A stretch of 64,000 nt of DNA from Carcharhinus longimanus (lineage: Eukaryota): the NCBI GenBank assembly GCA_030264375.1, contig JASCQW010000190.1, positions 80,686,575 through 80,750,574 on the forward strand. The letters run 5' to 3'. Position 1 is the stretch's first letter; each line of letters starts with the position of its first letter. The notes beneath the pieces are model-generated. The model did not search any database and was not told where the DNA came from. It worked only from the letters and a program-made list of their open reading frames with translations. Position numbers and translations under genes: made by a program. Shown here piece by piece: positions 1 to 64,000 of the stretch.

Positions 1-261
1 ACAATACACATCTCTTTAATCTGTGCTTAACCCTCTCTCCACTCACATTGTCTGTACCTTTAAGACTTGATTACCTGTAAAAGCTCGCATTCCAACCATT
101 ATTCTGTAAATTGAGTTTGTGTCTTTATATGCCTTGTTCGTGAACAGAACTCCCATTTACCTGACGAAGGAGAAGTGCTCCGAAAGTTAGTGGCTTTTGC
201 CAAATAAACCTGTTGGACTGATGTGTTTAGCCCAGTCTAACGCCAGCATCTCCACATCATG
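1..261 (+). mobile_element. Penelope-like element 3' end (pLTR and tail) with a degenerate hammerhead motif
   Basis: Same sequence as the copies at 20385-20755 (-), 29755-29904 and 34224-34495. CTGACGA...GAAA motif at 161-185. Family tail ccagtc.aacgcc.gcatctccacatcat. Confidence 0.75.
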
Positions 262-1700
262 TTCCTGTGACTGTCAGTGCACTCTTCCTGTATGTATTCC
301 TATGTATGGCTCTCCAAGCGGTTGGCCACAATCTCATGATGGAACTCATGTGTTCAGAACCCTGGGCTGCAATGGTGCAGATGAGCTGAATGGAGGCCTC
401 TGATCTCGGCCCATGGTTCTACACTATTTCAGGAACTCCTGACATCTTCTACTGCTGATTAAAGTAGAGCCACCTTGCTATTGCAACTGGGCTGTGTCAG
501 TCCTCCATTGTCCAAGGGTGGTTGGGAGATGGGGTGGAAATGACCTTCAGCTTGCTCTGCCTTTCTCACCTCTTCTGTGCACTCATGACATGCTCTTGGT
601 CCAGTGTGGCAGGCTTAATGACCCACCAATGTGAGCCTATCTGCGCTGGTGCATTGAAATGATGTGACACTTTTAACTTTGTGACATCCACCTCTTCAGA
701 GATTTCCAGTGATTTTGCTGCAGCACTGGCATAATCCCTCTCTACAACCAGGCCTGCGGGAGGTATAAAACACAGCTGAAGTTTTGGCACACTGTTGACT
801 GAGGAGGAACGTACTCCATCCCCTTCATCTACAGATTTCAATATCTTTACATTGTCTCTTCCAGGTTTCCCGCTCCTCCATTGCCCAACGGCAGCTTCGG
901 AGTGTCCAGTGCTGCCTTTCCATTCTAACAAGGGTAGCAAGCTGGAGGTGAGCACTCTGCAATCTGTATAAACCGTCTTCCTGGAATTGTGTGCCCTCTT
1001 CTCCTGCAAGGACAAAAGATATAGCAGCAACTCTCACCAATTCCAGCAGGTAGATAAAAAGCTGCATTTATTATTGCTGTGGGCTTCTCAGTAGTGCTAA
1101 ATATTTGAGCCTTGATGACAAGTCAGTTATTGTCCTGGGGACACATTTCTCCAAGGTGCAGGAACATCATGTGCTCTGTTTGATCAACTGGTGTGTCTGT
1201 TTGTGGCTGCAGATCTGGAAGCCTGCCATCTATATGTCAGGCAGCACCTTGCCAGGACAAATAAGTGTATTGAACCTCTTACAGTACTGCACCCTAGTCC
1301 TCTGGATCACATAGCAGCCAGCTGATTTTAGCTGGGTGGCCTTCTCCAGTCACCCTACAGCCCCAAGACGCTCACCTTTCTTGCACTGCCTCCAGCATGA
1401 TCTTGAGGATGGAATCGCTAAAGCTCGAGGCAGCCATTTTATGGCCTCTGCTCTCTCCTTGTATCACAGCATGGCTGCCACAGTAATGGTGGCACATGTC
1501 TTCAAATCAAGCTCGCACTTTCAGACACTCCTGTCCTCTTCTTGCACTCACCACCATTAATTGTTTGTCAAACCCACCTTCTTTCCAATTAGGGCCCACC
1601 TCAGTGACAATCAGGACCATTGGCTGCTTCCCATTCAAACCAGGGTCAGGATCCAGAACCCTGGTCCTGAGATAAACAGAAAATCCAGCCCAGGTGTCTA
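262..1700 (-). mobile_element. Decayed PIF/Harbinger-type transposon (Myb/SANT-like ORF relic)
   Basis: Minus strand about 1260-1440 reads, with frameshifts, AASSFSDSILKIMLEAVQER...RTRVQYCKRFNTL, resembling the (APRFSD..L..L..AV..RR ... RT..QCRKRFNDL) Myb/SANT protein of Harbinger elements. Confidence 0.45.
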
Positions 1701-1744
1701 GTTTCATTAGCATTGCTCTGGGCTGCAGGAAATTACATAATCAC

Positions 1745-1895
1745 CACAGTGCAGAAGGAGGCCATTTGGCCCATCAAGGCTGCACCAACAACAATCCCAT
1801 CCAGACCCTATCCCATAACCCCATGTGTTTACCCTGCTAATCCCTCTGATACTAAGGGTCGATTTAGAATGGCCAATCAACCTAACATGCACATT
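1745..1895 (-). mobile_element. HE1/V-SINE-type SINE, 3' part (CR1-derived tail)
   Basis: Reverse complement gives ..ttaggttgattggccattctaaat...gatgggccaaatggcctccttctgcactgt, the CR1-type tail shared with the copies at 3640, 5785 and 48323. Confidence 0.75.
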
Positions 1896-1972
1896 GAATA
1901 AGAGGGCAGAGGGCTAAAAATAGATTGTGTCGTGAGATTGTGTGTGAGATTGAATGTGTCATGAAACAATGA

Positions 1973-2318
1973 GGTGGCATGGTGGCACAGTGGTTAGCAC
2001 TGCTGCCTCACAGCACTAGGGACCGGGTTCAATTCCCAGCTTGGGTCACTGTCTATACGGAATCTGTATAGCTGGACACCACCCTCACCATGGAGGTTAC
2101 CAACTTCTTGGAGACTGTCCCCGTGTCTGTGTGGGTTTCCTTCTGGTGCTCCGGTTTCCTCCCAAGACCAAAGACATGCTGGTTAGATGCACTGGCCATG
2201 CTAAATTCTCCCTCAATGTGCCCAAACAGATGCCTGAGTGTGGGGGCTAGGGGATTTTCACAGTACCTTCATTGCAGTGTTAATGTAAGCCTACATTAAA
2301 TAAATAAACTTAAACTTT
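1973..2318 (+). mobile_element. HE1/V-SINE-type tRNA-derived SINE (tail type A) with a ~50-bp internal insert
   Basis: Pol III A box (tggcacagtggttagc) and B box (ggttcaattcc), V-domain gtgggtttcc..ggtgctccggtttcctccc, and tail gtgttaatgtaagcctac..aaataaataaacttaaact. Confidence 0.85.
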
Positions 2319-3039
2319 TGCTGTATCAGCCTTAAGTAGCTCCCAACATCCAAGCCATGAATTGCATCAGCTAAATCATGGAAATGGGCCATTTGTTTAA
2401 TCTCTCAGCCTGTCTCAGGTTCCTGGAAATGTACAGAAATGGTAATGAGGGGGGTGTGGGAACCAGAGAGATGATATCATTGCTCACATGGCCTCTAAGA
2501 ACAGTCTAATATTTAAAATCTGAAAGTACAAACTGACTTGTATTCTGATCCATGGGCAGCTGTAACCCTCATATTTAACCCAATAACCGTTCTTCATTTG
2601 TGTAATTCATCAAATAAACCAGTGTGCGGCGGAGGGAAGGGGGGAGATTTAAGCTCAATTGTGCACTCACTTGACAATCACAGATATTATCTTTCCACCA
2701 GGGATCACTGATCAGTTTCCTGATTGCTCACTTCATGAGTAATTGTGATGAACCCAAGGTGCTTGAAAATGCGGATCGCACTATCCCATGGGATGTTCGA
2801 AGCACATTGATGTATTTAAGATGCGTAGATCAGATTGTGAAGAAATAGTTAATGTCCATGTTTCGTTGGCCCAAAAACGTGACCCCAGCCTGACCAAACA
2901 AAAACTTTCACAAGTGTCCTTCTTAAAGTACCACTAATAATTAAACTAAACATAAACATAAAAAGTCATGAAAAGAAAGATATACCTTCCCTGGTATGTT
3001 TATTGGTATACAATAAATGAAATTATTGTAATAGAAATA

Positions 3040-3192
3040 AAATGCTGCAGAAATTTGAAATAAAAACAGAAAATACTGGAAATACTCAGCAGGTCAAACA
3101 GCAGAGTCATCATGACCTGCAACTCTGTCTCTGTCTGTCTGTCTCTCTCTCTCCACAGATGCTGTCTGAGTATTTCCAGGATTTGATTGTTG
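3040..3192. repeat. Short palindromic (fold-back) repeat, likely Penelope-derived or MER6-like; degenerate relatives near 39915-40030 and 57900-57985
   Basis: ctggaaatactcag (about 3076-3089) is inverted as ctgagtatttccag (about 3166-3179), around a tctg/tc microsatellite. Confidence 0.5.
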
Positions 3193-3547
3193 TCTCTCGC
3201 GATGTCCACTGGTAGTGCACTGGTATGCACTGCAGTAATTCGAGTGGGATGAGGCTTGAGTGGAGTGGATGCACTGACTGGACAAAGAGGTTGAGTAGCC
3301 TATTTCTACGAAGTTCTATGAAATCGTGTCCGATCACTTACACTGTGAGCTAAACGAACCCCGTGACATAATTTTATAAACAGGTTCCCTTCTTTTCCCC
3401 AAAAGAATACCATAGCAATTTACTGCACAAATGAAACTCTATTATTTAATAACGTCACAAGCCTTTTGAAGTTTATTGGAAAACTTTGTAATAATGAATG
3501 TAATATCTGAACAATTCACTGGTCCCTCCCTTTTCATTCCATGCTAA

Positions 3548-3630
3548 GTAATCTCACAACACCACGTTAAAGTCCAAAAGGTTTATTTGGTAGCATGAGC
3601 TTTCGGAGCGCTGCCCCTTCATCAGGTGCG
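3548..3630 (-). mobile_element. Penelope-like pLTR fragment with hammerhead motif
   Basis: Reverse complement reads GCAC-CTGATGA-A-GGGGC-AGC-GCTCC-GAAA-GCTC-ATGC-taccaaataaacc. Confidence 0.75.
3593..3629 (-). ncRNA. Minimal type I hammerhead ribozyme motif
   Basis: Core CUGAUGA and GAAA, stem II GGGGC/GCUCC, palindromic AGCU mini-stem III, cleavage triplet CUC, and stem I GCAC/AUGC (one mismatch). Confidence 0.6.
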
Positions 3631-3639
3631 TGCCAATGG

Positions 3640-3952
3640 AATTCTACAGTACAGAAAGAGGCCATTCAGCCCATTGAATCCATACAATCCCACCCAGGCC
3701 CTATTCCCATAACCCCACATATTTACCCTGCTAATCTCCCTAACACGGGGGTGGGGGGGTGGAATTTAGCTTGGCCAATCCACCTAACCTTCACATCTTT
3801 GGAGTGTGAGAGGAAACTGGAGCACGTGGTGGAAACCCACACAGACACAGAGAGAACATGCAAACTCCACACAGACAGTGCCCTGAGGTTGGAATTGAAC
3901 TGGGCCCTGGCGCTATCAGACAGCAGTGCTAACCACTGTGCCATTGTACCAC
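3640..3952 (-). mobile_element. HE1/V-SINE-type SINE, near full length (CR1-type tail)
   Basis: Reverse complement starts ggtacaatggcacagtggttagcactgctg and ends ggcctctttctgtactgtagaatt. Confidence 0.85.
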
Positions 3953-4014
3953 CAGCTGCTTCTACTCACACCATGTGAAATGTGTAATATCCCAGTAACA
4001 ATTCTCCCCTACTT

Positions 4015-4240
4015 TAAGAGATCCAAACTGACAGGGTGGCTGCTTTGTAGAACAGCTCCATTCAGCCCGACCCTGAGATTCAAGTAAATCAAGTCCTTTT
4101 CATGCTCCACTTTCTCCCTCCCTGAGCTTGGCTTCCTACTGTGTCAATGAAACTCAACATAAGTTCAAAGGCACATTTTTCACTTTGACACTTTATAGCC
4201 TTCTAGATTCAACATGGAGTTCAACAAATTCCGATCATAA
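4015..4240 (+). mobile_element. Old Penelope-like GIY-YIG endonuclease C-terminal relic
   Basis: Degenerate match to GE(T)KR.L..RF.EHL...LGTL.P.G.N.EFN (gagatccaaa...gctttgtagaacagctcc...acactttatagccttctagattcaacatggagttcaac). Confidence 0.4.
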
Positions 4241-4599
4241 CATCTACCCCATTTCTTTCAGACAGTACTTTTGCTGGTGATTCTGCTGTTGCTATTTCCT
4301 CCAGACCCAACTTTTGTTTATTTATTTGTCCTGGTATCAGTGTGGCAGGAGCCATTTGGGCCATAAAAGTGCGGCTGCCAGAATTTTACTAGTAGCTGGA
4401 CACCACCCTTACCACATATGGAGGTTAGAAACTTCTTGGAGACTATCTGTAGCCACTCGGTGGAGGCAGTGGGGGAAGTGGGGGATGGGAGGGAGAATGG
4501 GAGGGGAGGGGAATAACAGTATCTCTGTTATGATTGAGAATGGGCAGAATACAGTATTCCAGTTGTATTGGAGTGATGTCACCTGCAATGGCTGTAACA

Positions 4600-4873
4600 A
4601 TAAGGTAGTAAAGATGCAACAAATTTCAATGTGAATCAAAACAGGCCATTATCGATTATTATAAAAATCCACCCGGTTCACTAATGTCCTTTAGGGAAGG
4701 AAATCTGCCATCCTCACCTAGTCTGGCCTACACACAACTCCAGACCCACAGAAATATAATTAACTCTCTAAAAAATGTCCGAGAAAGCCATTGAGTTCAG
4801 GGTAATTAGGGATGGGCAATAAATAAAGGCCCAGCCAGTGATGCTCACAGCCATGAAAGAATGAAAAAAAAAC
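4600..4873 (+). mobile_element. Second tRNA-derived SINE family (other copies 22500-22810 -, 48020-48655 -, degenerate 23880-24070 +)
   Basis: Shared core ggttcactaatgtcctttagggaaggaaatctgcc...gactccagacccacag and tail agggatgggcaataaat...ggcccagccagtgatgc...aatgaaaaaaaa. Confidence 0.7.
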
Positions 4874-5784
4874 TCAACATGATGTTTTCTAGACTGAAGA
4901 ATAAAAACAAAGTTTGGAATATATGTTGCCACAGCTATTTTACATTTTAATTGCATGTAACCTCTTCCAGGATGGACGATTTTATTCCGGTTACTTTATT
5001 CCTTTGGAAATATTACTAATTTGACCATCCTGGACCCAGTAAGAAGAGCCCCAACCATCCAGGTTCCCTTGCTACTGGAATTGGAGTTAGATCTGGTGGT
5101 GGATTTACGGACTCCTTTTGGTTGTGTAAATCCAGTCCGGGTTTTCCCTCTGGTGGTGGCTGCTCATTGAGCTGGGTGTGCACAAATATCTGTGCAGAGA
5201 TCCTGTTAGGTTGGGTGTGAGGATAAGCTGTAAAAGTTTTCCTGTTGAGAGTAACAATGTTTTGGAATGGTGGCTTCCTCTTAACACCTGATGCAATTGA
5301 TCAGAGAAGGTAAAAGTTTCTTTGTGCTGATTGTTATACTGATGCTGGATATTTAAAGCTTAATTGTTACTAGTGTGAATCCATGTTTTGGAATTTTTGT
5401 CTCATTTTAGAGGAAGCCAATAATCCGTCCTGCCCTAAAAAAAAACACGCATTTAGAGCCTGAGTTATTTTTGTTTCAGTAGCTGGTTGGATTTCTTTCT
5501 ACCATGTCTGTTTTTTCAATCAAGTGAGTGCTTTATGGTAATAACAGCACTCTGACTGTACAATAGCTAGTTAGATTCAGAGAAAAGTAACTATCTCCCG
5601 TCTAGTTAAATATCTTCTCCTGCCCCAATCCCTTCTCAGTCAGTGCTATTTGGTGAGTTATTTGTGTTATTTATTGTTAGGGTTTGAGAATGTTGTTTCT
5701 CTGGTGAATTGTACAGAGCTAACGCAGAAAGAGGGTGAGGCCATTCAGCCCTTCCAGCCTGTTCTTCCATTGAGTTGGACTATG

Positions 5785-6068
5785 GGTGGCACGTTGGCAC
5801 AATGGTTAGCACTGCTGCTACACAGCTACACAGACCTAGATTCAATTCTGGTCGTCGTGGATCACTGTCTGTGTGGGTTTCCTCCTGGCGCTCGAGTTTT
5901 CTCCACAGTCCAAAGATGTGCAGGTTGGATTGATTGGCCATGGTAAATTGCTCTCTGTCAGAGGAGACTAGCAAGGTAAATACATGTGGTTACAGGGATC
6001 GGGTCTGGGTGGGATTGCAGGCTCCATGGGCTGAATGGCCTCCTTCTGCACTGTAAGGAATGTATGAT
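5785..6068 (+). mobile_element. HE1/V-SINE-type SINE (CR1-type tail)
   Basis: ggtggcacgttggcacaatggttagcactgctg head; ends gggctgaatggcctccttctgcactgtaaggaatgtatg. Confidence 0.8.
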
Positions 6069-6069
6069 T

Positions 6070-6560
6070 GGCCTGTACCTCACCTCACCTTATCCATTGT
6101 TGTTCTGTATTCCGCTACCCTTAACATCACAAAAAATTTAACTCAGTCTTCAATTTCAGTTGGCTAAGATGTATATTTTGGGAGATGAGTTCCAGATGTA
6201 ACGCGACCATTTGAGTAAAGCTGTGTTTTCTGATTTCATCACTAAATGGTCTACCTCTAATTTTATGATGATACCCAATTGTGCTGGATTCCACCACCAG
6301 AGGAAATAGTATCCCTGTCTCTCCTCTCTTCAGTCCATTCATAAATGCTAATTATCTTGGTTAGATCACCACTAAACCCTGTCAGCCCAAGGGGATGGAT
6401 GTTAAGTTTGTACAAATTGTCCTCTGATTTAACCCTTTTAATACCTGGCACAATTCCAGTGAAGCTGAGCTATGCTCCTTCCCAGATCATTATATCCTCC
6501 TTCTGGTCTGGGGCGCAAAGATGAATGAGATACTCCAGGTACGGTCTTAGCAACTGGAAT
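6070..6560 (-). mobile_element. CR1/HER1 LINE 3' fragment, decayed
   Basis: Minus-strand ORFs resemble the CR1 ORF2 C-terminus (LFPLV.ES.T.G..KIRGRPF..EIRK..FTQ). Confidence 0.7.
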
Positions 6561-6869
6561 AACAAAATATATTGGCTCGGAAAGCTGTAAATAAGCAATG
6601 GTAGACCGCCAAAGCAGAGAGAATTTGAATACAAAACAAACTTATTCCATCAAGGGAGAGTAGTGCAACATAGAAAAGGAGGTTTAAGATGTATGTTACT
6701 TACAGAATACCATCAGAGAACAAGCAGAATGCAGAGAGTGCAATGGGAAAATGATGTGAAAGAGCAAGTGTATGAGAAAGGATTAACAGGTTACGTGACT
6801 TGGAATCCAGTTTTTCTTCATAAACATATCCTTCTTTGGCAAATACTATCTAACGAGTATGATTGTTCA

Positions 6870-8700
6870 TCTAAGAAATTCCATATCACTGGTCATGTGT
6901 TCTGTGGGTCCTTGCGTGGCTCATGAACCCCAACTCTGACTGCACATTTTTCAGGTAGTTCCTGGAGGTGGGATTGATCCTTGGACTTGTAATTGCTGAC
7001 ATTCCTTTCTCGGGTTCCTTTAGGAACCTCATCTTATCGTCAGGTGTTCTGAAGAATTGTGTCCCTTCAATCAGGTAAGTTTCTTCTGAGCATTGATGTC
7101 AATGTTGCATTACTTGAAGTAAGCCTTCAGGGTGTCTTTGAAGTGCTTCCTTTGTCCTTCTCTTGTTCGAGATCCTTCCTTAATCTGGGAGATGATTTGC
7201 TTTGGCATCTTGAGCATCTAGCCAGCCCAGCAGATTTTGGATGATCATGGCATCCAGCAGTCATGTGCAATGGTCATTACTTTGGTGATGAGGATATCCT
7301 TTTGGCTTCGGGATCAGAAGATGACGTGATTGATCCTGTGCTAGTGCATTGATTGTGGATGTCTCCAGAAGGTCTTGAATTTGTCTTTGAAGTGGGACAA
7401 TGTTAGTGATGTCAATCTGCTGTTCCACAGATTTAGTGGGCAGGAGAACCCTGTTGGAGCTGCATTTCCCAACTCCGTCCTTTCCAATGGATCCTTTCCA
7501 GAGTTGGGAGTCCCTTCCAACTGTGGAGTTGAAGTCCCCAAGGAGGATAATCTGATCTTCCTTACAAATGTTGGAGAGAATATGGCAGGTCTGTCATATG
7601 ATGAGAGACTAAGTTGGCTAGGATTGTATTAATCGGAGTTTAGAAGTGTAAGACGGGATTTCATAGAAACTTATAAAATTCTAACAGAGTTAGACAAGTA
7701 GGTTCGGAAAATATGTTCCTGATGGTGGGGAGTCTAGAACTAAGATCATAGTTTGAGGATAAGGGATAAAACTTTTAGGAAAGAGGTAAGGAGAAATTCC
7801 TTCATCCAGAAGGTGGTGAATTTGTTGAATTCCCTACCATAGAAAGTAGTTGAGACCAAAACTTTGTGTGATTTCAAGAAGAAATTAGATATTGTTCTTG
7901 GAGCTACAGGGATCAGGATATTGAATCTGATGATCCACCATGATCAAGATGAATGGTGGAGTAGGCTTGAAGGGCTGAATGGCCTAATCCTGCTAGCTTA
8001 CATGAGAATATAGTGTCCAGGGTGAAGTAGAAGCCTTCTTCAGAGTCGGCATCAAGGGTTGGGGCATAAGCACTCACGACCATTGTCTGTTGCAAGGAAC
8101 CAAGTTGTAGGTGGAGAGTCAGGAGGTATTCATTGATGCCCACGGAGCTCTGAGAATCGGTTGAGTTTGTTCTTGATGGTGAATCCAAGTCCATACTTCA
8201 TAGACTGAACCTCGGATTTTCCACTCCAGAAGATATAACCATAGCTTTCTTTCCATAACTGCTTTGTCAGCTCCTTGGGTCTCTTGCAGGGTAGGGATGT
8301 CAATATTAAAGTGTTTGAGTTCACGGACAACTATTGCAGTTCTCCGTTCTGGTTAACTGTTCTGCTTGTTTTCCATGAGGGTTTGTACATTCCAGTTCTG
8401 AGATTGAATTGAACTTTGATTTTGTAACTGCAGGTTGATGAGCCTGCTGGATGTGGTTTACCAGCCAGTTTGCAGACAGAGCAGACTATTTTTAGGCCAT
8501 CCATTCCTAGCCCTTTCCCAGTGCAGGTGAGCTGAGTGGATCCTGAAGAGGACTGCTCAGTTGTGAAGAAAGGTGCTCGTATTCCAAGAGTAAAATGGCT
8601 GAATCAAACTCCGCTGCCCACGTACTAGCCCAAAGCTAGGGACTTCCAGATTGCACAGTCCTGTCACTGCTCGTTGTTCACCGCAGGCCTGTCTGAGTTG
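6870..8700 (-). mobile_element. RTE-clade (BovB-like) LINE 5' region with endonuclease relic, interrupted by a CR1 insertion
   Basis: APE motifs GYIFWSGK...GLGFTIKN, VVSAYAPTLDADSEEGFYFTLDTIFS|NICKEDQIILLGDFN, and KTFWRHPQS.H are typical of RTE endonucleases. Confidence 0.75.
7584..8003 (+). mobile_element. 5'-truncated CR1 LINE with 8-bp TSD, nested in the RTE element
   Basis: MAGLSYDERLS.LGLY... CR1 C-terminus and 3' tail gggctgaatggcctaatcctgct. GAGAATAT is duplicated at 7576-7583 and 8004-8011. Confidence 0.85.
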
Positions 8701-9049
8701 GAGGTGTATTGGTTTCCTCTAGGTAGATGCTTCCTGCGGGACTTCTTGTAATGTAGGAATGCAATTGCACNNNNNNNNNNNNNNNNNNNNNNNNNNNNNN
8801 NNNNNNNNNNNNNNNNNNNNNNNNNNNNNNNCTGCAGCCTTCATTCACCAATGCAGCCATTGATATTGCACAAACATCTGCCACCTGATCGGCCATTGAG
8901 GACTTTTTGTTTGGATTGTACTTTGCCCTGTTCCTGCCGTCAACCTTAGCATAGTGGGTGACCTCGCCTGGAGTTAAGATTCCCGATGGTATCTCTCTTG
9001 GGATCAATGGAACGCTCAACCACAGCAAGGTGGCAATCCATGGAAAGAC

Positions 9050-9610
9050 AGAAATGTATAAAAAGTAACGGGACAGTTAGGGAACCAATAAATGAAACCT
9101 TGAGCAAGCAGAGGGCATGACTAAGCTCCTGAGTCTGTCTTCACAAAAGCAGAGGATGAGGTTAATGCTGAATTAGAAAAGTGGCAAGGAAAGTTACAGG
9201 ATAGTATAAAATAGATAAAAAAGTGATGCTAAATAGTTTGGCGTCAACCCAAAGTTAATAACTCACCCTGTCCAGATATACTTTCAAAGTTGTTGAAGGA
9301 AATTGGGATGGATTCAGAAGCTCTGGCCATAATCCTCGTTCAATATTTTGAGTGGTGTCAGAGAAGCAGAAGTTTGCAACTGTTCAAAAAGAGGAGACGG
9401 AAAATCCTGATAACGACAAGCCAATCTGTTTAATGTGAATGGGAAAACCACTAAAGATTGTTATTGAAAACAAGGTTAATTCTCATTTGGAGGTTAATAA
9501 GGGGCAGCCGAAATGAATCAATGCAGTAAATGTTGTATCTATGGATTTTCAAAAGGCATTTGACCAAGTACCCCATGAAAGGCTTGATTGTGAAATAGAA
9601 AATATAGGGT
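9050..9610 (+). mobile_element. Decayed CR1 reverse-transcriptase fragment
   Basis: YMDFQKAFDQVPHERL motif at about 9538-9590. Confidence 0.7.
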
Positions 9611-9812
9611 GAGGTTTTTCCCACTCTGCGGCGTGCTCCCTGGTGGAGGGAGTCAGTGCATGCTTGCTGGCAATGGAATCATATGGTCCCACCGCTGTTA
9701 ACAGGTTTTTCCATTGACTGCTCACCTTGTTACCAGGAAATCCACAGTGGGGTGCACAGTTGGCAGGACAGTAAGCTCCTGCTGGCATGGACAGTAGCAA
9801 AATGTCAGCAAC
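9610..9812. repeat. MITE-like repeat; related copy in reverse orientation at about 42090-42275
   Basis: Shared gaatc.tatggtcccaccgctgttaac.gg..ttccattgac versus gtcaatgg..ccattgacgatggtggaaccataagatcc. This copy abuts a CR1 fragment; the 42090 copy interrupts one. Confidence 0.45.
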
Positions 9813-10029
9813 TGTACTGAAGAAACACTTGTGACATTGACTAAAGTAGAGGCAGACTATAGTAGTGAACAAATGTTTTCAGTCCTGTGGGTGCCCTCAG
9901 TGTCAGTATGAGGACCATTTTACCACTTGTATGCATACAGACCAGGGTCAAGAGTTTGGATTTTGGGTCAGGACCTTGAGATGTCAAGATCCTGCACCAA
10001 GCAGTGATTTTTTTTTCCCCAAATTTGTC

Positions 10030-11520
10030 ATCCAATTATTTTAAAAATTCACTCATGGGATATGAGTGTCACTGGCTAAGCTGTCATTTATCGCCCACCC
10101 CTAATTGCCCTTGAGATAGTGCTGGTGATGAACTGCCTTGCAGTCCATGTGGTGAAGGTGCATCCACATGTGTCAGTGGTGGAGGGAATGAATGTTTGTG
10201 GATGGAGTTCCAATCAAGTGGGCTGATGTGTCTTGGATGGTGTCAAGCTTCTTGGTGTTGGAGCTGCACTTAACCATGCAAGCAGAGGGTATTCTGTCAC
10301 CATGAATGATCAGAGATATTCAGGGTACAATGAGAAGGAAAAGAAAGGTTTTTAAAAACTATAAGAGGACCAAATCAGTGAGATGTAGAAAGTGCAGAGT
10401 GGAGCTTAAGAAAACAATTAGAAATACAGGAGGGGATAAGAAAGTGCCCTGGCTGCTAAAAGTAGGGAAAATCGCAAGATATTCTATAAGTATTTCAATG
10501 GGAAGAGAAAGTGTAGGGTCCATTAGAGTCCAAGGAGGCAATTTGTGGGTGGAGCCAGAGTACTTTGGTAGAGTATTGAATGAATATTTTATGTATGTCT
10601 TTACTCAAGAAAATAAGGATGATGGTAAGAATTCAGCAAGAGAGACTGTGAGGTTTTTGAGCAAATTGACATAGGTAAGGACAAGATATTGGAGGTGTTG
10701 ACGGTCTTGACCTATATCCCTCCCTTCCTTGCATATTCATGTGCTTATCTAAAAGCCCCTTAAACACTCCTATTGTATCTTCTTTCACCATCACCCCTGG
10801 CAGTGCATTCCAAACACCCACCATTCTGTGGGGGGGAAAAAACTTGCCCTTCACAGCTTCTATGAACTTCCCCCTCTCACCTTGAGTGCATGCCTCCACC
10901 AGTAGACATTTCAACTCTGGGGAAAAGATTCTGATTGTCAACCCTATCTATGCCTCTCATTTTATACACTTCTACCAAGTCTCCCCTCAGCCTCAGCCAC
11001 TCCAGAGAAAACAACCCCATAGCAATTATATATATATGTAGCTCATGTCTTATTCAGACAGCGTCCTGGAAAGCTGCACCATGTCATCCTGACTTTTATA
11101 CTCAATGCCCCCATCAATAAAGGGAAGCCTTCTTTACCATCTTATCTACTTGTGAATGTTAAGGAGTGATGGTTAGATTCTCTTATTGGACATACGTGTT
11201 AATGCCTGGTACTTGTGTGGCGTGAATGTTATTTACCACTTGTTCCCTCGAGGGTAATAGGTGGTAATAACAAGCCCAGAGATATTCAGGATACAATGAG
11301 AAGGAAAAGAAAGATTTTTAAAAACTACAAGAGGACCAAATCAGTGAGATGTAGAAAGTGCAGGGTGGAGCCCACTTTCAGAGAGCTATGTACTTGAACC
11401 CCAAGGTTCCTCTGTACATCAGTGCTGTTGAGGGTCTTGTCATTAATTGTATATTTATCCTTAACACTTGCCCTCCCAAAGTGTAGTACCTCACATTTGC
11501 CTGGATTAAAATCCTCCTGC
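10030..11520. mobile_element. Rearranged cluster of CR1-type LINE fragments in both orientations
   Basis: CR1 ORF2 pieces on + (10306-10700, 11244-11372) and - (10710-11150, 11372-11520; FNPGKCEVLHFGR...QRNLGVQVHSSLKV). Pieces of another LINE's 3' end at 10030-10305 and 11160-11243. Confidence 0.7.
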
Positions 11521-12624
11521 TGTTTCTTTGCTGGCAGAACCAGTCCCCTATTTTTAACATTGTTCCGAAGGGGAAATTGGTTTACCACCTGGAAACTGAT
11601 TGGGTTGCAAGTCCGAGGATTTCCTGTATTACAAGAGCCTAACTTGCCCTCCCCTAAAAATCCCCATTCCAGCAGCAGTCATTAGAGAGCAATGGAAAAT
11701 TTTGCTAATTTTTTTTTCCTTTGGTACCCTGGGGAAGCTGTGATCAATTATACTCTAATTGCTGTTCAACCTTGGATCAACTAACAATATAGAGATTGAT
11801 TGACTCATCGCCTTTGTGGTCCAATATCTCGCACAGCATTGTATTTACCCCAAAGCATTGATGGAACTCCATTGGTTTATAATTAGTGCACTCTGGAGGG
11901 ATTCCAGCCTGTCCATGTGCTGTTGTTATCTGAGAGTGACTGCTGCTACAATTCTTCCTTCGACCTTGACCTAGGGATTGTAGCCAACTCTATTTTATCA
12001 TTTAATCTACTTCTGCTCTCTCGTGTGGTTTTGAACATTGTCACTGTTGGTGAAAATTAGGAGCAAATCAACTTCAAGCCGTTTTCGAAAATCAAAAATT
12101 ATATACAATTTTTAAACATTTGTGCTGTTAGTTCCCTCCAGCATAAGGAAGTTGGGGTTAGTATCAAGAACTAATGGTTCTTACTGCATACAGCATCCGT
12201 ATTGACAAAGAAGATGTTTGCGTGATGCTATATTTATATAAATCATTCTATGTGTGGAGGGATGTGCTTGGGTAGTTTACTATTCAGATAACCTCCTTGC
12301 CTTGGTGTTTTGTTTCTAGTCCATTGAGTATCATTTTTTTCCCTCTAATTTTTCTGTTTTTAAAGACACTGATTACTGCTTTATATTTGTACAGGTTTTT
12401 TCTACTATTTTTTCCAGTACTCGGTCTTCATTTTTTAAATTTATTATTGTCATGTACTAAGATACAGTGAAAAGTATTGTTTTGTATGCTATCCATATAA
12501 ATCATACCATACATAGCTTGCCATGTTGTGACGCCATCTTGAAACATGGATATGGTCAATCCACAGTGTGATCAATAACACACCCCCATTCTCTTTCTAC
12601 TCCCTGGGTAGAATTTTACCATAT

Positions 12625-12732
12625 GAAGTCTGACAACACCAGGTTCAAGTCCAACAGATTTATTTGACTTGAACCTGGTGTTGTCAGACTTCTTACTGTG
12701 TTTACCGCAGTCCAACGCCGGCATCTCCACAT
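12625..12732 (+). mobile_element. Penelope-like fold-back fragment (27-bp perfect inverted repeat plus 3' tail)
   Basis: gaagtctgacaacaccaggttcaagtc (12625-12651) and gacttgaacctggtgttgtcagacttc (12666-12692), then the tail cagtccaacgccggcatctccacat running into an N gap. Confidence 0.8.
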
Positions 12733-13029
12733 NNNNNNNNNNNNNNNNNNNNNNNNNNNNNNNNNNNNNNNNNNNNNNNNNNNNNNNNNNNNNNNNNNNN
12801 NNNNNNNNNNNNNNNNNNNNNNNNNNNNNNNNNNNNNNNNNNNNNNNNNNNNNNNNNNNNNNNNNNNNNNNNNNNNNNNNNNNNNNNNNNNNNNNNNNNN
12901 NNNNNNNNNNNNNNNNNNNNNNNNNNNNNNNNNNNNNNNNNNNNNNNNNNNNNNNNNNNNNNNNNNNNNNNNNNNNNNNNNNNNNNNNNNNNNNNNNNNN
13001 NNNNNNNNNNNNNNNNNNNNNNNNNNNNA

Positions 13030-14075
13030 CGAGTACAAGCCCAGTTTATTCAGCCTCTCCTCATAGCTCAACCCCCTCAACTCTGGTATCAGCCTAGTAA
13101 ACCTCTCCTAATTGCATTTCCAGTCTGTGTAAAAAAAAAAAACAAGACCACAAAATTGAAAAGGAAGTTGAGAAGAAACTGGTTCATCACAGCAGCTGAG
13201 AAGACATTTGATTCCGTTGCCCTCCCAGGAAGTTCATTAGAAATTACTATTTGGGCAAAGTATTCAGGGAATATTTGATCCATATGCCATGTCTCATATT
13301 CGCTCATTGCAAATGTCAACTTTTGTTCTATTCACTTCATTGCATACTGAAACAATAGGTGCACACTGGGGTGTGGTGAATGAACAAATTCTGTTTATAA
13401 TTCTGTAAGATTACAAGATCACATTTTAATATACTCTCAACTCTTCTCTTCTGTTTACACAAGATCTTTAATTGTGTAACAGATTTGGCAACCATGCCTT
13501 TGGTCCCTTCATTCAAGACATTTACATAAATAGTAAAATAATGAGGCCCCAGCAGTGATCCCTGTGGCCTCACCACTTGTTACATCTTGCCAACCAGAAA
13601 AAACATATTTATGCCTACCCTCTGACTTCTGAGAGGAAATTTGCTAAAATGGTACCTCAGATGAGTGATTTCAGTTATGGAGAAAGATGAGAGAAACTGG
13701 GGGCTATTCCCTTATAGCAGAAGATGAAAGGGAGATTTGACAGAAGTGTTGAAAGATTTTGATTGAGAAAATGATTTCAGTAGCAGGAGGGTCAGTAACT
13801 GGAAGATCTAGATTTGGGATTTTTGGCAAAATGACCAGAAGCAACGTAAGGAAAAATATTTTTGTGTTTCAAATTGTTACGATCTGGAATATTTTACTTG
13901 AAACAGTGACTTAAATGCATTTAACAACTTCCAATAGGAAATTGGATCAATACTGCCATGTGGGGAGATTTGCTGGGCTATAAGGAAGGAGAAGGTGAAT
14001 GGTCTAATGGGTTAGCTCTTTCAAAGAGGCAGCATGGACACAATGGGCTGAAAGTCTCTCCTCTAATTCTATAAT
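13030..14075. mobile_element. CR1 fragments (13030-13115 -, 13470-13630 -, 13640-14075 +)
   Basis: RGLSYEERLNKLGLYS and PQGSLLGP.F.IYVN.L.EGT.GMVAK motifs, plus a 3' tail. Confidence 0.65.
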
Positions 14076-14502
14076 ATCTGGAATTTACTAAAAACAAGAA
14101 GAAAGTTCAAAGGAGCAATAATGAATCAAATGTCAACAAAAAATTGAGTGCTGGTCTATTGATGACTGTGTATCGTGATGTTCTGGGAGACTAAGCTTGA
14201 ACAAATTAAAATTGAAACATTAATATGAACTCACCAGTAGATCTTTGCTATTGAACATGACTGCATGCCGTGTTATTTGTGTTAAATGTTTTTGGTTTGC
14301 AGTCAGTTAGGTAAGAAAATTTATTAACTACCATCTTATTACAGCATCTGGCAAGGTGTCTCACATGTATATAGCCAGATTTCAAATCGTGTAAATTGAA
14401 TTGATCTGTTTAATTTTGGAGATGGAAACTCACAAAGCCGTGTTACGCTTAGTGGTGAGATTTCGAGTCATAAAGATGAGGTTTGTAAATGAATATGTTG
14501 GA

Positions 14503-16625
14503 TCATAGGAACTAGGAGCAGGAGTTGGCAATTTAGCACTTTGAGATTGATCTGCCATTTAATATGATCTTAGCTGATCTCATCGTGGCCTCAACGCCAC
14601 TTTCCTGCCCATTCACCATAGTCTTTCCAATCCTTACTAATTAAAAGCTGTCCAGCATCCACAATGTTCTGGGATAGTGAATTCCATAGACTCATGACTC
14701 TTTTGAGAGAATTAATTTTTCCTTGTCAGTTTTAAATCTGCCACACCTTATCCTAAAATTCTGATGTCTTGTTCTAGATTGCAGTACAGGAGGAAACTTA
14801 CTCTCCTCATCTACTTTGTTAGTCCCCTTATCTTGTACAGCTCAATTAGATCTCTTCTCATTCTTCTTAACTCCAGGGTGTATAGACCTAATCTGTCCAA
14901 TCTCTCTTCGCAAATCAAACCTCTCCTCTCTGGAGTCAATCTAGTGAATCCCCATTGAACCATCTCCAAAAAGGGGGACAAAACTGTACAAAATATTTTT
15001 ATATACTTTTATATTCTATTCTTTAGCAATAATTGCCAAGATTCTATTGCCTTCCTTATTACTTGCATACCAGTTTTGTGATTCATGCACAAGGACCTCC
15101 AAATCCCTCTGCCCCGAAGCACTCAAGTTTTTCTCCATTTAGATAATTTGCCTCTGTAATTTTTCCTCCCAAAATGGATAACCTCACGCTTATCTACATT
15201 AAACTCCATTTGTCAAATTTTGTCCCATTCACTTAACCTGTCCATATCCATTTGTAAATTTCTTTTTTCATTATTGCAATTTACTATTTTAATGTCATTT
15301 GCAAATTTGGCTACGGTAACTACTATCACTACATCCAAGTCATTAATATAGATTGTAAATACTTCGGGCCCAAGTACTGAACCCTATGACATACCACTAG
15401 TTACATCTTGCCAACCAGAAAAAGATCCATTTATCCTGACTCTCTTGCTAAGCCAGTAAGTTACCCCTAATTGCATAGGAACTAACCATGCGTATTAATC
15501 TTTTCTGTGGCACCTTATCAAGTGTCTTCCAGAAGTCCAGATAAACCATGTCTACAGGAGCCCCATTACCCACCTTGCTTGTTACATCTTCAAAGAACTC
15601 AAGCAAATTCGTTGAACATTATTAACTTTTCACAAAACCGTGCTGACGCTGACAGGTTGCATTTTGACTTTCTAAATGTCCTGTTTATTTCTTCCTTTAT
15701 AATGGATTCTAAGAATTTTTCAATGACTGATATTAAACTAACTAGCTTATAATTTCCCACATTTTGCCTCCCTCCCTGATTTGGTTTGATTTATCGTTGT
15801 CACGTGTATTAGCATACACTGAAAAGTATTGTTTCTTGCACGCTAATAGACAAAGCATACCGAGAAGGATGCAAGAGTGCAGAATGTAGTGTTACAATCA
15901 CAGCTATGATGTAGTGAAAGATCAACTTAATGCAAAAGTCCATTCAAAAGTCTGAGCAGCGGTAGGAAGAAGCTGTTCTTAAATCGGTTGGTACATGACC
16001 TCAGACTTTTGTACCTTTTTCCTGACGGAAGAAAGTGGAAGAGAGAATGTCCAGGGTGCGTGGGGTTTTTAATTATGCTGGCTGCTTTGCTGAGGCAGCA
16101 GGAAATATAGACAGAGTCAATGAATGGAGGCTGGTTGCATGATGGATTGGGCTACATTCATGACCTTTTGTAGTTTCTCGCGGCCTCGAGCAGAGCAGGA
16201 GCCATACCAACTTGTGATACAATCAAAAAGAATGCTTTCTATGGTGCATCTATAAAAGTTGGAGACAGTCGTAGCTGACATGAAAGGTTTCCTTAGTCTT
16301 CTGAGAAAGTAGAGGCGTTAGTGGGCTTTCTTAGGCCTCAGCATGAGGGGACCAGTACAGGTTGTTGGTGATCTGGGCACCTAAAAACTTGAAGCCATCA
16401 ACCCTTTCCACTTTGGGTGTTATATTAGTATTTTTCCAATCCAGTGGAACTTTTCCGACTTCCATGGAACTTTAAAATATTATAACCAATGGATCAACTA
16501 TCTTCAACCCCACTCCCTTTAAGACCATAGTATGTAGGCCATCAGGTCCTGGGGTCATGCCTGCCTTCAATCCTAATAGTTTGCTCAGTACTTTTTCCCT
16601 AGTGACGATAGTTCTGTTCTTCCTT
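14503..16625 (-). mobile_element. CR1/HER1 LINE ORF2 (RT) 3' half, interrupted by a Rex1/Babar insertion
   Basis: CR1 3' tail at the left end (cataggaactaggagcaggagt). RT motifs on the minus strand (GSVLGP..F.IYIN.LD, KFAND). The sequence resumes at about 16410 after the insertion. Confidence 0.8.
15779..16410 (-). mobile_element. Rex1/Babar-type LINE 3' end nested in CR1 (another tail fragment at about 12435-12520)
   Basis: Minus strand encodes a degenerate KKA..RLYFLRRLRK..MSATT.SNFYRCTIESIL..CIT.WYGSC...LPSGKRYKSLRS.TNRFKNSFF C-terminus. Tail caatacttttcagtgtatgctaatacacgtgacaacgataaatcaaaccaaa. Confidence 0.85.
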
Positions 16626-16649
16626 TTCTACAATATACCAAAAAAAAAT

Positions 16650-17060
16650 TTGGAGGAAGGAACTGAAGGCACTGTTACTAAGTTTGCAGATAATTCAAAG
16701 ATATGTAGAGTAACAGGTAGTATGAAGGAAGCAGGGGAGCTGCAGAAGGACTTGAACAGGTTAGAAGAGTGGGCAAAGAAGTGGCAAATGGAATACAATG
16801 CGAAAAGTGTGAGGTTACGCGCTTTGGAAGAAGGAATGGAGGCATAGACTATTTTCTAAATGGGGAAAATGCTTAGGAAATAAGAAACACAAAGGCACTT
16901 GGCAGTCATTGTTCAAGATTCTCTTAAGGTTATCATGCAGGCTCAGTCGGCAGTTAGAAAGGTGCATGCAATGTTAACATTCATGTTGAGAGGGCTAGAA
17001 TACAAGAGCAAGGATGTACTTCTGAGGCAGTATAAGGCTGTGGTCAGACCCCATTTGTGA
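16650..17060 (+). mobile_element. CR1 RT fragment
   Basis: LEEGTEGTVTKFADNSKI...LQKDLNRLEEWAKKWQMEYN. Confidence 0.8.
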
Positions 17061-20000
17061 GCAGGAAAATCATCTTGAATTTGAAGATTAGCCATGATCT
17101 TGTTGACTGGTGTCATTGCAAAAATTCAGCTGTTAGTATCTATAGCTTGATGAAAGTTGAAAACTTGTTAGGCCTAAAAACCGCTGTACGGTTTTCTTTT
17201 CCAAACCATGCAGGCATCATGTACCAAGTGCTTTCGGAAATTGAGTCAGTAGTTTATACTAAGTACTAGACTGCACAGAGATAAAATCAAATACCAGCAA
17301 AGTTTTTGCAAGACATTCTAAACGCCCTTGCTTTCTAAAGTTCCAGCTGTTAAACCAGGAATAAGGCAACTTTGGAATGTATAAAACTATTCAGTGTGAT
17401 ATGGCATTACCTCAAATAGAGCAAAATTTGGAATGGGCTATTTTGCACACACTTGTTTTGGAAAGCATAAACGATAGTTTTAACAGGCCTGATGGATAGA
17501 AGGGCCTGAAAGCTACATTCAGTTTTTCTTAATAACCTTATTAAAGCTGAAAATGTTAACTCCTCCCTCTGACCTTAGATCTTCCTCAATCTTATTGTAA
17601 TTTAGTTTATGACATGTTGCTACAAAGACCTACAAAAGATCCAAAAGAATTCAGAAATTTACTATAACTTTCTGGATAAGACAGCTAATTTTTCTGCACA
17701 GGGTACCAGTCTAACTAATCAGTTTGAATGTAATCCCATCCTTAATGCTAGTATAATACACACTGGATATATCCATATACATTCAATCCTAATCCAAGCC
17801 TGACCTTTACATTTCTAATTAGGGAACTATTAGTTTTTTGTTTGGCTGTTTGTTTTCAAGCTAGTTAGAAATTCTGAAGATTTTGGTTTCGGATATTAAA
17901 TGTTTCAGGAGTTTTTTTGAATATTAAATTTATTGAATGCTTCACCAGAATACAATTGTAATAATTGTTGTTGTCTTCAGTGTTTCTCTTTTATTTTACT
18001 TTGAAAGTAGATTTTGATGTCGTTTTTCCACAATTGTCAAACTATCTACCCCAGATGTTAGTTTTAGCTGAGGTATGGTTCCATATGTTGCTTTCCAATA
18101 CCTTGTTCAGATGGCCATTGCTCATGAATGATGACGGCATTTTGACTGTATAATCTTTGTATCACAACCTATGTCCATACTCACATTCCAATGGCGATCC
18201 CAAGATGGCAGTTAGGAATTTGTTCTTCCTCTCCAACTCTCTCTGCAGTCTAAGGATTCTGAGTTGTATCATCCCGACACCCAGTCTGGCTGGGGACTAG
18301 CTCAATATCGATCGGGTCTTTCTACGTCGTATTGTTCAGTACCAAGATAGTCAATGTACCATTGAACTTGGAAGGTCCACATTTTTTAAGGGACATTCTC
18401 GGAACAATGGTGCATGTGGGAGGAAATGGAAACAGCATCAAGAATTATAACTGATGTATAGCATTTCTGTCACAATTACATTTTCACAATTCAAATTTAA
18501 AAGCGTATGACATTTCTGTCCTCTATTAACAACTCATTTTGGATGCCCATTGCACACCCCCTGTTCATCTCTTTCTGGCTGGAATGTAAGAATACACTCT
18601 ATTGGATGTCAGTGGGCCTGTTATCCTCATTGGCAGTTGGATTTGAGGATGACCCTGTTCAAGGTCATGAGTTTCTGTCTTGGCCTTCTGTGACGGGAAC
18701 AGGCCAATTTTTGACTCTTAGGTTTTTGAGCACATGGGGAATGATCTCCCACATGGCAGTGAGATCCAGAGTGCAGAATTTGCTTCCTTATCTATCTTTC
18801 TATGCTGCTGCTCTGCCTCTCGTTAAGATGTTATGACTCAGTGTGATGCAGCTTAATGGACAAATTGTCATCATTTGAATGATTGGTAGCAAACTCTCCC
18901 TGTCATTATTGTCAATGCTGCCATGCTTCAAGGCGAGCATCTGAGTGCCTTTTGAAGCATGTTCTTTATTCTCACCTTAAACATTGGCCATTTGAGATTT
19001 TAAAAAATCAAGATAGGGTGGGGGAGACACTTCTGGCCATCCAGACATAATGTCCAGTCCATCAAAGTTGATTTTGCAGGAGTTTTGCCTGAATGTTTGT
19101 GCAGCTGACTNNNNNNNNNNNNNNNNNNNNNNNNNNNNNNNNNNNNNNNNNNNNNNNNNNNNNNNNNNNNNNNNNNNNNNNNNNNNNNNNNNNNNNNNNN
19201 NNNNNNNNNNATGTCCAGTCCATCAAAGTTGATTTTGCAGGCATTTTGCCTGAATGTTTGTGCAGCTGACTTTAAGAAGGACATTAGATTTGTTCAACGG
19301 TCCACCTAGTGAATCAATGAACTAAGCAGGTGTGCAGAATAGTGGCAAATGGAGTTCAATCCAGACAAGTGTGAGGTAGTGCAGTTGAGGAAGGCTGCTC
19401 TAACTATGACCATATATTGTCTCTTGTTAAATCCAATTCTGCTTCTGCAATTGAACTTGACATCATGCTGAAACCTTTCTACACTTCCAGTCACAGTCAA
19501 TGGAGAATAAATTTAATTGATAAGTTCCACTGTTAGGCTCACTGCCCTTGGAAAAAGTTACGTTTTGTTAAATGAGCTGTAAATGGGTTTTTATTGGTGT
19601 ATTAAGTTTATAGTTTCTACTAAACTGCCTCAGTAGTCCTAAAGATACAATCTTGTATTTTTTTGGAAAGCCAGATTTCTCTATTAATAAGCAAAAGAAA
19701 AGTAGATTCTGATGTGATTTTTAGCTTCTATTTTAATCAACCCGTCATTTATTTTCTCCTCTGAAAATTTAAAAGTGGAGGAATTCAGTTCTTTGACCTT
19801 CCAGATTGCTGTCTGTGAAAATACTTGAATTTGGCTGCTTGCTGATGCTACTGTTTCTGCAGCTAGGTGCCAGATTTAAGATACTGTTGGGAAAAGATAA
19901 AAATCACCCTACAGAAACGCTTTTCTTCTACATGAACAGGGGTGAGATGTTGTTTTGCCATTGGCTGCAGAACTGGGGCTATTATCTCCTCCAGCAACCC

Positions 20001-20384
20001 TTCTCTCCATCACTATTCTTTCCAAGAGCCTTCAGTTTTCTCAATCCTATTCTCTGACATCCTTTTTAAAACTTCTGTCATACTATTTTTTCAAAAACCT
20101 ATTTTAATGCAGTACCAACACGCTTAACTCTTCCTTCTCTTGTCCGCTGTGTGTAATGTGAAGGCATTACATTGGTGTGTGATTTTTTTTTTAAAAATTG
20201 AGTTCGAACTTTTTCAGTAACATGCCAATGTTTCTGTTTATCCAGCAAGTTAATTGCAATGGGAAATACAATGATGCAGATTAAGCGGCTACCTAATGTC
20301 CTTACTGGTGAACTGAAATTTGAGCTGCGGTCTCTTGTCTTTGTACATTGCTGTGTGTAATTCTTTGACATCTACGTACACCAC

Positions 20385-20755
20385 CATCTGACAACACCAG
20401 GTTGAAGTCCAGCAGGTTAACAGGTTTATTTGGTAGCACAAACTTTCAGAGTGTCGCTCCTTCGAGTGAGGGGTTGTGTTCACAAACAGAGCATATATAG
20501 ACACAAACTCAATTTGCAAGATAATGGTTGGACTTTGAGCCTTTACAGGTAATCAGGTCTTCACAGATACAGACAATGTGAATGGAGAGAGCGTTAAGCA
20601 CAGGTTAAAGAGATGTGTATTGTCTCCAGCCAGGACAATTAGTTAGACCTTGCAAGTCCAGGCAAGTCGTGGGGGTTACAGATAGTGTGACATGAACCCA
20701 AGATCCTAGTTGAGGCCATCCTCATATGTGCAGAATTTGGCTATCAATTTCTGCT
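20385..20755 (-). mobile_element. Penelope-like element: GIY-YIG ORF C-terminus and 3' region; hammerhead core partly deleted
   Basis: Minus strand reads QKLIAKFCTYEDGLN*DLGFMSHYL*, followed by sequence homologous to 1-220. Confidence 0.8.
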
Positions 20756-20953
20756 AATAACTTGATAGCCGGCATAGAACTCCCCAGGCCCCTGATTGCC
20801 ATCTCCTTCCACTCTCAAATAAAGGATTACTGGTGTGATGAATTTTTTTACATTTCTTGTTTTAATCAATAATTTCTCCAGTAAATTTTCTCCAAATGCA
20901 TTAAAACCTTGGGCCTGATTTTTTTTTACCACATCCCTGCTATCTGGCTTTTA

Positions 20954-21030
20954 CAGTAAAAAGTCTGACAACACCAGGTGTTGTCAGACTTTTTACTGTG
21001 TTTACCCCAGTCCAACGCCGGCACATCCAC
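20954..21030 (+). mobile_element. Complete miniature Penelope-like fold-back insertion with 12-bp TSD
   Basis: 23-bp perfect palindrome arms (20953-20975 and 20977-20999) plus the family tail. ATCTGGCTTTTA at 20942-20953 and 21031-21042. Confidence 0.85.
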
Positions 21031-22169
21031 ATCTGGCTTTTAGGCAGGGGTAGTATAAAAGAGAAGGAACAGACTTCCCTCTGGGTTCCTGCCCACCCCA
21101 ACTTTGTAGCATTTCTATGCTGGGGTGGACAATGCCCACGGATGGGCTGCTTGCCCTTGCCCCAGTTAAGTCCCGAGCCATTTAGGGCTATTTTCCGCCA
21201 AGNNNNNNNNNNNNNNNNNNCTGACTGAGTTCCTGGGAAAGGGGACGGTGGGGGCACCTTCACCAGATGTCACTTTCTGACTTAGGTCACCACCTCCTTA
21301 AGGTTGCTGGACCCAATGCCCCAATTGCCCAATTTCCACACCTGAGACCCTGAAACTTACCTTGCCTTCCAGTCCCAGGACTTGGACTCAGCCATCTTCA
21401 GTCACTTCCTCTCCTGGCCGTTGCAGCTCCAGCCATTGCAGGAACTGGGACTTCAGAATGAGGGACGGAAGTCATGCTGAACTGACCCCCATTATAAATT
21501 ATATTTGTCATTGCCTCGTAAATGGTAACATAGATATTGTACCCACCCACCCAGAGGATGTTTTGTTTTTTTTTAAAAAGTTCATTTGAGAGGCATGGGT
21601 GTTGCTGGTTGGCCAACATTCATTACCCATCCCTAGTTACCCATGAGAAGATGGTGGTGAGCTGCCTTCTTGAGTCGCTGCAGTCCACATACTGTGGGTT
21701 GACTCTCAAATCCTCAGAACCTTTCCAAGTGATATTAAACATGGAGCAATATTATTTTATCAGTTGAGGGAGGACGATGAATAGTAATCAGGACATTTGT
21801 TGCCCACGTTTGACTTCACCCGAAAACTCATTGACTCCAGATCCCATGTTGAGGACTCCCACCTCTGTCCTGCTGAGACAGGACATAGTCAGGAATGGTG
21901 AAGGAAGAGAATGAGACATTGGCTGAAATACCTGATTTGCTGATGCTTGATTTACACAAGTACCCAGATTTTAATGAGGAGAACTATATTAAGTCGACTG
22001 GTCACGTTGTACCACCGTCGTTTTGCGTGCCTAGGTTGATGGCAAGTGGCCTGTCTGGCTTTATTCTCCTTAGACTTTGCTGTAGCAGATTGATGCAACT
22101 GAGTGGAGGGGGGTGTGGGGAGGAAGGGTGAGAGGAAGGAGGGGAGTGTGGGGAGGAAGGAGGGGGGGA

Positions 22170-22376
22170 CCCAAAAGCCTCAGCCCCTGAATCTGCACAA
22201 CAGGTTTGAGATTCTTGCTCCCAGTGTGGACAAGAACGAGGGCTGCAAGGTTGACGAGCAAACTGCCCACGGTACAGTGGTGCAGACAGGTCAAAGAGGA
22301 AGAAGTAAAGAGGAATGTAGTGGTAATTGGGGATAGTGTAGTTAGGGGCATAGACACTGTCCTTTGTGACAATGAT
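22170..22376 (+). mobile_element. CR1 ORF1 (SGNH esterase-like) fragment
   Basis: LNLHNRFEIL and VVVIGDSVVRGIDTVLC motifs. Confidence 0.75.
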
Positions 22377-24313
22377 NNNNNNNNNNNNNNNNNNNNNNNN
22401 NNNNNNNNNNNNNNNNNNNNNNNNNNNNNNNNNNNNNNNNNNNNNNNNNNNNNNNNNNNNNNNNNNNNNNNNNNNNGGCCTACTCCTGCTCCTATTTCTT
22501 TTGTTCTCACGAGTGGCTTGCTAGGCCATTTCAGAGTGCAACTGCATTGCCATGGGCCTGGTGTCGCAGGTTGGCCAGACAAGGATGGCAGATTTTCTTC
22601 CCTCAAGAACAGTAGTGAATGAGTTGGGTTTTCACCAATGAGCTGGTACCTTTTTGATCATCATTACAGAGACTAGATCTTTATTCCAGATTTAGTAATG
22701 AATTGAATTTAAATTTCCTCAGCTGTCACGGTGGGATTAGAACTTTTGTCTTCAGAGAATTAGTACAGGCTCCTGGATCACTAGTCCAGTAGCATTGCCA
22801 CTATACCACTGTTTTCACTTTGTACTAGGAACGGCCTAATCTGAAAAATTCTGAAGAAAGAGTATATGCAGTGCAGTCAAATGTCAGAACACTGCACTGC
22901 GTTCAGTGTGGTTTAAATTTAGAATTTAACATCACCTTCATATGTACTCTCTTGTTTTCTGCAACAACGCTTGCACATTAAAAGTATTGTTCATGGTTGG
23001 ACTTGGTAGCAGGGGAAAAATGTGCTGCCTTTTGAAAAAGTGATTTCTCTTGTTGCAAAATGTAGTGGCGCAACGGTTTTCACAGAATGCAAGTCTGAAG
23101 TGTTATTGTTCAGTCATGAAGGTGATGGGATAGATTCTTCCAGTCCCTTTCTTTTTTTTTTCCCCATCTCCCCTGATTTCCAGAATTCATTAACTATTTG
23201 CTGGCATATTGGAACAGGGGGCTCCCTGGTAGCATCATTCATTTAAGTTTCGACAATGGCATGGATGGGGGGTGGGCAGGGTGCATCTTCCTTATCTGAC
23301 CTCTGCACAGTAAACATCTAGAGAGAGGACTACCTGAATTCTTGGCCATAAAAGCTTGCTCTGCAGGGCCAAAGTTTCACTACTGAGGGAGGAAAATTGA
23401 CAGAGAGTCTGCTCCTGATGACTTCTGGCACAGCCTGTTTTATAGGGCACTGGAGTGGGTATCTCGTGTATTGGAAGAATTCAGAGTTGGCAGATTGTGA
23501 TGCTACTTGGCTTCTAGTACAAGATCTACCATGCCGGAGTTTTGAAAAAAAAATCCTACCCACCCCACCAGTGTGCAATTTTCAGTTGAGGTTTCTTATT
23601 ACTTCCTTTTGCTGTTGTAGAATAAATGGACGTTGGAGGAGTTGACAGAAATCCTTTCATTCATGTGGCAACCTTTTCATTCTCTTATCATTGCTGTACA
23701 ATTGAGCTAACCACATTAATGTATAACAAAAACCCTACCTAACATTTTAAGAGACCACTTTTTCAATCTGTAGCTCAGCTAGAAGTTGTGTCTAAATTGA
23801 TTTTACTTTTTTCTAAAGAAACAGTCACAGAATCATGCTTCTTTCTGGCACCAGATCTCTTGCAGCAGAACAATTCTCATTTTGGGCAAGAGGAGAAAAT
23901 AAGCAATTTTGTTATAACACTTTATTTTCACATTTCCTCTCCACCATTCTCCCCTTCAGTAACAATGATTTAAATCTGTGGGCTGGAACAAGAGGAAAGA
24001 TTAGCTGTAAAATCCAACTAGGGTCATGAATTCCCTGTGGGAAGGAAAATATGCCAGACCATACCACAGTGTTCTTTTCTTGAGCCAGACTTCTAGTTTC
24101 ATGCTTCTTATCTTGCCCAATAGCAGTTTTATTTGTGAAGATTTTGGCATTAAATGAACTACGAGGATTTTCACTAAAGATTAAGCGCGGAGAATGAAAC
24201 TAAATAAATCACATGCAATGTATCAGTGTTGGCATGGAAACCAAAGTCCATGAGGTCAAATTGGAGCTATCTGATTTCTTACCCCTTTTCTTGTTTTTGA
24301 ATTTGATGAATTA

Positions 24314-24770
24314 GTCATAGAGCTATACAGCGCAGAAAAGGCCCTTCGGCCCATCAACTCTGCACTGACATCTACCAAAAGTCGTGCTGATCCAATTTTC
24401 CAGCACTTGTCCCATATCCTTGAAGGTTGTGACATTTCAAGTGCTTGTCCAAATACTCTTTAAACATTGTAAGGTTTCCAGCCTCCACTACATTTCCAGG
24501 CAGTGAATTCCAGATTAACAGCACCCTCTTGAATGAAAACATTTTTTTCTCGAATCTCCTGCCCCTTACCCTAAAACTATGCATCCCTGTGATTGACTCC
24601 CTCAACTAAGGGGAACGGCTGCTTCCTCTTCACCCTGTCCAAACCCCTCATAACCTTGCACATCTCAACCATGTCCCCCCTCAGCATTCTCTGCTCTAAA
24701 GCCAATCTAGTCTCTTCTTATAGTTCAAATGTTCCATCTCTGGCAACATCGTGGTGAATGTCCTCTGTAA
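24314..24770 (-). mobile_element. CR1 3' end
   Basis: F..RV..IWNSLPGNVVEAGNLTMFKEYLDKHL, with tail gggccgaagggccttttctgcgctgtatagctctatg. Confidence 0.8.
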
Positions 24771-27700
24771 TTTCCAATTGCAAAGATTTATTGAATTGCT
24801 TAACCTTACAGCAGTAAGTAAATATCTTCAGTGCCCTTTCCTTATCTTGCTTCTTGTGTCCTGCCTATATGTAAAAATATATTTCTAACAGCTGTATGCC
24901 TTTGATGGAAGTGTCACATTAGATAGTAATGAAAGATTTTATTGTAATTGGAACTATAATATGAGCTTAAGCAGACTCTATTCATTTTAAACACTTTCAT
25001 GTACACTTCCAGCTTTGCTGTTAATTTTATTAAAAAATCAATCTGGTTCCTCCCTACTGACCATTAACAATGGGCAGGGGAATGGAGATCTAAATCTTCG
25101 AGGCCAAAATAATCTTTTCCTGGGCTGCCTTTCTCGTGCCATAAAGTTTATCAAACATGTAGCCTGAAGATTAAGACGGCTGCTGAATGGATCTATCCTA
25201 GATGGAAATTTAAGGATATCATATCTGTGAGCCTACTCTTTCAATGTGTAAAACAACTTACTTATAGTGACAGGGAGAAATAATGCATTCTGCCATCCAT
25301 GATTTAACTTTTTATATAGTTGAGTGCAATAACTTTAGATTGGGGTTTGAGGGTTCCTCTGGACAGAGGTATTGGGGGCGGGGGGAGTGGAGGGAGAGGG
25401 GAGTTGTGATAAGGAGAGGTGCCTCAGAAAAATGGGGCTGTGTCTGTCTTTGGTCCCTTTTGACCTACTGGGTGTAACTTCTCCATCTTCCTGCCTGCTG
25501 GCTAATGCCAGCTATTGTTTGCTTAGTAGGCGAACCGACTTGTACAGCCGTAAGAAAAATAAGTTTCCATAAATAAAAATGACTTCATAAAACTCTGCAC
25601 CTGGAAATCAATTTTCAAAAAAATTATTTTAACAAAAATGCTGTGCTGTTAGCAATTTTCTCATTTGGAAGGCAGTGGGTCTTCAGAGTATCAAGTTGAG
25701 GCACGCGTTTGAGTTTTAAAAAAATGTAAGTGCCGATCCCTTGTATTGCGTGCAGTGACTTATTTGCTTTTCGTGCAACACGTGGGTTTACCTACAGCTG
25801 GTAAGGACAATAATCTTTGTATCAGGAATTAATCAAACCCTTCTTGTCTGGAATCTATTCCTTAACTATTATACCTCTTCTTGCATGCATGCAATCGCAA
25901 CAAGAAATGTACCAGACAGGCGTTTTTTTTTCAAAAGGCTGGTTAAAACCTGAAAGCTGGTCTGTGTGCAGTCCTGCTGCTTTCTGGTCACCCTGCCCCA
26001 CTGGTTTTTAACAGCTGCAGACAAATAAGGGAAACTCATGCAGATTTTTCACCTTCAATTCAGAATCATTTTAAGATCTTGACAGAATGCTGGGTTTTTT
26101 TTCTTACTTTTTAAGAAGAAATGTCTGAACCTTGTGCGTAGTGCGCTGTTCCTCCGAATAAGTTGGATAAGCATTTATTCAATTCATCGTAGACAAGTTT
26201 CTCATTGTGAATTTGGTCCTATTACAATGACAAGGAATTATTCAGGAACTGATGGGACGTCCTCCTTGAATTAAAAGAAATATTGGCTGAAATTTTAACA
26301 GCCCTTTGGTGATGGGCTCTGAGATGGCAAGGCTGGTAAAATGTTGTGGGGTGGCAGGCCTGGTGCATCCCTGCTATCGTGCCTTTTGCCAGTAATGGGA
26401 AAACTGCCAGATCGGCCCTTGGCTGGGAGCCCAACTGAATGATTTAAGAGCCTCTTTCAGCCTCTGTGAGAATTCTACCAGCGATTTGTGGTGGTCTGCT
26501 GCTGTGTGGGGAGACCATCTTGTAAAACCTCATGGTCTTCCACTTGACTGTAGGAGGGCAGCTTCTTTTTCTGGGCAATTCATGGCCTATGAGGGGTCTC
26601 CCAACAGCAATGGCCGTGCCCATGGCAACAGCACTGCCTGGCCTCAGGAAATTCCCTCCCCAATCATTGGATGTCCCATTGTATTTGAGGGTGCACAGCT
26701 ATCGATGCATTCTCATGCTCAGATACAGTTGTGGCAATGGCCACTGCTCATGGCAGCTCTGCTGAGCTGTTAGTGCAGATGGGTCGACAGATCTTTGGGG
26801 ACAGACAGCTGTCCTCACTGGGGATGGCCATTTAACTGGCCACCTCCAGGTACATGTCTGCCTGGGTACTACTGCCAGGTGAGTGAGAAACTTTCAGATT
26901 CAGCTTCAGGTCTGGAGCTTTCTTCATAAAATGCAACCTATTGTTAAAGCTAAGTTCAGGAAAGTTTTCTGATGAGGCAACACTTACCAAACCAATTAGA
27001 CAATGAAGTAAGATTACAGGCCTGTTTCTATTACTGTTGGTGTTCCAATCACCCCACCCTTTCACTGCTCCTCCTCCTCCTTAAGGACAGAAGACGAATC
27101 ACACCCAACTACGCTTTGAAACCAGTGGATTTTGCAAAGCATCGTTCTGACAAGAGGCTTGGTAGCATGCCAACCTCCCAGCCAAAATAAAGTCAGATGG
27201 ATTAATGTGACTCTCCATAAACCCTGGTAATAGCCTTCTTTTACATAGTGTATGGGAATAGTGACACTTCTAACTTGATAAAGTACTTCAAATTTAATGC
27301 ATTTTTGACTTGAAGTGCTTTATTTACTTCCCTTTCCCCCATGAAACGGGCTGTTGTTTTCCTTAACAACCAGACTTGGAATTAGATGCCTGTCACATTG
27401 TCCTCTTGTATTCAATGCCAGCTAACTGGCACTCGTAACGGTATTATATTCCAACTGTTTTACCAAAATATATAAACACATGGTGTAAAATCTTCAAGGA
27501 GTAACCGCAGAGTTTCTGCCCCTCTGATCTGACATGCCAGGAGTGTTTACTGGATAATTTAAAAGTTTTCTAAGACCAGTGAGATCTTCGTTCATCTGGA
27601 CAAAATATTATGCCTGATGTTACTACTGGAGACTTCTGAAGTATTTCTCCATTCTGTTCACTGTCCTGTTGGGAATGGCTGTTGATTTCTTCGAGAAAGA

Positions 27701-27907
27701 CTAGAGGAAATAACAAAGGTGCCAAGAGTTACTTGTTTTTAAAGATGCCTATCAGATTCAACTGGCTGGCGTATATAGTAGGAATTGGAATGTTTCATTG
27801 TGTTTCAAAGGTGCGATATAAATATTAATTGTGGAGACAATCTCTTTGGCACAGTATACCAGTCTAATATGTCAATGTTGTGACAGTGATTTTTTTTCTT
27901 GCTGCAG

Positions 27908-28244
27908 GTGCTTTCAGTTATGTTGCCTCTGGATCTGTTGATGAGCAGAATTTGCAGATGCATGCACACTCGGGATGTGGAAATCTACCGAGCTTCTGAT
28001 TGAAGACTTTCATCTGAAGCAGCATCTGATAATTCCTGGATGTGGACATTCTGATACTAGTCCTGCAAGCAAGGAGAGAACTTGATACTTTTTGGAGAAC
28101 CACTGCTGAGATTTATTATCTAATTGCTTGTACAACTAAGTCTGATCGTGCAGGATTGGGTTGAATATTGTCTGTGAATCCAATAGAAGTAGCGGTGCTT
28201 TGTGTAACCTCCCCCACCTTCACCCTGTGCGACTGGAGAACGGA
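27908..28244 (+). other. Probable 5'UTR part of the first coding exon of the SYTL2-like gene
   Basis: Strong acceptor gattttttttcttgctgCAG|G at 27907/27908, upstream of the start codon, implies at least one upstream non-coding exon. Confidence 0.55.
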
Positions 28245-28366
28245 ATGAAGGGAGTGATGGATAGTCACCTGGACCTCAGCTTCCTGACGGAGGATGAATA
28301 TCAGGCAGTCTTGAGTGTAATACAGAGAGATTCTGAACTCAAAAAAAGAGATAATGAGCGAATCAA
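28245..28366 (+). CDS. SYTL2: Synaptotagmin-like protein (Slp2/SYTL2-like), coding exon 1: SHD1 helix of the Rab27-binding domain
   Basis: Translates MKGVMDSHLDLSFLTEDEYQAVLSVIQRDSELKKRDNERI(K), matching the Slp-family DLSFLTEEE..I..V.QRD..L...E..R motif. In-frame stop upstream at 28143. Donor AA|GTAAGA after 28366 (phase 2). Start may be ATG 28245 or ATG 28257 (better Kozak context). SYTL2 versus SYTL1 orthology is not certain. Confidence 0.9.
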
Positions 28367-29754
28367 GTAAGACCTTTGTTTTATCAACATTTATTCACCT
28401 AACAACTGTAACTCAGTCTGTGCTGATAATTGCTCAGTATTGTAATGTAGCAACCACACCTATGTGCAGGTGTAGACTCGTCACCCTTGAGATATTACAA
28501 GAGCTCCAAATGTATGGGAATGCTCCCAGGCTTTGGTCTGTGACAATTTTTCTTGTTTTAGTCATCAAAATTCATTACAAGCTCTTTCCTAGTTTTCATC
28601 CTCAATTTCCTAAATTATCATAAATCCATTGCCAACTCCAGATGCCCAGAAGTAGTCTTGATAAATAGCATTCAAAAATGTTGGCAGTGTATTGTGATGC
28701 TCTAACTAAAACTTTTCATCTGATGTTGTGTGCCTGTGTTTTGCTGCCATTTGCTCACCTTGATCAATCAGCTTCACATCATACAGTGCATTTCCTCATG
28801 TACTACTGGATTATCGAGCTTTTTGAGAAATGTTCTAGCCCATAGAAATTTCAGCACTTAAAGGAGTCATGTTGGCAGCTTGTACTGATTTCTCCAACAG
28901 AGACTGCTCCCAAAGATGTCCCATTTCAAACACCAGTGATGGTATTTGATGTGGAGAATTCTGTCCAAAGTATTGGTACCTTAGTGTTGATCACATGAGA
29001 ATGGCTACATAAGAGGTCACGTGACAGCACGGGAATTATTCCTGGGATCTCTGGCAGAGCACAAGTACTGTATATAGCTATTGAGTTTAGGAGTAAATCA
29101 CCTTTGTTGGAAGTCTTTGATGTTGGTGATTTGAAGAACATGTGACATTCTACATGGTATCGAGAGTTGGCAGCATGTCACACAGACTTTGCTGCATCAA
29201 CCTGCTTGTCTTTGATGAAAATATTGCAGGTAGTTTTGAAGAGTTCCAGAAGGAATAGCGTATTTACTGCCGCACTCTCTGACACATCACAAAAGGTATA
29301 GGCTTTTACCCTATCAAATCTCACATTCCCCGAAACTATTGAAAATTTGAGTCATTTGTCTTCCAGCCAGAGAAGGAAAAAAAAGTCCCCAAAGTAATCT
29401 TGAAATAATTTGAGAACGTTTGAATCCCAGTTTAAAAAAAATCCAATCCTGGATAGACATGTTTCCAATTTCACAAACCAGAAAGCAGATGAGTCAGTGC
29501 ATCTTATAAAGCCACCCTAAAAATACTGGCAAAGAAATGTGTTCAGCACTCTCAATAAAACCTAATTGCAGACTGATTAGTTTGTGATACATAGTGACTT
29601 CTAGTCCATAAGCAACTGCTGTGAGAAAAAGGCTTAATGTTATAAGTAGCCAACAAAGTAAAATAAAGCAGAAATTTTAGGTAGGAAACCAAAATATTTG
29701 CAGTACAAGGGTACACCCTGTTCCAACTACAGTGGCCAGCACCCACTGACCAGA

Positions 29755-29904
29755 ACAGCTTGCTCCTTCGTCAGGTAAGTGGGAGTTCTGTCAGTGGGAG
29801 CTCCCACTTACCTGACGAAGGAGCAGCGCTCCGAAAGCTAGTGGATTTTGCTACCAAATAAACCTGTTGGACTTTAACCTGATGTTGTGAGACTTCTTAC
29901 TGTG
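29755..29904 (+). mobile_element. Penelope-like pLTR fragment with inverted 5' arm, inserted in the Gypsy element
   Basis: 25-bp perfect inverted repeat (29761-29785 and 29801-29825), then family sequence running into an N gap. Confidence 0.8.
29808..29844 (+). ncRNA. Minimal type I hammerhead ribozyme motif (best-preserved copy)
   Basis: UUAC-CUGACGA-A-GGAGC-AGC-GCUCC-GAAA-GC-UA-GUGG: intact core, 5-bp stem II, AGCU palindrome, and stem I UUAC/GUGG. Confidence 0.65.
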
Positions 29905-30130
29905 NNNNNNNNNNNNNNNNNNNNNNNNNNNNNNNNNNNNNNNNNNNNNNNNNNNNNNNNNNNNNNNNNNNNNNNNNNNNNNNNNNNNNNNNNNNNNNNN
30001 NNNNNNNNNNNNNNNNNNNNNNNNNNNNCACTATTGCGATATTGATAATATCACAGGAAAGAGTGAGATCATCACTAATCTTAACATAGTTAGCAGTATT
30101 GCCAGATTTAAAAGTCAAGATTGATTTTGG

Positions 30131-30471
30131 CCTCTTAAGGTCAAACCACATAAACAAACTCAAATTAAATCAGGACAAAGTAAAAGGGGCAGCTCTCCAA
30201 AAGGAAGGGGAATAGCCCGAACAAAATCAAAGTACAAAGGAAACTTAAAAACATCAAATTAAAATGTGATTATAAGGGTCAATAATGCACCCCAGCCTCT
30301 GCAGTGCACAACGGGCGCGGAAGGTGTCAACTGCGCCTGTGGATACCGCTTGCTCCCTCTCCAGGGACACCTGGCTGTGAATGTAGCCGCAGTTGAGGGG
30401 CAGGCAGTCGGGATGGATGGCCCCCTCGATTGCTTACTGCCTGGGCCTGTAAATGGCGCGTTTCACCAGGC
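30131..30471 (-). mobile_element. Tx1 (L1-clade) LINE 3' end with 15-bp TSD
   Basis: Minus strand reads GLVKRAIYRPR...HPDCLP..GYIHSQVSLEREQAVSTGAVDTF...CIIDPYNHILI*. CAAGATTGATTTTGG at 30116-30130 and 30472-30486. Confidence 0.75.
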
Positions 30472-33400
30472 CAAGATTGATTTTGGAGCAAAGCATAATG
30501 TGCTACCAGCCAAAAGTTACAGGAAGTAGTCTATAAGCAGCACCTGACTCTAGCACCTAGACATACCTTGAGGCTTATGGTGAACAGACAAGATAAAGGC
30601 TATATAATAGATGATCATTCCTGTAGACAAGCATGACTTACAGCACTTTTCTGGTATGACAAATTATCTTTCTATGTTTATCCAATGTTATAATGAAGAA
30701 TCATCTCGTCTCATGAGACTAGATATACCACCGATAATCTGTGCTCCAAGAAGAGTACCATTAGCCATGAAGCAGAAGTCATTGGATGATGGCACTAGCT
30801 GTCATTACTCTTCTGGATGAGGCCATGAAATGGGTTTCAGCAATGGTGGCGACAGTAAAAATAGCTGGCATACTCGGAATATGTATTGACCCAGTGTATG
30901 TGAATAAAATGCTGCTCAGACCACATCACCCTATGAAGACAGTGGAACTGGAGGAAGCAGACGTGCCAAATGTTCAGCATTCTCAATGTGAAATGTGGGA
31001 TCTGGCAAATCCTGCTGGATGATGAATCCTCAAAAGTAACCACATGTCTCCAGTAGGAATATTTCATTTTCTTTGTATGCCCTGTGGGATCTCCACTGGA
31101 AGCGAGGTCTTTTAGTGGTGCATGGAGCAACTCTTTGCAGGCCAAGTTTTCAAGAGCATTGTTGCTGACATCCATGTTTGGAATCGTACAATGTAGGACC
31201 ATGATACATATCTGCATCTTGTCCTTAACAGAATCAGGACCATTTTAACCTGACAAAACGCAGATTCGGGGTCAACCAGGTTCCTTACATGGATCATTCA
31301 CTCACAGCCAATGGTGTACAGCCGACATACAGCACTTTCTTGGTATGACAAATTATCTTTCTACCTTTATCCCGTGTCATAGTGAGGTCACTGAACCTCT
31401 TTGTTATCTTCTCCACCAGGATGTCAAATGGTACTAGCAAAAGTATCACACCTAGGTCTTCAACAAACTCAAACATGTGCTCCCAATCCCACCAATATTA
31501 TAATATTTTGATGTTTGAACACCTATACTTGTGTCAGCAAATGCCTCCCAGCATTGTAGCCTGCATCCAGAATGATAGACAATAGCCTTTGCTTCGTATG
31601 CCCTCACTGACACTGAGACTCTCTGTGCACCGATCAGAAAGGCACTCCTTGCTCTAGTTTTTGCTTGCCGGAATGAAATCCTACATCACACAAGACTAGA
31701 TGATTCAATCCCGCCAAGTCTGTGCCCTGAGAAGTATACCAGTAGCCATGAAGCAGAAATCATTGGTGAGCTCCATTGGATGATGGTGTCATTACTCCTG
31801 TAGATGAGGTCATGGAATGGATTTCAGCAATGCCCCTGAATCATAACTAGATTAACGAAGCTCTCCATCTGCACAGTTGTCTGATAAAGTTGCAATGCTA
31901 CAGCCTCAATGCCATCTACGAATGTGGCAAAGAGCTGTACTTGGTTGATGCCCTTTCCAGAGACTTCATACCCACTATGGACCAGGCAGATCGTGAGGAA
32001 GATGTAGATATTATGACAATAGAGCTGTTTTCTCACTAAATACAGGAACTCAAGCAGGCTTTACAGACAGAAGGGCTGTGAGAATCCTCAAGGAGCATCC
32101 CCATTCACACATTCTTCGCCATCAGAGATGAGCTGACTATACGGAATGGGCTAATATAATGCGGCCAATGATTCGGCATCCATGTTGCTTTTCAGAGATA
32201 ACAGACACAACAACTTCACCAAGGTTACTCTGTTTTGGAAGCATCCAGATACTGGACCAGAGAATCACTACACTGGCCCTCAATTTCCGCAGACACGGAA
32301 AGGAAATCTCCAGAGGTGTGCCGTGCTATATAGTCCAGCCGCTGCACAAGGTCATTCGCAGCAGCCCACAGCTTCAAGTAGGATGCAAACAAAAAGTTAG
32401 TCTTAGTTGATTCATATTCCAGGTGGTTTGAATTTGATTACTTGCCAAACACGATGAATAAAACAGTAATCATTAGGCTTAAAAGAAACTTGGACACTTA
32501 CGGCATCCCACAAAGACTCATGAACAAACAACATTCAGCAATTCATTTCTGCTGAATTTCACAACTTTACACGCATGAGACTTTGGATTTCAGTATTGCT
32601 GAAATCCAATCCATGACCTCATCTATAGGAGTAATGACACCGTCAAATGGTCTGGCGGAACAGGTGTTTGCTCAGCCAAGCGTCTTCTCAAGAATGTGCA
32701 TGAGATCACTGCAGCCCAAACTTGAAACCAACATCAATGAAGTTGTCCTGCAGTGCAGATTAAGGTGCAAAATACATTATGATTGAGATGCCTATAAACT
32801 CAGCCCTCTAACCCCAGGTGAAACAGTCAGGATTCAGACTACACATGACCATGACCAGTTAGTGGTGGTACATAGCAATGCCCCAAAACTGAACAGCTAA
32901 TGGCAACCTCAGATGGTGTCCACTATGTACGCAAATACCATCACCTTTTGTAAGTATCAAAATCAGCACCAATGATAGCACGGCACTTCAGCCACCCAGC
33001 CTTAGGCACCAGCCCCCTGCATCAGTGGACATGCATATCCTATGGAGGCCAACGCAGCAAGTCCTGCAGCTGCCAAACACACTGAAACATCCAATATTGC
33101 TAATAGTGAAAACACTGACCAGAGAAAGATGAACAACACCACCAACAGGTGTAATCCATGTTCAGACTGCCGGCACAAGCCAAACACAAGATTCCAGAAC
33201 TTTATTGCTGTTCAGCCAAGAACTGACTTTTTCAAATTTCAGCTTTCTTTCTAGCAGAAAAGGCGGGGTTGATAAAGAGACACAACGGGGCGATGCCTAA
33301 TCTGTGCCCCTATATATGTCACACAGAGGCCTGTACAGTTTCCTATACAGCACACTTTTTATCTCTCATGTCATTGGGTGTCCTGAATAAATGAGGAAGA

Positions 33401-34223
33401 TGTAGACCGGGAGGTGACTACAAAAAGATCACCTGGTGGGAGTAGAGGAGTTATTCCCAGGATCTCGGGCAGATCACAAATACTGTATATAGTTGTTGAG
33501 TTTAGGAATAAACTACCTTCATTGGAAGTCCTTTATCAGTGATATGAGGAACACACAACATTCTACACCTGGCAATCCTTCTATTTTTCTTCTTCTAAGC
33601 ATTGTCTCGGTCAGCCATTGTTCATATAAAACTGTTATTTTATTACCTTTTGCAAATGGAAAATTCAGATGCTTGTACTTACTGTCCTACACCATTGATC
33701 AATTACAATGCAAATAACTTGAGTTTAAATAATTAAGATGTGGCTCGTGGCTCAGTCACCTGGTCCCAGAAAAGTGTTATCTCTATTTTCTCAGCTATGA
33801 CCTAGCAATCATGTTGTTGAAAACACTTAACATGCCAATGTTACTCAGTAAGTGGTTTAAAGCACTCCCCAGATTTGGCTGCAATTGTGCCACACACTGT
33901 TTCAAGGGGGAGATTAGAAGTGTTATATTTGTAAAGGGTGCACAATACACACACTATTCTCAGTGAAATAGCACATCATTAGATTTATTATAAGCTATTA
34001 AGGTGATTACAGATACCACACTGCCAGAAATGGAAAGCAATCTTAAAATACTGATGCTTCTGAACTGGCAATTGACTAGCACGTCATATTGAAGAAACTT
34101 TGATCAAACTGTAAAACTTTGTGTCCATCTATTGTATTAAGAGTTACTGCCTTGGACTAATTTTGTCTCTTGAAAGACGTTGTCAGCATTACAGCAGAAT
34201 AATACTCTGTGTCATGTTGTAAT

Positions 34224-34495
34224 CAAAGTAAAAAGTCTGACAACACCAGGTTTTAGTCCAACCTATTTATTTGATAATATACTCACTAGCTTTCGNNNNN
34301 NNNNNNNNNNNNNNNNNNNNNNNNNNNNNNNNNNNNNNNNNNNNNNNNNNNNNNNNNNNNNNNNNNNNNNNNNNNNNNNNNNNNNNNNNNNNNNNACCCA
34401 GGCAAGTCACGGGGGTTACAGATAGTGCGACATGAACCCAAGATCCCTGTTGAGACCGTCCTCATGTGTGCCAGTCCAACGCCGGCATACCCACA
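34224..34495. mobile_element. Penelope-like insertion: long inverted arm plus short sense tail, with 12-bp TSD
   Basis: The minus-strand arm ends in THEDGLNRDLGFMSHYL coding sequence, followed by the plus-strand tail ccagtccaacgccggcatacccacatcatg. TCATGTTGTAAT at 34212-34223 and 34496-34507. Confidence 0.85.
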
Positions 34496-34932
34496 TCATG
34501 TTGTAATGACACACTAATGGGAGCATTATCCAATTTATTGCATGTGCTACAACCATGATTATTAAAAGATTAGTTTCAACCACAAGTGAAATTTTAATGA
34601 GATATTTCTTGTGTATGAACAGGTCCGCGATCACCCTTTCAGAACTACTTATGATAATCATCAGCACGCGGCCTTGAAACGTACTCTTAGTGTTTGTGTG
34701 TAACAGCACATAGAGGTCTTCAAGTTTAAAATCAAGATAGCAATGGTTGACTGGTGAATTTTAACTTGTAATTGATTATTACATTAGTTTTAGCAATGCA
34801 CTTTCAAACCTAGAAAAGAATTGCCCTTTTCTCCTCCACTCTCATTTTGACTAGGAGACTGTGACACTGGAATGTAAGCTTTGATGTGAGGAAACCTGAA
34901 TGCTGTTTGAAAACCCTCTCCTCTTGCTTCAG

Positions 34933-35084
34933 GACAGCACAGAAATCCATCCAAGATGAAAAGAGAAGAAAGTTAATTACTGGCCAGTGGTTTGATGAAG
35001 TTAAAGCAAAGCGTTACCGGAATTCTTTACTTGGAGTGGACCTGATCAAGACCTCTATAAGGCAGAAAAAACCCAAAACGCACG
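34933..35084 (+). CDS. SYTL2: SYTL2-like coding exon 2: SHD2 with the TGQWF motif
   Basis: Acceptor ctcttgcttcAG|G completes the AAG codon (phase 2 match). Encodes TAQKSIQDEKRRKLITGQWFDEVKAKRYRNSLLGVDLIKTSIRQKKPKTH, resembling Slp2 SGQWF.EAKAKR.R....G.DII..S.R.K.P. Donor G|GTAAAT (phase 1). No Cys-rich zinc finger between SHD1 and SHD2. Confidence 0.92.
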
Positions 35085-35279
35085 GTAAATAATTACAAGG
35101 CCATGCATCAATTGAATCTCCTCATCATTTTAACTTTGTAGAATACATAAGATGCTTAAGTGACCAATAATGCATTTTAATGTAATTTATATACTTTCTA
35201 CAAGCCTTGTGAAGCTTATCTTTTCTAAAAATTTGATTTAAAATCTAATACTAAAATTATATCTTCATATAAATTAAAG

Positions 35280-35560
35280 TAAGAGCACTTAGCGCCTTTC
35301 GTGATATTAGAAATATCAAAGTGCATCATTGCCAATTAAATATTACTGAATTGTAGTCATTATTCAAATATAGGAAATGCACTGGCCAATTTGCATTCAA
35401 CAATATCCTACTAACAGCAATGAGATTAATAACCATACAATTTGTTTCTGGAGTGTGGTTGAAAGAAAGGTGTTAGCTAGGATGCCATGCTGCTTAAAGA
35501 TGCCATGGGATATTTTAAACCCGCCTGAGGGGGAGACTTATTTAATATTCCATCCAAATT
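35280..35560 (-). mobile_element. Ancient Deu-domain SINE relic (SacSINE1/AmnSINE-like); another 3' piece at about 47430-47570 +
   Basis: Reverse complement resembles the recalled Deu-SINE consensus ..atcccatggca...cattgctgttagtagga..tgcaaattggc..gcatttcct...gactacaattca..taattggcaatg..gaaaggcgcta. Confidence 0.5.
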
Positions 35561-35959
35561 TAAACCTTATGGGTCTGATGAATAAGGTTGTTCTAATTAT
35601 TTTATGAATTCAGATCATCTTCTGGTTTCAACATGATTAATCTTTCTTGTAGATCCATTGCATATGTGAGTCGACAGAGCAGATGAAAGTTACAACATGG
35701 GAGCAGGCCACCTGGCTCAGTTAGCAACTATTTTGCATGTTCTAATTTATTCACCAATTCCCTTCAACCCCACTTTTTTCTATCCATTTTAATCTTCAAT
35801 AGTTGCGAGCCACTGCCTCAAATATTAAACCTGGAAATGAATAGCAGCCTCATAATTCTATGTAAAAGNNNNNNNNNNNNNNNNNNNNNNNNNNNNNNNN
35901 NNNNNNNNNNAACTTTGTTTCAATGGCCCTTCATTCGTAACATCTCAACTTGAAAGAAC

Positions 35960-38900
35960 ATACAAGCATGCAAAATAGGAGCAGAAGTAGGCCATTCAAT
36001 CCCTCAAGCCTTTTCCGTCATTCGATAAGGTCATGGCTGATCTGTTTATGATTTGAGTTCTACATTCCCATCTACCCTCAGTAATTTGATTCCCTTGCTT
36101 AACAAGAATATATCCATCTCTGCCTTAAAAATATTCAATGATCCTTTCTCCACTATCTTCTGAAGTAGAGTATCCCAAAGTTGCACAACATTTAGAGTTC
36201 ATCTCAGTTCTAAAAGGGCGACCCCTAATTTTAAAACAGCGTCCCGTAGTTCCAGACTCGCCCAAAAGAGGAAACCTTATTTCCATATTCACCTTGCCAA
36301 GACTATTCAGCATCTTGTATACTTCAATATAATTACCCCTTCTCCAATCTTCTGAATACTATTGGAAGTAAACCGATTCTGTCCACTTTTTCGTCGTAAG
36401 CCAACCTGCTTATTCCAGGTATCAATCTAGTAAACTTTCTCTAATACATTTACATCTTTTCTTAAATAAGGAGACCAAAGCTTCACACAGTATTTGAGAT
36501 GTGGTCTCGCCAGTACCTTATATAAATGAAGCATAACATCTTTTTATATTCAATTCCTCTCCTAATAAAGGATAGTATTCCATTAGACTTCTTAATTATT
36601 TGCTGTATCTGCATACTAGCTTTATGTTGCTCGTACACTAGAACATCTAAATCCTTTTGCATCTTGGAATTCTGTACTAATTCTCTGTTTCTGTAATGCT
36701 CTGCTGTTCCCAAATTGTATTCCATCTGTCAGATATTTTTGCCCACTCACTCAACCTATCAATATTAATTTGCAGTTTCCTCATGTCCTCTTTGCAACAT
36801 AATTTGCTACCTCTCAGTGTCATCTGAAAATTTTGCTACCATGCTTTCGCTCCCCTATTCTAAGTAATTGATACAAATTGTCAAAAGTTGAGGCCCAGCA
36901 CACACCCTTGCGGGACTCCACTCATCATATCCTGACAATCAGAAACAGATCCATTTGTGCATACTCTCTGATTTCTGCCAGCCAATCTTCTATCCACACC
37001 AATGTTGCCTCCCGCATCACGAGCTTTTATTTTCTGCAATAATCTTTGAATCGACACCTTTTCAAAACCTTGGGATTTTCTAAGTGCCTGGCTATAACCT
37101 CCTCAACGTTAAATGTCAAGCTAACAGCCCTATAGTTTTCTGTTTTTCTGCCTCCCTCCCTTCATGAATAGCGGGATTTTATTTGCTGCGTTCCACTCTG
37201 ACGTAATCTTTCCAGAATCTAGAAGTTGGAAAATTAACATCAACTTGCCTACTAACTCATTAGCCATCTTTTTTAAGACCCTAGAATGAAGTCCATCAGG
37301 AGCCAGAAACGTCAGCCTACAGCTCCGTCAATTTTCTAAGTAGTTTTGTACGAGTGGCTCAAGGGTTGGTGTCAGAGAAATGGGTTTCAATTCATGAGGC
37401 ACTGGTACCAGTACTGGGGAGGAAGGGAGCTCCACTACTGAGACAGCTGTCACCTGCACCGTGCTGGGACAAGTGTCCTGGTGAATCGAATGACTAGGGC
37501 TCTAGGGTGGTCTGTGAACTGAATAGTTTGGAAGGGGAGGGGGGATGGTTATGTGAAGGCAAGCTTGGAAAGCTCAAGAAAAATGAGAAGGTAATAGTTA
37601 GTGTTGCAGTTAATGATAACCACAGTGTGACATAAAGGAACAGAATGTACTGACATAAGAATGCATCAGCAAATAAGATCAGAATAGGGGAAACTGGTAA
37701 AAAGATAGAGCTGAAGGCTCTTTATCTGAATGCATGGGTGAGAAATTTTGGCCTGAAACTAGTAACTTCAACTTAAAAGCAGTTAAAATAATGTGAGGAT
37801 CAAGTGGCTAGAATGAAATGGGAATTTGGGTTAAAAAGTGCTTCCCAAATCTTTTCTCTCTGTGACTCTCATTTTAATGCCTCTGACATTGTGTGATCTC
37901 AGAATGGTGGAAGGGGTGGAGGTGGTGTGAGAAACTTAGAGAGTTGTTGTTGTTGGAGGAGGATTATTTTGCAGGAAACATTGATTGCCCAGGATGGGTG
38001 GTTAAAGTTGCTGCATTTTCCCTGATAAAGGTAAAAGACTACTTTTTTACAGTCTGTGGTCATAGCAAACAATCAGGCCTCATGATTAAATCATGATCAC
38101 TAGCATAAAAACAAGCAATTAATGGTACCTCACAAATGTCAAAACTTGGCCTGAGCTCCACATTTGCCATTGCTGCCTCAGAACTCGCAACCCCAGAATT
38201 TGGTTTAATGACCTCACTGGCATCTTGGGAACCCCTAGGTTAAGAGGTAAAATGGTAGAGAATCAGACATTTTGAGGAGAATTTTCATAACTCTGAACAA
38301 AGACCTATTTCATTTGAATAAGAAACACACTGAGAAGGATGCACCATTTGTGGCCAACTAAGGAAGACAGAAGTTGGGGGAAAAAGAAATGCAAAGATAG
38401 TGGTAGCCCAGAAGATTTAAAATATTTTAGAAATCAGCAAAGGATGGCTAAAATAAAAGAGGGAGAAATTAGCGTATGAGAGAAAGCTGAAAAGAACTAT
38501 GAAACCGAAAGTGAAAGCTTCTATACGTATATAGAAAGGAAGAAAGTGTTATTAATCCCTTAGAGAATGAGACTCTGACATTAATAATGGGGAAACTAGG
38601 AAATGTCTGACATTTTATATCTGTTTTCACAGCAACAGACACAGAAAGCGTCCAAAAATAGTGCAAAATGGAGGGAGGAATAAAAGCTATCACTAGAGAG
38701 AAAATAGTAGGTAAACTAATTATGTCATCTGCATAATTTATGCAGCTCTGCTGATTTCCGGCATGGAGCTGACAACACTGGAAATCCGGCGCTGGGAGAC
38801 TCATGGAGGCCATGGCACACACTGGGGAGCCCACGAAACAGCCTCTGCTAGAGTTTCCTGGCCCACTGCACTACAAAAGCAACGTAGTGGGCTGGGAGGA

Positions 38901-39170
38901 TCACTCCGTTTAGTCTCACTGAGGAATCAAAATTAGGCACACAGTTTAAAAATAAGGTGTCTCCTGTTTAAGATGAGGAGGAATTTTCTCAGAGATTGCT
39001 AGTCTTTGGAATTCTCTTCCATGGAAGGTAGTGGAGGTTGCAACATTGAATATATTCAAGGCTGAATTAGACAGATTTTTGATTGGTAAGGGGGTTGAGG
39101 GTTAAGGTACAATATGGCGGAAGAGGTTTGATGGGCCAAAGGGCCTATGTCTGCTGCTATTTCTTAAGAT
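35960..39170. mobile_element. CR1 complex: 3' half on - (35960-37340) abutting the ORF1/ORF2 start on + (37345-37740) and further + pieces (38250-39170)
   Basis: Minus: FPLLGESGT.G..FKIRGRPFRTEM and QKDLDVLV. Plus: WLKGWCQRNGFQFMRHWYQYWG (ORF1 esterase) and LKALYLNA (ORF2 start). Confidence 0.75.
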
Positions 39171-41076
39171 CATAATCTGATAGTTCTTTTCATAATTTTA
39201 AGCACTTGTATCATTCAGCTGGCCTGTCATCACTTTTCTGCTGAGGGGGGAAAAAAATCGACATCATTTTTCATGCTTTCCTCCATATTTGTATTTGTTT
39301 ACACAGGCAGTATCGTAGTGAATCCGCATTACAACTTGTCTAAAGCCTTAATATCTTGCCTGTAGAGTGAAGTCCGCTGCCGCATACTACTTTAGTGGCA
39401 GCAATCTTTTAAATAGGCTCCACGTAATCTGCGGCTTTTATGTTCTGTGCCCCTCGTGACAAATTTTACAATCTCATAAGCCTTTTTTATAGCTTTATCA
39501 AACTCCGTGTTGCCTTTTAATGCCCGGAGAATCTACACCACAAATCTCTCTGCCACAGCACCAAGTCCACTTCCATTCAGAGTCTATGTATTGGATGGAA
39601 CTTTCCCAACATTTACCAGGCTCTGATTGAAAATGGACGTGTATCTTTCCAATGGGACTGGGAGCTGAAGACAAAGGCCCTGTGCACCCACGCAAAAAGT
39701 GAAAACTCAAAAAGGGTGCAAAAACCCTGGGAGAGGCGAGAGACTGAGATTTAAAAACATGGCCTATGCTGTTTAGCTAATGCCTAGACATGAGATTAGC
39801 ATTATGCTGAGACTTCTGTTCTGCACTTCAGCTTTCTCCTTTCCAATTGCTACTACTTTTTTTCTCATGCTTAGTTTTTCTATCTGAGGTAGTAGTACTC
39901 AAAATATTAATATGAAAAGAAAATACTGCAGATGTTGGAAATCTTACAGAAGAAAAAAATGCAAGAAATTCCCATGATCAAGTAGAATCTGTGGAGAGAA
40001 ACAGTCAACATTCATACTGATGAAATATATTAAACCTAATATGAACTAGATAAATTATTTGTGAATTGTTTTTAAGGTAATCAAGATTCCCTTTTAGATA
40101 GTCTATATTTATGTTCTGTTTGCATTTTTCCAAGTCAATAACCCAGATTTTGTGATAGTTTTACAAAGCTATCAGTGCTCAGCATTATTAAGGTGGAAAT
40201 CGGATTTTTGGCATCACACATGCACAATATAACATGGAAACCTGCATTTCCCAATTCTGTCCTGATTTTCTACCCACGTCAGATTCTCTCTGACGGTGAG
40301 TGCAGGCTGAAATTTGCCCCAAAACGTGTCTTTTGCTAGAGGGCAGTTCAAAGAAAGTAGGAGTGTGCTTCAGTTTTTTTTTAATAGATAGTATGGTGGT
40401 GCACCGTGACATGTAAAAGATTGGGAACCATTGATTTAGAAATAGGCAGTCGTTAGAGGATTCTAATCTTCAGTTGGCACAGTGATGAGCATAGTTATTT
40501 CAGATAATCAGCATTAGAAAGGGAGCATAGGGTGAAAGGTCATTAAAAATACTGGTTACAGTGGATATAAAAACAAAGTTCAATCGGATTGAGAACAGAA
40601 AGCATTGGTTTCATAGTTAGAGTGCATCATTTAATTATTGATCCCTTCTCGTCCCAAACGCACAATTCCCCTCTGTTATAGAGTACATGGCAACATGACA
40701 CGCCAAACCAGTTGGACAGCATTTTGCAGACAGGCAAGCTGACAGAATTGCTTCAGTGCAGTGTCATGTGAGTTCTGACCTTGGGCTATTTCAACGTTAA
40801 TGATTTAATGATTTGTCCCAGACTAAAGGTTGGGTATAAACCAGCCAATGTTTCCCGCTGTTTAATACCACAGAATTTAAAATGCCTTGAGATCCCAAGA
40901 TTGTTGAATCAGTGTTTTTGCTGTCTTAGGTAGATGCATTAGGAAGACCCCTAGTTTTCTTCAGAATGTACTGAATGAGTTGACTCTCTGCTTGCACGAT
41001 CCAGATTCTCTGTGGAGTTGGGGGGAGGAAATGAGTAGGGGGGGGAGGCGCAAGTTTTTTTTTAGTGCCCCTTGTG

Positions 41077-42736
41077 CAGTGCTTCCCAAACCCTTTCCCA
41101 ATATAATCTCATTTTGGCACAGTGGTCTTAGCCAATGATGGGAGATGACCAGCAGGTGGATTGGTAAGTTGCTCGTGTAACGATAGGCTTGGGTTGACGT
41201 AGACCTTCTCTAAGAGCTTTCTTGTTGCGATCTCACTCTTTAAGTGAGGGAGTGGGATGGTGATCAGGATGGCAATCAGGAGAGTTGAGTTGATCAGAGA
41301 CATAACACAATTATGAGATGCCATATAAATGGTTAGTACACCATTCTATGATTCTGTAATATGTAGGGGGTACCATATTAGCATGGATAAAGGATTGGTT
41401 AGCTTACAGGAAGCAGAGAATTGGGATGAATGGGTCTTTCTTGGGTTGGCAAGCTGAAACCAATGGAGTGCCACAGGGATCAGTGCTGAAGTTTCAACGA
41501 TTTACAATCTATATCAGTGACTTGGATAAAAGGACCAAATATATGGCAGCTAAATTTGCCATTGGCACTAAAATACATAGGACAGTAATTGTCAACAGGA
41601 GATAAGGAGACTTGCAAAGGAACATAGATGGGCTAAGTGAGTAGGCAAAGCTTTGTAAGATTGAGTNNNNNNNNNNATTGAGTATAATGTGGGAAAATAT
41701 GAACTTGTCCATTTTGGCTGTAAGAATAGAAAAGCAGAATACTATTTAAATGGCGAGTCCAGAACTCTGATGTGCAGAGGGATCTGGGTGTCCTGGTGTA
41801 TGAATCTCAGAAAATTACTGTACAGGTGCAGAAAGTGGTTAGGAAGGCAAGTGGAATGTTATTATTTATTACAAGCGGAATGGAATGTAAAAGTAGAGAT
41901 GTTTTGCTGCAATTGTAAAATGCATTGGTGAGACCACATCCGGAGTACTGTGTTTTGTTCTCATGAAAAGATATAAATGCAGTTCGGACAAGGGTTACTA
42001 ATACCTAGGATGGGGGGTTATCCTATGAGGAATGTTTGGACAAGCTGGGCCTGTATCTATTGGAGCTCAGAAGAATAAGAAATGTGCCAAAATTTTGCTG
42101 GCATTTACGCCAGCAGAATCTTATAATCCTGTCAATGGCACACCCCCTGCCATGGGTTTCCCAACAGGAAACCCCATTGACGATGGTGGAACCATAAGAT
42201 CCTGCTGCGAATGAGCAGCACACCACCTTATGCTGCCACGAAACGCATCAGGGAGCGGGAGGAAAATGCTGCCCTTGATTCTATTGAAACATGTAAGATA
42301 CTTGTGGGACTGGATAGGATAGAGACTAGGAGGAAGTTTCCTCTTGCAGGGGCAAAGTAGAAGTAGGAGACACAAGAGGCCTCTCCCTTTTAAGAAGGAG
42401 ATGTGTTTTTTTTCTGAGTGAGTTTAGTTTGTGGAATTCTGTTCACCAGAAAGCTATAGCGACAGGGCAATGCTGTTAGACAATTTTATGATAAATAAGG
42501 GAGTCAATGTGGGCAGATGGAAAAGTGGCATTAAGATCATATCCAGAACAGACAGATCTTACTGAATGGTGAAGCCAATTTGATGGGCTGAGTAGCCTAC
42601 TCTGCTCCTAAGTCCTATGTTCCTTTGTTACCCTACCTGCCCCTGCTCTGTTCTGCACACGTAATTTATTCAGCCCTTCCATTTGCTATTTCTGTGGTAT
42701 TAGTTGGGACAATAACCCACAGTTTGAGAACCACTG
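41077..42736. mobile_element. hAT/Charlie-like MITE ends enclosing a CR1 (about 41350-42625 +), which itself holds a MITE (42090-42275)
   Basis: Imperfect TIRs cagtgcttcccaaac and gtttgagaaccactg. CR1 RT motifs GVPQGSVL and YISDLD, plus a 3' tail. No clean TSD. Confidence 0.55.
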
Positions 42737-43142
42737 TCCTACAGCTGTTCCCCTGGGTTACATAGTGCAGTATCTAGGAGGTTAACCTTTAATTCCTGAA
42801 TGTTTGAGGAAAATCCTAGAATACTGGTAAACCCACCCCAGCGTGAGCCCCTATTTAGAAAGGAAATAAAATTTTGTTTATATTAATTTTCATTTTTATT
42901 TATGTTTGAATGGTGTCAGAAATTAGCACAAATGTGCATTTGTCATCCATTGTGTTAATTGTATCACGGGTAAAGATACCTTTCTCTTGCCTCCAGAGTG
43001 TTGATTCATATCAATTTCAACAGATTCCAGATTATGTAGCTTACCTTCCCTCTATTTTTCTATCTTTTTTTTCTCTCATTTTCTCTCTCTTATGCTGTCT
43101 TACTTCTCCCCCTCACTCAACCTTGCACTCGTTTGCCCAGTC

Positions 43143-43425
43143 ATGATAGCACAGTGGTTAGCACCAGGGTCTCAGGTTCAATTCCCAGCTTGGGTCACTG
43201 TCTGTGCAGAATTTGCACATTCTCTCTGGGTCTGTGTGTGTTTCCTCTGGGTGCTCCGGTTTCCTCCCACAGTCTGAAAGACGTGTTGCTTAGGTGTATT
43301 GGCCGTGCCAAGTTCTCCCTCAGTGTACCTGAACATTTGCCAGAGTGTGGCGAGTAGGGAATTTTCACAGCAACTTCGTTGCAGTGTTAATGTAAGACCA
43401 CTTGTGTCATTGATAAACTTAAATT
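43143..43425 (+). mobile_element. HE1/V-SINE-type SINE (tail type A)
   Basis: gcacagtggttagcac...ggttcaattcccagcttgggtcactgtctgtg...gtgttaatgtaag. Confidence 0.85.
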
Positions 43426-45292
43426 CTTAACGTAAGAATTTTCATTTTCACTTGCTCACGTTCACTTGATTTGATTTATTATTGACGATTGCTTTTGTTT
43501 GCTCACTTGCTTTACTTTCCCCTATCCCCTGTCCCCTATTCTCACTCGCATTGATATATATAACAGCATCGCCTATATTCCAATGAAATGGGAGAAAAAG
43601 CACAGCAAATGGGATGTCATGCTAGGAACTCAGCGATTGCTTTTCGGACTTTTTATACCTGATATATTGAGACTTCAATAAAGGAGATTTGCACCTTTGT
43701 TTTGGTGTTCTGACTTGGAAGGACTTAATTGAGCAATTCAGGTTTATTCGCTGTCCTGCACCCTCAGTCAGTTCCAGTATGGGCCTAATTGATTGAATGG
43801 TGTTCTGTTTCACCAGCACAGAGCACTTTGATACAGATCACTGTTTGCAGCAAAACATACCTTTTGCATTAATGTGTTACGTGCCAAGGACACTTGGGAA
43901 AAATCTTTCTATTCGCTTAGGTACATACCAGTAGGCTAGACAGATTAGGGATACTACTTTAAGTTTTTTTTTCTGCTTGACAATCGTCAACTGGAAAGTT
44001 GATTTGCTTTTGTAACCATGTCAACGTAAATATTAACTAATTTCCCATAACTTGATTGGCCTGTGCTTCTGTGGGAATCAGATGACCTCTCTAAACTGAA
44101 ATGGAAGAATCAAAATCCTGAGATGGATTTTCCCACAGGATTGATTTTGGGAGTGGATGATTCACAAATCAACCTTGTTTTAATAGTAACAATGTAATCA
44201 GATGGAAGTAAGTTAAGTGGAGAAGGAAAATTAAAATATAAATGCTAGATTCAGGGGGATGTCCATAATCTATGTAGAGGAATCAAATACAGTATTCGGC
44301 TGGTTCAGATATTGTTTATTCGGGGAGATGAGAAACAAATTAGTAACAAGAATTGTCAAGAAACTTAATGCCATTGGCTGTGTGGGGGAAAAAATGGGAG
44401 GGAAAAAGATCAGATGAGACCAAGTTACTTACACACGCAGATAAATACACACACACGAGTAGATAATCCTGGAAAATCCTGCAATTGTATATTTTTGTAC
44501 ATATTTCCATAAAGCCCTTTTGTGGGAATTATTTATGTTCTCAATACTAACATCCATCAAATTATTACATTATTGTCATTGATGTGCTCTGGCAGCATGG
44601 CTTAATGTGGTGGAGTTTTGTACAATTTGTTAAGTGTGCCAGGAACCAGGTTGAGACTGCAAGAAACATAATACTCTTGCAGCTGGCAGGGGGGAGGTGG
44701 CTTTTATCCCGTCAGTCTGGGCTGGATTTGAATCTAGTTTCTTGAGGTGAAAGGAGTTGTGTACTAAACTCTGCCACACTCAGTGTCAGTGGGGTGGCTT
44801 TAAATAAGAGACCTGTTGGCATAGTGGCAAATCTGCACCTTGTGAACATTGCAGAAGTTTAATCTTGTTATTTGTACTAGATTTGGATTCTAAATGAATG
44901 AACTGTGAGGAGGATTACATATCTGCAAGAGTAGATGCATAACGAGTTGTCTTTCATTTTGAATTGCTGGATGGATGAAATTATTCAATATTCAATAAAA
45001 TATTTTTCATTGGAAATATAATTTTTGATATTTATAATGGCTAATATTTGGTATTTACTAAAGTAATTGATGTTTTGTACATGGTTCATAGCGCATGCTG
45101 ATGGCTTAATATCAGATCTCTCAACCCAACCCTGTTCCTCCCTGATATGCAGCTATTACTAAGCATTATATTGCTCAAGCCCACTGTATTTTTGGAAAAT
45201 AAGTATGGTTGGAGGAGGTGAGAGAGAGTTTTTGAGCAAATAATTGTATTTCCTTTTGAATGTTTGTTAGCATTTCTTTTTTCTGCTTCCAG

Positions 45293-45386
45293 AGACCACT
45301 GCGAAGACTGAATCACAGCAAGTTCATCTGACTCCACCGGTCCCCATCCCAGAATTTTCTCAAATTATAAAATATGAAGATACCAG
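45293..45386 (+). CDS. SYTL2: SYTL2-like putative coding exon 3 (linker)
   Basis: Strong polypyrimidine acceptor tttcttttttctgcttccAG. Phase 1 in, phase 2 out. Open frame (E)TTAKTESQQVHLTPPVPIPEFSQIIKYEDT. Donor AG|GTTACA is weak, but the phases link exons 2 and 4. Confidence 0.65.
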
Positions 45387-45435
45387 GTTACAACTTTCAA
45401 ATATGCCATGACATTGTTTCCAATCGCTGGTAGAA

Positions 45436-45733
45436 CAGGGGTCGGTAACCTTAATAATGTAAAGAGCCATTTTTTAAATTTAGCCAAAAAGGTCATATTT
45501 TAAGAGCTGCATTGCTGTTATTCAGGTGCCCACTAATTTAAAAAAAAGAGCAGTCACAATTCAGCAACATATTTAAAGCTTTTTGCAGAATGGTTGCTAA
45601 TTGTGTATTCTTGTGAGACTGTAAGTTTTAAAAAAAAGGAACAAGCCATTTGAATGGGTTTGATCGATCAAAGTCAGGAATAGCATGTTAATTCTTAGTC
45701 AGACACGTGGCTCTCTCTGCAATGTGACCCCTG
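45436..45733. mobile_element. hAT-type MITE relic about 50 nt downstream of exon 3
   Basis: Terminal caggggtc(ggtaacc) and gacccctg inverted ends. TSD not evident. Confidence 0.4.
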
Positions 45734-45865
45734 TTTTCAGGAATGGTGGACTAGGACGAGGATTCTGCTCTATGATGAGAAAGGATATTTAACCTTTTAA
45801 TACTTGTGCAATATTTTGGGGCTATTATCAATCAAATTGCACCTTTCTGTTAATAGGATACACAG

Positions 45866-46145
45866 ATAGGGTTAACACTGCTGCCTCGCAGTGCCAGGGA
45901 CTCAGGTCAATTCCTGGTTTGGGTCACTGTGCAGAGTTTGCACGCATTCCCTGTGTCTGCATGGGTTCCTCCGGGTGCCCCGGTTTCCAGTCCAAAAGAC
46001 GTGCTATTTAAGTGCATTGGCCTTGCTAAATTCTCCTTCTGTGTACCTGAACAGGTGCCAGAGTGTGGCGACTAGGGGATTTTCATAGTAACTACGTTGC
46101 AGTGTTAATGTAAGCCTACATGTGACACTAATAAATAAACTTTAA
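45866..46145 (+). mobile_element. HE1/V-SINE-type SINE (tail type A)
   Basis: ttaacactgctgcctcgcagtgccaggga...gtgttaatgtaagcctacatgtgacactaataaataaacttt. Confidence 0.85.
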
Positions 46146-46884
46146 AAAGGAAATAATAAAGGCATCTGGAGCTTCATTTATGTATAAAACTATTTTGTCC
46201 TTGTGTTTCTTTCCTTTTCTTCGCCCCCCCACTTCCACCTTCTGCCCCAAACCACTTGTAACATCTATGTTTAAACTGTTTTCTTTTGAGTGTGATCAGC
46301 CTAGGTTGACTTTCATTCCAAATCTTTCTTTTTACCCACCCCCACCTTGCCGAAGGGGAATGCTGTTCACTCCCAATTGATCTTTGAGGAATCAGAACAT
46401 TGTAATACAGGGAATTGTGAAATGTAAACTTGTATCCTTTCGGCATGTGATACACTAGATGGTTTTGCTTTGACTTGTGCAGAGCCACATTTGTGTCCGC
46501 CTATTAATTATCAAATGGTTTGTGTAGCGTGCAAACCAAATAATACATGCACTAAGTCAAGACTGCTGTCTTTCACCTGCTATGGAAAAACAAAGAACTC
46601 TGATTTCCAAATAATAAATTTGAATCTCAAACACATACGTAATGTAAGGACAACTGGTGTGATTGCAGACTGTGATCATTAAATACTCATTAAAAATTCT
46701 GCAAGCCCTTGTTATAACTGAATTTCACGTTAGTCAGGTAAGTCAGAAATTGGCTTGGCACTTTAAAACAGCATTGTGTTCACAAGGATAGATTTTGTGC
46801 AACAATGTGTGTTATTGATAGACTACATCAAAGTCCACCCGTCTGCTTGCATAGGTAGCTGCCACGTTAAGAATTAGAGAAAGA

Positions 46885-47205
46885 ATGAATACAAGCAGGC
46901 TTTTTCCACTGAGGCTAGGGGAGGAAAAACTAAAGGACATGGGTTAAGGGTGAAGGGGAAGAAGTTTAAAGGGAATATTGGGTGGGGGGGGGGTCTTCAC
47001 ACAGAGTGGTGGGAGTGTGGAATGAGCTGCCAGGTGATGTGGTAAATGCAGGCTCACTTTTAACATTTAAGAAAAAATTGGTCAGGTACATGGATGAGAG
47101 GGGTGTGGAGGGATATGGTCCAGGTGCAGGTCAGTGGGACTAGACAGAAAAATGGTTCGGTACAGCCAAGAAGGGCCAAAAGGCCTGTTTCTGTGTTCTT
47201 TGGTT
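46885..47205 (+). mobile_element. Young CR1 3' end; closely similar copy at about 50320-50745
   Basis: Both share gaatacaagcaggctttttccactgaggctagggg...ggtccaggtgcaggtcagtgggactagacagaaaaatggttcgg. Confidence 0.85.
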
Positions 47206-47212
47206 CTATGGA

Positions 47213-47422
47213 GCCCATTCAGGTACACTGTGGGAGAATTTTGCATGGCCAATGCACCTAACCAGCATGTCTTTTAGACTGTCTGAGGACACTGGAGCAC
47301 CTGGGGAAAACCCATGCAGACATGGGGAGAATGTGCAAACTCCACACAGACAGTGACCCGAGGCCGGAATCGAACCTGGATTCTTGGTGCTGTGAGGCAG
47401 CAGTGCTAACCACTGTGCCACC
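47213..47422 (-). mobile_element. HE1/V-SINE-type SINE, 3'-truncated
   Basis: Reverse complement starts ggtggcacagtggttagcactgctgcctcacagc with B box ggttcgattcc. Confidence 0.85.
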
Positions 47423-47929
47423 TCATTGTTTTTCCTGGAATCTTGCTATGTGCAACTGTGCTTCTCCATGTTACAACAGTGGTTTACACTTGAGAAATAT
47501 TTGATTGGTTGGAAGCTGCATTGTCCCATGTTAAGGATGTGAAAGACGGTCTTGGAAATGCGAGTTTGTTTATCTGATAAACCAAATAGGGCAATTCAGA
47601 AGAAACTTCTTTCCTCAGAAAGTCAAACTCGCTAACACATGGAATAGTTGAGATGCCGGTGTAGATGTATTCATGGAGAACTAGATAAATATTTGGGAGA
47701 GAGGAATAGAAGGTTATGGGATAGGTTGAGGTGAAGTAGAGTGAAAAGAGAATCCTCAGGTGTACAAACACCAGGATAGATAAATAGGACCTGTTTCTGT
47801 TTTTCATCTGGGGGAAGGCAGGGTCAGGCTATTAAGTTGGATGATCAGCCATGATCATAATGAATGGCCTCCCTCTGCTCCTACTTTCTATGTAAAGCTA
47901 TCAGTTTCTACATTATTATTCCATTCATG

Positions 47930-48975
47930 CACTTGAGGAGTCTGGATCGGCACTCGATGGAGTTTAGAAGGATGGGGAAGGTTCTTTTTGAACCTCACCG
48001 AACACTGAAAGACCTTTTCTGTATTCATTTGTGGGATATGGGCAATGCTGCCTGGCCAGCATTTATTGCCCATTTCTAGTTGCCCTTGTTCAGAGGGCAG
48101 TTGAAAGTCAACCACGTTGCTGTGGCTTTGGAGTCACATGTGGACCAGACCAGGTAAGAATGGCAGATTTCCTTCCCTAAAGGGACATTCGTGAACCAGA
48201 TGGATTTTTCTGACAATCAACAATGGTTTCATGGTCATCAGTAAATTCTTAATCCTAGATATTTTTTATTGAATTCAAATTCCATCAGTGCCGTGGCAGG
48301 ATTCAAACCCGGGTCCCCAGAGTAGAAACGTAGTATCCCTACAGTGCAGAAAGAGTCCATTTGGCCCATCTAGTCTGCACTGACCACAATCCCACCAGGC
48401 CCTATCCCCATGCATTTACCCTAGTCTCCTTGACACTAGGGGGCAATTTTAGCATGGCCAATCAACCTAACCCGCACATCTTTGGACTGTGGGAGGAAAC
48501 CCACGCAGACATAGGGAGAACGTGCAAACTCCACACAGCCAGTGACCTAAGCCAGGAATCGAACCCAGGTCTCTGGCGCTGAGAGGCATCAGTGCTCAGA
48601 ATGTTAGCTGAGTTTCTGAATTAATAGTCGAATGATAATACCACTAGGCCATCACCTCTACCTAGATAGAGTAGTCTTGGGGAAGATGTTTCCATTAGTA
48701 GACGAGACAGCCTCAGAGTAAAGAACCGAGACGAAGAGGAATTTCTTCAGCCAGAGGGTGGTGAACCTATGGAGGTAATTGTTACAGGAGGCTATGGAGA
48801 CCAGCTCATTGTGTGTATTTAAGACAAAGATTGATAGGTTCTTGATTGGTAAAGGAATCAAAGGTTACGGGGAGAAAGCGGGAGAATGGGGATGAGAAAA
48901 ATATCAGCCATGATCGAATGGCAGAGCAGACTCGATGGGCCAAATGGCCAAATTCTGCTCCCACAACTTATGGCC
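47930..48975. mobile_element. Triple nest: CR1 (+) containing a second-family SINE (-, 48020-48655), which contains an HE1 SINE (-, 48323-48597)
   Basis: Each host sequence resumes collinearly after its guest (gggtccccaga|...|gttagctgagtttc; ctgaaagacct|...|agatagagtag). Confidence 0.75.
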
Positions 48976-49459
48976 TTATGCTGAAGTCCAGAATCGGGCA
49001 TCTCTGCGAGTGTTTCAATGTGAAGCCATCAGTGAAATTATTCAGAAAAGCACAGTGGCGTTTTGGTCTCAGCATTCCAGATTTAATTTTCAGGCTGAAC
49101 ATACACTTATCCAGCATCAATCAAGGAAAGAGCAGCAGTTGTGACACACCCACCCTTATTAAACTGCAGACTAAACACAGCGGCAGAACAGACGGGAGTT
49201 CCGCACACACACACTGAGGCTCCAGCGATGGCTGCCCACCTTCAGAGTTAGAGCACAGACAGGGGTGAGCAAAGATAGCGTCAGAGAAGTGGGGCTGCGC
49301 GATCCACAGCTCCCGAGCAAAGCTCCCCTTATAAAGCACACCGAGCCCCCCTGCACTTCATGCAAATTTTGAAAATTCCTCTGGGCCTTTTGAATTTAAA
49401 AGGTTTGGCATTTGATCAAGATCTTTTCATGTCACCCTCACCACACATTGATGTAATAG

Positions 49460-49581
49460 CTTAGTTTAGTTTAAATTATTTATTAGTGTCGCAAGTAGGC
49501 TTACATTAACACTGCAATGAAGCTACTGTCAAAATCCCCTAGTCGAACTCCGAAGCCTGTTCGGGTACACTGAGGGAGAAT
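49460..49581 (-). mobile_element. HE1-type SINE tail type A, cut by an N gap
   Basis: ttattagtgtcgcaagtaggcttacattaacactgcaatgaag is the reverse complement of tail A. Confidence 0.8.
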
Positions 49582-51544
49582 NNNNNNNNNNNNNNNNNNN
49601 NNNNNNNNNNNNNNNNNNNNNNNNNNNNNNNNNNNNNNNNNNNNNNNNNNNNNNNNNNNNNNNNNNNNNNNNNNNNNNNNNAATGGCGGGGCAGGCTCGA
49701 AGGGCCAGATGGCCTACTCCTGCTCCTATTTCTTATGTTCTTATGTTCTTATGAGATTGAGTGTTAGAGCGTAATTGTGCCATGAGTCAGAAATGGGTAC
49801 CAACCATAGTTTTAGCATAAACAGTCCAATTCCTTACATGGATTGAACCAAAGATGAACTACTTTGGCGATGCCATGCTGACCAATTGTTGTCATCTCAA
49901 GATGATTTCTCAGAATTATCTCCAGAAGTATCAACTTCTTTAGTCCCTAGTGTTATGAATACGGAAGACTTAGTTGAATTTGAGGTGCCTGATGATTGTG
50001 TCTATGTTACCATACCATGTGAGCTCCTTCAATAAATCTGTTATTATTAGTTTGAAGCTGTGCATGCAATCCACAGCCTTTTCTTTTAGCTTAAAACCCC
50101 ATAGTCCTTAATAACATTAGGACAGTACAGTCCTCCTGGCTACATTGCCAAGTTTTGTATCATCTGCCAAATGTGAAATGATGCCCTCTATAGCCTGGTC
50201 CAGATCATTAATCTTCAGCAAGAAATATCTAGTCCTAAGTTGCCCCCTAGAGGGGAATGCTGTGTACTGCTCTCTGCTTTCAACAATGATTTCACCACAG
50301 TTTCCTGTTTTAGTGGCTGAAAAGGTTGAACAGGTTAGGATTTTAATCCCTGGAGTGTAGAAGAATGAGGGGAGATTTGATAGAGGTGTATAAAATTATG
50401 ATGGGTATAGAAAGAGTGAATACAAGCAGGCTTTTTCCACTGAGGCTAGGGGAGAAAAAAACTAGAGGACATGGGCTAAGGGTGAAGGGGGAAAAGTTTA
50501 AAGGGACTGTTGGCAGGGGGGGGGGTTCTTCACACAGAGAGTGGTGGGAGTGTGGAATGAGCTGCCGGATAAAGTGGTAAATGCGGGCTCACTTTTAACG
50601 TTTAAGAAAAACTTGGGCAGGTACATGGGTGAGAGGGGTGTGGAGGGATATGGTCCAGGTGCAGGTCAGTGGGACTAGACAGAAAAATGGTTCGGCACAG
50701 CCAAGAGGGGCCAAAGGGCCTGTTTCTGTGCTCTAGTATTCTATGGTACATCCAACTATTCCTGCTTTCTTAAATGCTTTCATAGTGAGGTTTGTATAGT
50801 TAGTGATGTATGAAAATTTGATCACCTTGCCCTGTAGCCTTATCACTTTGCCTCCTAAACAAACCATTAACAATTAATGTCTTTTTATCTTTCTTGGAGT
50901 CTGTATTGTTTGCATAACAGCCTTGCATTCACCGCTTGAGTAACTCGATGCAGATAAATAGACAAATGCTGCCAAGATAAATAGAGCAAGTGGAGGGGCT
51001 GTTAGTGGCACATATAGGTATATCTCCACACCCTTATTAACACAGGCTTTTATCAATATTTGGGTAAGGCAGTCACAAGATTTATTTTCATGACATGTCT
51101 GCAGACGACCTAAACTATTCTTCAGCCATTTGGCAGATATTTGGCTTCAACACGACTAATATGGTGACCTTGTGCAGCATTACTACTGGGTTTTCCATGA
51201 TACTAAGGAAGGTTGAAGAGCTGTTCAAGTTATCATTATGCCTTTTGTTTTCCAAAAGGAAAATAAAGGGTGTGCCTCAGGATAATGGCCTCCTTCCAAA
51301 TCAGGCCAGGGAAATGTTATGTTGTAAGCAGACCACAGTAGGAATTCAAAGTAATGTTATAGAATTGTTGATGGGTCAAGCAGCTAATGCTACCTTTACT
51401 ACAGAACATGGTCTCTTGCTATTTATTCTCTATTGCGGTGGCATGGTGGCACAGGGGTAAATACGCAGTCATTTGGTTTGACGTGGCCTCCTCATGTGCC
51501 CGGCAGCAGCTGTGATCTCACTGTGTGTTTGCTTTTCTTTTAAG

Positions 51545-51638
51545 TGCTTCAACTGATGAAACCAGTGAAGGAGTTTCAGGAAAAGAAGAAAATATTCCGA
51601 CAAAACGGAAAATGAAATTGAAGTCAGCAATTCAACAG
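51545..51638 (+). CDS. SYTL2: SYTL2-like putative coding exon 4 (linker)
   Basis: Acceptor gcttttcttttaAG. Phase 2 in, phase 0 out. Encodes (S)ASTDETSEGVSGKEENIPTKRKMKLKSAIQQ. Donor CAG|GTAGAA. Confidence 0.72.
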
Positions 51639-52009
51639 GTAGAAAAGGCAGGATTGGAGTGCAGATGCTTTACCAGTGAAACCTGCAAATGTTTGACCTT
51701 TTTAAAAGCAAGCGGATGCAGTGCTGGCTATTACTGATTTTCTTTTTCCCTTCACCTTTTTTGAATTTGTTTTCCAATTTCTGACCTCCCCCAAAGACAA
51801 GTGCTTGGTCCATAGATGCTAGTAACCCACACCCCCACCCTCCATTTGGCACCCCCAGGGAGAAGGGGAGCTGAGTGGGGGACCTTATGAGGCAAAGGGA
51901 TCCCAGTGGAGGGTCTGTGTTACAGTTTGCAAGAATTGTGATATTATGAACATGTTATAAACTTGATGAGTTACCTGTGGAGCTGAAGAAAGTGTTTTTA
52001 TGATTTTTA

Positions 52010-55000
52010 AGAGCAAAGAACAGTACAGCACAGGAACAGGCCCTTTGGCCTATCAAGTCTGTGCCAACATAGATGCCTCTCTAATCTAATACTTTCTTGT
52101 CTCTAAGTGGTCCGTATCCCTCTTTTCCCTACCTATTCATGTATCAATCCAGATGCCTGTTAAAATAGTTATTGAATCTGCTTCAGCCACCTCCTCCAGC
52201 AGCGTGTTCCAGGCATTCACCACCCTCTGTGAGAAAAACTTGCCCCGACACCTTTTTTTTTAAAACTTTCTCTCTCTCAGTCAACCTATGCCCCCAGGTA
52301 ATTGACCCTCTGACCCTGGGAAAAAGACTCTTACTGTCCACTCTATCCAAACCTGCCATAATCTTGTAAACCTCCATCCGGGACCCCTCATCCTCTGACG
52401 CACCAGTGAAACCAATCCAAGTTTGTTCAACCTTTCTTTATAGTCCATATCCTCCAAAGCAGGCAACATCCTGGTAAATCTCTTCTGCCCCCTTTCCAAA
52501 GCATCAACATCCTTCCACTGGAGACCAGAATTGTACACGATACTCCAAACGCGGCCCAATCAAAGTCTTATACAGCTGCAACATGATTTTCCATTTCCTA
52601 AACTCAGTGCCCTGACCAATGAAGGCCAGCAAGCCATACACCTTCTTGGCCATCTTGTCCACCTGAGTTGCCACCTTCAGGGAACTGTAGATCTGCACGC
52701 CTAGGTCCGTCTGCATGCTAATATTTCTAAGAGCTCTATTATTTACTGTATACTTTCCTTCTGCAGCAGGCCTTCCAAATCGCAACATCTTACATTTTAT
52801 CTGGGTTAAATTCCATCTGCTCAAAGGGTGGTGAATCTCTGGAATTCTCTGCCCGTTGAAGTGGTGGAGGCTGCCTCGCTAAATATTTTTAAGACNNNNN
52901 NNNNNNNNNNNNNNNNNNNNNNNNNNNNNNNNNNNNNNNNNNNNNNNNNNNNNNNNNNNNNNNNNNNNNNNNNNNNNNNNNNNNNNNNNNNNNNNNNNNN
53001 NNNNNNNNNNNNNNNNNNNNNNNNNNNNNNNNNNNNNNNNNNNNNNNNNNNNNNNNNNNNNNNNNNNNNNNNNNNNNNNNNNNNNNNNNNNNNNNNNNNN
53101 NNNNNNNNNNNNNNNNNNNNNNNNNNNNNNNNNNNNNNNNNNNNNNNNNNNNNNNNNNNNNNNNNNNNNNNNNNNNNNNNNNNNNNNNNNNNNNNNNNNN
53201 NNNNNNNNNNNNNNNNNNNNNNNNNNNNNNNNNNNNNNNNNNNNNNNNNNNNNNNNNNNNNNNNNNNNNNNNNNNNNNNNNNNNNNNNNNNNNNNNNNNN
53301 NNNNNNNNNNNNNNNNNNNNNNNNNNNNNNNNNNNNNNNNNNNNNNNTGATCTTATTGAATGGCGGGGCAGGCTCGAAGGGCTAGTTGGCCTACTCCTGC
53401 TCCTATTTCTTATGTTCTTATGCATCTTTTTGCCGAGGTCTCCAGCTGAATTATATCCTGCTGTATCCTTTGACAATCCTCCTCACTATCCACTATTCTC
53501 CCAATTTTTGTATCATCTGCAAATTTATTAATCAGACCATCTACATTTTCCTCCAAATCATTTATATATTACAAACAACAGAAGCCCTAGGACTGATCAT
53601 GGTGAAACCCCGCTTGTCACAGACCTCCAGTTAGAAAAGAACCCTTCCACTGCTACTTTCTGCTTTCTTTACCCAAGCCAGTTTTGTATCCATCTTACCA
53701 GTTCACCTTGGATCCCATATGACTTCATCTTTTATATCAGCCTGCCAGGAGGAACCTTATCAAAGGCTTTACTAAAGTCCATGTATACAACATCCACTGC
53801 TCTGCCCTGGTCAATTTTTCTTGTCACTTCCTCAAAGAACTCAATCAAGTTTGTGAGACATGAGCTCCCCTTCACAAAACCACACTGCCTATCGCTAATA
53901 AGCCTGTTTTCTTCCAGATGTGAGCACATCTTGTCCCTAAGAATCTTCTCCAATAATTTCCCCACACTGATGTAAAGCTCACAGGCCTGTAATTGCCCGG
54001 ATTGTCTCTTCTGCTGTTTTTAAACAGAGGATATCACTATCCACTACTCTCTCATCCTCTGGTACCTCGCCCATGACTAAAGAGGATACAAAGATTTTGG
54101 CCAAAGCCTCAGTGATTTCTTCCCTTATCTCAGTATTCTGGGATAGACCTATCTGGCCTTGGGGACTTGTCCACCTTAATGTTTTTCAAAACCTCCAATA
54201 CCACCCCCCTTTTTATCTCAGCATGTCCTAGAATGTCAACATCCTTTTTTCTACACTCACTATCCAGCACATCCTTCTCTTTTGTGAATCAATAAAAATT
54301 GTTGTTTTCTTTGATATTGTCCCAGTCTCCAATCATCGATTAGAATCCTTACAGCACAGAAGGATGTCATTCAGCCTTTCATATCCATATTGCTTCTCTG
54401 CAGAAAGAGCTCAGCTGGTCCTACTCTCTCTTACCCTTTCTCTGTAGTCCTACAAACTTTATTTTTTAATGTAATTATCCAATTTCCTTTTGAAAGGCAT
54501 GATTGGATCTTTCTTTGCCCCCCAACGAGCAGTGCATCCAGATCCTAATTGCTCATCTCATAAAACACTTTTTCTTGTGTCATCACTGTCCTCTGGTTCT
54601 TTGCTCTTCCGCCAATGGGAAAAGTTTGTCAATTTTTCCAGACCCTTTCTGATTTTGAACAACTCTATCAAATCTCTCAACTTTCTCTTCTCTAAGGAGA
54701 ACAGTCCCAGCTTCTCCAATCTATCCATATAACTGAAGCCCCTCCTCTTGTGAATCTTTTCTGCACTTTCTCCAAAAATTCATATCCTTCCTGAAGCGTG
54801 ATTGAGTGTTGTGCAGCATGCTCCAGTTGAGACAGAATCAGAGCTTTATAAATGTTCACCATAGCTTCCTTGCTTTTGTGCTTAATGCCCTTGTTTCTAT
54901 ACAGCCTAGGATCCCACGTGTCTTATGAACTACTTTCTCAACTTGCCCTGCTACCTTCAACGGTTTATGCGCGTACACCTTTGGCCCCCCCACTGTTCTT

Positions 55001-55070
55001 ATGAAATGTGTCCTTCATTTTATATTGCCTCTTTTCATTCTTCTTCCAAAAATGAATCGCTCACATGTCT
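52010..55070 (-). mobile_element. CR1 LINE ORF2 (52010-54290) with a nested + strand CR1 3' end (52825-53422, mostly N) and an adjacent older CR1 3' end (54340-55070)
   Basis: GKLLEKILRD...GFVKGSSCLTNLIEFFEEVT...VDVVYMDFSKAFDKVP, LYKTLIGPRLEY.VQFWSP, and VNLWNSLPVEVVEAASLNIFK. Confidence 0.85.
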
Positions 55071-56053
55071 TGAGAAAGAAATTGACATGACTTAGACTTT
55101 TGGAATAAAACTATCCTGTGTTTTTGTAATATTTAGAACACTTGGATATATAGAATAGAATGCGTTGCAAGAAATTGGATCTCACCATTTTATCTCTGCT
55201 CTCAATATTAACTTCAGGATCACTTAGCTCTTTGGGTACAGCACAGATTAGATAGAGTATAAAGTGTGAATTAAAAAATGCTAACGCCTGGAATTTCCTT
55301 TCTGGTTGTATGCATGTTTCACCTTTCGAAAGAAGATTCGGATATGTCACTGACTAATTCATAGTGTGTTCTCACCTAAGGTGTATACAGACATTCTCTT
55401 GTGAACATGCTTTCTGGTACAGGCAAACCAACAGCTTTCCCCTTTCTCAGTATACGTAGGAGAGGAGGGTGTACGCTTCAGGTGGTTGATGGGGAACGCT
55501 TATCCAGATAAACATCTCATTCATTTCATTTTCTCACCATCCAGACCACAAAATCTAACATGAGTCCTGTTATCAGCAATATCTCAACATCTTTTCAGGC
55601 ACTTGTGACTTCAATTACCTAGGCCAACCTGTGAGATCATTAAAACAATCCCAGCACAGAATTTCTCTGCATATGGTAGAATTGGCACTGCCTACCAGGT
55701 TCCTTCCCTCCAACTTGGCCATGCTTCCTTTATCTGGGACTTTATCCTATGGATGCCAAAGAATCTTCAATCCTATCTCTGCCACCATAATCTCCACTAA
55801 AAACCTCGGAGAATCATAGTAGAGTGCCCGTTTGTAGATTTCTTCTCCTGTCATTTCATTTCTGCATTTTGCTTTAGAGGCTTGGGGGAGGATGGTGTGG
55901 TTGAATAGAATTACTTGTCTACATGGTTTTTGGAGGGAATGGGTTTCAGAAGTGAAATGATCTTTTCTGGGAGTTATACAACTAATGATGTCTTAGCTGA
56001 GATTTTGATGATATCTAACCTGCAGATTTAATTCTTCACTCCTTGTGCTGCAG

Positions 56054-56135
56054 GACAAGTCATTATATGATCCCTGGGAAAGCAGCAGTGATGAACCAAG
56101 TTCTACAGAAGTTGCTGTACGAGCAACAAATAAGG
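56054..56135 (+). CDS. SYTL2: SYTL2-like putative coding exon 5 (linker)
   Basis: Acceptor ttcttcactccttgtgctgCAG. Phase 0 in, phase 1 out. Encodes DKSLYDPWESSSDEPSSTEVAVRATNK. Donor G|GTAATG. Confidence 0.72.
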
Positions 56136-56699
56136 GTAATGAGACAATATCTGAATGACATTTCATCTTGATTATTGGTCCATTTACAAAGGGTTGGTAC
56201 ACCAACTGCACAAGTTATTCATTGTGAAATTTTGTAGATGTTGAGGCACAGAAACAGGTCATTCAGCCCAACTGGTCTATACCAGTATTTATGTTCACAA
56301 CAACCTCCTCCCATCCCTGCTAATTCCCTTCCACTTTTTTTCTCCCGCTGGCTCTTCTCCAGCCTCCCATTAAATGCTCTGTTAATGCAGATAGAATTAA
56401 AATCCATTGATTGGACTGTTTTGTATGATGGGTATCGGAATGAGCTTATAGCTGTATTTACAGAAATACAGTATAGTTGTTTACTCAGACATTCTAGGAA
56501 GTTTTTTGGGGATGTGCTAGAGTTATATGCTCCTCGCTTAACTGCATACCTTGACAGTGCAACCATAGGCAGCTAGTGAGGACAATGTGTCACTCTCCCC
56601 ATCCATATAGTTAGATTAGAAGTACAAGAATTTTTGCAGTGGCAAGATCACCTCATGCACATGAACAACCAATGATGTATTCTGCACTTGAACTTCAAG

Positions 56700-57600
56700 A
56701 CTATATTTTTCCCCTACATGGCCTCATAACTTCACATGAGAAGGGGTCTTAATTGACAAACTTTGCATTCGCCATCCAATTAAGGAAGCAGGGAGCCCCG
56801 ATAGAAGGACTCAGCACCACTGGGAGGAACGAGTGCTGCTGGTGAAGAGGGAACCCAGGAGGATGCCTCTAGAGACATTCACAAAGGTCCCCTGCTCCTT
56901 TTAGTGCCAGTTGAAAATGCTGAAAACACTGCTGCAAGGCCTCAGGCTCTCTGTGCTCAAACTAAGGATGGAAGTTTATGCCCTTCCACTGGGTTACTTT
57001 GGTGACAGGGCATTTAACTGGGTAGGAGGGTGGTGAGTGGGGACTGAGCTTCCTTCTTGACCCTGTGCTCCAATTAAGCAGGAAGGCTGCTCCTAATTGA
57101 GGCCTTTAAGTGGGCAATTGATAGCCACCTGTGGGCCTCATTCCATCGTCGCTGGTGCTTATCCGGCTTCAGGCGGTCGACGTGCCATGCAGAAAGCCCG
57201 AAAAGCAGAGCCTGTCAAGTGCCTGAGCGAGGCACCCAGCATTGGGGGAGGCCTGCTGAGTGTCCCCCTCTTGCTGCCAAATACCCCTTCTCCCTTTACC
57301 CACAACCCCCCTCGCCGCCATCAACCACCAATGCCTGACCCATCAGCAATTCTGGCCAGACATGTGGGTGTGGGCATGTGTAGTGCCAGCAACAGTCACT
57401 GCCTCCCCGGTGGCACTGCTGAGCAATGAAAGGCTGATGATTGGCAGCTTTTAGCAGGCAGCATCTTCATCCCAGAGTCCTTGATGCAAGGCCCACTGCT
57501 GCTGTCCAGTTAAATATTTGATTGGCACTTAATTTGGCAGATCTTCTGATGAAGAGTTAGTGCAGAGCTCTCCAGTCAATGAGTAAGTCTACATTAAACT
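56700..57600. repeat. GC-richer non-autonomous DNA-transposon-like repeat (Harbinger-derived?); similar blocks at 21040-21500, 26280-26900, 60320-60760 and 62980-63320
   Basis: Recurrent motifs (aattgaggcc.ttaagtgg, gattggc, aaaatt ends) in GC-rich islands without coding potential. Family assignment is tentative. Confidence 0.35.
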
Positions 57601-57844
57601 TTGTCCTAGCTGTCCAATCCTAATTTCACATGGGCATTTCCGTGGCTGTTCTCTATTTGAGGGCATTTGCTGATAAATTTTTGCAATTTAAGTTGGAAGA
57701 GTAGCTCTTGTGATCCTGCCGTGTACTTGCCTCAATTTACAGGTCAACAGACTTTGGAATGCAAATATGGAACACGAAACACCGAGATCGTAGTTAAAAA
57801 TCCTGTGTTTGAAATGTGAAAATGAGCTCCAAATGTTATATTAA

Positions 57845-57862
57845 AGCACCCTCTGGTGGCTG
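57845..57862 (-). promoter_or_regulatory. Candidate CTCF-binding site
   Basis: Minus strand CAGCCACCAGAGGGTGCT closely matches the CTCF core GCCACCAG(A/G)GGGCGC and lies in non-repetitive intron sequence. Confidence 0.4.
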
Positions 57863-58889
57863 AATTAAACTACACAGTAAATATATTCATAAACCAACGT
57901 ACAGCAGATGCTGGAAAGATGTGACAGGTCATGTGCTGAGAGAGCAGCAGAGTTGACATTTCAGTTTGATGAGTTTTCATTGTGTTTAGATAGTGAAACA
58001 CTCTGAACGCGATTTTATGGCCTCACTTGTCCCAAAACTGTAAAATCTCACCCGAGGTGAACGGACCTTTCCATGGTCCGCCCTCACCCGCTCTGATTCT
58101 TGTGAGAGGCAGACAGTAAAATTCCAGCCTCTGGCTAAAAGGCTGAGATAGTAACCGCTCTCCGAATCCTACCAATATCTCTTTAACCAGTACACAATGT
58201 GCAAGAGTGGCAAAAGTTGCCTTCCTCATTCAGACCAAATGTTTAACTTCTCTTCTGGGTTCTTTAGTGTTTTCCCATCAAAATACATCGCACATGGCCA
58301 GTTGAAACCCACTTAAAATGGACATCCACCCTGACTGAGAGCTGCTTTGGCTTGGTTCTGTGTTGACAGCATTTCCTTGCATCACCTTCAGATTAAATCT
58401 ATGGTGTGAGAGATCAATGTCGCTACAGAATTGGATCAAGTAGTTATTTTGGGGAGTGAATGAGAATCTGTCAGTGTAGTCTGACTCAAATGGAATGTTC
58501 CATGTGTGTTTTGGTTTTCTTCTTTTTTCTCCCTTCTCCAATTTCTCCCCTCTTCTCAGACTGAGATTAATAGAATTTTGTTGGGTTAGAACATCAAGAA
58601 ATATGGATCAAAGGTGGTGAATGGAGATTAGTTACAGATCAGCAATGATCTGACTGAATTTTGGAACTGGTTCAGATGTTATTTGGCCTTCCTATGTCCC
58701 TCTGTTCCTCCTCAGCTGAATGTTGTTCCATAATGACCCTGGTTGGACGAATTGTTATAATGCAAGACACAGTGACCTTTTTACCAATGTGAGCATGGTC
58801 TCTTGGCCGCAATGAGGCTTTCTGATGCATGGTATAAATCATTAATTCTAACAGAAATCCTAAGTTTTCTCAACTGGTGTATGTTGCAG

Positions 58890-59162
58890 GGCAACAAAGA
58901 GATACAGGACCTAATGTATTCTCCCCAATATCTGAGCCAGCTTCAGATTGGCAGGAAGAAGCCAAGAATGTAAATATTCGCCATCCACAAACCTGCCAGA
59001 CTTCCACAGGTTCTGACATTTCCACTGACCTGCAGATGAGACGTTCTAGTGTTTCTCGAATTCCAAGAAGACTTAATTCTATGGGTGCTTCAGGAGACAT
59101 GGGTAAAACTGGGGAGTCTACAGCACCAAATACCAATATATTGGAGCAAGGCCACGTCAATG
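58890..59162 (+). CDS. SYTL2: SYTL2-like putative coding exon 6 (273 nt, phase 1-1)
   Basis: Acceptor atgttgCAG. Fully open frame (G)QQRDTGPNVFSPISEP...LEQGHVN. Canonical donor G|GTAAGT. Non-repetitive sequence. Confidence 0.78.
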
Positions 59163-59479
59163 GTAAGTAGGTGAAGGAGAAATGTGCTTTATTGGGATGT
59201 GCATAATTTCTGAATGATGATACAGTCTTCTGAAAATTCAATTCTTTTGTAAGTTAATAAATTCACAAAGCTCCATTGGTAAATACGAAAGAATTGCTTA
59301 TGGAATTCTACGTATAACCTTCTACAGAACACCATGATCATCAGAAAATGTTTGAAACATTAGATTGATATACACTTTGTTTGATCTTAGACAATGCTAG
59401 ATCCTGAAACTAAAATCTTAATAATGAGATAGTGACTTATTATGATATTTTTCTCCTGGTGGTTTTCTGCATTTTCTAA

Positions 59480-59805
59480 GGAGATTCACCAGGCCAGTTC
59501 CTGGGATGAGAGGGTTAACAAGAGAGACTAAATAACCAAGGTCTATATTCCTTGGAGTTTAGAAGAGTGAGAAAGTGACCTTATTTAAGCGTCTAAGATC
59601 CTGAGGGGCCTTAACAGGATAGATAGTGAAATGTTTTCACTAGTGGGAAAGTCTCGAACAAGGAGACTTAGCTGCAAGATAAAGAGCCGGTCATTTAAAA
59701 CTGAAGTGCATAGAACTTTATTTAGCAGAGGGTGGTGGGTCTCTGGAATTCTCTGCTTGAAGAGCTTGGTGCCGACTCCTGCTTCTAATACTTATGTTCT
59801 TGTTC
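59480..59805 (+). mobile_element. CR1 3' end, decayed
   Basis: MFSLVGKSRTR..S.KIK.RSFKTE motif, with tail actcctgcttctaatacttatgttctt. Confidence 0.7.
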
Positions 59806-61425
59806 CACAGGGCAATCTTACTCACCTTTTGAAATTGTTCAGTCTGCTTATAGTTCCATATTTTAAGCAGGCATTCACGAAAACAAAAAGATTTTGAGGA
59901 GAGGAAGTGTTTGCTCCATTTTAAAAACCTTGTTATTTTAAAATCTGAATTTATATAGACAGGCTTATGAAGGCATGAATTCTACCCTTGCTATAAAGAA
60001 GTTCAAAAAGGCATTATGAGGCATTAAGCAAAGGCTTAGTACCTAGCTAAACCTGCTTTTTCAAAACAAAATAATCTGACTTTGAGTCAGGGGAGTAATT
60101 TTTCCATTTTATTCCTCAATTTAAGTGAAAGGGCAGCTAGTGGAGATATTGAGCCAGTTGCATGAAGAAGCATGTTCAAGATCAACTTAGAGTTTGCAAT
60201 CCACTATCCTTTTCTATAAATACTGTGTACCATTTCTTCATTTAGGATTCTGAAATATCTCCTTAAGTACCTCCCAGTCCTGTGTTTTAACTTATTTTCC
60301 TGACTACTTTAGAGAACTGTTGGTGCCATCTTTCCAAAATTGCACAGTGTTGGATCAGGTGTGAGAAACTCACTGGTTTCACAGCCTCTTTTTCTCACCT
60401 GATTTAACAGCATTCTTTGCAATTTCAGAATGCTGTTGAGGATTAGACAGCCAGCTGGAGGGGTGGACCCTAAATACATCAGCAATGCTGGGGATCTGAG
60501 ACTGGGAAAGGACACCCGGACCTCCAAGTTAAACTTAAGACTGTTCCCTCCATGGACATCGGGATCCCTCTCCCCAGGGGCTATGGACACCTCCATGTCC
60601 CTGGCGTTGTCACCGTGACTGGTTTTGCTTTTAGAAACCAGTGGCGCTTTGCACTGATGTGACGTCATATTACCAAGGCGGGTAATGAAGCATTGTGGGT
60701 GGACCCAACAGCGTCAATCCCAGTAATTATATATAAATTTATTAAAATATATGGAAATCAGGTTCACACCCTTTCTGAACGTGATCCTGATTACCTCCTG
60801 GTACGGTGGGATGGGGGTAAGAAATTGTTCCAGATGCACTGTACGGACTTGTCCTTAGAGCTGCCATTGTCAATTAGATTTTTCCAATCTATATAAAGAG
60901 TCAAATCGTCCACAATTATTGCAAAACCTTTCCTATGTTTATTTCTTGATTTTATACTGTGTCTTACACAGTTGTTATTATCCGGGATGGGGGTGGGGTG
61001 GTGGTGTGGCAATTATTATTCCCACATGGTGACTTCTTTCCCTTGCAATTTCTTATTTCCACACAGACTGATTTTTCATCTTTATCTTCCAAGCCAAAAT
61101 CATTTCTAACTACCTACCGAGCTCATCCTTTATTAACAGAACTACCCCACTTCCTCTTCCCTCCTTCCTATCCTTCTGAAATGTCAAGTATGCTTGAATA
61201 TTCAGTTCCCAGCCTTGGAAACTTTGCAATCACTCCTCAATAATGGTCATCATAAAATGAATAGGGAATCTACATATTCTCAGTGTGAATATGAGGCTAA
61301 CTTTTGCTTGTCTTTCCTTGTACTGAAAACCAAAAATGATCTTAATATATGTTTGACTTTCTATTGATAGGCCATATTATGAGACAGCTACTATTTGGGA
61401 TGATTTGATATGGTCTCTGTTACAG

Positions 61426-61677
61426 GTCAGTACAAGATTCCTGTAGTTTCCAGTCTAGAATCTCCTACTTGTGAACAAGCTCCAGACCTGACGAGACAAG
61501 ACAGTGTTGCAGATAGTCACTGTGATAGGACACAGGCCTACCAGGCTGCTAAAATTAGGGACCAAAGAGTTGCATCGACTGATGACAGCTCTCTGATGAC
61601 AAGAGTTCAGAGTAATTTAGGTAATACAGATGAAACATGGAAGGCTCCAGAAGAAACTGAGCACAGTAATTTAAATG
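61426..61677 (+). CDS. SYTL2: SYTL2-like putative coding exon 7 (252 nt, phase 1-1); gene continues beyond the window
   Basis: Acceptor tctctgttaCAG. Open frame (G)QYKIPVVSSLESP...ETEHSNLN. Canonical donor G|GTGAGT. Confidence 0.78.
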
Positions 61678-64000
61678 GTGAGTGTGTGGTCTTGAAATGN
61701 NNNNNNNNNNNNNNNNNNNNNNNNNNNNNNNNNNNNNNNNNNNNNNNNNNNNNNNNNNNNNNNNNNNNNNNNNNNNNNNNNNNNNNNNNNNNNNNNNNNN
61801 NNNNNNNNNNNNNNNNNNNNNNNNNNNNNCAAACCAAAGTGCCCTTGACTTATCTAATTGGTAATGCAATTACTGTGGCTCACCACATGAAGAGCATGGC
61901 TTAACTTCAGTGCAGAAGTTTGCAATTGATCTAAAGTGCTTAACCAATCTCATCATCTCATGAAAGTGTGGTTATTCCAATTTTCTTGCTCTTTCTGCTG
62001 CTCATCATCTCCTTACATTAATACAGCCCCCTCATTTTTGGTGGTCTTTCCATTAAGCAGTTTGTCAATATGATGACTTTACCATTAATCTAGTTCCTTC
62101 ACTCTGGTTATTCTCTTTCTGGTAAGAATCTTCAAGGTTATCAACATTCAATTTAACAATTATGTATGCCTCTTTTAAAAACAATTGAAATGGGAATTAG
62201 AAAAATGGCCTTCCCAAAGTGAGCCAAGAAATACAGCTGATATGGCAAATGGAAATGCTTCTATATCCACTCAAACATCAAACCCACAGTACTGAAAGTG
62301 ATGTGATCCGCACTGTTTTTTTCTCTTGCCTTAAAGAGCACAAAGTTAATCAAAATCTAGAGATTGATGTATCAAGAATTTTAAAGTTCTATCATATTCC
62401 TTTAAAGCCATTGTGAACTTTGAATAATGTTCCCCTCTATTTTCAAAAGTTTCCTCTATTGTAATGAGGATGTGCAATTGCAATTTATCAGGGCAATCTT
62501 TATTAGCTTCCTTAATCACTGTGACAGAGTTGAGGCTTTCCATTGCCATGTCTTCCTCATATCAGCTTTAGGTAACTTTTTAACAGAAAGGAAATTATAA
62601 ATGACAGAATTCCGCAATGTGGTCGTTCAAAGACTAATAGTCTCGAGTTATATTAATAAACCTGCACAGCAGCATGTACTGAACCCTGGAAATGTATAAA
62701 TCCAACGAAAGAGCTTCATTGTATGTTAATATAGGGAAGGAAAGAACAAAGTAGTTATATAGTTTCATACAGTTTTTGAAACGTCATTTGAACTTGGAAC
62801 ATGAATTTGAACCATTTGATGTGGGTGTCCTGGAGCCTGAATATCCTATCCCTACCCTCAGTCAATAGTCATGCAATAATGTTATTGATGGATTAAAAGT
62901 AGTGGGGGCAATTTTCCAAAAAAAATTTGTGTTGAATTTGCATAAAAACTGGAGTATATCAAGCTTTTTTTCAACAGGAGTTTCTGTGCACTGCAGGATG
63001 TACTAGCATGAATCGCTCCAGAAACCAATGGGCAGGACCTATTCCCTGAAGAGGCTGACAGCACAGCGCTGAGCGGGCCATTGCCTATGAGCTGATCTCA
63101 GTGCCGAGATCAGTGGGTGCGCAGTGGCCTGCACTGCTGGCCTTCTGATCGTGCCAGAAATTGATGCAGAGCTGACGGTGCAGAAATTGCAAAAGCAGTG
63201 TAGCAGGCTGGGAGAGTNNNNNNNNNNNNNNNNNNNNNNNNNNNTTGAGAAATATAACTCTACCACGAGAGAAAATGTACCTGTGTGCTGGTTTACCGTT
63301 CATTCCAAAATGAAAGCTTCGTTGCTGGTCGAGAACTTCAGTGAATTTCAAGCTAAAAGAGTTACTCAGAGTAATTAGCACTCCCAGAACCATTAGGTGA
63401 AACAATAGTCATGGTTTGAATTTACATTGCACCCTTAAAAGGAAATCTGAAGGTACTTCATATTTGAAAATGGACATAAGACAGTTAAGGATCAAATGAG
63501 AAGGTGGCCAAAAGTTTGGTCAAAGTGGGTTTTATGGCAGGTATGGAGCTGGAGGGGGAATTAAATCCTGGAGCAGAAGCTCTGAAACAAAGCTATGTGT
63601 GGTGGATTTAGACACTGGAATGAACCAGAATGGCCTCAGTATCTCCACTGTTTACAGCAAGTTGATTCATTGAGTTGAAGTAATATTGTCCTCTCTAAAG
63701 AAGTCACATATTGGAGGGATTTTGATTTTATTTTGTTGTACTTTTTTCCACTCTGTGGGGAGTTTTTAAAAGGTGGCCAATTTATATCTAAAAACTTGGA
63801 CTCTATTCAAAAACTCGCAAAAGGCAAAGTCTCTGTTTTAAAGACGTAACAAAATTTATTTAAAACGCAAAAATCAAACTGGACAAACAATACATAAGCA
63901 GCCGTTCAGAGGCCCCCAAAGGGTTAAACAGCTCAGGTTCAGTATTGTAAAACCTCTCCAAAGGCCTGAGGCATTCAGCCAAAGTATAGAATGCTTATAC

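Follow-up and report, generated by a model that had tools for sequence, protein, structure and literature searches.

A Penelope-like element remnant with a minimal type I hammerhead motif in a shark SYTL2-like intron, probably held inert by a predicted hairpin

Does a hammerhead motif that lies in sense orientation within a host intron cut the pre-mRNA that carries it? This question is raised by positions 29808-29844 of a 64,000-nt stretch of the Carcharhinus longimanus genome, referred to here as the window. The first-pass annotation of this DNA described a minimal hammerhead of a Penelope-like element (PLE) family at these positions, placed it in a SYTL2-like intron, and implied that it works as a self-cleaving site within the host's pre-mRNA. 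We examined in turn the motif and its surroundings, the element family from which it derives, and the fold predicted for the intronic copy.

The motif and its host intron

The plus strand at 29808-29844 reads TTAC CTGACGA A GGAGC AGC GCTCC GAAA GC TA GTGG, and parses as the proposed minimal type I hammerhead with an AGCU palindrome (Table 1). The defining features of minimal hammerheads (min-HHRs) are present: the CUGANGA and GAAA boxes, U16.1-H17, the bulge, G10.1-C11.1 and a palindromic 15.2-16.2. Helix III is absent and stem I is weak; the CpGs of the motif are all unmutated. A structure descriptor comprising both boxes, both stems and the palindromic mini-helix was passed by the 29.8-kb copy alone in the window, and a loose pattern (CTGANGA-N4-30-GAAA) gave 13 matches against 7.2 +/- 2.5 by chance, which is weak on its own. 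A look-alike on the minus strand at 7006-7043, with CUGACGA, a GGUUCC/GGAACC hairpin and GAGAAA, fails the descriptor, lies outside this PLE family, and was rejected.

Table 1. Coordinates of the motif, its parts, the host gene and the related element copies in the window.
Feature	Positions	Strand	Remarks
SYTL2-like first coding exon	28245..28366	+	Slp-homology domain, residues 1-41
Host intron	28367..34932	+	GT...AG, phase 2, 6566 nt
SYTL2-like second coding exon	34933..35083	+	3' edge approximate
Minimal type I hammerhead motif	29808..29844	+	stems, boxes and palindrome assigned below
Stem I	29808-11/29841-44	+	UUAC/GUGG, 4 bp including two G-U pairs
CUGACGA box	29812-18	+	
Bulged A	A29819	+	between positions 9 and 10.1
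Stem II	29820-24/29828-32	+	GGAGC/GCUCC; G29820-C29832 is G10.1-C11.1
GAAA box	29833-36	+	
Palindrome AGCU	29836-39	+	palindromic 15.2-16.2
H17	A29840	+	predicted cut 29840/29841
5'-truncated pLTR end carrying the motif	29798..29904	+	matches the column majority of 70 other copies at 101/107; enters N gap
Assembly gap over the insertion's 3' end	29905..30028		124 nt; could conceal more element sequence
Antisense partial pLTR copy, left arm	29761..29788	-	left edge may reach ~29738, rearranged
Short inverted duplicate of 29784-29802	29738..29756		part of the junction, likely several template switches
pLTR copy with tail	1..258	+	hammerhead 157-193, 4-bp stem II, broken palindrome AGUU; preceded by N gap
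pLTR end	3545..3629	-	core intact, G-U in stem II, C-A mismatch at stem I closing pair
Longer 3' remnant	20387..20780	-	end of endonuclease frame, 3' UTR, pLTR; CUGA of the core deleted
Other-subfamily copy	34224..34502	-	N gap 34296-34395; 3' half of motif only; inverted tail 34471-34502

Exon homology and intron boundaries support the placement of a sense copy in a shark SYTL2-like intron. Two plus-strand exons encode a Slp-homology domain and are predicted to join in frame across the intron. The second is 69-90% identical to synaptotagmin-like protein 2 of sharks and rays (31 matches, the named ones all from cartilaginous fish), the top PDB match is Slp2, and tblastn of the best-matching protein returned seven exons, from 28245 to 61691. 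Because the intron is bounded by GT...AG and by an in-frame join, the motif is placed in sense orientation 1.4 kb downstream of its donor. In a sequencing run with presumed RNA, which is a guess only, an exon contig ceases to fit at the donor and unique cover of the intron is absent; this says nothing about cleavage, and contigs cannot show RNA ends.

All five hammerhead copies or remnants named in the first-pass annotation were found as it described them, and the four outside the intronic site are antisense, broken, or both. The copy at 3593-3629, which is antisense to the SYTL2-like gene, retains the intact core and the G-U pair claimed for it, with the stem I closing mismatch as an addition to that description. 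The shortened stem II of the copy at 157-193 is joined by a broken palindrome, and the copies reported at an N gap (34.3 kb) and with a deletion (20.4 kb) are both on the minus strand. Since the 100 N of the gap at 34296-34395 fall short of the ~250 nt of element expected between its flanks, this gap is probably a placeholder. Two further segments, 12622-12732 and 20953-21033, are short palindromes made up of the family 3' end and tail only, without a hammerhead; the former produces a spurious mir-3015 Rfam match below the gathering score. The 3.6-kb copy adjoins a tRNA-headed SINE-like repeat (3630-3960, minus strand), which we take to be HE1/V-SINE and which recurs many times in the window.

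The Penelope-like family, its abundance and its constraint

Exact matches to a 32-nt core pattern number 479 in the shark's own genome; the reversed pattern, used as a control, has none. We then sampled ten large contigs at fixed steps, taking 100 segments of 10 kb that together held 879 kb of non-N sequence. A profile built on the sequence downstream of the motif detected 66 arms in this sample and none in reversed sequence; 37 of them span the whole motif (38 before a false minus-strand parse, L223, was removed), the core is retained in 16, and 8 are complete. Most genomic copies have decayed, only 8 of the 37 whole-span copies being complete. Rfam covariance models gave no hammerhead match at E <= 10, in the whole window or locally. 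An independent structure descriptor found nine complete motifs in the 1-Mb sample, all of this family, with 0 and 0 in the reversed and complemented controls. Because the core-pattern and descriptor matches stand against none in the controls, the 29.8-kb motif is not a chance occurrence. At the level of sequence, it is confirmed as a genuine minimal type I hammerhead in a pLTR remnant. Scaled to 2.68 Gb, and assuming that the sample is representative, the counts correspond to ~1.8 x 10^5 arms and ~24,000 complete motifs (95% range 11,000-46,000), an abundance that agrees with the earlier suggestion that the family may have seeded many motifs of the self-cleaving type in this genome. At one sampled locus, L136, two complete same-strand motifs of different subfamilies lie 1.6 kb apart (3596-3643 and 5241-5287, plus strand), both with AGCU and with stem II probabilities of 0.92 and 0.51, which makes them a natural candidate for a heterodimer cleavage test. 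A reading of this pair as one tandem element was rejected: the sequence between them has no ORF match, and each is a short insertion of its own.

By its predicted domains the family is an EN+ PLE with a reverse transcriptase (RT), a GIY-YIG endonuclease at the C terminus, an inverted 5'-truncated pLTR and an optional tail. The family was extended by walking upstream through related loci, which led to endonuclease fragments and then to the RT frame. Positions 2639-5902 of locus L121 hold a near-complete, frameshifted element in the order inverted pLTR (2639-3165), tail, ATG, RT frame, GIY-YIG frame and 3' UTR, the tail leading directly into the ATG that opens the likely ORF. RT, linker and endonuclease run in one direction in the frames of L121 and L086, both frameshifted copies. 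A 485-residue frame matches RVT_1 at E 1.9e-6, and one of the three endonuclease fragments scanned (L036) matches GIY-YIG at E 2.7e-4, each just under Pfam's curated cut-off. Homologues carry PF00078, in some cases together with PF01541; those in other sharks reach ~80% identity, and RVT_1 joined by GIY-YIG occurs in more remote ones. The frames of L037, L045 and L060 contain a C-X4-C-X2-C linker, whose first Cys is changed in L086; from the motif only, this linker suggests the Neptune clade. The presence of RT, GIY-YIG, pLTR and tail in related loci upholds the original assignment to a Penelope-like family. A shark gene model named epn2 isoform (P0046) fuses the element's RT region to host domains, by misannotation or exonisation.

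The arms have two 3' end points, which differ by a tail of ~40 nt: of the 66, 31 are tailed, 29 are short and 6 could not be assigned. An opposite-strand arm lies within 1.5 kb of 35 of them. A direct tandem pLTR-ORF-pLTR unit was not seen in L121 or L122, both of which are broken by N gaps. The distance from H17 to the likely ATG after the tail is 97 nt in five of the six measurable copies. In an active element the ribozyme would follow the 3' UTR and precede the start of the next ORF, with ~97 nt separating it from the post-tail ATG, and tandem transcripts would be cut to unit lengths by a dimer formed via the AGCU palindrome, probably aided by an element protein. Reverse transcription may have two internal start sites, both downstream of the motif, in which case even short insertions, and most truncated ones, would carry it; template switching would have produced the inverted junction at the 29.8-kb site.

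Core conservation and stem II covariation, which had been put forward as a check on the motif, are present at the family level. The conservation set consisted of 70 copies picked by upstream sequence, from which 10 truncated ones were removed to leave 60. Across nine non-CpG core positions, the 70 copies contain 14 mismatches in 615 against 44.7 expected, and the 60 copies contain 11 in 534 against 30.5 expected from base-matched flank. This deficit was kept in 8/8 control variants (p 1e-5 to 0.02); at non-CpG positions the core shows roughly one third of the variation found in the flank. Subfamilies in the unbiased sample carry the stem II pairs GGAG/CUCC, GAGG/CCUC, GGAA/UUCC and GGGG/CCCC. 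Double Watson-Crick changes in stem II number 10 among 37 copies; shuffling gave a mean of 4.2, with 10 or more reached in 5 of 5000 shuffles, and a second test gave 13 against 6.4 +/- 2.1 (4/500 shuffles). The covariation amounts to about three independent events, and a compensatory change is seen in one copy only among the 70 near relatives; in three rows of alignment A1, stem II is displaced by one column. As the copies are related, the conservation and covariation p-values treat them as more independent than they are.

H17 is A, U or C in 63/63 near relatives with U16.1 and is G in 2/36 copies of the random sample. The bulge is A in 37, and the palindrome GC in 33, of 38 parsed rows. G12, a catalytic base of the hammerhead, lies in a CpG and is changed in 21/67 copies; at the loop end of stem II, the G of the CpG is changed in 20/66. 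Pure neutrality of the motif is rejected at the family level, the core being steadier than the flank in every control, and purifying selection on inserted copies is likewise rejected, the decay of G12 being equal to that of the neighboring CpG. Since G12 decays at the neutral CpG rate, selection has likely acted on source elements, not on inserted copies. The simplest reading of these patterns is that transposing source elements are constrained and their inserted copies are not; selection would preserve the core in the sources alone, with neutral decay, mostly at CpG, once a copy has been inserted. The many copies thus allow source-element selection (constant core, covarying stem II, H17 rarely G) to be separated from neutral decay after insertion (G12 at the CpG rate), and this split bears on whether these ribozymes matter for PLE transposition.

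The same constraint could reflect a non-cleavage role in active elements, such as a protein-binding fold, an RT-positioning fold, or a splice or promoter signal, the motif being a hammerhead in shape only. In the available text on an anole element, catalytic mutants left insertion in vitro unaffected (PMC11167929), PLE clades that thrive without a hammerhead are described in the portion available of PMC8557442, and the antisense strand at the junction of stem I and core is a consensus splice donor. We consider this reading unlikely, given that the catalytic bases are the most constant of the motif, that variation sits where catalysis tolerates change (N7, H17 rarely G, loop II and paired changes in stem II), and that the anole homologue is described as cleaving with its protein (PMC11167929, in part).

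Predicted masking of the intronic copy

The 29.8-kb motif is overlapped by an inverted repeat, 29761-29788/29798-29825 (28 bp, 96% complementary), that was overlooked in the first-pass annotation. Its upstream antisense arm is a copy of the motif's own 5' half, and the predicted 30-bp hairpin would bury the 5' arm of stem I, the CUGACGA box and one half of stem II. The region with the inverted repeat has a predicted fold of -84 kcal/mol (z -7.7). The predicted pair probability of stem II is 0.96-1.0 without the arm and 0.000 in 4/4 windows that include it; that of stem I is also 0.000 with the upstream arm, and the hammerhead fold is predicted to be inaccessible in its native context. The predicted cost of imposing the hammerhead fold is 4.1 kcal/mol when the arm is left out and 25.3-27.8 kcal/mol when it is included. 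Because the antisense arm is transcribed first, the hairpin is predicted to close as the core emerges; in prefix folding, the hairpin grows while the core is being transcribed. The AGCU duplex is worth only ~-4.5 kcal/mol by prediction, and a co-fold of two 37-mers yielded a stem II swap, not a double hammerhead, a calculation that is uninformative for a 4-bp helix. No intact same-strand dimer partner is visible in the 64-kb window, the only other plus-strand copy lying 29.6 kb upstream and bearing AGUU.

Masking of this kind is predicted to be common, without being the rule, across the family. Of 30 loci with an exact core, an antisense match lies no more than 1.5 kb upstream in 14, and the stem II probability falls below 0.01 in 12; among the complete motifs of the random sample, 2/9 have an antisense partner within 2 kb.

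The hairpin region has further features. Its antisense arm spells CAG/GTAAGT at 29772-29780 (plus strand), a look-alike of the consensus 5' splice site inside the predicted hairpin; it is the sole AG-GTRAGT in the intron and is nearer to the consensus than the real donor, AA/GTAAGA. The common family variants TTAC and TCAC both yield GTRAGT on the opposite strand. The near-perfect 30-bp intronic hairpin at 29759-29825 is a candidate ADAR or Drosha substrate.

Taken together, these predictions make it very probable that the 29.8-kb motif, as a pLTR remnant of an abundant EN+ shark PLE, is inert at its intronic site, because the upstream antisense arm is predicted to trap the core in a 28-30-bp hairpin. 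Capture of the core by the first-transcribed arm and the lack of an intact same-strand partner in the window argue against the working cleavage site implied at the outset, and cleavage of the SYTL2-like pre-mRNA is unlikely because of the predicted hairpin and because published members of the class, in the sections available, are slow or protein-dependent (PMC4209133, PMC11167929).

More broadly, shark genomes would contain complete minimal hammerheads by the tens of thousands, variable in stem II from one subfamily to another and united by a single AGCU dimer interface; long shark pre-mRNAs with two AGCU copies, or with one copy together with an element transcript and protein, could be cut, and fold-back insertions such as the 29.8-kb one would be a self-neutralized form tolerated in introns, hiding both the ribozyme and an opposite-strand donor; we hold this to be a distinctly improbable proposal. 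Cleavage of host pre-mRNA by intronic copies, were it to occur, would burden sharks with a great many hidden sites at which RNA is cut.

That the intronic copy itself is an active or conditionally active ribozyme, cutting the SYTL2-like pre-mRNA with the help of a helicase, of A-to-I editing, or of a protein and a copy in trans, is very improbable. The sense orientation, the complete motif with its intact CpGs and an insertion arm common to three organisms would fit such activity, as would the AGCU shared among subfamilies (GC in 33/38 parsed rows), which could supply many partners; amniotes too have conserved type I hammerheads in introns, according to the accessible part of PMC6155905. These points are set against a predicted penalty of 25-28 kcal/mol, the missing helix III and weak stem I, the want of an intact same-strand partner in 64 kb (the other plus-strand copy being the distant one with AGUU), and the slow or protein-dependent behavior of the class as partly documented in PMC4209133 and PMC11167929. 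The intact CpGs and the antisense arm common to three organisms fit either luck or retention.

An assembly artefact beside the gap, with the true locus unmasked, is hardly credible: the copy does abut an N gap and no contig bridges both arms, but unique intronic contigs cross the antisense arm to 29789/29790 in three runs, which represent three organisms whose flanks differ by up to ~3%, and inverted arms are typical of the family (35/66) and, in the text available of PMC8557442, of PLEs. Trapping in the hairpin is the reading that we carry into the comparison below.

Comparison with known systems

Literature searches found no published description of a shark PLE hammerhead, apart from the retrozymes that a 2026 preprint, in its accessible part, reports in one chondrichthyan genome (bioRxiv 10.64898/2026.07.22.740005). 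Those non-LTR retrozymes likewise carry type I hammerheads related to PLE pLTRs; they form head-to-tail tandem units without an ORF, whereas the shark copy is a solo, inverted PLE end. The amniote intronic hammerheads (RECK and others; PMC6155905, in part) resemble the shark copy in being type I, sense and inside a host intron. They are conserved across amniotes, whereas the shark copy is one of many thousand, without helix III and predicted to be masked.

Other parallels are found among EN+ PLEs. Poseidon_Ac (PAc) of Anolis carolinensis (Frangieh et al. 2024, PMC11167929), as far as the available text describes it, shares with the shark family an RT with a C-terminal GIY-YIG, a pLTR hammerhead, and two 3' end points that define a 30-40-nt tail. 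The two differ in that the PAc ORF runs from stem II, with the tail 111-118 nt inside it, and in the shark family motif and tail precede the likely ATG. PAc is described there as cleaving only with the element protein; insertion in vitro does not require this cleavage, and the site is reported to show no RNA-seq ends. The CX4CxxC linker of the shark family points to Neptune, not to Poseidon as in PAc. Neptune-type EN+ PLEs, in the portion available of PMC8557442, have a C-terminal endonuclease, a CX2-5CxxC linker and CCHH-like residues, as well as an inverted 5'-truncated copy beside the 5' end and a tail, all of which the shark family resembles, its clade being judged from the motif only.

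The motif also resembles the PLE min-HHRs of PMC4209133, as set out in the accessible parts of that report: type I topology, a short helix I, a bulge between A9 and 10.1, G10.1-C11.1, a palindromic 15.2-16.2, location in the pLTR, several subfamilies per genome, mostly solo copies from truncated elements, and opposite-strand pairs. For a metazoan min-HHR, these parts give no cleavage of the monomer and low cleavage of the dimer. The words shark, Callorhinchus, Leucoraja and Scyliorhinus are absent from two of its three supplementary files. The present family differs from those systems in its shark host and in its estimated ~24,000 complete motifs, which exceed the 4,000 reported for coelacanth and 9,000 for Xenopus, counts obtained with different descriptors. 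The PLE-borne minimal hammerhead class has been known in print since 2014, and the shark family is a further example of it.
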